Source: Haliotis rubra
Lineage: Eukaryota
NCBI RefSeq assembly: GCF_003918875.1
Contig: NW_025766503.1
Location: forward strand, 496,001-560,000
DNA length: 64,000 bases
Direction of reading: 5' to 3'
The notes under the pieces were generated by a model. That model saw only the letters and a list, made by a program, of their open reading frames with translations. It searched no databases and had not been told where the DNA came from. Below, piece after piece: positions 1 through 64,000 of the stretch; the stretch's first letter is position 1, and the number at the start of each line of letters is the position of its first letter. The translations under genes were made by a program, and so were the position numbers.

Positions 1-10750: not shown

Positions 10751-13152
10751 GAGTTTGACTTTTCATGGTCAATGACCTGATGGACAGAATGGCGCTTTGG
10801 ACAACCATCTGACCAAATCTAGGGTCATCTGACGTTCAACGACTAATGCAAATCTCAGTCAGATGTCCCTGTTACAATGTTAACTATTTATCTCATTAAC
10901 GATATAAATTAACAGTAGTTGTACGTGACACCTCTTTATTGAATATCCCCCACTGTTTTAACAGCATACAAGGAGCTCGACTAAATGTCTGGACTAGTTA
11001 TATCCTCGTTTAGGGTTATTTCCGCTATTTGTCTATATGGATGCAATCAATACTCTCTGAATCGTTCTCTCGTCATTGTATATGAGGGCACAAAAGCGTA
11101 ATCAGCTCTACATCAAGACGCTGTCCTTGGATCTTCCACATCCTGGAGACGAAGGTCTTCCCTCGCGTCACATAATGACTGGAGGGTAGGACGGGGATGG
11201 CCCGCCTGCTTCATGGATGTCTTTGTGACTCAGGTCAGGACATACAATCACGTGCCATATTCAACCTAATACTAATTTGCTCTGCTCTGATACTGAGGGA
11301 TTAATCAACACTGGTTTGTTGTGTCGCCTAAATTGCGCACAACCAGCGTATCATTCTTGCCCTTAAATATCAATCTCCGTGTATCTTGACACCTGTCTAG
11401 CGTGTGTCATTAGGGGATGTTTCCCATTCGGTTGATAGAATCCAGAAGTCCAACCTCACATATCCTGACCATTACAGCAAAGGCTGCTGTTTAGTGTCTA
11501 TGGAAGCCTACCATTATCAACGATGTAGTCTATATCCTTGCAGCAGAGGAATCCTATGAACCATAGTTAATCTCAAAATGGGATGAGTTTATTGCGTGAT
11601 TTGTTTCTATTTGCTAAGTCGAATATCTCACATCTGTCCAGTCTGTAACTGGTGTTGGTCTTTAAAGGGCCTGGAATCAATATGTCTGTAGAACGTTATA
11701 TTGAACACGACGTGCGTGATACATGTGCTGCCGTCGAGCGGGAGGTTGGACCAGCGAGTCAGTGGATGAGTGGGAGTGAGGAAAGAGAGAGTTTTGCTTA
11801 AGCGTCAGCTATCTGGAAGCCATTCGCGGTGATCGGTCACAGGGCTCAGTTTTCTTGGACCTGGCGTCACATTACACGGACAATGAAAACTCCACACTAT
11901 TAAATAAGTTTTCATAAGTTATGTATATAACTTTTTAGCATTTCGAGTTATTTAACATCCCCAATTGTTCAACATCCCCACACTGCGTGAGTAAAACATA
12001 CAAACTTGAAAATGCTACCACCATCTTGATTACTAGCCACGTTATTGTTATATGTGGCCTCTTCAACGCAGTAGCAACAGCTGACTGGTCCACTTGTACA
12101 GGAAGGAAACCGTTCGTTTGGAAACCTGATACTTGATCGTATGATTGGGCGTCAATAATTACGATCGAGCGATGTCTTTAACGGGTCAAAGGAATCGTCA
12201 GTAGCTATTGATGTGCGACCCATCCTGTACATCCTGGCATTTAGAAGCTTGTTTGGCAAGGTTTATCAAGTCAGGTTAATGTTTGGCCTCGACGTTTTAT
12301 ATGCTCATCAAAAAGAATGGGATCATGAAATAAACATGTTAAAACTAAGTATTAACAGAAAGGTAAGTGTTGACAAACACCTCATGCAAGAATGTTTATG
12401 CATCAAAATACATGCTCTAGTGTGTACGTGATTCACGCAGTATCCACCCATTCCGTCATTTGACACTGTCAAGGAAGATCGATTAATCTTTGTGAACCAT
12501 TTTTCATCTGTTATGCTTATTGATTTTGTATATCAGTTTACCATGATTTAGTTGTCCTATCAAGGTTAGAACATCCAAGGCACCAGTAAAGGTTTCAAAC
12601 AGTTTTATGGTAGACATATGAAGGAAATTTCCAAATTTGATGCATCAGTGACAAAAATGATGTCCGATGCAAGTCCCTTATTTCCCTTGTGCCATACGTT
12701 CCCGAATTATTTCAGGTGAACAAATGACTAGACTTAGCATATGTTTATGACGGGTGCCACCGGTGGGGTAGCATACGCTCACCTTTTCGCGAACACCTGG
12801 TAGCATCACTATTTCATAGCGATTCATAAACACATGCTCTGTAATCGTTTCGCGCATGGTGACAATCACTGGATTGTCTGGTCCAGGCTCGATAGTTTAC
12901 AAACAACTTCAAACAGATGATATACTGTTGAAACAAATATATACTCATGATATAGTCACAGTTGTACAGTCGACTCTTCTTTAAGCAGAGATTTCTTATG
13001 GATGTGGAAAAGGTTTTGCCGCTTCTATTAATTGATTTCATTCAATTTTGTGTATTAACAAGTCATAGGGTTATTGCGCGTTGGAATCTTGCAGAAAGCA
13101 GCGTGCAGTGCAATTTTTCACTGTCTTTGATCAGTATCCACAACTTGTTTTG

Positions 13153-13775
13153 TCATCAGTGAAGATGATGACGTGAACGTTCCTCTGAAATATCTTCAGT
13201 GAGGATGATGACGTGAACGTTCCTCTGAGAACTATTTGTCATCAGTGAAGATGATGACGTGAACGTTCCTCTGAGTACTATATGTCATCAGTGAAGATCA
13301 TGACGTGGACGTTCCTCTGAAATATCTTCAGTGAAGATGATGACGTGAACGTTCCCCTGAGTAGCTATATGTCATCAGTGAAGATGATGACGTGAACGTT
13401 CCCTGAGTACTTTATGTCACCAGTGAAGATGATGACGTGAACGTTCCCCTGAGTACTATATGTCATCAGTGAAGATGATGACGTGAACGTTCCTCTGAGT
13501 ACTATATGTCTTCAGTGAAGATGATGACGTGAACGTTCCCCTGAGTACTATATGTCATCAGTGAAGATGATGACGTGAACGTTCCTCTGAGTACTATATG
13601 TCATCAGTGAAGATGATGACGTGAACGTTCCTCTGAGTACTATATGTCTTCAGTGAAGATGATGACGTGAACGTTCCTCTGAGTACTATATGTCAACAGT
13701 GAAGATCATGACGTGAACGTTTCTCTGAGTACTATATGTCATCAGTGAAGATGATGACGTGAACGTTCCTCTGAA
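13153..13775. repeat. ~46 bp minisatellite (~14 copies)
   Basis: Tandem TCATCAGTGAAGATGATGACGTGAACGTTCCTCTGAGTACTATATG. Confidence 0.95.
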
Positions 13776-15062
13776 ATAACGACATGAGACGTGTAAAAGA
13801 AACCACGCACCAACCAACCAACATGAGGTGTCTGGTGGGGACTGTGAGCCAGGGAGTTGTCAATAGAATTGTCAATGTATACAAGCGAGGCAGTTTCGTG
13901 ACATGGGTAACGCCCGAACATCCTGACAAGTTGATTGGAACTTGGTATTACACTGCTACGCTGACAGGTTTGGCCATACCAGGATATGATGAACGTTGTA
14001 GATGCGGCCACTAAACGTTATGCAAGTATTGATGGTAGTGGTGAGTGCCGACCAGAAGCGTGTATGATCAGGACGGGTAATTTGCAGTTGACGTGGTGCT
14101 GACAGCATGTTTGTTGGTGGGATCGGGATGGAGTTTCCGGTTTCCCCGATCTGCCGGTACAGCATGGATTTGTGGAAACAGAAGAAAATTGATTTTTCGA
14201 GTTACCATCGTTCTTGGAAGTCCAGGTCGTAGTCAGTATGATATATATGAATTGGATGACTTCGTACTATGCTACAATACCGAGGAACCTTCTCAACCCT
14301 CCGTTGCCATTCCATGACAGTGATCTATGGTTATGCGTTGTAAATATGAACGTTGTCTGCTGTAGTTCCGATCTAGACATTTACACCTGCGTATTAACGT
14401 ACGTCAGCATGAGGTCCTGTTTCCGGTGCAAATACGCGGGATCGACATCAATTCTACAAGTATTCTAAGCAGTTCCTTGTCAGTTAACAATAAACTGAAA
14501 GGAGTAATGAGTTGTTTGGAAACGTCATCCAGTGATACTACATAGGCTTACATAGACTCATGGGTAATACATAACAATACCACAATATGCTGCACCATTC
14601 CTGTTTTCCAGCTGCCATAATCATGTGACTTTATGAATGAGACATTGTATACATTTACAACGAAAAGAAAGGACGAAAGTATGGCAAATCCTTTCAAATT
14701 ACGACGTATTGCTTGAATGTTAAAGTCTACTAAGTCTACTAAGCAGCTCTTCCCATAAAAACTTCTCTTTTTTGTTATTTTGCAGAAATATCACAAAAAG
14801 CGGTAGGCTTCGCGACGCCCAAAGTCTGGTTTGACTTTCCCACGTGAATGGAACAGTTTGTGGTTTCAGTTTTCACCGTGATGTTATTGAAACCGACTTA
14901 GGCTGTACCCACCGGCTCACACCATGTCAGTTATACATATACATTATACATATGTTGAAATAAGTAGTAATTAGTGATCCAAACAGCAAATCAAGTTACA
15001 GGCAGTAACGTACGTTACAAGTAGTGAAATACGATGGATCTACAAAACTTTATATCAGATTG

Positions 15063-16143
15063 TTAACGTTTAATAAGAGCATGCTTAATATAGTACGACA
15101 GCTTTATTATTACATGCTGGCCAGTTGATGAAAGAAGTAGTTTAAAAGCTAATGAAAGTGTCTTACATAAATAATATTCAGTTATATATTTCGTATGCAA
15201 AAAAGGACATACGAGTAGAAAATACATTTCATTTTCCACATCTAAATTACACAGAGGGCACATCCTCTTGCATCTTTCAATATAAAAAACTTCTTTCGTT
15301 TACCAATATATTGTTGATCAAGCCTAACCTAAAACATGTAACTGGATATCTTAATTCCTTTGATGTTAAAAGCGATATATATTTCTCTGGCTGAAGTAAT
15401 GATTTGTATATTCTATAAGAGTCATACTGTGAACTATTATCTATACTGAACAACATTAGAAACACACCACCCATATAATGCGAAATATTCCCGTCAGACA
15501 GAAATGTACCCATGGTATCTGAGCAGCGTCGGTGCATTTTAGTGTGGTGCATTTCTAATGTTGTTCAGTATATTACTGAATGCCCATTCTTGCTTAAACA
15601 TATTAAGACTTCTTTCACGAAACTGAGTTAAAAATAAACTTGCATCACCAACTGACTGGCTTAACCATACAAAACCATAACAATGTGAAAACAGAAGTTT
15701 TCTTACATAAGATGCCAACGTCACTTCACCAATGTTGTCCAAATGAATAAGCATGTCATAAGACTTTTTAGGCAATCTGTTTTCTTGCATACACAATATC
15801 TTAAACCAGAATTTTATACATCGAATATGAGCATTTATATACAGGGGATACTTGCCACATTCACCGTACACTATACAATTAGATGTAGATAGTCCAACAT
15901 TTAAAAACTTCTTACAGGCCATGAGATGTATTTTTCTATGCATTCATATCGCTGGAATCCCCAGATCTCGGATCCATACAAAAGAATAGGTTGAATTTGA
16001 CAATCAAATAGTATAAAGTAAATACTGGGCGTCAACACACCAATTTTATACAAGGCAGATAAAACACTTATCAATGCTTTCTTAGCTTTCAATGATAATT
16101 CAGGAACACGTGTTTTCCAATTCATAGTGGATGATACACTCAC
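15063..16143 (-). pseudogene. LINE ORF2 3' fragment (RT thumb to C-terminal Cys/His knuckle), same group as the 49-52 kb element
   Basis: QPILLYGSEIWG, VYGECGKYPL...IKFW, CPLCNLDVENEMYFLLVCPF; frameshifted. Confidence 0.85.
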
Positions 16144-16184
16144 TCCTCTTCGTCAGAGTACACATTAAACCGTACACATATTGT

Positions 16185-18556
16185 CGCACCTCACCGTTAG
16201 AGGACACAGTCAATAGACACACACACACACACTCCTCACCGTCAGAGGACACACCTCTCTCACCGTCAGAGGACACCACAACTCTCTCACCGTCAGAGGA
16301 CACGCACATCCCTCACCGTCAGAGGACACGCACATCCCTCACCGTCAGAGGACACGCACATCCCTCACCGTCAGAGGACACACATCCCTCACCGTCAGAG
16401 GACACGCACATCCCTCACAGTCAAAGGACACGCACATCTCTCACCGGCAGAGGACACACATCCCTCACCGTCAGAGGACACGCACATCTCTCACCGTCAG
16501 AGGAGACACATCCCTCACCGTCAGAGGAGACACATCCCTCACCGTCAGAGGACACACACATCTCTCACCATAGAGGACACACATCTCTCACCGTCAGAGG
16601 ACACATATCTCTCTCACCGTGAGAGGACACACACATAAGACAGCCATCGACTTCAGAGAACACACACATCCCTCCTCGTCAGAAAACACACATATCCCTC
16701 GTCGTCACACACATCCCTCGTCGTCAAAGTACTCACACATCCCTCGTCATCAGAGAACACACACACACCCCGTCGTCAAAGGACTCACACATCCCTCGTT
16801 GCCAGAGAACACACACATCCCTCATCGTCAGAGAACACACACATCCCTCGTCAGCAGAGAACACACACACGCACACCGTCGTCAAAGGATTCACACATCC
16901 CTCGTCTTCAGAGAACACACACATCCCTTGTCGTCAGAGAACAAACACATCCCTCATTATCACACACACATCCCTCGTCGTCACACTCATCCCTCGTCAT
17001 CAAAGGACTCAAACATCCCTCGTTGCCAGAGAACACACACATCCCTCATCGTCAGAGAACACACACATCCCTAGTCAGCAGAGAACACACACACACACCG
17101 TCGTCAAAGGATTCACACATCCCTCGTCTTCAGAAAACACACACATCCCTTGTCGTCAGAGTACAAACACATCCCTCATTGTCATACACATCCCCCGTCG
17201 TCAGAGAACACACACATCCCTTGTTGTCAGAGAGCACACTCATCCCTCGTCGTTACACACGTACCTTATCGTCAGAGAACACACACATCCATCGTCGTCA
17301 AAGGACTCACACATCCCTCCACGTCAGAGGACACATACATTTCTCACCGCCAAAGAACACACATCCATCGTAGTCAGAGGACACACACAGCCCTTGTCCT
17401 CAGAGAACACACTGATCCCTCGTCGTCAGAAACCACACATCCCTCGTCGTCAGAGAAACACACACATCCCTCGTCGTCACACACATCCCTCGTCATCAAA
17501 GGACTCACACATCCCTAGTGGCCAGAGAACACACACACCCCTCGTTGCCAGAGAACACACACATCCCTCGTCCTCAGAGAACACACACACCGTCGTCAAA
17601 GGACTCACACATCCCTCATCTTCAGAGAACACACACATCCCTAGTCGTCAGAGAACAAACACATCTCTCGTTGTCACACACATCACCCGTCGTCAGAGAA
17701 ACACACACATCAATCGTCATCAAAGAACACACACATCACTCGTCGTCAGAGAACAACACGCATCCCTCGTCACACACATCACTCGTCGTCAGAGAACACA
17801 CACATCCCTCACCGTCAGAGAATAAACACATCCCTTGTCGTCACACACATCCCTCGTCGTTAGAGGACACACACATCCCTTGTCGTCAGAGAACACACAT
17901 ATCCCTCATCGTCAAAGAACACACATCCCTCGTCATCAGAGAAGCACACACACATCCCTCACAGTCAAAGAACACATACATCTCACACCATCAGAGGACA
18001 CACAGCCCTCACCGTCAGAAGACACACCTCTCTCACCGTCAGAGGACACACACATCTCTCACCGTCAGAGAACACACATCCTTCGTCATCAAAGGACTCA
18101 CACATCCCTCGTGGCCAGAGAACACACACATCCCTTGTCGTCAGAGAACACACACATCCCTCGTCGTCAGAGAACACACATCACTCGTCTTCAGAGAACT
18201 CACACATCCCTCGTCATCAGAGAACACACACATCCCTCATCGTCAAAGGACTCACACATCCCTCTTCGCCACACATATCCCTCGTCATCAGAGAACACAC
18301 ACATCCCTCGTCGTCAGAGACACACGCAGCCCGTGTCGTCAAAGGACACACATATGAGAGGACACACATATACATCTCTCACCATCAGAGGGCACACACA
18401 TATATCTCCCACCGTCAGAGGGCACACACATACATCTCTCACCGTGAGCGGACACACATATACATCTCTCACCCTCAGAGGGCACACATATACATCTCTC
18501 ACCGTCAGAGAACACACACATACATCTTTCACCGTCAGATGGCACACACATACACC
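16185..18556. repeat. Complex CA-rich satellite (24-30 bp units, TCACCGTCAGAGGACACACAC / TCGTCGTCAGAGAACACAC)
   Basis: Direct inspection; it produces the His/Thr/Ser-rich spurious ORFs. Confidence 0.95.
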
Positions 18557-18608
18557 TGTTTTTTTGGGGGGCGGGGGGGTGTTGTTAAATAAATTTGGGT
18601 CGGCCATT

Positions 18609-18734
18609 TTGTTTTTATGACGTCTCATAGGTGTGATCTTTGTGTGACCTAATCGACTGTTGAACCCTTAAGCCCCACCCTCCTTCGGGAGTCCCCTTCC
18701 GGCACAGGTGTTTGTATGACCTTCAGGTTGACCT
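18609..18734 (+). repeat. Left inverted repeat of element B
   Basis: CTTTGTGTGACCTAATCGACTGTTGAACCCTTAAGCCCCACCCTCC...CCGGCACAGGTGT...CCTTCAGGTTGACCT is the reverse complement, with mismatches, of 28517-28629. Confidence 0.9.
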
Positions 18735-18906
18735 CATTTCACAGGGGGCAATGTAACGAGCTGACCTTGGGACTTTCCCAGAGGTATTTTTAGACTCGTG
18801 TGTGGGCAATATAAGGCTCCCGAACAGTCCCCATGTCATTCAGTCGCCAGAGAGAATGCACGCATTCTCTTGACTCTACTGGTTCTTGTAGCCGTTTACC
18901 TCGAAG

Positions 18907-19095
18907 ATGGAAGCCGTTCACCGTGATATTCTGAGGAAGAATCGCTCTGGCCTAGTGCAAGCTATACAGCCTGTAGAAGAGGTGGTCGACAAACTGGTAC
19001 AGTTTGAAGTCCTTACCATCTTCATGAGGCAGAGATTATCGAAAAAACACAAACATCCTTTGACGGGGTCAGAGCCTTATTAGATATAATCCGGC
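18907..19095 (+). pseudogene. CARD domain, N-terminal two-thirds (5' part of CARD-PC4 gene)
   Basis: MEAVHRDILRKNRSGLVQAIQPVEEVVDKLVQFEVLTIFMRQ, a 1-nt frameshift near 19030, then EIIEKTQTSFDGVRALLDII. Confidence 0.8.
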
Positions 19096-19100
19096 AGCAG

Positions 19101-22100
19101 GTAGACATAACCTTGTTTTGATGTCTATAGTAGGTTTTTGTGTGGATTATGTTTGTTAAGACCACCGATATCAAGGGTAAGTTTACTGGACATCTGTCAG
19201 ATAAGTTATAAAAAACAAAATGGCCACCATTAGTTAAAGTGATTGCAATAAAATATTCTTTAAAAAGTGAACTATGAGAGTTGATTCGCACAAAATGGCA
19301 ATGTTATTATTGTGATGATGCTCTTTGTTCATTGTAACATGCAGTTGATGTCTGGTAAGCACAGAACATTGTGCATGGTAGTTTCGCACGGTTACATCCA
19401 CATGTTGAAGACTTGGGGTTTCACTTGAGCAGGAACACCTGATCATCTGTAAGATCTTACTTGGAGCTAGGGGACTGTCTGCAGGTACTGTTGTTGGTCG
19501 TAATGACTTCATACTCTGTTCTTTCATCCATCCATAGTCTGTGGCTTCCAACTTCTGAGGATCAAGTTGCAGTGCATTCTTCCAAAGAAAGGTTTGCAAA
19601 TGAGCTCTCTTGACATTTTCAGTGAATGCTTCTGTAGTTGGTAGCAGTAAGGCAAGCTTGGGAACATGTGTTATTCCAGGCTTCCCAATTTGAGCAGTCC
19701 ATACACTAACTCTTGCTTCTGTCATGGATGTAGCCATTGGCTGTCCATAACATTCAGCTGTGAATCTGGTCGCTTGCGCAATCACATCAGACCAATCTGA
19801 CCAATGTTGCCGATCTTGTCCACAGACACATTCTTTCCCAGCACTTTCAGCATTTTTCCTTTCCCTACTCCATAGCATGCTGCCACAGTGTCACAGCCAG
19901 ACAGAGCATGACCAGCCAATAATGATGGAATTATATCACGATGCTTCCCAACAGCAGCTTGTATATCAATTACCTTTCTCTCTTTAATAGGTGATGCCAT
20001 CACCATTGGTAATTGTAAGCCTTGTTGATGAGTAATGATGAACACAAGATGTTTTTTCATTCTCTCTCAGGATTGATAAATCTTCGGCCACATACATGCA
20101 GACTAAGTGCCCATGTCTTCAGAGTTTCGGGTTTCAGTGTAATGCCAATGATGCCAGATTTACCATGCCCATACCGCAAAAAAGTCGTCTCAATAAACAT
20201 GTCACTCCACAGACCATTCCATAATCCTGGTACATGCCGCATTACATGAGCACCCTTCATGAAGTGTTCTGGTATGTTAGCTGGCAACTCCTCCATGCTC
20301 CTCAGATAATACAGGCCATATCTAGCATAGTTGACGTGCCTAGATGCAAAGAAGTATGGCATCATCAGTTTCACTGCCTGCAGGTGTAGAGGCCAATCAC
20401 CTTCTCGCTCTGCTCGTACGTACAACATCATTATAAGGACTGGTTTTATGAACACATCAACCCACAGTTTTGAAGTGCGACTTTTGGATGCCAGGTCTTC
20501 AGGTACATTCATAAAATCATGATGGCCCTTCAGCTGAGTTTTACCAATAACATCTCTAAGCAGCTCCTCGGCAACCATGTGCATTTTTTCAACAACCTCC
20601 AGAGACAGACTTCAAAATTTCTTACAGGCCAGTCTCAGTCATCAATGTTCCAATAGCACCCACAAAACTCATCAGCATATGCATTCCACCCAATCTTGAG
20701 ATCAGATTTGGAAACAGATCTGGATGAGCCCACTGAATATCCACTGCAAGTTGTAGATTAGTGGTGAACACAGTGAAATTTTGTCCAATTGTTTCTGTTA
20801 ACTGCTGTGCTTTGCTCATTGCAGTCATGATGGTATCAGGATGAGCTGGTGGCATATCAATCAATTGTGGATTGTGGAGACATAAAATTCACACGACAGT
20901 TTTTGTGATAGCATGCATCAGCAGCATGTAAATCACTAACAGCTCCACACACCATGACTCTAACTTGAGATGCCCATTCATCACTCCGTTCGTCACACTT
21001 CTCAAGGATTTCTTGCTTCAATGACTGTTTATGTCTCATTCTTACAAATTGTGTGCAAATATAACCTGGCCTCCATCTTGAAGGATTTTTTGGATCCTTT
21101 TTAACTTGACATTCTTCCCGAAAATAACTACAGTGATGCTTAAAGTTAAATTTTGGGAGCTCAGACCATTTTGCTGTTTTTGGAGCAGGCACACCCACAT
21201 CTGCATCACCAACATGACGTTTCACAGCCTTTCGGACTTCCTTAGGATGAAGGTACTTTTCTACGCATACCTTGTGGGCTTGAAGGATGATACTTGAATC
21301 AATCTCAAACTGGGGCTGCAGTTTCACATGGTACAGCTGACTACATCTAATAATGTTCTGAATTCGCTTGGCCTTAATGTTAATGAGTCCCTTACTTCGT
21401 AGGGAATCATTGTATTTAAATTTCCAATTAAAATAGCACTCCCTCTCCATGGCACTTTATCTAAAACAAGAGATTTACAATAAGTTGCCATGTGAAGTGC
21501 CAATGCGACTGTTGCGTACTGATAAAAGGCCAATGCTCAGAGAAACAAGTGATCTCAAACCATTTGCCATATATAACTATAACGTAATGTGTTTTAAATA
21601 GAACAGGATGTCATTCTGTTTGTAGCAAGGTTAATATATTGACAGCAGTTAGCTGTACACACACATTCAGAATGTCTACATCCACGTTCACTTACAGCTA
21701 TTAACTTAATTAAGCTACCCATTCCTCTTTGAAATTAAAATATAACCACGCACATATAATTCAACTTACTTGGCTAAGCCTTGAAAAAAGACTGACCAAC
21801 ATGGTTGTATAATATTAATATTAGTATTCGACAAGCATGCATTCACCATCTAATGTATTACAGATAGAGCAAAAATTAACTTCCCAATGAAGTGGTTGTG
21901 GCCAGCTTTAAGTGATGACATCATCAGGAAGTACAGAAATGTGTGGTTGTTGTTGAGGAAATTTTGTTTAGTTTAAGTGACATTGTAATTTTTTACAGCT
22001 AGACACCAAAAATAGATACGTTGCTTATATACATAATTATGTTTAATTATATTCGCTACTACTCATAATGCTCAATGCTGATGGGGTCCAGTAAGACATT

Positions 22101-22186
22101 TTTCTAAATAGATGGTCTTGAGATGCAAAATTCACAAAAAAACTTACTACAGACACCAAAGCAAGGTTGTGCCCCAAAAGTGGAGC
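19101..22186 (-). mobile_element. Academ-type DNA transposon (internally deleted) inserted in the CARD gene; ends approximate
   Basis: Imperfect ~90 bp inverted repeats (from ~19106 and ending ~22171). Minus-strand ORF fragments carry RLGGMHMLMSFVGAIG, RAEREGDWPLHL...NYARY, HALSGCDT...GVGK (XPG-like) and a C-terminal Cys cluster. Confidence 0.75.
19300..21450 (-). pseudogene. Academ-type transposase/XPG/Cys-cluster polyprotein, fragmented
   Basis: ORFs 20857-21450, 20622-20864, 20057-20584, 19782-20060 and 19234-19878 are colinear pieces of one protein. Confidence 0.75.
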
Positions 22187-22807
22187 AGGCGAGGACCCCA
22201 AGCTTACACCCTCTTCTGTAAAGCTTTGGAGGAATGTGGAGAGATACAAGCTATGCCATTGCTGGGACTAGAGACAGACAAGACAGAGCTACAGGATCCT
22301 CGTTGTCATATAGACTTAGGCAATGACGTATTTGTGACGGCCAAGATGTGGAATGGAGAACTAGGAATTCGTGTAAGGAAGTACGATGTATATCCTAGTG
22401 AGAGAAGTTATCCTACCAAACGTGGTATTGTCCTGAGTTTGAAACATTGGCTGGAACTTCGTGGAGTCCATTTCAAGCTTCAGGAGGCCATCGATCAAGG
22501 AAGGACCCATGATTATGCTCATGTGGGTGCCAATATGTTTGCTACTTTGGATCCAAATGGTGGTGTGGATCTACGACAGTGGGAGAAAAATGAACAACTG
22601 GGAAGAGTGGTACCTACAGCTAAGGGTATCTTGTTGTCTAAACAACAATGGCAGAAACTAAGAGACTGTTGTGAAGTGATGACAGATTTCGTACCCGAAC
22701 TCAAAGACATGGTTCCCTGTATGGGACAAGAGGATCATCGAAACCAGATGGGAGCTTTAATGTGTTCCTTCTGTAATCCCAATGACTATGAATGTTGGAG
22801 TAACTGA
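22187..22807 (+). CDS. 3' part of CARD-PC4 gene: last CARD helices, two PC4-like ssDNA-binding domains, Cys/His motif
   Basis: RRGPQAYTLFCKALEECGEIQAMPLL (CARD end); IRVRKY...PTKRGIVLSLKHWLEL and VDLRQW...PTAKGILLSKQQWQKL (PC4 x2); C...DHRNQMGALMCSFCNP. Confidence 0.85.
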   Translation, partial: RRGPQAYTLFCKALEECGEIQAMPLLGLETDKTELQDPRCHIDLGNDVFVTAKMWNGELGIRVRKYDVYPSERSYPTKRGIVLSLKHWLELRGVHFKLQEAIDQGRTHDYAHVGANMFATLDPNGGVDLRQWEKNEQLGRVVPTAKGILLSKQQWQKLRDCCEVMTDFVPELKDMVPCMGQEDHRNQMGALMCSFCNPNDYECWSN

Positions 22808-23275
22808 CTATTTTTCTATGGATGGAAGTCTCCCTTCAGTAATTTTCATCCATGCACATTAGACATAGATAATCGTATGTTCAATTGTACTGAACAATAT
22901 TACATGTATTCTAAGGCAATTTACTTTGGTGATCATACACTTGCAAGTCGTATTTTACTAGAGACTATTCCGGCTAAGCAAAAACGTCTTGGGAGATGTG
23001 TGAAAGGCTTTACTCAGAAAGTGTGGGACACTGTCAGTCTTGATGTTATGACTAAGGCATTAATGGCTAAATTTTCCCAGAACAAAAATGACTTGAAACA
23101 GATATTGATTCAATCCTATCCTAAACAGTTAGCTGAAGCTAGACCCTTAAATAAAAGATGGGGAATAGGAATTGATGTTTCTCATCCTGATATTGACAAA
23201 CCCTGGAAATGGCCGGGGGAAAACCTGTTGGGAAAAACATTAATGTATGTCCGTGAAAGGTTGTTGTTGTTGTAA
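22808..23275 (+). CDS. NADAR (YbiA/DUF1768) family protein
   Basis: FFYGWKSPFSNFHPC...TEQYYMYSKA...QKRLGR...KFSQN...LAEARP.NKRWGIG...WPGENLLGKTLMYVRERL. The conserved N-terminus lies upstream of the ORF-track Met at 22877. Confidence 0.9.
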   Translation, partial: LFFYGWKSPFSNFHPCTLDIDNRMFNCTEQYYMYSKAIYFGDHTLASRILLETIPAKQKRLGRCVKGFTQKVWDTVSLDVMTKALMAKFSQNKNDLKQILIQSYPKQLAEARPLNKRWGIGIDVSHPDIDKPWKWPGENLLGKTLMYVRERLLLL

Positions 23276-23378
23276 ATATTGTCCTGTAAATAATAAATAA
23301 AATTATTGTATTTTATTTTCGTGTTGGGTTTTGTTTAAATAGCATGATGCATGTGAGTCATGTTCAGTCGTGTCTAAG

Positions 23379-24262
23379 ATGGCACCTTGGGAAGAAAACC
23401 TGAATAGGATCTATTACGATCCAAAACACGCTGGTAGTTATGCTGGACCAAAGAAGTTGTACGAAGCTGTGAACGCTGAGGGTCAGTTTAAAATTGGTCT
23501 ACATCATATCAAGAAATGGCTCAAAGGTCAGGAGAACTATACTATGACTCATCTAGTCAGAAGAAAGTTTCCAAGAAATGAGTATGTGGTCGAAGGTTTA
23601 GACAGTCACTGGCAATCGGATCTGATGGATATGGTATCACTTGCAAAGTACAACAATGGCGTTAAATACCTCCTGGTCATCATATATCTGTTTTCACGAT
23701 ATCTATGGGTGTATCCCACATATGGGTGTATTTACCTACAGATATGAGGATATCTTACCAGATGTAGTCAAGAGTTCCAACCACACGAAACATAGAATGT
23801 TAGGACAGTCTCCTGCTAGTGTGACTGAGAAAAATGAAGATGAAGTGAGACTCTCACGGTATTTGATTAAACCCTCAAATGTTAAACACAATAAAAAGAA
23901 GTTCACTTTCAAAGTGGGGGATAAGGTCAGAGTGAGTCATCTGAAGAGAACTTTTTGACAGAGAATACCAGGAGAAATGGTCTGATGAAATATTTACAGT
24001 AATAAGAAGATATTGGTCTCAAGGCAACGACTTGTACAAGCTTAAAGATTGGGGTGGTGATCCTATCGAAGGTGTCTTTTATTCATCAGAGCTTCAAGCA
24101 GTGGTAGAAAATCCAGATCAGGAGTATAGAATTCAAGACATTGTCAAAAAGAGGACCAGAAATAAACGATAAGAAGTGTTAGTGAAATGGTTCCATTGGT
24201 CTAAAAAATACAATTCATGGATCCCAGAAGGTGATGTGAAACAGTATAAAAGCACAACGTAA
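23379..24262 (+). pseudogene. Polinton retroviral-like integrase with C-terminal chromodomain; catalytic core deleted
   Basis: YYDPKHAGSYAG, WQSDLMDM...YLLVII, FKVGDKVRVS, EKWSDEIFTV, IEGVFYSSELQ, VLVKW...NSWIP; frameshifts and a stop. Confidence 0.92.
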
Positions 24263-24281
24263 CCTCTTTTTAAAGTCATTT

Positions 24282-24536
24282 ATGATGGAACACACTGAAG
24301 GAGCAGCATCTCTCATACGGAGTACATCATCTGACACCTGGACATTTTGGGGGAAAAAAGTGGCAAAAACAGAAACAGGGTTTCTCTCTCAGATAATCAT
24401 TATTTACATTTTAGTCATTACGTGTATTGTCAATTTGTCCTTGGACAAATGAAACTCCAATTTGTGGACAGCACTACTCAGTAGTAGTTTGGGATACTTG
24501 TTACCTAACCCCAAGATTAAATCTAAACATGGATAA
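24282..24536 (+). pseudogene. Small two-TM Maverick membrane protein (one internal stop)
   Basis: WTFWG...FLSQIIIIYILVITCIVNLSL...LWTALLSSSLGYLLPNPKIK. Confidence 0.65.
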
Positions 24537-25056
24537 AGACATTACGATCAGAAGTACAGATAGTGAACACCTCTATACCAACAACAAATCTTTTAACTTC
24601 AGAGTGGGTTTGAATGAACCATTACATCTTGATCAAAGGTGGAGGATAGGACTAACAGAAATATCTATATTGTCCTGGGACATAGATAAAAAAAATTCGG
24701 AAAGTCGTGACATATATGTCTATTCCTCATTGTGCGATTCATCATATGTTGGAGAAACAAAACAACCTTTACTCAGACATTTATGTCTCACGGGAAACCG
24801 AAAAGAATGTTCTTTTTCATTTTCTCAGTGTCAGTATGTCAGAGATTTTCAGACTGTGGATATCTATTCTAAAGACCATGAGGGCGATCCAGCTTCATTT
24901 ATTTGTGGACCAGTGACAATGACACTTCATCTCAAGCCGCTCACGTTTTCATCATTCATAATCATGAATACAAACTCTTCGTACCCGATGCCGATAAATG
25001 GACACGGTTTTACATGTTCCAGGCTGAAGGGAAAGGAGATCCTTATCATGCTATAA
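24529..25056 (+). CDS. Short minor capsid (penton-like) protein
   Basis: STDSEHLYTNNKSFNFRVGLNEPLHLDQRWRIGLTEI...IYVYSSLCDSSYVGETKQPLLR...VTMTLHLKP. Confidence 0.75.
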   Translation: MDKDITIRSTDSEHLYTNNKSFNFRVGLNEPLHLDQRWRIGLTEISILSWDIDKKNSESRDIYVYSSLCDSSYVGETKQPLLRHLCLTGNRKECSFSFSQCQYVRDFQTVDIYSKDHEGDPASFICGPVTMTLHLKPLTFSSFIIMNTNSSYPMPINGHGFTCSRLKGKEILIML

Positions 25057-25298
25057 TGCGTTTGGATGAGAAAAATCTGTCATTATGTCTGTCAATCGAT
25101 ATTTGGAACTGTATGACCCAGAGTGGAAGAAACAAAAAGAACCAGAAACCTCAGCGCAACCTAAGATTAATTTTGTTACCCTTACTCAACAAGAGGTCGA
25201 ATAGGCCCAGGCTCTTATTCAAATGCAGAAGAAAGGGGAATCTAAAGCTGGAAGTTCCTCCCAGATTCCCATGAAGAAACGGAAGATGACTTTTTAGA
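24964..25298 (+). pseudogene. Small basic Maverick hypothetical protein, frameshifted
   Basis: KLFVPDADKWTRFY...INFVTLTQQEVE.AQALIQ...KKRK. Confidence 0.45.
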
Positions 25299-25346
25299 TA
25301 AAAGCAGCCAGTAGACAGGTTCCCTGCCATTCAGACTCGGACCACC

Positions 25347-26980
25347 ATGCAGTCAACAACGTGTCCCATGTGCTATCAGACTTTTTCCAGAAGGGATGCC
25401 ATGCTTAGACATCTCAGGAATCAACACAGACGAGCAACACAGCCAACAACACAAGCACCACCACCACAAGCACCAGAACCACCACAAGTACCATCACCAC
25501 CACCACCACCACCACCACCACCAGCACCACCACAACCACAAGCACCACCAGCACCACCACAACCACAAGCACCACCACCACCACCACCACAAGCACCACC
25601 ACCACCACAAGTACCATCACCTATGATGCAACCAGTGCAACCACATTCATCAGAAAGTACTACCCAGTCATTGGAAGAATTTAGGCTGCGACTTCCATTC
25701 ACCATGATCGTCTCAGGGCCCACCTCCTGTGGGAAAACCTACTTAGTGAAGCAGGTTCTAGAAAGGATGAAAATTAAACCTTATCCTGAACGTATTATAT
25801 GGCTCTACAAACGATGGCAGCCACTGTATAACATCATTCAAGCCTGTGTTTATCCTTACGTTGAATTTCATCAAGGCATTCCTTCTCACCTCAAAAAGGA
25901 TGCGTTTCTGGACCCCAGTGTTGTGAACGTGGTTATCCTCGACGACTTAATGTCTACTGCAGCAAAGATCCATGCATTACAGATCTGTTTACAGAAGGAA
26001 GTCATCATCGTAATCTCTCAGTGATAGCCTTGAACCAGAATTTGTATTTCAGTAAGGATCCCACACACCGAAGAAACTGTCATTATCTGCTTCTGTTCAA
26101 CAACCCTATCGATCAACAACCCTTTGACTTTGGTGAGGCAAATGTATCCAGGTAACACAGACCATTTCATGGAGCCATTTCAAAGGGCTACCCAGAAACC
26201 TTATGGATACTTGTTGGTTGATGTAAAACCCCAAACACCTCCCCATTTGCGACTTTGTCCTAATGTGTTCAGTTTAAAAGGAGGCCTCAAAGCTAGGACA
26301 ATTCAGTCCGAGTTAGACGTTCAGAGTGAACAGACGTGTGAAGAAAACCTCCCAACAATGCCATCTTGTGATGACTGTGGACTCGTGTTTCAGACGAAGT
26401 GCATGATTTGCAAAAACATAGAAGAAACTGGTGTCCTGAAAAGTCTTCAGTGGGTCCACCTGGAATACCCCCAAGTTAAAAGGAAGTGGGAGGAAGACGA
26501 CAACTTCTCTGCTGTGAAGAGACCACGTCCTCTGTCAGATTGTGACTATTGTGGTCAAGTGTTTAGCAATAACCACAACTTACAAAGACATTTACATGAT
26601 AAACAATGTCCTGAAATGGAAAATGATGATGATTATGATGCTGTATCGTTAAGCGATGTCACACAAAACAACAGGAAAAATAAGATGGCTGATCTCGAAG
26701 AGCAAGGTATAAGACAAATGTATTCACGTACACGTGAGCTGAATAAAAAACCTTTTGGATGAAAAACGACAGCTGTACAGGTTTACACGAAGACATGATT
26801 CAAGCCAAACTGAAAAAATTCATCTGGAGCACATTTAAAGAGACGTATTACTTATCTGTATCATATGCAGTGGGGTCCAAAGACACAAGGAATACTGAAA
26901 GGTGTAGGAGGCAGAAATAATCTGAATCATGACGTGTTTTCCAAACTGTACCAATATAAATCTTGTTTCTTAATGTAATG
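25347..26980 (+). pseudogene. A32/FtsK-like packaging ATPase with N-terminal C2H2 finger and Pro-rich linker, followed by further zinc-finger-like sequence; frameshifted
   Basis: CPMCYQTFSRRDAMLRHLRNQH; Walker A GPTSCGKT; Walker B VVILDDLM; FTEGSHHRNLSVI; PYGYLLVD; CDYCGQVFSNNHNLQRH. Confidence 0.88.
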
Positions 26981-26982
26981 TA

Positions 26983-27224
26983 CCCATGAAGATCCGGGTT
27001 AGAATTGACCTTCAGTAACCCATGCTTGTCGTAAGAGGCGACTAACGGGATCGGATGGTGAGGATCGCTGGCATGGTTGACACATCTCATCATCATATCC
27101 CATTTGGGTAGATCGATGCTCATGCTTTTGATCACTGGATTGTCTGGTCCAGACTCGATTATTTACAGACCATATAGCTGGGATATTACTGAGTGCAAGA
27201 TAAATTTAAACTCACTCACTCACT
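26983..27224 (+). mobile_element. SINE-like interspersed repeat (family 1) inserted in element B
   Basis: CCCATGAAGATCCGGGTTAGAATTG...CACTGGATTGTCTGGTCCAGACTCG...(ACTC)n tail. Second copy at 46358-46595 and a fragment near 12865. Confidence 0.75.
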
Positions 27225-28516
27225 TAATGCATTGTTGGAGGATTGACATTAGACAACTGTTCGTTGTACAAATCTTTGTTTTACAACTGATAAATTATCC
27301 TCCCTATGTCACTGAATACATTTAACCTACAATACAATTTTTAACACCGGGAGGTCCTAACCTCTTCATATCCAACACAATACAGTCACAAGAAGCTTAC
27401 ACCAGTATTTCATTGTACTGTCTGTGGAATAAGAGCGGTTAACGGCATGTGAGTAACCTATGTGTCACATGATGTCACAAAAGTGTCATATATAGTATTC
27501 ATGGACATAAGATGGTTTGTTTTTCCAGTTTGATAGTAGAGTTCAGCTTAAACTTTTGAGTAAAAGCACTGGAAAGTTTTACAGGAGAACACATGTAGGT
27601 TTGTTTTCTTATCCAGTAATATAGATGACAAATGCTAAATCATTTCATCACTGTAGAACCACTTGACACCCTACTTGAGATATTCAGTGACCATCAGTCC
27701 TCAACTGCTTACTATTTCCTGTCTTTAATTCCGGTCAGACACTTCTCTCCCTACATAACGGAAGCTGATCATTTGTGACTATACATTCATTGTAGGCTGT
27801 GCGCCATCACGCTGAAAATTATCAACGACCATTCCATGTACACATGATTACAGTCTGACCTTTAAATTACAATAAAACAATTTCTGGTCAACTTGAACCG
27901 GCTAACTTTGCGAGCACAGGGAGCCACACACAGGAAGCTGAAGACATCAACCCCTCAGGTCCGCACAAACTGTCACCTACTTGAACATATATGTACACGC
28001 ATAAGCATAAGTGATACAAATGACAGCATTAAATACTTAAAATGGTGGTCAATTTTAATGACTGGATGGAGGTGCTTTTAACAAACACAACACCTTACAC
28101 TATTTCATCCAATCACAGCTGTGACATGTCTCTTCAGTTCAGCCCGGCTCAGCAAGCAAGCGATTGTGCTCTTAGTATAGTGCATAGACAGCGCCCCATT
28201 CACGCATATCATATACGGGCCCACATGGCGCATGAATTTTATTTCCTATTGTTAACAGATATGGAAACATTCGGAGTTGTTCCTTGTGTACCAAATGACA
28301 GCATATTTTTGGCTAGAGATACCTTTGATTTAACAAAATGCGCTCTGATATTTTCACAACTTTTGACCTAATAAATAGCAGCTAAATTCCCCTAATATGC
28401 ATAGTGTGACATTAATATATTAATTCTACGTTGAAAAGAGATTTTGCTGTGTGAACACTTGAGTCGGCAAACTCATACCACCCATAAGATAATTGAGTAA
28501 TAATCACAGACCACTT

Positions 28517-28629
28517 AGGTGAACCTGAAGGTAACACACACCTGTGCCGGAAAGGAACTCCCAAAGGAGGGTGGGACTTAAGGGTTCAACAGTCGATCAG
28601 GTCACACAAAGGTGACGCCATAAGAACAA
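28517..28629 (-). repeat. Right inverted repeat of element B
   Basis: Reverse complement of 18609-18734. Confidence 0.9.
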
Positions 28630-28786
28630 NNNNNNNNNNNNNNNNNNNNNNNNNNNNNNNNNNNNNNNNNNNNNNNNNNNNNNNNNNNNNNNNNNNNNNN
28701 NNNNNNNNNNNNNNNNNNNNNNNNNNNNNNNNNNNNNNNNNNNNNNNNNNNNNNNNNNNNNNNNNNNNNNNNNNNNNNNNNNNNNN
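28630..28786. other. Assembly gap
   Basis: Run of N. Confidence 1.
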
Positions 28787-29165
28787 TCAGAGGACACACG
28801 CATACATCTTTCATCGTCAGAAAACACACACATACGTCTCTCACCGTGAGGGGACACACACATACATCTTCCACCGTCAGAGGACACACACATACATATT
28901 TCATCGTCAGAAAACACACACATACGTCTCTCACCGTCAGAGGACACACACATACATCTCTCACCGTCAGAGGGCACACACATACATCTTTCATCATCAG
29001 AGGGCACACACATACATCTCTCACCGTCAGAGGACACACACATACATATTTCACCGTCAGAGGGCACACACATACATCTCTCACCGTCAGAGGGCACACA
29101 CACATCTGTCACCGTCAGAGGACACACACATCCCTCGTCGTCACAGAACAGACACAAAATCACAC
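28787..29165. repeat. 30 bp satellite, continuation of the 16.2-18.6 kb array
   Basis: TCACCGTCAGAGGGCACACACATACATCTC units match those at 18355-18555, same orientation. Confidence 0.95.
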
Positions 29166-30022
29166 ACACATGTCCATATGTGTCCTCTCACACGTACTTT
29201 CATGATGTCAAGAAATATCGTTGGCGTTATTGAAAGAGGCCAGGCGTTAAGTTATCCATACATTTAAGTCTTTATACATATCCGTATATGAATCCACCCG
29301 ATGTGGAGATGCAGCATGTACCATCCCAGCATCACACCTCTCAGTGAAAGGTGTTACTACAGCGCACATACTGACCCTGATACCGATCAATACCATGTGG
29401 ATACGGCAGCTCCCGATACACACTCATATCCATAGTCACACACAAAGGCGAGGGTAAGTAAATACAGTACCTTTTCATTACCTATGTCGGTCTTCTTTCT
29501 AAATCGGAAGTCCATACAAAAATAATGTAACCTTGTATATATTCCCTTTATACAATGAATAGTTTTTTACTATTTTTCATCTTCGCTCATCTTCAGCTGT
29601 TGACCCATAAAAACCGTTTTCGACTCTGCCTCAAAATTTGAAAATTACCCTGGGATAAAACGTCAATCTGAAATTAGTAATGCCGTCCTATGGGATAAAG
29701 ACGTCAGTGGATAAAGAGAGTTTTATCATAAATATTCCAACCTAATGTATTTTGAACTAAGGGCTAAATGAAACCTTAAAAACATATTTCCTTAATGTAT
29801 ATGAATAGTTATTTTCGTTCAGCTTAGTGACCAAATTCTATTAGACCCCAGGTAAAACAAACAAGGCACAAAATGCACCTCGATGCCATTGTTACAGTTG
29901 CCTGTAGGCTATAATGTCAATAGATCCCACTGGCCACTTTGAAGATATTTACCTTCAGATTACCTTCACATAATCCTATGTTGTTATGCTGTTTTGTTGT
30001 CCTTGCTAGCTGATGTGTTCCC

Positions 30023-30197
30023 TAAAGCGTAGCACCGCACACTAAAGCGTAGCTACCCCACCGCACACTAAAGCGTAGCTACCCCACCGCACACTAAAGC
30101 GTAGCTACCCCATCGCACACTAAAGCGTAGCTACCCCACCGCACACTAAAGCGTAGCTACCCCACCGCACACTAAAGCTTAGCCACCCCACCGCACA
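30023..30197. repeat. ~26 bp minisatellite
   Basis: Tandem CTAAAGCGTAGCTACCCCACCGCACA. Confidence 0.95.
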
Positions 30198-30263
30198 TTG
30201 GCACTTACACGACGTGGTCGGGTGGAATTGTCCATTCTTTGGCGACATTCTTTAGGCGCCATT

Positions 30264-31066
30264 TCCAGTGTGTTGCTCAGCACTGTAGGGCGTGGCAGGC
30301 GACATCTCCAGTGTGTTGCTCAGCAGTGTAGGGCGTGGCAGGCGACATCTCCAGTGTGTTGCTCAGCAGTGTAGGGCGTGGCAGGCGACATCTCCAGTGT
30401 GTTGCTCAGCAGTGTAGGGCGTGGCAGGCGACATCTCCAGTGTGTTGCTCAGCAGTGTAGGGCGTGGCAGGCGACATCTCCAGTGTGTTGCTCAGCAGTG
30501 TAGGGCGTGGCAGGCGACATCTCCAGTGTGTTGCTCAGCAGTGTAGGGCGTGGCAGGCGACATCTCCAGTGTGCTGCTCAGCAGTGTAGGGCGTGGCAGG
30601 CGACATCTCCAGTGTGTTGCTCAGCAGTGTAGGGCGTGGCAGGCGACATCTCCAGTGTGTTGCTCAGCAGTGTAGGGCGTGGCAGGCGACATCTCCAGTG
30701 TGTTGCTCAGCAGTGTAGGGCGTGGCAGGCGACATCTCCAGTGTGCTGCTCAGCAGTGTAGGGCGTGGCAGGCGACATCTCCAGTGTGTTGCTCAGCAGT
30801 GTAGGGCGTGGCAGGCGACATCTCCAGTGTGTTGCTCAGCAATGTGGGGCGTGGCAGGCGACATCTCCAGTGTGTTGCTCAGCAGTGTAGGGCGTGGCAG
30901 GCGACATCTCCAGTGTGTTGCTCAGCAGTGTAGGGCGTGGCAGGCGACATCTCCAGTGTGTTGCTCAGCAGTGTAGGGCGTGGCAGGCGACATCTCCAGT
31001 GTGCTGCTCAGCAGTGTAGGGCGTGGCAGGCGACATCTCCAGTGTGTTGCTCAGCAGTGTAGGGCG
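30264..31066. repeat. 43 bp GC-rich minisatellite (~19 copies)
   Basis: Tandem TCCAGTGTGTTGCTCAGCAGTGTAGGGCGTGGCAGGCGACATC. Confidence 0.97.
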
Positions 31067-31227
31067 TTAAGTACGTTAACGTTCCAGCACACGGGTACAC
31101 ACGCCCTGGTGTCCACTGATAGGGTCGATGTATGCTACACGAGGCGTTTAACCTATCTGTCTCCTCTGTTAATAGTTTAATGTTATTGTTGATCATCAGC
31201 TACATCATAGCCTTGTCGTCAGTACGG

Positions 31228-31404
31228 TAACTCTAACCCAAACCCAAAACCTTACCCTAACCTAACCCTAACCCTAACCCTAACCCTAACCCTAAACCTT
31301 ACCCTAACCCAAAACCTTACCCTAACCTTAACTCTAACCCTAACCCAAAACCTTACCCTAACCCAAAACCTTACCCTAACCCCCTAACCCTAACCCTAAC
31401 CCTA
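31228..31404. repeat. Interstitial telomeric-like (CCCTAA)n tract
   Basis: Perfect and degenerate CCCTAA/CCTTAC/CCCAAAA units. Confidence 0.9.
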
Positions 31405-32764
31405 GTAAACTCGCGTGCTTTCAAAGATGGCGGGAGGTATCTGGTATTCTGTAGTCTTACCGTCTGTCCTGCTAGTCAACGAATAGATACAGTACAAAAA
31501 AAATATCAGCATTCACCCAATTTGTATATTCGTCAGATTTCGATTATACAATGTATTACCGTCTTCGTCTTCCTCTTGCTTTGGTTCAGGTTGGTGACTG
31601 TGTGATATTTATTAACATTGCCTTCACGTCACACTGCAGTACGTCGATTGATGGTGGTGGCGGCATGCTTCAAGATATGCTTCGGAACATATTGCTTTCT
31701 TGAAATTTTTGTCATTCCGTAAATCGCAACATCATACAAGAGATATGAACACACTACTATGATTAAATACAAAGTTCGATACCCGACAAACAAGCAGACA
31801 ACATTCTTGTATAATAGTTGTCACATAATTCAATGTTTCAACGGGAAACACATTTTTCAGCAATGTAGGTTTTATTGTATGCCAGATGAAGGCTATAGAC
31901 CCATCCAAATAATAGACGTTTGAGAAATTTATCGCTAAATGCAAATTATTTGCCCTGTATATTTGTAAATGAGCTTTTGTTATTCTTACACTTAGATGAA
32001 CTGAGGGAGCGTGCATATCCCTTCTTGGTCATTGGAATATTCTGCCGAATGAACGCTTGCGCGTTGACCGTCTTTCTTTTATACCATTGGTACAGAATAA
32101 AACGCTACCATGTTTGAATTTAGGCCATCCTTGACCTTACATTAACCAGCAATTATTCTGTTATTTCATGGAGGAAACATATATCGCTGAGTAATAGCAA
32201 CCGGAGCAATTACAGAGTCCTTAGGATACATTATAATCAAGACATCCCGGTAACGTTTTGACCCAAACATTCAATCACATGTCAACCACGCACGGCACAG
32301 CTATCGGCGCCCATGCTACTTTCGTCCAAAGGATTATGTGATGTACAGGGAACTATTCTGAACGATATGATTTTGTTCGTATTGTCATGTATTCAGAGCA
32401 AACATAACTTTTAACAGCCGCTCACATTACTGGTGAGAATAATATAGATTACCAAGCGAGTCCGTGTCAATATAGTCCGTGTCTATTTAAAGCGATGTAC
32501 TTGGAAATGTATGAGGAGTTGTAATAAAAAACGATATCTCACGGGCATGAATGTAGTAATTCATTTATTCCTGAAGTATAGTTTTGCACATTTTCCAATT
32601 AAACGCCGAAAAAGAGACGTCACTGCTTTAGGCTTGGCGAATACATACACACAAAAAAAGGATCCAGTGACGGATTTGAGTTTTTCAGTTTTCAGCATTA
32701 GTCGACTCTGTGAATGTATTTATTAACATTAACTTACAAACAAAAACCCTATGATGAAGAAAAA

Positions 32765-32823
32765 GATGATGATGATGATGATGATGATGATGACGATGAT
32801 GACGATGACGATGACGATGATGA
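32765..32823. repeat. (GAT/GAC)n microsatellite
   Basis: Direct inspection. Confidence 0.95.
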
Positions 32824-32829
32824 AACAAG

Positions 32830-33770
32830 CGATGAGCACTGCAACAGTGACCCCGCGTTCAGCTAACGTTGTCTAACCCTTATGGTACGACGAGTCGGTT
32901 TTCTTGAGCTGGTCTTAATGTTCCTGTTGGTTGATGCATGTAATCATTTCTTAGAGGTATGCTGGTGAGCAGACATCATTTAAAGCTGAATAAGTCAGAG
33001 ACAGAATGTCAAACTGAAGTTTCTGCTTGATCGATAACCAGTGGAGGTGATGTAACTCGAGTGTTATGTGTTCGGTTTTTTTTGGTCCTTGTAATGATCC
33101 GTGCAGCTGTATTTAGCCCCTCGAGAAATGAAAAAAATACATTTGTCTCAACTAGGAAGAATCATCGTATCAGTCGTTGATGCAATGTAGGCGTGAACAA
33201 GTTTGTAGGTTTTGAGTCAGGGTCTTGTGGGGGTTAACATACAGACTCGAGTCATATGTTTTACATAACATATATGGTGTCTTTGACGAAATCTTGCATT
33301 TTAAAGATTGAAAGAACTTGAGAAGATTTTTGCTTTCATATTTGACATACTGTCCTGGACCTTCGAAAATGAAATTATATCTATCTCAAGGAATATAGCT
33401 TTAAGTTTGTCTTGTGGGATAGTGGTGGTGTTGAAACATAAAGGATGAAACTTGTAGTCAACTTTAACGTGGTTTCTGTTTGATATTCCAAGCAATTCGT
33501 TTGAGATGTTGACATGCTATCACTTCAGTGTATGTAGTACTTTCTATAACTTGACTTCACCTTTGCACTAATATTATAAGCAACTGTTACTGACAAGAAA
33601 ACAATCCCCCGAGTGTATTGATAACATGTCTGTCCAGATGTAGCTATTGGAATGTCCAGAATATGGTAACAACACCTTAAGTATGTCCTTGAAGATAAAA
33701 CATCCTCTCCTGCTGCCGTATTAGGGATCCAGTTCAGGAGTATTAAAACAATAAACAAGGGCGTAAACAG
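32830..33770 (-). pseudogene. L2-clade LINE reverse transcriptase relic
   Basis: NTAARIITRTKK..EHITLELHHLHWLSIKQKLQFDILSLTYSALN...LRPAQENRLVVP across frameshifts. Confidence 0.65.
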
Positions 33771-33927
33771 ACATAGTAATAACTACTTTTAAGCGATTGC
33801 AACATTTCTATCCATGTTATGTTGGATTTTCTGTTTTGTTTACTATTTGGAAACTCAGAAGGTGGGAAAAACAGGATGTTGTGACGGCACTACTGATCAG
33901 CGATACGTCAATATTATATGTCAAAGT

Positions 33928-36900
33928 ATTCTGTCATAGAGATCCCAGTGCGCAGTATTTCTGAGCCGACTCTAAAACATTCTGTCATAGTGATCCCAGT
34001 GCGCAGTATTTCTGAGCCACCCTAAAACATTCTGTCATAGTGATCCCACTGCGCAGTATTTCTGAGCCACTCTAAAACATTCTGTCATAGTGATCCCACT
34101 GCGCAGTATTTCTGAGCCACTCTAAAACATTCTGTCATAGTGATCCCACTGCGCAGTATTTCTGAGCCACTCCTAAAACATTCTGTCATAGTGATCCCAC
34201 TGCGCAGTATTTCTGAGCCACTCTAAAACATTCTGTCATAGTGATCCCACTGCGCAGTATTTCTGAGCCACCCTAAAACATTCTGTCATAGTGATCCCAC
34301 TGCATAGTGATCCCTGCGCAGTATTTCTGAGCCACCCTAAAACATTCTGTCATAGTGATCCCACTGCGCAGTATTTCTGAGCCACCCTAAAACATTCTGT
34401 CATAGTGATCCCACTGCGCAGTATTTCTGAGCCACCCTAAAACATTCTGTCATAGTGATCCCAGTGCGCAGTATTTCTGAGCCACTCTAAAACATTCTGT
34501 CATAGTGATCCCACTGCGCAGTATTTCTGAGCCACTCTAAAACATTCTGTCATAGTGATCCCACTGCGCAGTATTTTCTGAGCCACTCTAAAACATTCTG
34601 TCATAGTGATCCCACTGCGCAGTATTTCTGAGCCACCCTAAAACATTCTGTCATAGTGATCCCAGTGTCATAGTGATCCCACGCAGTATTTCTGAGCCAC
34701 TCTAAAACATTCTGTCATAGTGATCCCACTGCGCAGTATTTCTGAGCCACCTAAAACATTCTGTCATAGTGATCCCACTGCGCAGTATTTCTGAGCCACT
34801 CTAAAACATTCTGTCATAGTGATCCCACTGCGCAGTATTTCTGAGCCACCCTAAAACATTCTGTCATAGTGATCCCACTGCGCAGTATTTCTGAGCCGAC
34901 CTAAAACATTCTGTCATAGTGATCCCACTGCGCAGTATTTCTGAGCCACCCTAAAACATTCTGTCATAGTGATCCCACTGCGCAGTATTTCTGAGCCACT
35001 CTAAAACATTCTGTCATAGTGATCCCAGTGTCATAGTGATCCCACTGCGCAGTATTTCTGAGCCACTCTAAAACATTCTGTCATAGTGATCCCACTGCGC
35101 AGTATTTCTGAGCCACCCTAAAACATTCTGTCATAGTGATCCCACTGCGCAGTATTTCTGAGCCACTCTAAAACATTCTGTCATAGTGATCCCAGTGTCA
35201 TTCTGTCATAGTGATCCCACTGCGCAGTATTTCTGAGCCACCTAAAACATTCTGTCATAGTGATCCCACTGCGCAGTATTTCTGAGCCACCCTAAAACAT
35301 TCTGTCATAGTGATCCCACTGCGCAGTATTTCTGAGCCACCCTAAAACATTCTGTCATAGTGATCCCACTGCGCAGTATTTCTGAGCCACTCTAAAACAT
35401 TCTGTCATAGTGATCCCACTGCGCAGTATTTCTGAGCCACCCTAAAACATTCTGTCATAGTGATCCCACTGCGCAGTATTTCTGAGCCACTCTAAAACAT
35501 TCTGTCATAGTGATCCCACTGCGCAGTATTTCTGAGCCACCCTAAAACATTCTGTCATAGTGATCCCACTGCGCAGTATTTCTGAGCCACCTAAAACATT
35601 CTGTCATAGTGATCCCACTGCGCAGTATTTCTGAGCCACCCTAAAACATTCTGTCATAGTGATCCCACTGCGCAGTATTTCTGAGCCACTCTAAAACATT
35701 CTGTCATAGTGATCCCACTGCGCAGTATTTCTGAGCCACCCTAAAACATTCTGTCATAGTGATCCCACTGCGCAGTATTTCTGAGCCACCCTAAAACATT
35801 CTGTCATAGTGATCCCACTGCGCAGTATTTCTGAGCCACCCTAAAACATTCTGTCATAGTGATCCCACTGCGCAGTATTTCTGAGCCACCTAAAACATTC
35901 TGTCATAGTGATCCCTGCGCAGTATTTCTGAGCCACTCTAAAACATTCTGTCATAGTGATCCCACTGCGCAGTATTTCTGAGCCACTCTAAAACATTCTG
36001 TCATAGTGATCCCACTGCGCAGTATTTCTGAGCCACCCTAAAACATTCTGTCATAGTGATCCCACTGCGCAGTATTTCTGAGCCACCTAAAACATTCTGT
36101 CATAGTGATCCCACTGCGCAGTATTTCTGAGCCACCCTAAAACATTCTGTCATAGTGATCCCACTGCGCAGTATTTCTGAGCCACTCTAAAACATTCTGT
36201 CATAGTGATCCCACTGCGCAGTATTTCTGAGCCACCCTAAAACATTCTGTCATAGTGATCCCACTGCGCAGTATTTCTGAGCCACCCTAAAACATTCTGT
36301 CATAGTGATCCCACTGCGCAGTATTTCTGAGCCACTCTAAAACATTCTGTCATAGTGATCCCAGTGCGCAGTATTTCTGAGCCACCCTAAAACACATTGA
36401 TCCCAGTGTCATAGTGATCCCACTGCGCAGTATTTCTGAGCCACTCTAAAACATTCTGTCATAGTGATCCCACTGCGCAGTATTTCTGAGCCACCCTAAA
36501 ACATTCTGTCATAGTGATCCCACTGCGCAGTATTTCTGAGCCACTCTAAAACATTCTGTCATAGTGATCCCAGTGCGCAGTATTTCTGAGCCACCCTAAA
36601 ACATTCTGTCATAGTGATCCCAGTGTCATAGTGATCCCACTGCGCAGTATTTCTGAGCCACTCTAAAACATTCTGTCATAGTGATCCCACTGCGCAGTAT
36701 TTCTGAGCCACCCTAAAACATTCTGTCATAGTGATCCCACTGCGCAGTATTTCTGAGCCACTCTAAAACATTCTGTCATAGTGATCCCACTGCGCAGTAT
36801 TTCTGAGCCGACCTAAAACATTCTGTCATAGTGATCCCACTGCGCAGTATTTCTGAGCCACCCTAAAACATTCTGTCATAGTGATCCCACTGCGCAGTAT

Positions 36901-37276
36901 TTCTGAGCCACCCTAAAACATTCTGTCATAGTGATCCCACTGCGCAGTATTTCTGAGCCACCCTAAAACATTCTGTCATAGTGATCCCACTGCGCGGTAT
37001 TTCTGAGACTCTAAAACATTCTGTCATAGTGATCCCACTGCGCAGTATTTCTGAGCCACCCTAAAACATTCTGTCATAGTGATCCCACTGCGCAGTATTT
37101 CTGAGCCACTCTAAAACATTCTGTCATAGTGATCCCACTGCGCAGTATTTCTGAGCCACCCTAAAACATTCTGTCATAGTGATCCCACTGCGCAGTATTT
37201 CTGAGCCACTCTAAAACATTCTGTCATAGAGCTCCCAGTGCGCAGTATTTCTGAGCCACCCTAAAACATTCTGTCT
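33928..37276. repeat. 50 bp satellite (~65 copies)
   Basis: Tandem CATTCTGTCATAGTGATCCCACTGCGCAGTATTTCTGAGCCAC(C/T)CTAAAA. Confidence 0.98.
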
Positions 37277-39204
37277 AACGTCACGAAAACGCTCATTTCG
37301 TCTTTCAAACCTTGATTCATCTGAAAACGTAACGTTTTCCCAACCACGATCGGTCTAGGGCTGCCGCTCTTCACACCACCGACGTCTTGTGACGGTCCGT
37401 CAGTTGTGGGAGAACACGTTGACGTCGAGCATGCAGGTTCCATCTGTGTAGCCGATTACGAGATAGTCACTCTAACACCGGAAACTCTTTGAAGCTAATT
37501 TCCAATAAGGGTTTCGTAACACGGTCATTTTGATGAAACGGTCTTGTGCGTCAATTGTCGACCATATCGACAGGTGTCAGCAACGTTTTTTGCCTCTGGA
37601 TATCGTCATTATAATCAGCTTATTACTGTGAAACGTTAAGAGCTCGTGACACAATGCTCTGTCTTGTTTCAACTTTCAACCTGCCAATTACTCGTAGCAG
37701 TTACTCACGTTACAGACGTGAAAAAACGTTTAGTGGAGTTTAAAACAAAATCAAAACGACAATCAGTGTGATTTTTATCACTGAAACGTACAGGAACACA
37801 CTGACACGTTTCACTGTGAAGTTTGAAGTGTATCCCGACCATACTGATGAGCGCATGTCAACATCGCTTGCACCCTGTGAATGGAATGATCATTTCTGAA
37901 TCCTGACAACTTGGTTCCCAGAAAATATACCCCCAAAATGGAATATCCCCTACTTTTCAAATAGTATGTTAGAGTTCTATGTCGTTGATATACACAACCT
38001 TTCAAAGGTTATTGTAAAATGTACAGACGAGCACAAAGTGAATTTCATTTTCTATTTCTCTTTTGCATAATGGACGAATTCGTTTCTTCCTTCATTTACA
38101 AATAGGCATAATAAACCAATCCTATCTTCATCAGTATGTTACCTATGTTTTTTCCATGGTGCAATTAGTTTTATGTCAGAACAAAAAGTATGTATGCAAA
38201 CATAATACCAGCCACGCGGGTATCAGATTTGTGCAATTATCTGAGGTTTTTGCACAGACACTAGATATTGTTTCAGCTACAGCTGCATATATGAACCTAA
38301 ATTTATTATTTTATATCTTGCAGCGGTGTATGTCTTCCAACAGTGTGAAGCTCAAGAGCATAGTAAGTTTTTAAACCATGGTCTGGGCCTTATGTTCGTT
38401 TAGATAACACTTTGTGACATTAAAGAGATCGTTCAAGATATAGGTGGCACTGGAATGGCAAAGTATGCGTTTCTGCAGCGGCCACACAAACAACACTGTT
38501 ATTGCCATACTCAGGGCTTGCCAAAATGTAAGCATAACCACATTTTGATGCTCATAGCGAGGGTGTGTGGAGAACCTTAATATGGGTACCTTGAGATAGT
38601 AAAAGCTCATCAACAACCGGTGGAAAGACGATCTGTTGGAGAATATTACGTATCAGCAATGTCGCGTAGATCCAGTAATATATATATTTCCGTTTATGTG
38701 GTATAACAGAGACTTCAGTTTACATCCACCTTGTGCAGAGCGTCAACAGCCTAACAACATGCTTATATGTCAAAGTTTGAAACATTCATTAATTCCTTCA
38801 AATATTCATCTATGGCTGTTTCCTACGACAGGAGTACATTGGCGGGACCTAAAACACGTTGTAGTCAAGAAATAATATAGGTGGGTTTTTTTATCCACAT
38901 TCCATAACATAACTCATTCGGCACCAGTTTCAGGTTCTTTATTGATTTGTCTCGAAATTCTTAGAATTGTCTGCAAAGGATTAGGGAATCACAATCCATG
39001 CTTCGGGGAACGTTTTTCAAACTACTGTGTCACCTTGTTCACGGCGTCATAATCAATAGATTTGAGTCCATCGGTGTTCTGGTGTTAGTTATATTCTCTA
39101 TTCTTTTATTCGTATTGTTCGTACAGTGGAATGTGTGTACAGGTTGTTGTACTCGTGGTTTTTATTGGACATTGCAGGACACTAGTATATACCAGTGTTC
39201 GTCC

Positions 39205-39522
39205 GTTTCTTTCTCTACTACACACTCTCATCAATCCTGCAATGACCTGTAGTTGACTAGTCTATATTGCATGACACTATTATATACTAGTTTTCCTGTT
39301 TCTTTCTCTACTACACTCTCATCAATCCTGCAATGACCTGTAGTTGACTAGTCTATATTGCATGACACTATTATATACTAGTTTTCCTGTTTCTTTCTCT
39401 ACTACACACTCTCATCAATCCTGCAATGACCTGTAGTTGACTAGTCTATATTGCATGACACTATTATATACTAGTTTTCCTGTTTCTTTCTCTAGTACAC
39501 ACTCTCATCAATCCTGCAATGA
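39205..39522. repeat. ~93 bp tandem repeat (~3.4 copies)
   Basis: Repeating TTTCTTTCTCTACTACACACTCTCATCAATCCTGCAATGACCTGTAGTTGACTAGTC... Confidence 0.9.
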
Positions 39523-41229
39523 ACTGCGTGGACCAGTCCATAGTTTCGGGGGTGCAACACTATAGGTGTTGTCGTGACTCCGCACATGAATACCTTTCTG
39601 GGTGAAGTGGAGGTAGGGTTGAATGGACCGTGCGGAATATCAGTGGATGTGAAGCTAAAATTGCTCCTTTTATGGGTGTAATTAGTTTTATATCCCCCTG
39701 GCGTCGTGCATGGAAATTCGTTACATGTCTAAACGCATAAACGTGGTTTATGATCAATTGCTGAATGTGTTATTATTCATAGATTCATAATCGTGCACCA
39801 TTCCCCTTGACTATAAACACCTTCGAGTTTAATGTACAGTCGACTGACCGAGAACAAGTAATGAAATTAATTTACATACTAAACGAACTCATCCCAAATA
39901 GAAATAATAATAAAACTGCCATGTATGTACATTTGTTAGATAAATGTGACATATGTACACTTTTATATGTTTCACGTCACACCTAATGATAGGGGATATA
40001 GTGTCTTCACTTTAAAGTCACGTATAAGTCCATCGACTAACCCACATTGCCTCTTTCTTTGTACAGAAAGACTGGATGATCCAGCATTGATACCGAATAT
40101 GAGTTATTATGGCTAAATGCGTTTTTCGAAATGTTTTTAACAGATTATATAAAAACAACATGAATTCAAATTGTCCACATGACAAAACTTTAATTGTAGC
40201 ATGGTTATGCTAATGAGCCGACAGGTATGAGGGGTGTTCTGACAGATGAGAATGTGGGTGTAAACAGGAATACAAACCATGGAATACAAACCATGTGTTA
40301 TGAAACAGTTATTATCAAACGATTATAAGGGTAAAGCTACTTTCCATGAACTGAAAAGACCGAGGGCTTCTGCAAATGATAATACCTGAAAAATAATGTT
40401 ACTGTTATTATAGCTAAAATGGATAGAAGTTTTAATAAAATAAAACCAAACAACGGTTTTGAAGCATTTACTGCTAACAACAAACGACGGAGGTCACTGA
40501 CACACTTTTGACAAATATGGAAACATCATAGAACAAAACAGATGACGTCACTATGGAGCTCAACAACGTCAGAGTTCCAGTCGATGTTTTCAGTGCTACA
40601 TGTTGTAATTTATGGTACAATTGTTAAGGTTAGCACTGGCAAGAAAGTGCATAATGGCAATGGTACATGTGACGAATGTGAATCAGATATATCGTCAATA
40701 TTGAACCCAAGTTCAAACGACACGTAGGTGGTTGAACATCAAGAGTTGAGTTCCTTATGACGTCACCTAACAACGGGCATGATAATGGCCCGTCGTAAAG
40801 CAATTTGGGGGCATTATCAAGTTACAGTGGCCTGCTCATTTCTGATAACATGCGGGCGTTTTAATGATAATTATATCCGTTTCAGCTATAATCATTTATA
40901 ACACATCTTCTTAAACAATAAGTCGGGAGTACTCGGACGTAACTTACAGTTTCCAAGATTGTAAAAGACATTAGCTTCTGGTAACACTATGAAGGAACTG
41001 GACACGCACACCAAAAGGCAGTGATATATCACACTTCTCATATCACATGTCATAGCCGTCACCGATCCAGGTGGACGTCACAGATAAGAAGGGAGAAGTC
41101 AAACGTTGTTGTACGAGTAGTGCATAACGTTAAGTACTACGCTTTGTCAAACTTCCATTCAGTTGACGAGACGAGACGAGTTTCCCAATGGCGATTTGAA
41201 AGTGTCTGTCCAACTCCAACTTAGTTTAC

Positions 41230-41600
41230 TGTCTATGACCTTTGTGCACACATCTGCCGAACATGTTCCAAACCTGTTCAGTTAGGAAAAGGGTCTGAGG
41301 TCATCGCTGGTCATGTCATTCTGTGGATAGTGTTGTGTTAGAGGTGAGCGATTCGTGCACTGTTGATACAGGCTTTGAACATAGCCCTGAACGATAAAAC
41401 GTCGACCCACATACCCTTACTCAAAGTGATACCGCCCTACACCATGACCAATGCACCGCAAGATATGTGTCGGGTTGACATTGGCTTGTCGTCCACCTCC
41501 TTGTCGCTAGACATCACCTTGCCCATGAAAGAACAAACAGTGGCCTTAGAGCATGGATACTTTGCTAATCATCTAACCTATCAGTCGTACTTCAGTAGAT
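41230..41600 (-). pseudogene. Highly degenerate Tc1-like transposase relic
   Basis: VMV.GGIT and TEQVWNMFGRCV resemble VMVWGGI and IEHVWDMLGRRV. Confidence 0.45.
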
Positions 41601-42409
41601 TGATTAGATTCGCTGTTTGAGCTCGATAGAGCATGGTTTCGGATAAATCGATGCTCTACTCTTGTCGTTGACCTTGTTTGTTGTCAGCATCTTTGTTCTA
41701 GTATTTGGTATTGAGTTTCATATTTTATGATTTCATTCCTTTAATATAAAAAGTGTTCAAAACGAGAGTGTTGCATCACTGTCAAGGCTGACCCTAAAGA
41801 CCAAGGGGGTCACGGCCTGTCCGAAGCACTTCTGTGAAATTACGATATTAAATACTAGAAATTGTTGTCTTAATTGTGTCATCATGTACGTCAAATCAAT
41901 ACGCTTTTCAGAAATGTATAATTTATAATCGCCAGACATATACATCATGGGACCACCCTTCCCCAAAATGAACAAACAAACCCCACCCATCCCCCACCTC
42001 TAAAAAAAATAAATAAAAATAAAATTAAAAACAACAACAACACAGCGCAATGATTAGTCTAAGAAAAGCAGTTACTACAACTGAAATAGAGCAACAACTG
42101 TTGCTTTCAAATGATCAAAATATAATAGTACAACGTCCAACTTAGCGTCAGGTTATTCATACATGCACAGTGCTTCATTTTATAACATGGTACGATTTTA
42201 TTGATGAAAAGTAACTACAATGTGTTGTCCATTGTCATCCACCCTGCACATTAAATCTGGATAACTCACATTTTGAAATGTCTCTTCCGTGTAGGAATCT
42301 GCTGTTGTTCAGCACTAAGATCAGGATTCTGGGTTGGGTTCACGTTTGGCTAGACTGACCAAACCTTCTAGATTTTTATTGGAAATGACTATATTATTGA
42401 TTCTGTCGA

Positions 42410-42640
42410 AGTAGCAGCACCAGGCTCATCATAAGGATTAATTTAGTGCTTGAAACTTATTTTGCCTGATGAATGGTCAGCAGGAATTAGAAATCAAATC
42501 TTCAAAACTAAAGGTAATTGTATAAAACCAACACTCATACAGGCCCATAACTATATCTAGCTGCCTCCTGTGTTAATCATTCGCAAATATATGAACTATG
42601 AGACTAGCAATAAATGTCTATTATGATAGAATTACATGTA
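42410..42640 (+). pseudogene. LINE RT fragment
   Basis: LPDEWSAGI...IFKTKG...SYRPITISSCL. Confidence 0.55.
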
Positions 42641-42871
42641 GTTATTAATCTTCCATTAACCCTACCATCGCATATCATTCCATGATGCCATGCCGCCGAG
42701 TTTTATTTATAATAGTTCTGTTAAACGTGAGCGTGTGTCTGCGTATGCCGTAGCCTATTTGTATATACTACTTCTGTTAAGAGATTGTTGGGACATGGTG
42801 TGTGTAGTAGTACTACTGGTATTCTACCATGACTTCAGTAGATACTGGTATGTGACTGGTTAATTAAAGTC

Positions 42872-43110
42872 ATTCAGAGGTATAAAATCACGTTATATAC
42901 CTTTGATTTTCCAAAACAGAATGTATTTGTTTTAATTTTAATAATGCGGTTATAGTCGAATGGAGATACATATACTGGGTTGGAAAATCAGAGGTATATA
43001 ACGAAATTATAATAGCTCTAATTTGTTTGTTTAAACCCTTATGCCTCGCGTTCGGTTTTAAATCAAATTTAGAGCTTTTATAATTTCGTCATATACCTCT
43101 GATTTTCTGA
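42872..43110. repeat. Fold-back/MITE-like inverted repeats
   Basis: GAAAATCAGAGGTATATAACGAAATTATAATAGCTCTA (42983-43020) pairs with 43070-43107 and partly with 42888-42914. Confidence 0.7.
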
Positions 43111-43360
43111 AATATGGCCTTGTATATAATTGTATATAACTGAACAGAAAGTGAGTACTTTATACTGTTGAAAACAACTGATCACATTGGATCTAAAGGT
43201 GGGTAGCGTGGAAGTTGTTCTGATTTAATTGTATTTAATCCCTAAGACGCAAGACTACCGCAATAATGAACTGAGGAAGACAATGCTTATGTTCCGGATC
43301 GTCACTAGCCGAATGAGGCTAACCTAGTTTCGCCCTGAATCTGCGCTCATTTACTGAGCC

Positions 43361-43850
43361 CATTCGTAACTACTCGTCCCTTTCCGTAACCTGAAAGTAA
43401 ACGCGTACCCCTCTTGTAGCCATTTTATTGAACGCGGCTGTCTGAGCGCAAAATCGCAGAGAAAGAAATAATCTAGTCGCCGAACTATTTTCAAAGGCAC
43501 GTAACTCTAGTTTACTTGGAATACACACATTGCATCCACGCCAAGGAAATCACCTCAAAGGGTATGTTTAACATGCTTAAATACTTTCCTATGCCATAAA
43601 GTTAAAATATCCTCGTTATAAAAATTCAGGAAACCCAGGTGGACTATTCAATAATTAGAATATACTTGAAGTGTCTGGGAAAAAAATATGCCAGCCGAAA
43701 TGAAAAATATTTCAAAGACCTATTTTGACCCAATTTCTTCTCTACATACGCGCATTCTGATTGGCTTGGGGAATATTACTCCCGGACATGGCTACGAGCG
43801 GGGTACGAGTCTACTTTCAGGTTACGGAAAGGGACGAGTAGTTACGAATC
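43361..43850. mobile_element. MULE-like MITE with ~60 bp TIRs and 10 bp TSD
   Basis: TIR ATTCGTAACTACTCGTCCCTTTCCGTAACCTGAAAGTA...; TTACTGAGCC duplicated at 43351-43360 and 43851-43860. Confidence 0.85.
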
Positions 43851-45177
43851 TTACTGAGCCCTGCCAAATTTATGTAAGGGAGGTAATCGTCACAAACAAG
43901 GTTTAAGCTGTAAAACAATAAATTAATTGCAAAAATGCTGTTGATATTGTTTTATAATGCCTGTGTTGAATAAATAGTCAAGGGAAATTATTTTATAGTA
44001 CGTGAGCTGAGATCTGGCAGTAGGTTTGCTGTATTCATTAGTGTTGATTTTTAAGTGGCAGCACATTTATTTAGTTTCTGAACCTTCTTTGACAGCTATG
44101 AATTTAGAGTGACTTTCCTTGGCTATGCTTGTTTATAATCCAAACTCCGTCCAGGCGCCTGACACCTTCAATACCCTACCGGTAAAGAGTGCTTCGCTGT
44201 GAGGAGATTGTTCACCGAGGTTGATTTGCTCATTACACGATTTCGAGATGAAGAAGGTCTGGCTGTACTTATTTAAGTACAAGAAGAGGGCAATTCGAGA
44301 CCTTCCTTCTACGACTTGATTTGCGTCTTTTCTTGGACTTAGAATGTGGCTCGTAGAATGTAGAATGTGGCTAATTCAAGACATTGAATTCGAGAAGCAA
44401 ATGGCCTTGTGACTACACTGATGTTTGTAATACAGCCTGATGATTGTAAGTGCTGCCAGACAGTGTATTGCCTCATGTCTTGTACTCCCGTGTACGTCAA
44501 TATCTAACTTCTTGAATAGTCATGTATACACAAAGACCTGAATTAAGCATTCCCTGTATTTTTGCAATGATAGGTTTTCAACACGTACATAAAACTTCTC
44601 GTGGTGTCCACGATGGAATGTTTAACATGAATTTTTCTGACCCGTAGGATCCTTTGACTCATAAAAAAACGGCACAATGATTGGAATCCATGTTGATTTT
44701 TATGATGATAATTGCTCATTTATAATAACCCACAAAACCATGTTTGTACAAGTATGGCACTGGAATGTTTAATGTTGAATTTACTAATGGATGTGAGCAT
44801 TCAAAGTGTTATTTTGCGTGTCTTACACGGTTCAAGGTCAATACCGAGTGTAACCTCCATGTGACTGTATGACAGCCAGCACTCTCCTCCTCATATCCCG
44901 TCAGCCACCTGATCCTCTGAATGTGCAGTCTACGACACTGGTCGTATAAAGCAGCTTCCAATTGGGCCAGGTTGAGTACAGGAGGATCCCTTGCTCATTC
45001 AATCGTGAGATATGTCAGGGGGTGCTTAACTAAGTTCTTTGTGTATATATTGTGTGGTGGTTTACTGGTTTCTCTGTGTTATGACGTTAAAATTTGTTAA
45101 AATACTAAACAATATATATGAAAATATCAATACCTATCTATATTATTAATAATATATATTCAAAATATCCATGTACA

Positions 45178-45271
45178 CATTACATTGTAAGCCCATTTCT
45201 GGTGTCCCCCGCCGTGATGTTGATGGAATATTGCTAAAAGCGGCGTAAAACCAAACTCAGTCAGTCAGTCA
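45178..45271 (+). mobile_element. 3' fragment of tRNA-derived SINE (family 2)
   Basis: GCCCATTTCTGGTGTCCCCCGCCGTGAT...GGAATATTGCTAAAAGCGGCGTAAAACCAAACTCAGTC. Confidence 0.75.
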
Positions 45272-46357
45272 TTAAATTGCTTGATGTAATGCTGTCGTAC
45301 ATTACGGATAAAACGTCTTGGTAAATTGGAGAAACGTGACATTATAAATGAGTACATTTTCATTTCTGAATTAACTACGGGAATTTGAATTTCGAGAAAT
45401 ATTTAAGAGATTAGGAGTCTGGTTATTGATATAATTTAGAGAAATGCATTAGCTTCTCCGATGAAAATGGAAATATAGATGGTAATAGTGTTTCTATCCA
45501 AGAACAGCGGTGCCAGCTACGGATGACCATCCTTGGATTCAACTATGAATACAGATTTGTATAGTTCTTGTTGATGTTGTAGTTTATTTGTTTCAAATAT
45601 CTTTTGTTTTAACAATGTCAGGTCATATCTTTCCCACGGCTTTAGACACAAATGAAACAACAAAAGGCTGAAAGGAGAGATGAGTCAAGTTAAATAACGC
45701 CAACAGAAATGAATGGTTTTATTCTTAGTCCTAGAGGTGGAATGAGGGATGACGTTCAAGGGTTTAAACCTTTTTAACAAGGCAGTTATGAACTAATAAT
45801 TGATGTTTCGAGACACAGATACAATATTTATACCTTGATACGATGCATTGAAATCATCCACGAACAATAACCATCAACATTCATTAAAAACTTTAGATTA
45901 TGTCTGCCTTTTATTGGAATGACAGCGCTAGGCCAAGAAGAAGGCAAGTTACCATTGTCCAGATACTAGCAAACATGTTTTCACTGTTTCTAAACATGAA
46001 TCAGGTAATTGCAGTCGATGCTGAATATTAACATGCCATTCCACTGTTCACAATTTTAGACTTTAAGATGTTGAGAGTCGTACTTTTAACCAAAGTCTTG
46101 GCAAAACTGTGTTGCCATATCATTCAGTGGAGACAAAAAGCGGCAATCAACTGACGTTAATTCAAATTCTGTGTCTGCTGAGATAGGAGTCTTGTCGACA
46201 GACTGCTGATTATTTTCAAATCCTGGTCTCATTGCTGCAATACATTACCTTTGGCCACCTACCATTCCACTGTACAATGCCGGCAAAACACAACCGACCA
46301 CACTTGTATCCCCTAATCAGCCACCATACACCTGTGCTGAAATGAAACAGGTAGTTA

Positions 46358-46595
46358 TTTGTTTGTTTGTTGTTTAAATCCCCAATCAATAATATTCAAG
46401 CTATATGTCGGCGGTCTGTAAATAATCGACCTGACAATCCAGTGACCGGCATCATGAGCATATCGAACTACGCAATTTCGATACGATGACATGAGGCAAC
46501 CAAGTCAGCGATCTTGACCACCCGATTACGTAAGTCGCTTCTTACAACAAGCGTGGGTTGCAGAAGATCAATTCTAACCCGGATCTGAAAGGGTC
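46358..46595 (-). mobile_element. SINE-like repeat, family 1
   Basis: Diverged reverse-complement copy of 26983-27224. Confidence 0.75.
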
Positions 46596-48599
46596 AAAAA
46601 GGTAAACGGGTTTCCAAAAGAAACGTTTGATGTGTGGAGGTCAACCACTTACAAAATATCATAGATATCGCTATGACTCAAAATGATATGATATTGATAA
46701 TTTCTTATGGTATTAAAATGGCATTTGGCCGCTGAACGCGTAGTAGCTTAAGAGGAAATAATGGCAACAAACAAGTAGGGGTTAAATTTCATTTTACGGG
46801 ACAGAATGGTTTCACGAGGATACGATGTTGACGTGATAGATAGAGTCCACGGTAAGGGCGACATGATCGAATACCCGCAGCCCTCAAACGCCTTGACACA
46901 GATTGCCGACTGATGACGTGACCCATAGCATACCTTGCTGATGACGTCACTGGGATGAACCTGTTTCTTAAGTGAATGACTCTAAGGTAGCGGTGTTCTA
47001 CAGGTGTAGTGCCCCTTGGTCTTCCACTTCTGGGTCTGTCTGTAGTCTGTCCCGTTTGCCGTTAACGTAGATTAGCCTCAATATGGTATTGTGAGAACAA
47101 CCATGTGATACAAACGAATGATCTTGACTTTCATAGCAAAAGTGCACGAGCATTTTGCTGAACTTGCACAAATCATGAAATCACATTTGAACTCTATATG
47201 ACCTCAATCTGACATGTTTTCATGCATGTTCTCGCCGATTCTTTGAGCAGTGTTTGGGGATGTTTTACGAGTAGAAATCGATTTACAGTTTGAATCTCAG
47301 AAAATATTTAACATTTAACAATGTGCAACGTTTCTTTTGGTCACCAGTATAGTTATATGTGCAGTTCTAGATGTTCATGTACACAACCTTATGCATGGTG
47401 AACGAATTACTCACTCTGAACAGTTAGAGTTGTTTGGGTTTCAGATGAAGATGACTGTCATGAAATTGAAATAGACTCGATGTATAATTTTTAAATCTGT
47501 GGACAGACTGATCTATGAGAATGAGAATCTATTTTACCAATATAAAGCTATTTAAGGGCATTTTCACGTCGAATAGAATAAAATGAAGCACAATGTAATA
47601 AATTGTACAAAACACCCTAATTTGGCAGGGTTCAATATTCATAATCAAACTAAAATGGCATATTTAAATTTACGGAGGGATATTAAAGACGATACAGACA
47701 CCCAATGTCTAGTTCGTTCCTTAACTCTTATGGTGCTTTTTCCCACCATATTGCTGCACTTTGGGAATAATTCGATTTAATGAATTGATACCCCATACAT
47801 TCGAACCAAAGGTTGCTAATATCACTTCCAGAACATTTCATAATCGAAGGATGACAGCAATGGAGAGGCAGGCGTCTATGGTTTGGTGGCGTTGAAGTTT
47901 AAACCACGCGACTGTTTGGGTGTCAGGAGAGAGGGGTCTGCGGTCAGGTAGTCCTTCGTGTAGCTCGCTTACTGTTACCAACTTGTGAGTTGACGTTATC
48001 CTGCAGCTGAAAGAACTTCCTGTGATATAATAATGATGTAGTTTGTATATGAGACCTATAATGACAAAGCTGTAACGAGGCCTTTGTTAACGTCCATAAA
48101 TCACGTAGCGACTTCCTTTATAGATTAACAAATCCCAAAACAGTTGATGGAAGAAGAAACCGATCCGTTGTCTCATAGTCTTTCTTGAAGCGAGTTACCT
48201 CCGTAAAAGACACTTGGCTCTTACTGATAGATACAATTTAGAGAGAGCTATAGTGATCAACTAGTATACTCCGCGATGTTGGTATCAGTCTATTTTAGCC
48301 ATGTCTAGGTGTAGATGTTAATTTAGTATAACGAAGTCTTCCTCCCACTCAGTAGTGGATACCTCTTCAGTGTAGTGATCTTGCTTCTTCTCAGTAAGAA
48401 CATTGACGAGTTTCTCATATCAGTTGGTACTATTTAATGAGAGTTCTTCAAGCAAATTTAGGATAAATTTAGTAAACATATTTTCTGTGTATCTTTGACA
48501 TTGATTATCCTTTTTCTTACACTGTAGAATGCTTATCATATGTTTCAAATGAGTGTTTTATGATTCAGCCAGGCCGATTTCACGGCCTGCTTCAGGTCT

Positions 48600-49070
48600 T
48601 TACATGGCGTCAGGCTAGTGATCCAGGCTGGTGATCCAGCGCGTTTAAGGTGAACGGGATCGAACCCACCTGTGACCGGGTGTAAAACCTTGGAGTCAAC
48701 TTTGTGTGCAGAATCTTTCAGTGTTGTCACAACCCCTATTGTACAGTACGCAAGGTACAATAACCTTGGACAAAGTGAGTGAGTGAGTTTTAGCATTACG
48801 CTGCTTTTAGCAATATTCCAGCAATATCACGGCGGGGGACACCACAAATGGGTTTCACACATTGTACCCATGTGGGGAATCGAACCCGGGTCTTCGGCGT
48901 GACGAGCGAACGCTTTACCACTAGGCTACCTCACCACCCCCTTGGACAAAGTACTGTGACTATGTGTCCCAGTCCACCCAGCTGTGAATAGGTACGTCGT
49001 AAGGATGGGAAAGCCACATTAACTTGGTGCGTCTAGTGGCTGCACGAGTTGAGTTGAGATACAATTTGAT
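48600..49070 (+). mobile_element. Older SINE (Meta/CORE-domain-like) interrupted by a younger SINE
   Basis: B-box-like GGGATCGAACCC, GTCAACTTTGTGTGCAGA and CAGTCCACCCAGCTGTGAATAGGTAC. Confidence 0.5.
48777..48939 (-). mobile_element. tRNA-derived SINE (family 2), full length, 13 bp TSD
   Basis: On the minus strand: A box TAGCCTAGTGG, B box GGTTCGATTCC, (ACTC)n tail. CCTTGGACAAAGT at 48764-48776 and 48940-48952. Confidence 0.9.
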
Positions 49071-49144
49071 TACACATCATCTTACTTCTTTTCCTTCGTT
49101 TCACCTGCACAACTTCCACTGCCCCTGGTGAAGCAGCGAGTAGA

Positions 49145-52100
49145 AGAAGAAGAAGAAGAAGAGCTTTATTCAGTATTTAAGGCCACATGACCAAAAGTAC
49201 AATTCAATATGCAAAATATAGAACATGGTCAGGAGAACAATTTACAATTTATACAGGTAAATATAGTTTAAGATAAATTGCAATATTTTTTAGGAGTTTT
49301 ACATTCTTTGTTGCAAGCAGCTGGGTAAACTTTGATCTGGTTGGAGATATAATATAAAAATCAGGAATATACAAAGAGCGTTGTTGTGAATAAAATGGAC
49401 ATACGAGTAAGAAATGATACTCATCTTGTATCAAATTACAATTACATTTATCACATTTAATGGAATCAGCATTTACCTTATTAAAACGGTTGTGTTGATT
49501 TTTAAGTTTATGACTCATGCATCTGAATTTAAATAAAACTCGTAAGAGATCTTTATCATAGCAAAACTCTGATATATATTTTTCCGGTTCAAGTACAGAT
49601 TTATATGACGAGTAATGATTTAAGAATGATGAAGAAGTGATTTTTGCATACCAATTCTGTATATCTATATCTTTACATCTCTGTTTAAAAACACTTATAA
49701 AACTTGTTACATCGCCACAATCTTGCGATAACCACACAAAAGAAAACCCAGAGTGAAATAAAAGTAAACGTACATGGGATACCCAATTGCGACCACCATT
49801 GTCGTCGTATGTTTTTAACATCTCATAGCATGCCTTTGGAATACGATAACTTTCCATATTCAGGAGTCTACACCAGTACTTTATACAACGGGTGAAATAC
49901 TGTACACAAAGATGGCTTCTACCTGTTTCACCAAGTACAATATTTGAAGATACAGTTTTGCTAACACGAAGATATCTTTTGAAATAATAAGTTTGTAATT
50001 TTTCAATGTTTGCACGATAGGTAAACCCCCATATTTCTGCACCATAAAGCAGAATCGGTGCAATTTTGCTGTCAAATATAGTAGATGCCACATTCAAAGA
50101 GATATTTTGATAAGTTCTGAAAAGAGAAAATATCGGAAATGAAGCCTTCCTAGCTTGTAAAGCTAATGTTTCACATGCTTTAGACCAGTACAATTTTGAT
50201 GTGAAAACAATACCAAGATATTTATAATGAGATAAAACCTTCATGTTTGTACCATCATAAAGCCATTTTTCGTTATTTCGAAGATAGCCACCATTCCTGA
50301 AAACAATAATGCAGGATTTATCTAAGTTAACTTCTAGACCCCATTTGATACAAAATGATTTTAATGTATCCAGCTTTTTTTGTAAACCTATTACTGTGTC
50401 ATCAATGAGAGTGACGTCATCTGCGAATAACCATAAAAGTATATCATTCATACCATTTTTCACAAATATTCCACGTAGGCCACGTGCATTCATTTCATCT
50501 ACTAATTCGTTGATAAAGAAAATGAACAGAACAGGACTGAGAATACATCCTTGTCGTAGTCCAGATGTTGTCGAGAATACTTCTGTTCGTACACTAGATA
50601 TTTTCACACAAGCAGATACCTTATCATACATATTTTTGAGGATTCGTATTATTTTCCCATGCATACCTTTGGAGATAAGAGCATATAAAAGCTTGTTTCT
50701 GTCTATATAATCAAATGCCTTCCGAAAGTCAATAAAAGCTGCGTAAAACCGATGTTTACGTTTTCTTAAATACTTTTGGCATAGAGCTTGCAGAACGAAC
50801 ATATTATCAGCTGATGAGTAACCGGGCCTAAACCCTGCTTGACATTCATGTAGTATATCGTTTAAATCTAACCAGATACGGATTCTGACTTCGAGGATAG
50901 AAGTGAATATTTTCCCCATTACATTCAACAAAGAGATTCCACGATAGTTATTTGGTTCGTGAGTGCTTCCTTTTTTATAGAGTGGAATGATCAAGCCAAC
51001 ATTCCAGATATCAGGGAAAATGCCGCTGTCCAGTATAGCATTAAACAATATTTCTAGGTAGGGAAGTATGCATTGAGAATGTTTGAAGAATTTGGGTGGT
51101 GTTCCATCAATACCTGGGGATTTACCAGATTTTAACACTTTGATTGCATTTTCTATTTCTGTTCTGGTAATTGGTGCAGATAAAAAGTCAGTATTGTTAC
51201 AGTCCGCACAGTAATCATGCTGTGTCAAAAATGCGTCAACATTCTCATTGAACTCCATATTTGTTTCCCGACACGTCGGGTTTAACAAATTCTTAAAATA
51301 TGTCACCCACTTATCTGCCGTAATTGTGTTATTTTCATTACAATTGCTCAGTAGAGATTTTATCTTATGCCAGAACTTCTTACAGTCACCACTTTTAGCT
51401 GCACTCTGAATCTCATCAGCAATACCACCGTTAAACATTCTACTTTTATTTCTGCACAAGAGGCGAAAGTGTCTCTTTGCTTCAATGTATCTGTTTAGAT
51501 TTTCATTTGATCTGCATTTGCGGAACATATTAAGCCAGTAGAACTTATATCTTTTTGAACTTTCGCATTCTTCATCAAACCAATTAGGTTGAATATTCTT
51601 TGATTTAGGGATCTGAACATCACGACATTGAAAGTGACTTCCCACGAAGTGGAGAAACTCAACAAGTTTCTCGGTGGCACCATTGATATCAGAATAGACT
51701 AGATCAAGAAACTCATCTAATATACAACTCGCTGTACTAGACGCTACAGACTCATTGAACTTGTCTAAACCACCATTATTCCACCTGAACTTTGCGAGTT
51801 TTTCACACTCTACATGACGAACACTGGTTAATAGCGAGTTATCACCACAATCCTCGACGGATACCTCTACAATGCACGATAGAGGCAGGTGGTCAGAGTC
51901 TGACCGCGAGTGGACAAACATATCCCTAATCAAGTAAAAACAGCTGGTCGACGCCAATATAAAATCAACAAGGCTTGAGCCATTGTGTGTGATACATGTA
52001 ATAGACCCAGTTTCATCGCCTTGTGTCCTACCATTAACTATATGTATACCCCATACCTTGCACACTTCTAGCAGAGCCAGGCCATACATATTCACTGTAG

Positions 52101-52842
52101 TGTCTTGTGTTACTCTAGTTTCACTGAAACTGTCGGGAAGATACAAATCTGATAATGGTAAGAAGTTCAAATCACTATCATCTTCCAACAAATAATCATC
52201 GTTTGAGCCCACCCTCGAATTGAAATCACCTAGCAGTATTATAGGAATAGCATCACCGTAATCTGCTCTAATAGTAGCTATTTTAGAATCAAGCTCATCA
52301 ATGCCATTAGAATCTGGGTCAACATAAAGTGGGGATCCTTCTGGTAGTATGTAAAGGAATCCAGCAATGAAATTTCTCTTAAAGTGAAAAAAGACGCTAT
52401 TCTCCCAGTTGGGATATATTCTTTGGAAAACCTTCTCAAACGATTTTCGGATATAAACAGCCACGCCCCCAGAATAACGACCATATTTCCGTAACCGTTT
52501 TGCCGGTGATGCATGACATATAAATTTGTAAATAGACCATAAAGCGTAGTGGAATCGCTTTGCATCGTTTCTAAAAGACCAAAAATGTCAAACTGTGCAC
52601 AGAAATCCATAAATGAATTATCTTTTAGGTGCGAGTGCAGGCCATGAATGTTCCACGCACACATGTTCAAGTTCTTGAAGACATCAGTCCCCGAGTCTTG
52701 AGGAGTAGATCTTGTGTCCAGATCAGGGTGTAGGTCACGGCCGAGTTCCTAGGCTGAAACAGACGCCCCCTGGGTGTCCCTGACGCCGCTCCCCCGGGAC
52801 CCAGGAGGCGTCCCTCCATGGGCCCCGTGAGGACTGCGCAGC
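49145..52842 (-). mobile_element. 5'-truncated LINE (APE-RT; RTE-X-like, clade uncertain) with 15 bp TSD
   Basis: GAAGCAGCGAGTAGA at 49130-49144 and 52843-52857; AATAAA and (TTC)n 3' tail. Confidence 0.92.
49249..52670 (-). CDS. LINE ORF2: AP endonuclease + reverse transcriptase + C-terminal Cys/His knuckle; one frameshift near 52500
   Basis: WNIHGL, LGDFNSR, SDHLPL, YRGISLL, FIDFRKAFD, GLRQGCILSP, LFADD, YKYLG, DEYHFLLVCPFY. Confidence 0.95.
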
Positions 52843-53134
52843 GAAGCAGCGAGTAGACGGTTGGTAAGGGTCATCAGTAGCATAGTCGACAGGTTTAACT
52901 GTCTACACATCCGCCATTCTTCCGCATTGGGGAGTTTTGCTTGTATAGAATTAGTACGCCTTTATGTTGGATTTGTGCTGGTAGACTTACGGTTGGAGGT
53001 GATGAGTGTTTCTACATTTGGGCGAACACGTGAGTATTCATGGAGGGTATCAGGTTATAGTTCTCACAGATATAATCCACGGCTCTGCATCCATTCTATT
53101 GATAGCGGACACAGCAGACGGTAGGTGGTTGTTT

Positions 53135-53810
53135 TCTTTTCTTCAACAAGCAGGCATAGATACCACATTCTCCGCGTCCTCCCGCCTCAACAACATTCTC
53201 TGTCAATGGAAGAAAACCACCCACCGTCAATAACAACAACCCGAAATGTGTTATTTATAAAATACACTGTGATTGTGAACAGAGCTGCACAGGCGAAGCA
53301 TCGCGACCCATCAACACCCGAGTTAAAGAACGTCGCACCCCATTTACCAATTCCGACAGCAAATCAGCCATCTCTGACCACATCAAAGCAAACCCCAATC
53401 ACTACATTGAGTAATCTGACATCACCATCCTTGCTTAACAACCAAACGGACTTCACTAAACGCATGCTCACCGAAGCCATTTACATCAAACGTCAAAAGC
53501 CCACCATCAACCGAGGCGAAGGATACTTTTTCTATCTTCTTCTGATGCACTCCTCCACCAAGCCAAATCTATTGTATAAACATCTCCTTTTATAAACTAC
53601 TGCTTTATTTGTACATCTCTGACTTCCACGCCCTTACCATGGTCTACTCACATGCTGCATCAGCTCACTGCCAAGCCAAGCATATTAATTATGTTGTTTT
53701 CGTTGTTACATTCGGTATATATACATCTCCTCCTCTTCATGTATCATTTCTACTTGACCACGGTACCAGAATCTGTATCGAAACGTCGCACTCACGTAAT
53801 AAAGAAAGTT
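53135..53810 (+). pseudogene. Penelope-like element 3' relic with GIY-YIG endonuclease
   Basis: VIYKIHCDCEQSCTGEASRPINTRVKE...SAISDHI...KRMLTEAIYIKRQKPTINRGEGY; downstream CGAAACGTCG...AATAAA. Confidence 0.75.
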
Positions 53811-54185
53811 TTGCAATATTGTATGTCCTTGAAAGTGGAAACTCAGCAATGACGCACGACGAGAAAGGAGTGAACTTTATGTTTTGGTGTTACAGATTTT
53901 AACGTTGTCTTAGCGTTTATCTTTGTAGTAATGCTTGCTTCAAGCAATTCGGATACATTATCACATACTTAGGAAGAGTATATTTTCCCTTAAGAAATCT
54001 ATTAATTGATCTCTTATCATTTAACTTGCTTTTAAAAAAAAGTCATTTACCTAAACAGATGTTATTATTAGTCTTCAAAATACTTACATAAAAGCAATAA
54101 AAATGAAATGAACCCATAATCACAATCTCTGCTAAGAGCTGAGTCGATCACACAGTTCCAACTACATCATGAACACCACCAAGCA

Positions 54186-54612
54186 GTGATGATAAAAGGT
54201 GTACACAAATAGTGATGACAAATGGGGTACACGAATAGTGATGATAAAAGGTGTACACAAATAGTGATGACAAATGGGGTACACGAATAGTGATGATAAA
54301 AGGTGTACACAAATAGTGATGACAAATGGTGTACACGAATAGTGATGATAATAAGTGCACACAAATAGTGATGACAAATGGTCTACACGAATAGTGATGA
54401 TAATAAGTGTACACAAATAGTGATGACAAATGGTGTACACGAATAGTGATGATAAAAGGTGTACACAAATAGTGATGACAAATGGTGTACACGAATAGTG
54501 ATGATAATAAGTGTACACAAATAGTGATGATAAAAGGTGTACACAAATAGTGATGACAAATGGGGTACACGAAAAGTGATGATAATAAGTGTACACAAAA
54601 AGTGATGATATT
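54186..54612. repeat. 26 bp minisatellite with alternating variants
   Basis: AATAGTGATGATAAAAGGTGTACACA / AATAGTGATGACAAATGGGGTACACG. Confidence 0.95.
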
Positions 54613-57600
54613 AAGCATACACAAAAAGTGAGCTTTTCCTGCCCCAGCGGTGACGACACACTATAACATACAATACATGTCAAAATTAGACAGGTAGAGT
54701 TTTGACCGATCTCTAAATATTAAAAGACATTGTTTTATAGAATCACAAACACCCTAAAATCATTAAGCTGCAAGAAATAATAAATGGCAATAAATGCTAT
54801 TTAGGTCCCGCTATTTATAGGTCGAGTTTGCCAGATTCCCATTGTCTGACCTCCGTAAAAGTGTAGGTGTTGGGATCGATTCAGTCTGTTTCAATCCTTC
54901 ACGATTGTTATTTGTAAGTGTTCCACTTGTCTCATCATGGCTCACCAGGGGAAGTCTGTATAAAGTTGCCCCCAGTTAGGTAGTTCACTCTGCAAGTGTT
55001 AGTAACGAACCTCCAGTTCCCTGTCCTTCGGGTGTCATTATATATGTTAATGACATTGTTTAAAGGCGACATTGCAATGATTAAACGCACTTTTGCGACA
55101 ATATTGCCAAGGTGTGCTGAAAGCGTGAGGAAAGCACGCACCTTCTGATAGCACCTAATTACTTGCATAAGTAGACGATTGGTCGTCTAAAAGCTGTCCA
55201 GTGCACCCAGCGGATTATCTGTATTGGTGGACTCCAATGGTGTCTCCAACCAATGTAGCTATTAGTGTGTCTGCACAGGAAGTCGACCTTTTTCATTTCC
55301 AATATGCACAGGAGGTAAACACAATTGCTAATCCTACTGTTTATCCTAAGCTTTAGGTAAGTGGTCAACAAAGAAACGCAGAAGTCCACCTCAGATTTTG
55401 CTGTAGATACCCTACATATATCCATGCTCGACCTTGCGTGCATGAACCCGCAATTAGTGGCCTGCTATGTCTCAGCCATGCTCTGACACACGGATTAACT
55501 GCTACCACTGAAGGTACATTTTCTTTATTCAATTTCAAGTGAAGGCGATTAACAAATAGTTATTATTGTTTCATTTCACGAGTCAAGTGTGAACAAGCTA
55601 TTTCAATTGGCAGAGTGTAAAATGAAGGTTACAAATGAACACATCATTACACAATAGTAACTGCGTAGGTTAACCAATGCTAGCTAAAATACCTGAAGTG
55701 AACAGGTCCAGCACAAGCGTATTTTCGAAACCCCAGACCTCAGATCTATGCAACAATAATGGTGAAACAGTTTCAGCTGACAGTCAACTGATACAATCCT
55801 AACCATTTCAACAATAATACTTTCCTCAAAACAGCAAATATTGCTTTGAAGATTTGCTAGAAAAAACCTTGATGGCTTTGCAAAATCAACCATTCCTAGA
55901 AAAGACAATATCTAGAAGGTCATAATTGCGCTATACTCAGTGCGAGACCTTTTTCCATGTTTAAATTGTATCCAATTTCTTGAATATAATGTAATAACAT
56001 TTTACTTGACCGTACGTGTGCTGCCAGGAGCAAATGTACGACTTCGTGAGAAAGACTTTAAACCGGCAATGGCCGTCTAGGCTGTGATAAGGAAGATAAC
56101 CTGTAAGTCAATGGACTGTTGTGTTGCTTCGCCAAAAGGTTTCGGTTTGTATTTAGGAACTTCATTAATGCAAAGAAAAATAAATTGTGCACAACTCGTC
56201 TTTTAGAATATACACGAGGAAAATGGAAAGTTTGTCTGGGTTTTTCTGATAGCCTCTAGAAACATTTCTTGTTTCTCTAATGTACATTGATGTTTGTAGT
56301 TTTAGCTCCAATGTTACTCGTCAACCCAGTACATAATGATAACTAAACGTGACAGTTTCGTGAGGCAACAATACACTGTGTGATTCAGCCGTAAATCATA
56401 TTGACACATTTTGTTGTACATGATACATAAAATATAAAAGAAACAGTAGCAAGTACAAAGTTTGGTGTAATTTAAAATGCAGAATCATTACATGTAATCA
56501 TCAGAACGACCAGTGTACCTGTGGGCGTGGTAAATCTCATGCAAGTCAATCACATGTTTTTACATCCAGGAAAACTGTACTTCGATCTATCAACTCTTTT
56601 AGAGTTCATTGTGTTGAAACTCCGCTATACACAATATATGAGATAAAACATGATATTGGAATGTATTCAAGTCAAATGGTAACTAAAATGATACGGCTTA
56701 AAAACACAAAAATTAGTTATTTTCTTATTTTGGAAATTATCACGGACAAGATAAAGATGATGAGCTTGCCTTGGGTGACTTATTATCAGTTGGATTTGAG
56801 TTGGAGTTACAATGAGTTGGTTTGTGCTATTATTACTGACAATTCTGGGGTCCCTCTTCATAAAAATAACAAAGCTTGTGGATTAGAGTGCCTATGTAAT
56901 GAGTATATCAAAGCTTCAAGTTATCTCACATGCTATGTCAATGACACGTTGTTCAACATGTTCCTAATAGCGGTGCATTACTTGAAGCCTACTCTTACCT
57001 AGTTGACCTTTTTAACAAAGCCAAGACCGGATTCAGGAAAAACATTCAACTACTGATCATATGGTTGTAGTTTAAAAGCACTCATCGAAGCATACTTAAA
57101 CTATAATAAGAGACTGTGTAGTGCATTTGTGTTTTTAATAAGACCTTAGACATGGTTTGGCGCTATTGATTAGGGTACAAAATGATATTTGAAAACGCTT
57201 TTATGTTATCAATAACATGTAAAAACACTGCAGTAAGGCAAGGCGAAAACGTGTCGTCGTTTCTTTTGATCGTATATTTAAACGGCCTTGAGTAATTTTT
57301 GTCAGATAATGACATCAATCTGGAAAAAGGAAGTTTCCTCAAGGTACTGATAATGTCCTATGCGGATGTGTCTGTCCCAAAGTTTGAAAGACCTTCCTAA
57401 TTTAAACTATGTATTTGAAAATTACTGTAATCACCGGAGTCTCAAGGAGAATACAGAATATAACAGCTGCTTATAAAAACTATACATACTATGCTATAAA
57501 TAGCTTCTATTGAAATCGGCCGTACATTTAGTCTTTAAAATAATATTCATTTCACAATATGTCTTTCTAGATATTGTATTTTAAACAATGGGAGATTTTG

Positions 57601-58164
57601 CAAAGTCTTTCATATTTTTTTTGCAAGAGATGTTTGTTGTCATCCATCGACAATCAACCGATCGTCCAGAAAACATCAGCAAACGGATTTCGTTGAGGAC
57701 CATCGCAGTTCTGGTCTACTACGAATGACACCTCCAAAGAAGGAAACAGCTTTTCTCGGTCCCACACGACTTCATCCGTTCATGTCAATGGGTGTCTTGA
57801 GAACATAGCTTGGTCGATGTCACTGGAATTAGGGGTCACTAGGAAGGGTCCACTGGTCGGATAATAGTCGATTTCTTTTGTTTATGACTGATAGCCGAGC
57901 ACGTGTTTGGTACCGAAGAAACACTTCATATGTCATTTCCCCCATGTTTGCTTCCATGCTTAATGATAACATACCATTACTATGCAAAATGGGAAGTGTT
58001 GCGATACTTTTCTCCATGTGTATATATCCGAGTTTCACAAAATCATGGAAATTACTTGTCCCTGCTTTAATGCTTACTGCTACACAGATATGGCCCGACT
58101 GATTAGCAACTCACAAACAATGTTATATCCTCCAGTGTAAGGCACACCAGCGAACATATTGCTG

Positions 58165-58670
58165 TCAGGGTGTGTGTGAACCCCTCAAGGATACACTTTA
58201 TAACGTGTAGGACTTCAGGGTGTATGTGAACCCCTCAAGTATACACTTTATAGCGTGTAGGTCTTCAGGGTGTGTGTGAACCCCTCAAGGATACACTTTA
58301 TAGCGAGTAGGTCTTCAGGGTGTATGTGAACCCCTCAAGTATACACTTTATAGCGTGTAGGTCTTCAGGGTGTATGTGAACCCCTCAAGTATACACTTTA
58401 TAGCGAGTAGGTCTTCAGGGTGTATGTGAACCCCTCAAGTATACACTTTATAGCGAGTAGGTATTCAGGGTGTATGTGAACCCCTCAAGTATACACTTTA
58501 TAGCGTGTAGGTCTTCAGGGTGTATGTGAACCCCTCAAGTATACACTTTATAGCGAGTAGGTCTTCAGGGTGTATGTGAACCCCTCAAGTATACACTTTT
58601 TAGCGTGTAGGTCTTCAGGGTGTATGTGAACCCCTCAAGTATACACTTTATAGCGTGTAGGTCTTCAGGG
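58165..58670. repeat. 50 bp minisatellite (10 copies)
   Basis: Tandem CAGGGTGTATGTGAACCCCTCAAGTATACACTTTATAGCGTGTAGGTCTT. Confidence 0.97.
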
Positions 58671-59146
58671 GACACACAGCATGTCACTATGTTGTTGGGT
58701 CATGACGAACGGCAACTGGGATGTCGCAAGATGTACTGTTGTGAGAGTTACCATTCTTTCTGTTCTTCAAAATGATAAAGAATGCAGGCATATGTATGAC
58801 GTCATCACGTTTTGGTCTCTAATTATTGTACCATATGAAATAAGGAATGAGAGACACAGTTCAGCAACCATATTTTGTTGACGTGAAACTTGATTGCAGT
58901 GGTTTTGTTAACTTTAAGTAACACATTTCATTATTCTATACACTCTTACTTGGTGTTAACTCAGTATCGCAATATGAACTAATAGTTAACATATATTCTT
59001 TACAGAAGGACACATCGTACAACATGGTGGGTGTGGAAGACATCACAAGTCTACCTACCTACTTGAGAGTGTTGTTTTTTTAAACTTTGGTATTTTGTGT
59101 CATTTATTCCTTCGTTACAAACAGATATGTTATAAGTACATGTAAA

Positions 59147-59318
59147 TGAGTGAGTGAATGAGTGAGTATGGTTTAACGCCGCTTTTAGCAATATTCCAGC
59201 AATATCACAGCGGGGGACACCAGAATTGGGCTTCACACATTGTACCTATGTGGGGAATCGAACCTGGGTCTTAGGCGTGACGAGCGGACGCTTTAACCAC
59301 TGGGCTGCCCCATCGCCA
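59147..59318 (-). mobile_element. tRNA-derived SINE (family 2)
   Basis: Copy of 48777-48939. Confidence 0.88.
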
Positions 59319-61231
59319 CAGAACATTAAGTACAGCTACTGCATAAAAGATGATACAAATGTTTCTGTTGTCATCCAGGTCCACCCAGTGTCAAAGACTG
59401 AATATTGACAGTAATGGAACCATTCGCTATTAAATTATCGGTATCATTGTTTATCTTTGAGATGAATCTTTCAACCATACATATCCCTTTTAAAACTTTC
59501 TGATAGTTGATAAATTTTGGGTTTGTCTTTCTGATATTATGTTACACAGATAGATATAGCTTGTATTGTGCTTTGCAGATACTTATTTTTATTTATTAGT
59601 CTGTAATGAACCAAACTAAATATTCTGTGATCGTTTCATGACATTCCCAGTAAACATGATAAATTCCTTCATTCATTACATTGCAAACGCTGTATATATC
59701 ACAGTTCCATGTAAAAACCCGTGTTGAAAATGACTTCAACATCTTACATCTGAAAAACCCTGTCTGTAGACGTTGAAATCTTTATACCAACCAGAGACAA
59801 TCATCAAACATTATTTCCCATTTATGGATAACATTTTACTATCTACGTCTATAAATTTGTCATTAAGAATCCTTGAACTTTTAGATGATTTCATAACATC
59901 CCATTGGCGGTCAGATTACGTTTATAGTACTATTAGTTCGAATTCTATTTTCCAGGATTCAGGCAAAATGTGTGGAACATAGTTGTGATCTAAATTTGTT
60001 CCTGTTATTATATATTTATATTTCAAATTTTGAAAAGGTATCAAACCATTTTAATCACACAGGTCCTTGATTGTCAATATTCCTTTATCAGCCCCGTGTC
60101 TTAGGAAATGAAAAGGGGTTTTAAAATTATGATTGGTCCGTTAAGTCTGTGACAGAATGTTATCAATGTTGTCTACCTCTTCATGAAGCCAGGCGTGCAT
60201 TAAAAGATACAACGCCTGGCCTATTAACGGATGTGTTTCTACAATACAATTTCAGTGAAGATATAAATACAAAGCTTCAGTTGAACAGGGGGGCGGTTAA
60301 ATCGGTTACAATTTTTTCAGTAAGTTCTATAGGAAATCAATAGTCGGTTGTACATATATACATTGTGTGTTTAACCTTTGTCATCAAACAATCAACAGGT
60401 ATATTTTCTGAATTTATTTCCAACATTATCGAGAAAATATCATATATTTTGCCTCTACAATGCGCTTTACTTTCACTTTCGTATTTGTCAAGAAAATTAT
60501 CAAACATTCTTATCATTGCTCTCACCTGATCCAGTATTCTTCCATAACGTGGTCATGGTTGACATCCTGACGTTGATGCTTCCCCACTCACCTCAAACAG
60601 GCGTTCATCAGTATGATAAATATACACGTCCAAGACATTTACTGTGTATCTTGGTCTCGTCATCAGATATATGGAAAAGCACGAAATCAATCTCCCTCCT
60701 TCTGTTGCTTATAGCAGATGATATTTATTCAGATCCCGAGCCATCAGAGACTAACACAACCAGTAACGTAGGATATTTCACTCACATATCCCACGTAAAC
60801 GGCATAAACCGACTACAACGTACGATACTATTTGCGATTTCGATGAGGTATTCGTCTTTGAATCCCACCTAATCGCCAGCTTTCAGTTAGGGGGAAGAGT
60901 ATTTGGGAATTGGTATAATTGTATTTTTGTCCTTATCTATTTATGTAAAGCATATAACAGACATGGACGTATTATGTATATTGGACTGTCCTAGTGCACA
61001 CTATAAGAACTGCCTTTCATATTTTCGTGACATCATCCTCGTTGATATCAGAAAAAAACCATCTCTTCAATGAGAATAGTCAGAACTTTTGTGATATAGT
61101 AATACAAAAGAACTTTCGCAGTTTTAATCACGCAACCCGAATTACAACACATTCCATTATATTCCTTGGTCCTGCTTTTGTAAGTAATGATAATAGCAAT
61201 TGATCCTTAATTGTTGTACTTGCATTTTAGT

Positions 61232-61535
61232 AAACCATAGATTACGAAAACCTTTGGTGATAATATTGTCATTCCACTGTGCATAATTTTTAATCGAACG
61301 CTAAAATATGAATTATTTCCATAAAGCTGGAAACTGTCTGACATCATGCCTCTATTCAAGAAAGGTGACAAAGCATCGCCTTCACACCACAGACCAGTTA
61401 GCCTGTTATCAGCTATTGGGAAATTACCAGAGATATAAGTCTATAAATACTTCCATGACCATTTAGATATGAATATTGTCCTGTAGAAATATCAGTCTGG
61501 TTTCGTGCAAGAACACTCTACTGCGTACCAATCAA
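61232..61535 (+). pseudogene. CR1-type LINE RT fragment
   Basis: PLCIIFNRTL..FP.SWKLSDIMPLFKKGDK...HRPVSLLSAIGKL...YQSGFVQEHST. Confidence 0.8.
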
Positions 61536-63489
61536 CAGCAACATGCAATGACAGTGTCTCGTGATGTTACAGTTAGTGACAATAGAAGGAGACGTAAAGC
61601 ATAGTCATAGCGACAGCCAACATCATGTTTGAGACGTCATAATGTCTGTGACGCCACAGTTATGAACAATAGCGGTAGATGTAAATATATTGTGTTTTCA
61701 GTGCCCATAATACATTGGAAGGTTTGAAAATTATACTTTCGAATTAAACTTACGTTTCAAAAGCCTTATGAACATTTGTTCTTTTCCCACTCGTTAGTAT
61801 TTATTATTGTTAAGCAACTGATACAACAAAAAGCTGGTACACAGGTCATTTCCACATTCACCATAGTCCATACAAGCATTTCTTGGAGCAGCGACTATCT
61901 TACAAGCCAAAAAATTCCCCTTTGATTTTAGTTGTCAATTAATGTAAATGATTAGTTAGTGTAGCGTTTCTTGAATTTCACCTGCTGTTCCCCATGAATG
62001 TGTTACCCCCGAGATTTTGCTCCTTGATATCGGGATCTTCTGACCAATGGCACATTCACACAAAATACATTAGAATACCTCATTCCTGCGTGTTCCTGCA
62101 AACAGATGGGCCTGTCAAGGGCAGATTGTTTACATATATTTTAATGTCAGATCTAAAGAGTGAGTGATTTTCCTAACACCGCATCAGTAGTTTGGCAGCA
62201 ATTGCCGGCATGCAGATAAAAGGAACTGAGGATTGTAAGACGATAATTCACGTCAGGATGTCAGCTAAAATATGCAGTTGATCTTGACCTACAAATTCCT
62301 TGTGTAATAAACCTTGAACTCCAAGTAGGGTAAGGACGTATGTGAAATTGATATATACGATAGGATAATGATGTAGCAAACTTTTTTCAGAGAAATTTTC
62401 TTTCCTTCGATTATATCCTTACTTCTAAGATTTTTATAGTCATTTCAAGTTTCTGCTAGCATTATCTCTTTGCTTCGATTTTTTTCTTGCTGATACTAAA
62501 AATTTCTCTTTGTCTCGATGATGTTTCGTTGTTTCAATTAATGTTTCGTTTTCGAGAAAATAATAGAAGCAAATGAAAATAATTGAAATTTAAAATTTTG
62601 AAAGATACTTGAAGTAACGAGAAAATTCTTGAAATTTCGAGAAAATAGTTCCCTTAGCAGCGAGTAATGTGTGCAACAAAATTGGCAGCATTAGGCATTC
62701 ATAGATATACGGACAATATTCATGCTGCTGCATCTTACAGATTTTGAAATTCAATCCGAAATTGAAAACATGAGTTTCTTTCTATAATTCATCATCACAA
62801 CATCTCATGTTTAATAGAAAGAACGTTAATTATCCATTTTATGTAAGTACAAAATATCCATATGGATGCTGAGCATGAAGCACGTGCTCCTTGTTTATGC
62901 AGTCATCTGACTTTTTAATATTGAATTACATGGAGATATATTTGTAAAGGCCATCTTGTTCACAGAACAGATATCCATTGGCAGAAAAAGAAGACTGACT
63001 ATAAATCACGAATACAAATAATCGGAACTTAAAAGGAATTTAATGCTCGCTGCCGTTCACTGCAGTGATACATGTATCCTGTTGGCGTGAAGTGGTACTG
63101 GGGTCGATTTCTAAAACCCAGCTCACTCACCCATGTTGTGAACATATACTCAAGATAAAGGGGATAAAAGCCATTGGTGTTTTTCTTATGTGTCGTGATA
63201 TCTATACTGAACCGCAAATGAAACTTCATCTTTCAAAACCAAATGCAAAATTCTGTTCTTACAAGATAATGATTGTGTCGTTTTGTTAACATATTTTTCT
63301 ATCCACATTGACACTTATAACCAACATCAGTGTGTTTCCTGATGAAAAAGCATATCGACCAAACGCACCTAAAAAGGCAGACGTGGAAAAAGGTTCTGTA
63401 TGACTTTCGTGAAAATGAAAATGCAAGTGCATATCGTGACAACCCTTCCAATGAAAGCGAGTCCCAAACTCGACTGAAATCATTTTTGT

Positions 63490-63845
63490 TTTGGCACAAT
63501 CGCCATACCACAACGCGACTGCAAGTTGACAATCATTTTAATGTTCATGTTAGGACATTCTACCGACTGCAGGAGCGGTATCAGGCCACTTACAGCATCC
63601 AAGACCGTCAGTAACATCACAACGTCATGGCCGACAGATTGTGCGCCACCATCTGCAAGATCGCTTCACCAGAGCGACGGAAACAGCACGCCAGACCATT
63701 GGGACTCACAACTGACCCATTAATGACCATATCGTGGCCCTGTCCTCACCGCTCGTCACCGTCCAAACCGACTGCAATGGGCAGCTCAGCATCGAAATTG
63801 GCGACAATGGAGAACTGTGCTTTATTCTCATGAAAACCGATATCT
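63490..63845 (+). pseudogene. Tc1 transposase relic (HTH region)
   Basis: HFNVHVRTFYRLQERYQAT, IVRHHLQDRFTRATETARQ, GPVLTARHRPNRLQWAAQHRNWRQWRTVLYSHENR. Confidence 0.8.
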
Positions 63846-64000
63846 CGACTCTCGAAGACCCTGCGTGCAACCACCGCTTTAGGGCCTTGAAGACCCTGTG
63901 TGCACTCGCATCTTTAGTGTGCAATGTGTGCACCCACCTTTTTACGGGTATGAAAACGACCCTGCAAGCGATCATTTCTAAAGGGTACCGAAGACCCTGT

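Follow-up and report, generated by a model that had tools for sequence, protein, structure and literature searches.

The window analysed here, a 64,000-nucleotide stretch of the Haliotis rubra genome, contains a Maverick accessory gene that is conserved but, in this copy, broken; it encodes a CARD, two PC4-like repeats and a C/H/CxxC tail, and is followed, in frame behind its TGA stop codon, by a NADAR domain. Whether this gene as a whole combines a CARD decoy, an ssDNA binder and a read-through NADAR is, in our estimation, evenly poised. New are the Maverick CARD clade, the CARD-NADAR and CARD-BIR fusions, and the in-frame arrangement of TGA-C and NADAR. To our knowledge, almost no Maverick accessory genes have been worked out; such genes reveal the host defences met by animal DNA viruses.

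A split CARD-PC4 gene in a Maverick derivative

The CARD-PC4-PC4-(C/H/CxxC) gene proposed by a first-pass annotation of the letters alone is real, and its pieces lie where they had been placed, all on the forward strand: a 5' CARD piece (18907..19086) with helices 1-4, beginning at the ATG at 18907; a 3' CARD piece (22187..22291) with the RRGP motif, helices 5-6 and the linker, 85% identical to sister CARD residues 64-90; two PC4-type repeats (22292..22700); and a tail, C-x5-H-x8-C-x2-C (22718..22774), whose motif is conserved among relatives and with which the gene terminates. The match to sister DNA stops at 19086 and picks up again at 22186-22188. The 45 codons ahead of the frameshift match Pfam CARD at E=4e-4, which is under the curated cut-off, and the frame repair suggested near 19030 corresponds to a reading-frame switch located by tblastn at about 19020-19047; translation of 22190-22804 yields two Pfam PC4 stretches (E=1e-14). 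The stop codon, TGA CTA (22805..22810, forward strand), has a readthrough-type context, and directly behind it in the same frame begins a NADAR (YbiA-type) domain (22808..23275, forward strand; Pfam NADAR E=2e-41) that the first-pass annotation had missed. As a test of the gene, natural uninterrupted sister copies were used instead of halves joined in silico; since such copies exist, the question whether the broken halves form one gene is answered. The gene is uninterrupted at 9 of the 19 sister loci fetched, with 268-270 amino acids, and all five intact sisters scanned contain both a Pfam CARD (E 1e-13 to 1e-15) and two PC4 repeats.

The gene is split, as proposed, by a transposon of about 3 kb; its boundaries, previously set at about 19101-22186, had to be moved. 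The insert is a decayed DNA transposon of about 3.1 kb on the reverse strand (19087..22184) that starts at about 19087 and is truncated on the right at about 22184, with a terminal inverted repeat (19106-19164 / 22113-22171) at 80%. Because it starts there and not at 19101, the 'II' residues in the earlier translation derive from the transposon end. About three CARD codons are missing at the insertion site, and no target-site duplication is present in the window copy. The family has 5-6 further genomic copies at 83-91%, with TAG...CTA termini and, at a sister place, a 3-bp target-site duplication. One of its ORFs gives only a weak Pfam match (DUF6589, E=4e-4), and the transposase matches no named model. 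Academ transposons possess an Academ transposase, TAG...CTA ends and a target-site duplication of 3-4 bp; we tentatively take the insert to be Academ-like.

Uninterrupted copies, which the first-pass annotation had proposed to look for, were found beside Maverick integrases: the sister elements carry pPolB, an rve+chromo integrase and an ATPase, several intact copies sit inside full Mavericks of about 15.8 kb, and in these the CARD-PC4 gene is indeed the first gene after the TIR. Pfam DNA_pol_B_2 was detected in all three sister elements scanned (E 1e-21 to 1e-29) and rve plus Chromo in both of the two examined for integrase; Peptidase_C5 was found in sister C702 (E=3e-5), no protease ORF was seen in sister C2644, and the P-loop ATPase gives weak Pfam matches only. 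Capsid candidates have a fitting size and place, match at 38% between abalone- and oyster-type elements, and have no Pfam or PDB match. The distance between inverted repeats is 15.7-15.9 kb in three sister elements, a 6-bp target-site duplication flanks two of the three tested, and two full sisters with such duplications start with TGTTGT and finish with ACAACA. This layout agrees with the description of Mavericks/Polintons in part of PMC8097293 (TIRs, 6-bp duplication, about 15-20 kb, two converging gene modules), and on the strength of their sequences the sister elements are Mavericks/Polintons.

The window's element is, judged by its gene content, a deleted, mosaic, non-autonomous derivative of a Maverick. 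Its left end (18580..18734, forward strand), with an inferred terminus TGTTGT at 18580, includes an inverted arm (18630-18734) that pairs at 88% with a right arm on the reverse strand (28517..28619); the element ends in or near a stretch of N at 28630-28786. Between the arms, and on the forward strand, lie the NADAR domain and its upstream gene; a broken, partly deleted integrase (23379..24247; three tblastn pieces at 84-88%, rve and chromo in sisters); minor-capsid-like and PW-like genes, so named by position only (24529..25274; 55% to the sister gene at the minor-capsid position, no Pfam match); and a frameshifted region with a C2H2 finger, a Pro/Gln tract, a packaging-type ATPase and a further C2H2 finger (25348..26762; Pfam zf-C2H2, Adeno_IVa2 E=4e-4; tblastn against the sister ATPase E=3e-13). 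This copy is non-autonomous because polymerase, major capsid and protease have no tblastn match anywhere in the 64 kb. A 26/30-bp satellite that flanks the element on both sides was considered as a TIR and rejected; being in direct orientation, it is read as host flank.

The PC4 pair, its tail and the CARD

Genes with the PC4-PC4-C/H/CxxC part are widespread, and this part corresponds to an adintovirus gene that bears the label MOSUB; the PC4 part is thus not new to these elements. AlphaFold2 predicts the sister PC4-PC4-tail region as one compact domain (pLDDT 96.9, pTM 0.89) and, in keeping with the proposed fold, as a single-chain PC4 pseudo-dimer (PC4 Z 6.9, rmsd 1.4); the tail had pLDDT <50 in a first model built from 17 sequences and was resolved in the model built from 100. 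In alignment with human PC4, basic and aromatic positions are partly retained, and the aromatic residue equivalent to W89 is absent from repeat 1. The C-x5-H-x8-C-x2-C motif occurs in 118 of 136 relatives, with each of its four C/H/C/C residues at least 90% conserved across 100 sequences, and is a predicted zinc site. Between three subfamilies, dN/dS is 0.05-0.34 for the PC4 repeats and 0.09-0.15 for the tail. The modelled fold makes it highly probable that the PC4 pair binds ssDNA, and it would do so by coating the single strands displaced in protein-primed replication. Among the viral contigs scanned, no relative of the PC4 domain was confirmed.

The sister CARD scores 51-58 bits against a Pfam cut-off of 23.9 (PF00619), and its model is helical, with TM 0.83-0.87 to the CARDs of caspase-9 and Apaf-1. 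The caspase-9/RAIDD-type pattern recognized earlier is borne out: the domain is RAIDD-like, RAIDD being the best PDB match of the CARD profile (E=1e-8). In a tree in which the CARD of L083 is partly out of frame, abalone and bivalve Maverick CARDs form one clade (95/88), separate from 19 host CARDs, the best non-Maverick ones among the matches listed. CARD-PC4 genes also occur in mussel, oyster and pearl-oyster records; in two oyster-type elements, CARD-PC4 is followed directly by the integrase, with no NADAR between. Other families of the H. rubra genome join this CARD to NADAR or to BIR instead, and these fusions pass Pfam. With dN/dS of 0.11-0.24 in 15 of 15 pairs spanning fusion types, and 0.11-0.20 between three subfamilies, the substitution pattern indicates that the Maverick CARD is under purifying selection. 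Modelling the viral CARD in complex with its nearest RAIDD-like counterpart from the host gave no informative result (score 0.01).

For the CARD, the first-pass annotation had offered two roles, a decoy or the polymerising part of an ssDNA-binding protein, and had set against the fusion any sister elements in which the CARD is lacking or separate. Such elements exist in some families, and in intact sisters the fusion stands. A role in which the CARD makes the PC4 pair polymerise, giving an ssDNA-binding filament required for replication, would agree with a fusion maintained by purifying selection and found in gastropod and bivalve records and with the flexible linker between the two (modelled at low pLDDT in an intact sister), but seems very improbable: 58 of 65 long relatives scanned have no Pfam CARD at E<=0.001 (seven have one), the presence or absence of the CARD requires at least five changes on the PC4 tree, and the same CARD stands on NADAR, on BIR, or as a separate downstream gene. 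Gene orders in the sister families are PC4>BIR in nine stretches, PC4>NADAR in six and PC4>CARD>BIR in four. CARD-less PC4 sisters and separate CARD genes thus count against a polymerising part and argue for a movable module, a pattern that favours the decoy.

The occurrence of one CARD family on three unrelated partners, and the filaments that CARDs form according to PDB titles, are also what would be seen if the CARD were a homotypic address tag that, without targeting the CARDs of the host, co-assembles the element's ssDNA binder, NADAR and BIR into a single complex or filament where replication takes place. A CARD that binds its own kind would be expected to resemble the CARDs of other mollusc Mavericks more than the 19 best host CARDs listed, as it does. 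Such a tag is nevertheless unlikely, in that CARD-less PC4 genes are common and most elements examined hold one CARD gene (L155 is an exception), so that often no second viral CARD is present to bind. The better-placed proposal, rated slightly above even, is that the CARD serves as a decoy directed at the host's death signalling through CARDs and caspases, acting largely independently of its partner at the N-terminus of whichever accessory gene follows. A viral CARD-only protein is reported, in part of PMC4457926, to block apoptosis and lower caspase-8/-9 activity, and the BIR neighbours are compatible with an anti-death cassette.

About 130 of the top 150 CARD matches in the H. rubra genome are Maverick genes. 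Since most of the best-scoring CARDs are of this origin, counts of 'expanded' CARD, IAP and PC4 families in molluscs may include viral genes, and annotators should treat such expansions with caution.

The stop codon and the NADAR frame

In most subfamilies, the NADAR frame behind the PC4 stop has no Met ahead of the catalytic Glu; in most copies this Glu is post-stop codon 29 and the earliest Met is codon 33. Met precedes the Glu in three single copies, and in the divergent L079 and L083 codon 6 is an in-frame Met, a possible NADAR start without readthrough. Among the 21 NADAR-followed copies selected by protein similarity, 19 have the stop TGA-C, against 1 of 24 others, and that exception is itself followed by NADAR but has an indel; the census draws on about four subfamilies of the NADAR type and four of other types, its copies are not independent, and the assembly has duplicated places. 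It leaves out 20 pattern-picked loci, seven of which were chance matches without any module. At 28 PC4-linked sites the downstream triplet is CTA (14), CTC (12) or TTA (one), and the remaining site reads TAA ATA. In 19 of 19 CARD-NADAR fusions, the codon aligned to the stop is TGG (Trp); selenocysteine at the TGA was rejected because that residue is Trp, not Cys.

Between three subfamilies, dN/dS is 0.14-0.22 for post-stop codons 1-32 and 0.21-0.35 for the remaining NADAR; in codons 1-11 there are 3-5 synonymous differences on about 6 sites against 1-3 non-synonymous on about 27. Rows against 'fused' NADAR, whose register is off by two codons, are not part of this comparison. When aligned to 8bau, the domain retains the equivalents of E43, K50 and E125, the catalytic Glu/Lys/Glu of the Phytophthora nicotianae NADAR (PMC11543638, section 12), and it is predicted to strip ADP-ribose from guanine. 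Part of PMC13517186 lists UGA CUA as the context of readthrough in Sindbis, o'nyong-nyong and PSIV, and gives Arg, Cys or Trp as the residues mostly inserted at UGA; C after UGA promotes readthrough according to part of PMC12233894. The in-frame NADAR without early Met, the TGA-C, the Trp of the fusions and the low post-stop dN/dS together indicate that the TGA probably undergoes programmed readthrough, which, if true, is a rare case for a eukaryotic DNA virus-like element. Leaky termination would yield a majority of CARD-PC4-Zn and a minority of CARD-PC4-Zn-NADAR, whose extension would park a de-ADP-ribosylating eraser on ssDNA and might remove guanine ADP-ribose from the element's own DNA.

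A search of the first 90 nt 3' of the stop found no conserved stem-loop (z from +0.4 to -3.0). The H. rubra genome is the only one in which the TGA/NADAR arrangement was seen; a stop-free, longer PC4-NADAR protein was not found in other species, with one NADAR-only match among 50 candidates, which is weak evidence, and the viral contigs scanned contain distant NADARs only. For an intact sister, no RNA dataset was listed as containing it. Three runs presumed to be RNA each gave 6-11 short, low-depth contigs; one contig of 392 nt overlaps both NADAR and the end of the CARD, which a contig from the CARD-NADAR family would also do, and these contigs are not counted as evidence.

Routes to the NADAR other than readthrough appear distinctly unlikely. 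A-to-I editing of the stop would yield the Trp codon found in the fusions, and re-initiation could use the Met at codon 6 of L079 and L083. For splicing, the branch-point-like CTGAC that overlaps the stop and the AG dinucleotides at codons 7 and 11 have to be set against the lack of AG in the segment that separates the stop from the first NADAR strand, the absence of the codon-7 AG from L014, the chiefly synonymous differences in codons 1-11, and the break in frame that would result if an intron ran from the nearby GT to one or the other AG (29 or 40 nt); moreover, part of PMC8097293 describes the genes of intact vertebrate Mavericks as intronless. A last reading, in which the NADAR behind the stop survives only as a silent remnant of an earlier fusion and the CARD hitch-hikes behind a strong promoter, would account for the many decayed sister copies and for the TGG at the stop site of L101, a copy dropped as too error-ridden. 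This reading is barely credible and, from the sequence comparisons, already largely refuted: when subfamilies are compared, every one of which has the stop, dN/dS is far below 1 on both modules, the NADAR catalytic residues are retained, and each subfamily uses distinct synonymous codons right after the same TGA. With programmed readthrough preferred, and the CARD as a decoy, the element would both weaken the cell-death response of its host and keep its DNA free of ADP-ribose during replication.

Comparison with known systems

Among viral proteins, MOSUB of a Branchiostoma lancelet adintovirus (A0A5H3CIS2; E=2.5e-7, TM 0.63) is the top structural match for the PC4-PC4-tail domain, and it likewise has an accessory position beside the terminal repeat (PMC8502044, Suppl. 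Fig. S2); the main text of that paper does not mention MoSub, PC4, NADAR or a CARD domain. MOSUB has 203 amino acids and only the PC4 part matches, whereas the abalone gene adds a CARD in front and an in-frame NADAR behind. Human PC4/Sub1 (sequence match to the sister domain E=5e-7), Pur-alpha, which also has two repeats in one chain (Z 12.6, rmsd 3.6, 124 aligned, identity 12%), and the phage T5 PC4 homologue share the ssDNA-binding fold, to which the abalone gene adds the C/H/CxxC tail and the CARD. Virus-borne CARDs are also known from iridoviruses (GIV-CARD, which inhibits apoptosis according to part of PMC4457926, and vCARD; the cod iridovirus CARD matches the model at E=9e-4), but these are CARD-only proteins of about 90 amino acids, whereas the Maverick CARD is RAIDD-like and fused to PC4, NADAR or BIR. 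The CARD-BIR family combines BIR and CARD in one protein, as do cIAP1/2, but in reverse order, with one BIR and no RING; part of PMC8917759 reports no CARD in the mollusc host IAPs studied. Alphavirus type II (UGA-CUA/CGG) readthrough (part of PMC13517186) shares UGA CUA and an in-frame downstream enzyme; its product is a polymerase, whereas here a DNA element would produce an accessory enzyme, with no conserved 3' stem-loop found.

Guanine de-ADP-ribosylases of the NADAR/YbiA type share with the Maverick domain the Pfam NADAR and the equivalents of E43, K50 and E125. The phage orphan antitoxin-like NADARs that act against DarTG1 (part of PMC11825919) are a precedent for counter-defence; the Maverick NADAR differs from them in that it belongs to a virus-like element of animals, where it is either joined to a CARD or lies behind a leaky-type stop. 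One cassette, with gastropod and bivalve records, would tie a death-fold decoy, an IAP-like BIR and a DNA de-ADP-ribosylase to a replication ssDNA binder. It is a tentative and, as a whole, doubtful proposition that mollusc Mavericks shuffle these four modules as a counter-defence cassette, centred on a CARD family of their own, in which readthrough sets the ratio of eraser to binder, and that they thereby point to an undescribed mollusc antiviral pathway coupling guanine ADP-ribosylation of viral ssDNA to CARD death signalling; such a pathway would be the animal counterpart of the bacterial DarTG1 defence.

A CARD-PC4 fusion gene and its intact copies

The gene begins at an ATG (18907) and runs through a CARD-like 5' piece, a frameshift (~19020-19047) and a 3.1-kb insert into a frame open to a TGA at 22805-22807. 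The 5' piece (45 codons) alone matches Pfam CARD at E=4e-4, under the curated cut-off (23.9 bits), and the 3' piece alone contains two PC4 stretches (Pfam E=1e-14), with at least 152 matches in its own genome (best 150 of 448 candidates scored). An uninterrupted ORF of 268-270 amino acids is present at 9 of 19 sister loci, and all five intact sisters scanned encode a CARD (51-58 bits) and PC4 twice. Because these natural ORFs hold both domains, the fusion is real without any repair, and the first-pass annotation's observation of a CARD-PC4-PC4 gene split by a transposon is confirmed. The named homologues are from Haliotis, with the database status of uncharacterised host genes.

Similarity of the DNA to the sisters ends at 19086 and restarts at 22186-22188, leaving about ten bases unaccounted for. 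Members of the insert family elsewhere in the genome end with CTA and start with TAG, 14 bases to the left of the boundary first proposed, which was thus misplaced by that distance; the window copy is missing the last ~17 bases of its right end, and the family has a 3-bp target duplication at one sister place. Such TAG...CTA ends would be consistent with an Academ transposon.

A profile search with the PC4 part recovered 1,885 clusters at E<=0.001 (748 at 1e-10). Its C-x5-H-x8-C-x2-C tail, a predicted zinc site, is present in 118 of 136 near-full relatives, and conservation of each of the four tail residues reaches 90% or more across an alignment of 100 sequences. Modelled from this alignment, the 170-residue PC4-tail domain forms one unit (pLDDT 96.9, pTM 0.89), whose closest folds are Pur-alpha (Z 12.6, with 124 residues aligned at rmsd 3.6) and PC4 (Z 6.9 at rmsd 1.4).

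Maverick setting

Three full sister elements measure 15.7-15.9 kb from one inverted repeat to the other; two of these have a TGTTGT start, an ACAACA end and 6-bp target duplications. They encode a protein-primed polymerase, an rve+chromo integrase, an ATPase, putative capsid proteins (named by position only) and, in the sister C702, an adenovirus-type protease, arranged like vertebrate Mavericks in the two converging modules described in the accessible text of PMC8097293. CARD-PC4 is the first gene inside their left repeat, so the proposed Maverick setting and first position after the terminal inverted repeat hold for the sisters. The window's own element is a dead derivative, since no match to polymerase, major capsid or protease lies in the 64 kb. 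The element appears to sit inside host satellite; 26-bp and 30-bp minisatellite arrays lie in direct orientation on either side (16223-18554 and 28787-29131). Elsewhere in the window, tandem arrays of 26 bp and 43 bp precede an interstitial (TAACCC)n tract that resembles telomeric repeat (30007-31400), and a LINE retains an intact 1112-aa ORF with endonuclease and reverse transcriptase (49249-52587, minus strand).

In non-autonomous derivatives (the window's 25348-26762; loci L038, L072, L093) a single long ORF, which measures 510-537 aa in intact copies, combines a C2H2 finger, a Pro/Gln tract, an IVa2-like ATPase different from that of the full elements, and more C2H2 fingers. PC4 genes that have lost the CARD yet keep the CARD gene's first 7-10 codons (L038, L092-L094, L096; P0009) are an in-frame internal deletion class that has spread with non-autonomous elements.

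The PC4 stop codon and the NADAR frame

A NADAR frame (Pfam E=2e-41) lies directly behind the window's PC4 stop, in frame, in the context TGA CTA. Among 97 stretches chosen by protein similarity, NADAR comes next after 21 PC4 tails, in frame every time (19 TGA-C, one TGA-T, one TAA); TGA-C occurs in 1 of 24 other tails, a copy also followed by NADAR, with an indel. In CARD-NADAR fusions the codon aligned to the stop is TGG (19/19). The first Met behind the stop is usually codon 33, past the first strand and past the Glu of codon 29, which aligns with E43 of the P. nicotianae NADAR; equivalents of K50 and E125 are also kept (PMC11543638). The post-stop codons appear to be translated, because dN/dS is 0.14-0.22 over codons 1-32 and variation in codons 1-11 is mainly at synonymous sites.

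Splicing was also considered: there is no AG between the stop and the first NADAR strand, and an intron with the nearby GT as its donor would put NADAR out of frame. Viral readthrough is well established in the UGA CUA context, with Arg, Cys or Trp most often inserted at UGA (PMC13517186; PMC12233894). Several points count against readthrough: about half of the sites have CTC, no conserved stem-loop was found in the first 90 nt after the stop, two divergent copies (L079 and L083) have a Met at codon 6, the NADAR-followed copies represent about four subfamilies, and the in-frame TGA/NADAR arrangement is seen in this genome only. Programmed readthrough of the PC4 stop into NADAR is nevertheless likely on these sequence patterns.

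A shuffled CARD and its proposed role

CARD is present in 7 of 65 long PC4 relatives scanned (of at least 150 listed). CARD-PC4 clusters bear the names Mytilus, Crassostrea/Magallana and Pinctada, and in two oyster-type loci CARD-PC4 occupies the equivalent position, with integrase, capsid-like genes, protease and ATPase behind it; the ESM Atlas groups 61 members, molluscan for the most part, in an automatic CARD/PC4 cluster (score 0.87), which is a lead only. The CARD profile is nearest to RAIDD (E=1e-8), in agreement with the caspase-9/RAIDD-type pattern first recognized, and its dN/dS between subfamilies is 0.11-0.24. In a 37-row tree, the 13 CARDs from abalone-type, mussel, oyster and pearl-oyster sequences fall on one side of a branch (support 95/88), opposite 19 host CARDs (an incomplete host set) and 5 other viral CARDs, and the CARD label requires at least five changes on the PC4 tree (by a quick method, some unlabelled rows being fragments). 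Together these mark the CARD as an old element-borne family, repeatedly lost or moved.

A CARD-only search found many places not in the PC4 list; the 20 fetched were 18 CARD-NADAR and 2 CARD-BIR. Of 117 stretches in an author-chosen census, whose counts are therefore not genome frequencies, 95 have a module, in the orders CARD>PC4>NADAR (27), CARD>NADAR (19), CARD>PC4>BIR (13), CARD>BIR (9), PC4>BIR (9), PC4>NADAR (6), PC4>CARD>BIR (4) and a few others. Sisters with a separate CARD or none thus exist, and the fusion is still real. The first-pass interpretation is partly supported: the fusion stands, and the CARD probably does not serve the predicted ssDNA binder as a structural component, because it is found on three unrelated partners or as a separate gene.

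Several further arrangements were observed. A second abundant Maverick family (L041-L058, L103; e.g. L041:2001-2783) has a CARD-NADAR gene of ~260 aa directly 3' of the polymerase, its junction motif giving ~100 matches genome-wide (123 vs 19 control). CARD-BIR fusions of 207-210 aa (L059, L060, L072-L075, L077, L078; P0182), two of them identical and mutually inverted in L059, also occur in an ENA protein (61% identity), an order absent from the host mollusc IAPs in the accessible text of PMC8917759. A divergent PC4>CARD>BIR family, with CARD 3' of a CARD-less PC4 gene (L080, L086, L087, L090, L155), is a candidate for the older arrangement. At least five tandem CARD-PC4/BIR units are spaced ~2.5 kb apart in the same genome (G000:C86:268017-278754), and more NADAR families (44-50% identity) have open frames of 170-330 aa (e.g. 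at C2671, C1935, C142, C753).

Most likely, judging from fold and established Polinton replication, the gene's product would be an ssDNA-binding protein, made in abundance, that serves strand-displacement replication, and the gene is accompanied by a BIR gene or NADAR. Its CARD would most likely soak up host CARD signalling, by analogy with the iridovirus CARD, a precedent for dampening such signalling (PMC4457926, accessible text); the main rival reading makes the CARD a viral address tag instead. Through leaky termination, a fraction of the molecules would also carry a predicted guanine de-ADP-ribosylase, which would thereby sit on the very DNA substrate of DarT1-type enzymes (PMC11543638, accessible text).

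As the first-pass annotation had it for the fusion, we found no description of CARD fusions or readthrough in these elements in the Polinton/Maverick/adintovirus literature searched (subscription journals and Repbase mostly outside its scope), nor in the accessible text of PMC8502044, PMC11131425, PMC8097293, bioRxiv 2023.08.22.554363 and PMC9223095. The PC4 part is a known but undescribed Polinton accessory gene, since the viral protein that matches it best is a lancelet adintovirus's MOSUB, a label on the supplementary map of PMC8502044 that the accessible main text does not discuss. What is new beside this known Maverick accessory gene, and beyond the first-pass annotation, is the shuffled, element-specific CARD and the likely programmed readthrough into NADAR.

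Follow-up and report, generated by a model that had tools for sequence, protein, structure and literature searches.

UGA followed by CUA is the type II readthrough signal of Sindbis, chikungunya and Providence virus, with efficiencies of a few per cent, and readthrough at UGACUAG has been described in human genes (PMC13517186). The 3' structure of type II sites follows a spacer of at least 8 nt and is conditional for UGACUA; viral 3' stimulatory structures start at +9 to +16, and the extended stem-loops are 78-177 nt long (PMC13517186). Polinton/Maverick elements have terminal inverted repeats of 100-1500 bp, target site duplications of 5-8 bp and a length of 13-25 kb, and they encode a retroviral-type integrase, a protein-primed DNA polymerase B, a packaging ATPase, major and minor capsid proteins and a maturation protease (bioRxiv 10.1101/2023.08.22.554363). 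YbiA-type NADARs are able to remove ADP-ribose from guanine, and E43, K50 and E125 have assigned roles in the NADAR of structure 8BAU (PMC11543638). In clams, CARP-1 is an enzyme that modifies guanine, and molluscs also have NADARs (PMC11543638, PMC11125620). Reversal of CARP-1 marks by NADAR is assumed there, not shown, and orphan NADARs may have other targets (PMC11543638). The roles of orphan animal NADARs and the marking of foreign DNA by base ADP-ribosylation in animals are open questions (PMC11543638, PMC11125620).

We analysed a stretch of 64,000 nucleotides from the abalone Haliotis rubra (the window), in which a mobile element carries a NADAR domain in frame behind the stop codon of a CARD-PC4 gene (Table 1). 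The parts of this arrangement are known singly: the CARD, PC4 and NADAR domains, Polinton-type elements that have captured genes, and type II readthrough. Their combination was not found in open-licence papers searched by title or abstract start. The NADAR cargo is solid and unusual, its recoding is plausible, and its function is putative.

Table 1. Features of the element and of the PC4-NADAR junction, in window coordinates.
Feature	Position	Strand	Evidence
Left terminal inverted repeat; outer end not fixed, as its partner meets an assembly gap	18609..18734	+	
CARD, 5' part of the CARD-PC4 gene; frameshift near 19026-19047	18907..19100	+	PF00619 E 1.8e-4; tblastn XP_046544611, two frames
Decayed DNA transposon inserted in CARD; worn inverted ends, DUF6589-like ORF fragments; ends approximate	19101..22186	-	
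CARD end, two PC4 repeats, C-terminal Cys/His motif	22187..22804	+	88% identity with H. rubra XP_046544611 (206 aa aligned)
26-codon ORF that opens with ATG in another frame and overlaps the junction; basis of the frameshift alternative	22782..22862	+	
UGA-CUA, candidate type II readthrough site	22805..22810	+	sequence; motif class after PMC13517186
NADAR, YbiA-type (E29, K36 and E110 retained; motif following E110 privately changed at two sites)	22808..23275	+	profile, model
Predicted 13-bp hairpin, +13 from U of UGA, -13.2 kcal/mol	22817..22854	+	folding
AATAAA after NADAR	23292..23297	+	
Retroviral-type integrase remnant, three frames and a nonsense codon	23370..24262	+	rve E 0.004, under the curated cut-off
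ORF for a candidate Polinton minor capsid protein	24526..24940	+	Pfam and Atlas blank
C2H2 finger, proline-rich stretch and packaging-type ATPase, frameshifted	25347..26762	+	Adeno_IVa2 E 3.2e-4, Walker A
Right terminal inverted repeat, cut by N gap 28630-28786	28517..28629	-	

The terminal inverted repeats are about 125 bp long, and their arms at 18630-18715 and 28534-28619 are 90% complementary. The element measures 10 kb between them, or about 7 kb without the inserted transposon. A protein-primed DNA polymerase B is absent from the stop-to-stop frames of at least 110 aa between the repeats and from a Pfam scan of the main ORFs. A major capsid protein and a maturation protease were not seen between the repeats either, where small decayed pieces could escape. 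Judged by its gene content, the element is Polinton-derived and either non-autonomous or deleted; it is not a full Polinton/Maverick member, because the polymerase, protease and major capsid ORFs were not seen and only about 7 kb remain. Its closest named proteins come from H. rubra and H. asinina, and for the PC4 part there is a similarity to Atlas clusters from Mollusca and Preplasmiviricota (scores of 0.86-0.87, to be read as a lead only). CpG stands at 0.44 in the element genes versus 0.91 and 0.72 in the flanks, a depletion as expected of old methylated DNA. Contigs from four runs align to the stretch, 181-515 per run, and these hundreds of contigs per run indicate a multi-copy family. 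The C2H2 finger and a low-complexity proline-rich repeat (25347-25640) are fused in frame to the ATPase remnant, with more fingers at 26360-26600. Minisatellite units of about 30 bp lie in the same orientation on both sides (16100-18560 and 28787-29200), which suggests that the element was inserted into a minisatellite array. The window as a whole is animal DNA with LINEs and minisatellites, including a nearly intact LINE ORF2 at 49252-52748 (-) with endonuclease and reverse transcriptase in 1112 open codons. Positions 1-5600 hold another virus-like element, richer in GC and with several long ORFs on each strand; a Pfam scan of four of these ORFs was blank. Its regions 1-363 (-) and 1413-2700 (-) look like the disrupted gene for the major capsid protein of a Polinton-like virus, and the element may be younger, since its CpG is not depleted.

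The CARD-PC4 gene of the window is broken. The 3-kb transposon in the CARD has a weak DUF6589 match (E 4e-4) and strong CpG depletion (0.31). The apparent start of the PC4 ORF, ATG 22112, sits within this insertion, and similarity to XP_046544611 restarts only at 22187; a start at 22112 was rejected as transposon sequence. Sister contigs have loose ends at 22193-22196 that run on as CARD-like sequence where the window has the transposon, and Haliotis records such as XP_046544611 read CARD, PC4, PC4 as an uninterrupted single ORF. As read from these sequences, CARD-PC4-PC4 in sister copies is a real fusion. The window copy is dead, and no three-domain protein comes from this locus because of the CARD frameshift and the 3-kb transposon. 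Thus the CARD-PC4-NADAR protein that the initial annotation had proposed keeps its first half as a fusion in sister copies and is lost as a product of this copy.

The end of the PC4 protein is shared among relatives. The terminal Cys motif is reached by 12 of the 18 Haliotis records listed. Nine of these 12 end in WSN, which gives the position, though not the codon, of the stop; the other three comprise one with another tail, one partial record and one from a distant family. The WSN-ending subfamilies, from H. rubra and H. asinina, are 65-88% identical to the window, and four of six distant relatives end no more than one residue from the same Trp column. These shared ends indicate that the stop is the protein's natural end and not a recent nonsense change, and a recent nonsense mutation in a fusion gene was rejected on this ground. 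The terminus (window 22700-22790) has a conserved C-x5-H-x8-C-x2-C pattern for which zinc binding is possible and on which Pfam scans placed no model. At least seven near-identical CARD-PC4 models of H. asinina have neighbouring accessions (XP_067687007-XP_067687021) and contigs of equal length, one of them named caspase-2-like; they may be element copies arrayed in tandem, or else a domesticated cassette.

The NADAR behind this stop is a whole domain. It matches PF08719 over profile positions 2-162 of 163 (142.4 bits, E 1.9e-41), and its AlphaFold model has a pLDDT of 97.5. In a Foldseek search with the model, the Phytophthora NADAR 8BAU (E 2.7e-9, TM 0.89) and E. coli YbiA (2B3W, TM 0.81) were the sole matches at E < 0.001. 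E29, K36 and E110 align with E43, K50 and E125 of 8BAU, with an inferred numbering offset of two. Among the other ADP-ribose contacts of 8BAU (R79, W89, R93, D130, W133), three of five are kept, and the equivalents of R93 and D130 are lost in this copy. Of 140 homologues, the motif could be read in 124 (16 were unreadable), and 121 of these 124 have Asp at the D130 position. The two changes in the motif after E110 are absent from nearly all the sister depth. The host itself has an annotated NADAR (XP_046578080), a tandem one unrelated to the element type; the element NADAR is 40% identical to it and nonetheless keeps E29, K36 and E110. In a quick tree of 71 rows, built with the best 70 of 156 full-length matches, the window protein fell in no well-supported group. 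LGRCVK occurs both in the NADAR and in the tail of H. asinina XP_067653366, a match that was set aside at E 0.004 only.

Searches for a coupled protein gave the following. Protein searches found no element-type NADAR as an annotated protein, and a word search for NADAR alone at 85-272 aa gave 19 candidates, of which none was scored. This absence fits a gene without a start codon, and it is also expected of a separate ORF taken for 3' UTR. A PC4-then-NADAR fusion was found neither in the best 150 matches of one protein search nor in the 37 matches of another; the latter covered the range of 350-430 aa, and long PC4 fusions of 474-2000 aa gave none among 7214 candidates. In viral contigs, the NADAR query matched two distant loci, both without PC4, and the PC4, PC4 alignment, ATPase, integrase and junction pattern queries had no matches. 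A metagenome scan for the junction pattern gave ten loci, all ten chance matches without PC4 or NADAR, and the prokaryote genomes searched gave no matches. P0027 (358 aa, on a 3-kb contig) has a NADAR followed by a degenerate, weak PC4-like part, recognised by BLAST only, with the same terminal Cys motif. Its order of domains is the reverse, and by sequence it is a possible independent coupling of NADAR and PC4.

The junction itself reads exactly as the initial annotation had described it: the PC4 frame ends in TGA 22805-22807 and goes on in the same frame as CTA TTT TTC TAT GGA TGG, with the NADAR (profile score as above) open for 155 codons downstream of the stop until TAA 23273-75. UGA with CUA is one of the two hexamers, the other being UGA with CGG, that type II readthrough requires. 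Within the element, 6 of 229 TGA triplets are followed by CTA, which makes the hexamer alone roughly a 1-in-40 event. The ATG at codon 24 (22877) of the NADAR frame is replaced by other letters in sister contigs, and the next in-frame ATG, at codon 33, lies downstream of E29 and the first strand, including F3 of the N-terminal strand, which is invariant in 21 of 21 aligned NADARs. A +1 shift at the stop was rejected, as it leads into the 26-codon ORF. Programmed -1 frameshifting uses an X XXY YYZ heptamer and a spacer before a stem; this canonical form was rejected, as the heptamer is absent and the stem follows the T run without a spacer.

The main alternative to readthrough is that the NADAR is a separate gene, translated from the overlapping ATG by reinitiation or from an internal promoter, and cut off from that ATG by a one-base slip in the T run; UGA-CUA would then be a by-product. 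Two ATGs of the overlapping frame (22782 and 22788) lie 20-26 nt ahead of the end of the stop, with the frame open into the T run. The initial annotation had pointed to this frame, and its ATGs are indeed present, while as the DNA stands it gives only the 26-codon ORF, closing at 22862. The many frameshifts of this copy (CARD, integrase, ATPase) give a high prior for another one, and the conserved WSN ending could reflect overlapping coding. On the other hand, the residues that the ATG frame would place before the FF strand match the homologues less well: against 99 homologue columns they score -6.2 bits, and the in-frame residues -2.1 bits. Against readthrough, Trp and Arg were not seen in the homologue column that corresponds to the stop, where Cys is near neutral.

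A slip in the T run should be visible in sister copies. Among the 32 contig pieces listed (1583 others exist), three cross the junction, and good bridging was taken to need 31 letters to the left and 31 to the right of the complete junction. Contig X4 record 19, about 96% identical, aligns at 22783-22966 with all 184 letters, seven mismatches (two unplaced) and no gaps; shifted by one base, 24 of its 28 left-hand letters mismatch. It is the sole X4 contig counted at four sites in 22850-22879. Contig X1 record 2, about 80% identical, aligns at 22599-22830 without gaps, and shifted by one base it mismatches in 12 of its last 15 letters. Each has one arm under the 31-letter bar, X4 record 19 with 22 letters to the left of TGA and X1 record 2 with 15 beyond the T run on the right. 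The third, X7 record 22, bridges well, but with 18 gap letters, net +4, whose positions are not given; it fits either model, and its net change, which is not a multiple of three, may be counted for a slip. In X4 record 18 the alignment ends inside the T run, which also speaks for a slip; compared with X1 record 2, its following stretch has one letter fewer. Against it, the two gap-free contigs keep the register, and no T-run indel is present in the 12 best-supported of 107 indel rows. Loose ends at the T run are absent from the 24 listed of 361, and substitutions at the stop from the 40 listed of 512. Synonymous and non-synonymous counts on 30 of the 40 listed sister differences are 5 and 9 in NADAR and 6 and 10 in PC4; they reflect mostly this copy's own decay and were not used. 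Sisters keep other letters at the altered motif sites, which suggests that the NADAR is maintained in a family with this register.

From these alignments, the register of the window is probably the common one in its subfamily. The initial annotation had made a different T-run length in sister copies the point against readthrough, and neither of the gap-free contigs across the junction, each with its one short arm, shows a changed register. It had also called an overlapping start equally plausible; since two gap-free contigs keep the T-run register, the balance has moved somewhat towards readthrough and away from a lesion confined to this copy. We regard a separate gene cut off by a slip as unlikely overall, though it is the alternative to be taken most seriously. 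A slip in the founder of a sublineage, which then spread as a non-autonomous family, is rather improbable, and a slip in this copy alone is highly improbable.

A second alternative is that the NADAR is a passenger, captured without a start behind the natural end of PC4 and in frame by chance (1 in 3), with a basal leak at most and no selected function. The natural end of the PC4 family at this stop, with most of the distant relatives ending at or next to the Trp column, agrees with such a capture, as does the failure to find a fused protein in the collections searched. However, PC4 is likewise followed by NADAR sequence in a subfamily with about 80-85% identity (X1 record 2, X4 record 18), and in-frame NADAR can still be read from the loose ends of contigs that are more distant. 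The three kept residues E29, K36 and E110, at such distance from the host NADAR, are hard to explain without selection. A passenger thus appears quite improbable. Very unlikely is a NADAR made from spliced or internally started RNA: the stop lies in CTGAC, which resembles the branch-point consensus, and AG acceptors end at 22828 (AAG, phase 0) and 22839 (CAG, phase 2, preceded by a run of pyrimidines), but both lose the first 7-10 NADAR codons, including strand residues 2-3 and the invariant F3, which match homologues, and the pyrimidine content before them is just 0.57-0.64.

Signals around the junction were compared with those of readthrough sites. The predicted hairpin is 38 nt long and follows the stop codon after a 9-nt spacer. 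Among the structures behind the element's 317 stop-like triplets it is the most stable (the top two matches are both this hairpin). Its z is -2.5 for 70 nt and lies between -1.1 and -1.5 for longer pieces. When the same peptide was recoded synonymously 1000 times, 101 versions were as stable, and thus the hairpin may follow from the protein sequence. As a 3' stimulator the predicted hairpin is suggestive, not significant. The only other AATAAA in 22180-23400, at 23150, overlaps a base that sisters do not share. The first shared AATAAA is therefore downstream of the NADAR, which suggests a single transcript.

The reading we prefer is that alphavirus-type UGA-CUA readthrough produces a minor CARD-PC4-NADAR protein in the family, and on the sequences compared here we consider its chances evenly balanced. 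The junction would be a family trait of an abalone Polinton-derived element and not damage to this copy. A single transcript would span CARD-PC4-PC4 and NADAR and reach as far as the poly(A) signal at 23292. On it, most ribosomes would stop at UGA and release CARD-PC4-PC4, while a few per cent would decode UGA, aided by the CUA context and perhaps by the +13 hairpin, and add the NADAR hydrolase. PC4 is a single-strand DNA binder, and CARD has a death-domain decoy role. In the short form, PC4 would coat single-stranded element DNA and CARD would serve as a decoy. The minor long form might bring an ADP-ribose-removing enzyme to single-stranded element DNA. Such a counter-defence role is inferred on top of what we infer for readthrough. 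The story as a whole is doubtful in its entirety: abalone Polinton-derived elements would employ UGA-CUA readthrough, with a 3' hairpin, to produce CARD-PC4-NADAR protein in a fixed small proportion, and this protein would bind element ssDNA and erase host guanine ADP-ribosylation.

If true, it would place programmed readthrough on a Polinton-type DNA element, and it would mean that molluscs use DNA-base ADP-ribosylation of the CARP-1 or PARP type against mobile DNA and that the element carries the eraser as a counter-defence. If readthrough alone holds, a recoding signal of RNA viruses and cellular genes would be extended to Polinton-type elements, and the absence of element NADARs from annotations would be explained. 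With NADAR, CARD and a domain that binds single-stranded DNA side by side on a mobile element, abalone mobile DNA is a likely arena for this enzyme.

The locus can be compared with four kinds of described systems. It resembles Polinton/Maverick elements in its terminal inverted repeats, retroviral-type integrase and packaging-type ATPase; it differs in size (about 7 kb versus 13-25 kb) and in carrying CARD-PC4 and NADAR. The Haliotis CARD-PC4-PC4 proteins in RefSeq (XP_046544611, XP_046573532, XP_067687021 and others) have the same architecture and last residues as the window protein, at 65-89% identity, whereas they are uninterrupted, have NADAR in none of the records and are annotated as uncharacterized host genes. 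These 'uncharacterized' Haliotis CARD genes are probably element cargo. With the YbiA-subfamily NADARs, 8BAU of Phytophthora nicotianae and 2B3W of E. coli, the window NADAR shares the fold, the last-strand glutamate and the equivalents of E43, K50, R79, W89, E125 and W133. In contrast to them, it has lost the R93 and D130 equivalents in this copy, has no toxin partner and stands behind a stop on a mobile element, and its substrate is putative. Compared with type II readthrough systems, the candidate site lies on a DNA element in a mollusc genome, its seventh base is U and not G, and its predicted hairpin, not significant against synonymous recoding, has 38 nt versus 78-177 nt in the viral extended stem-loops. 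With alphavirus and Providence virus readthrough it has in common UGA-CUA, an in-frame downstream domain and a predicted stem from +13.
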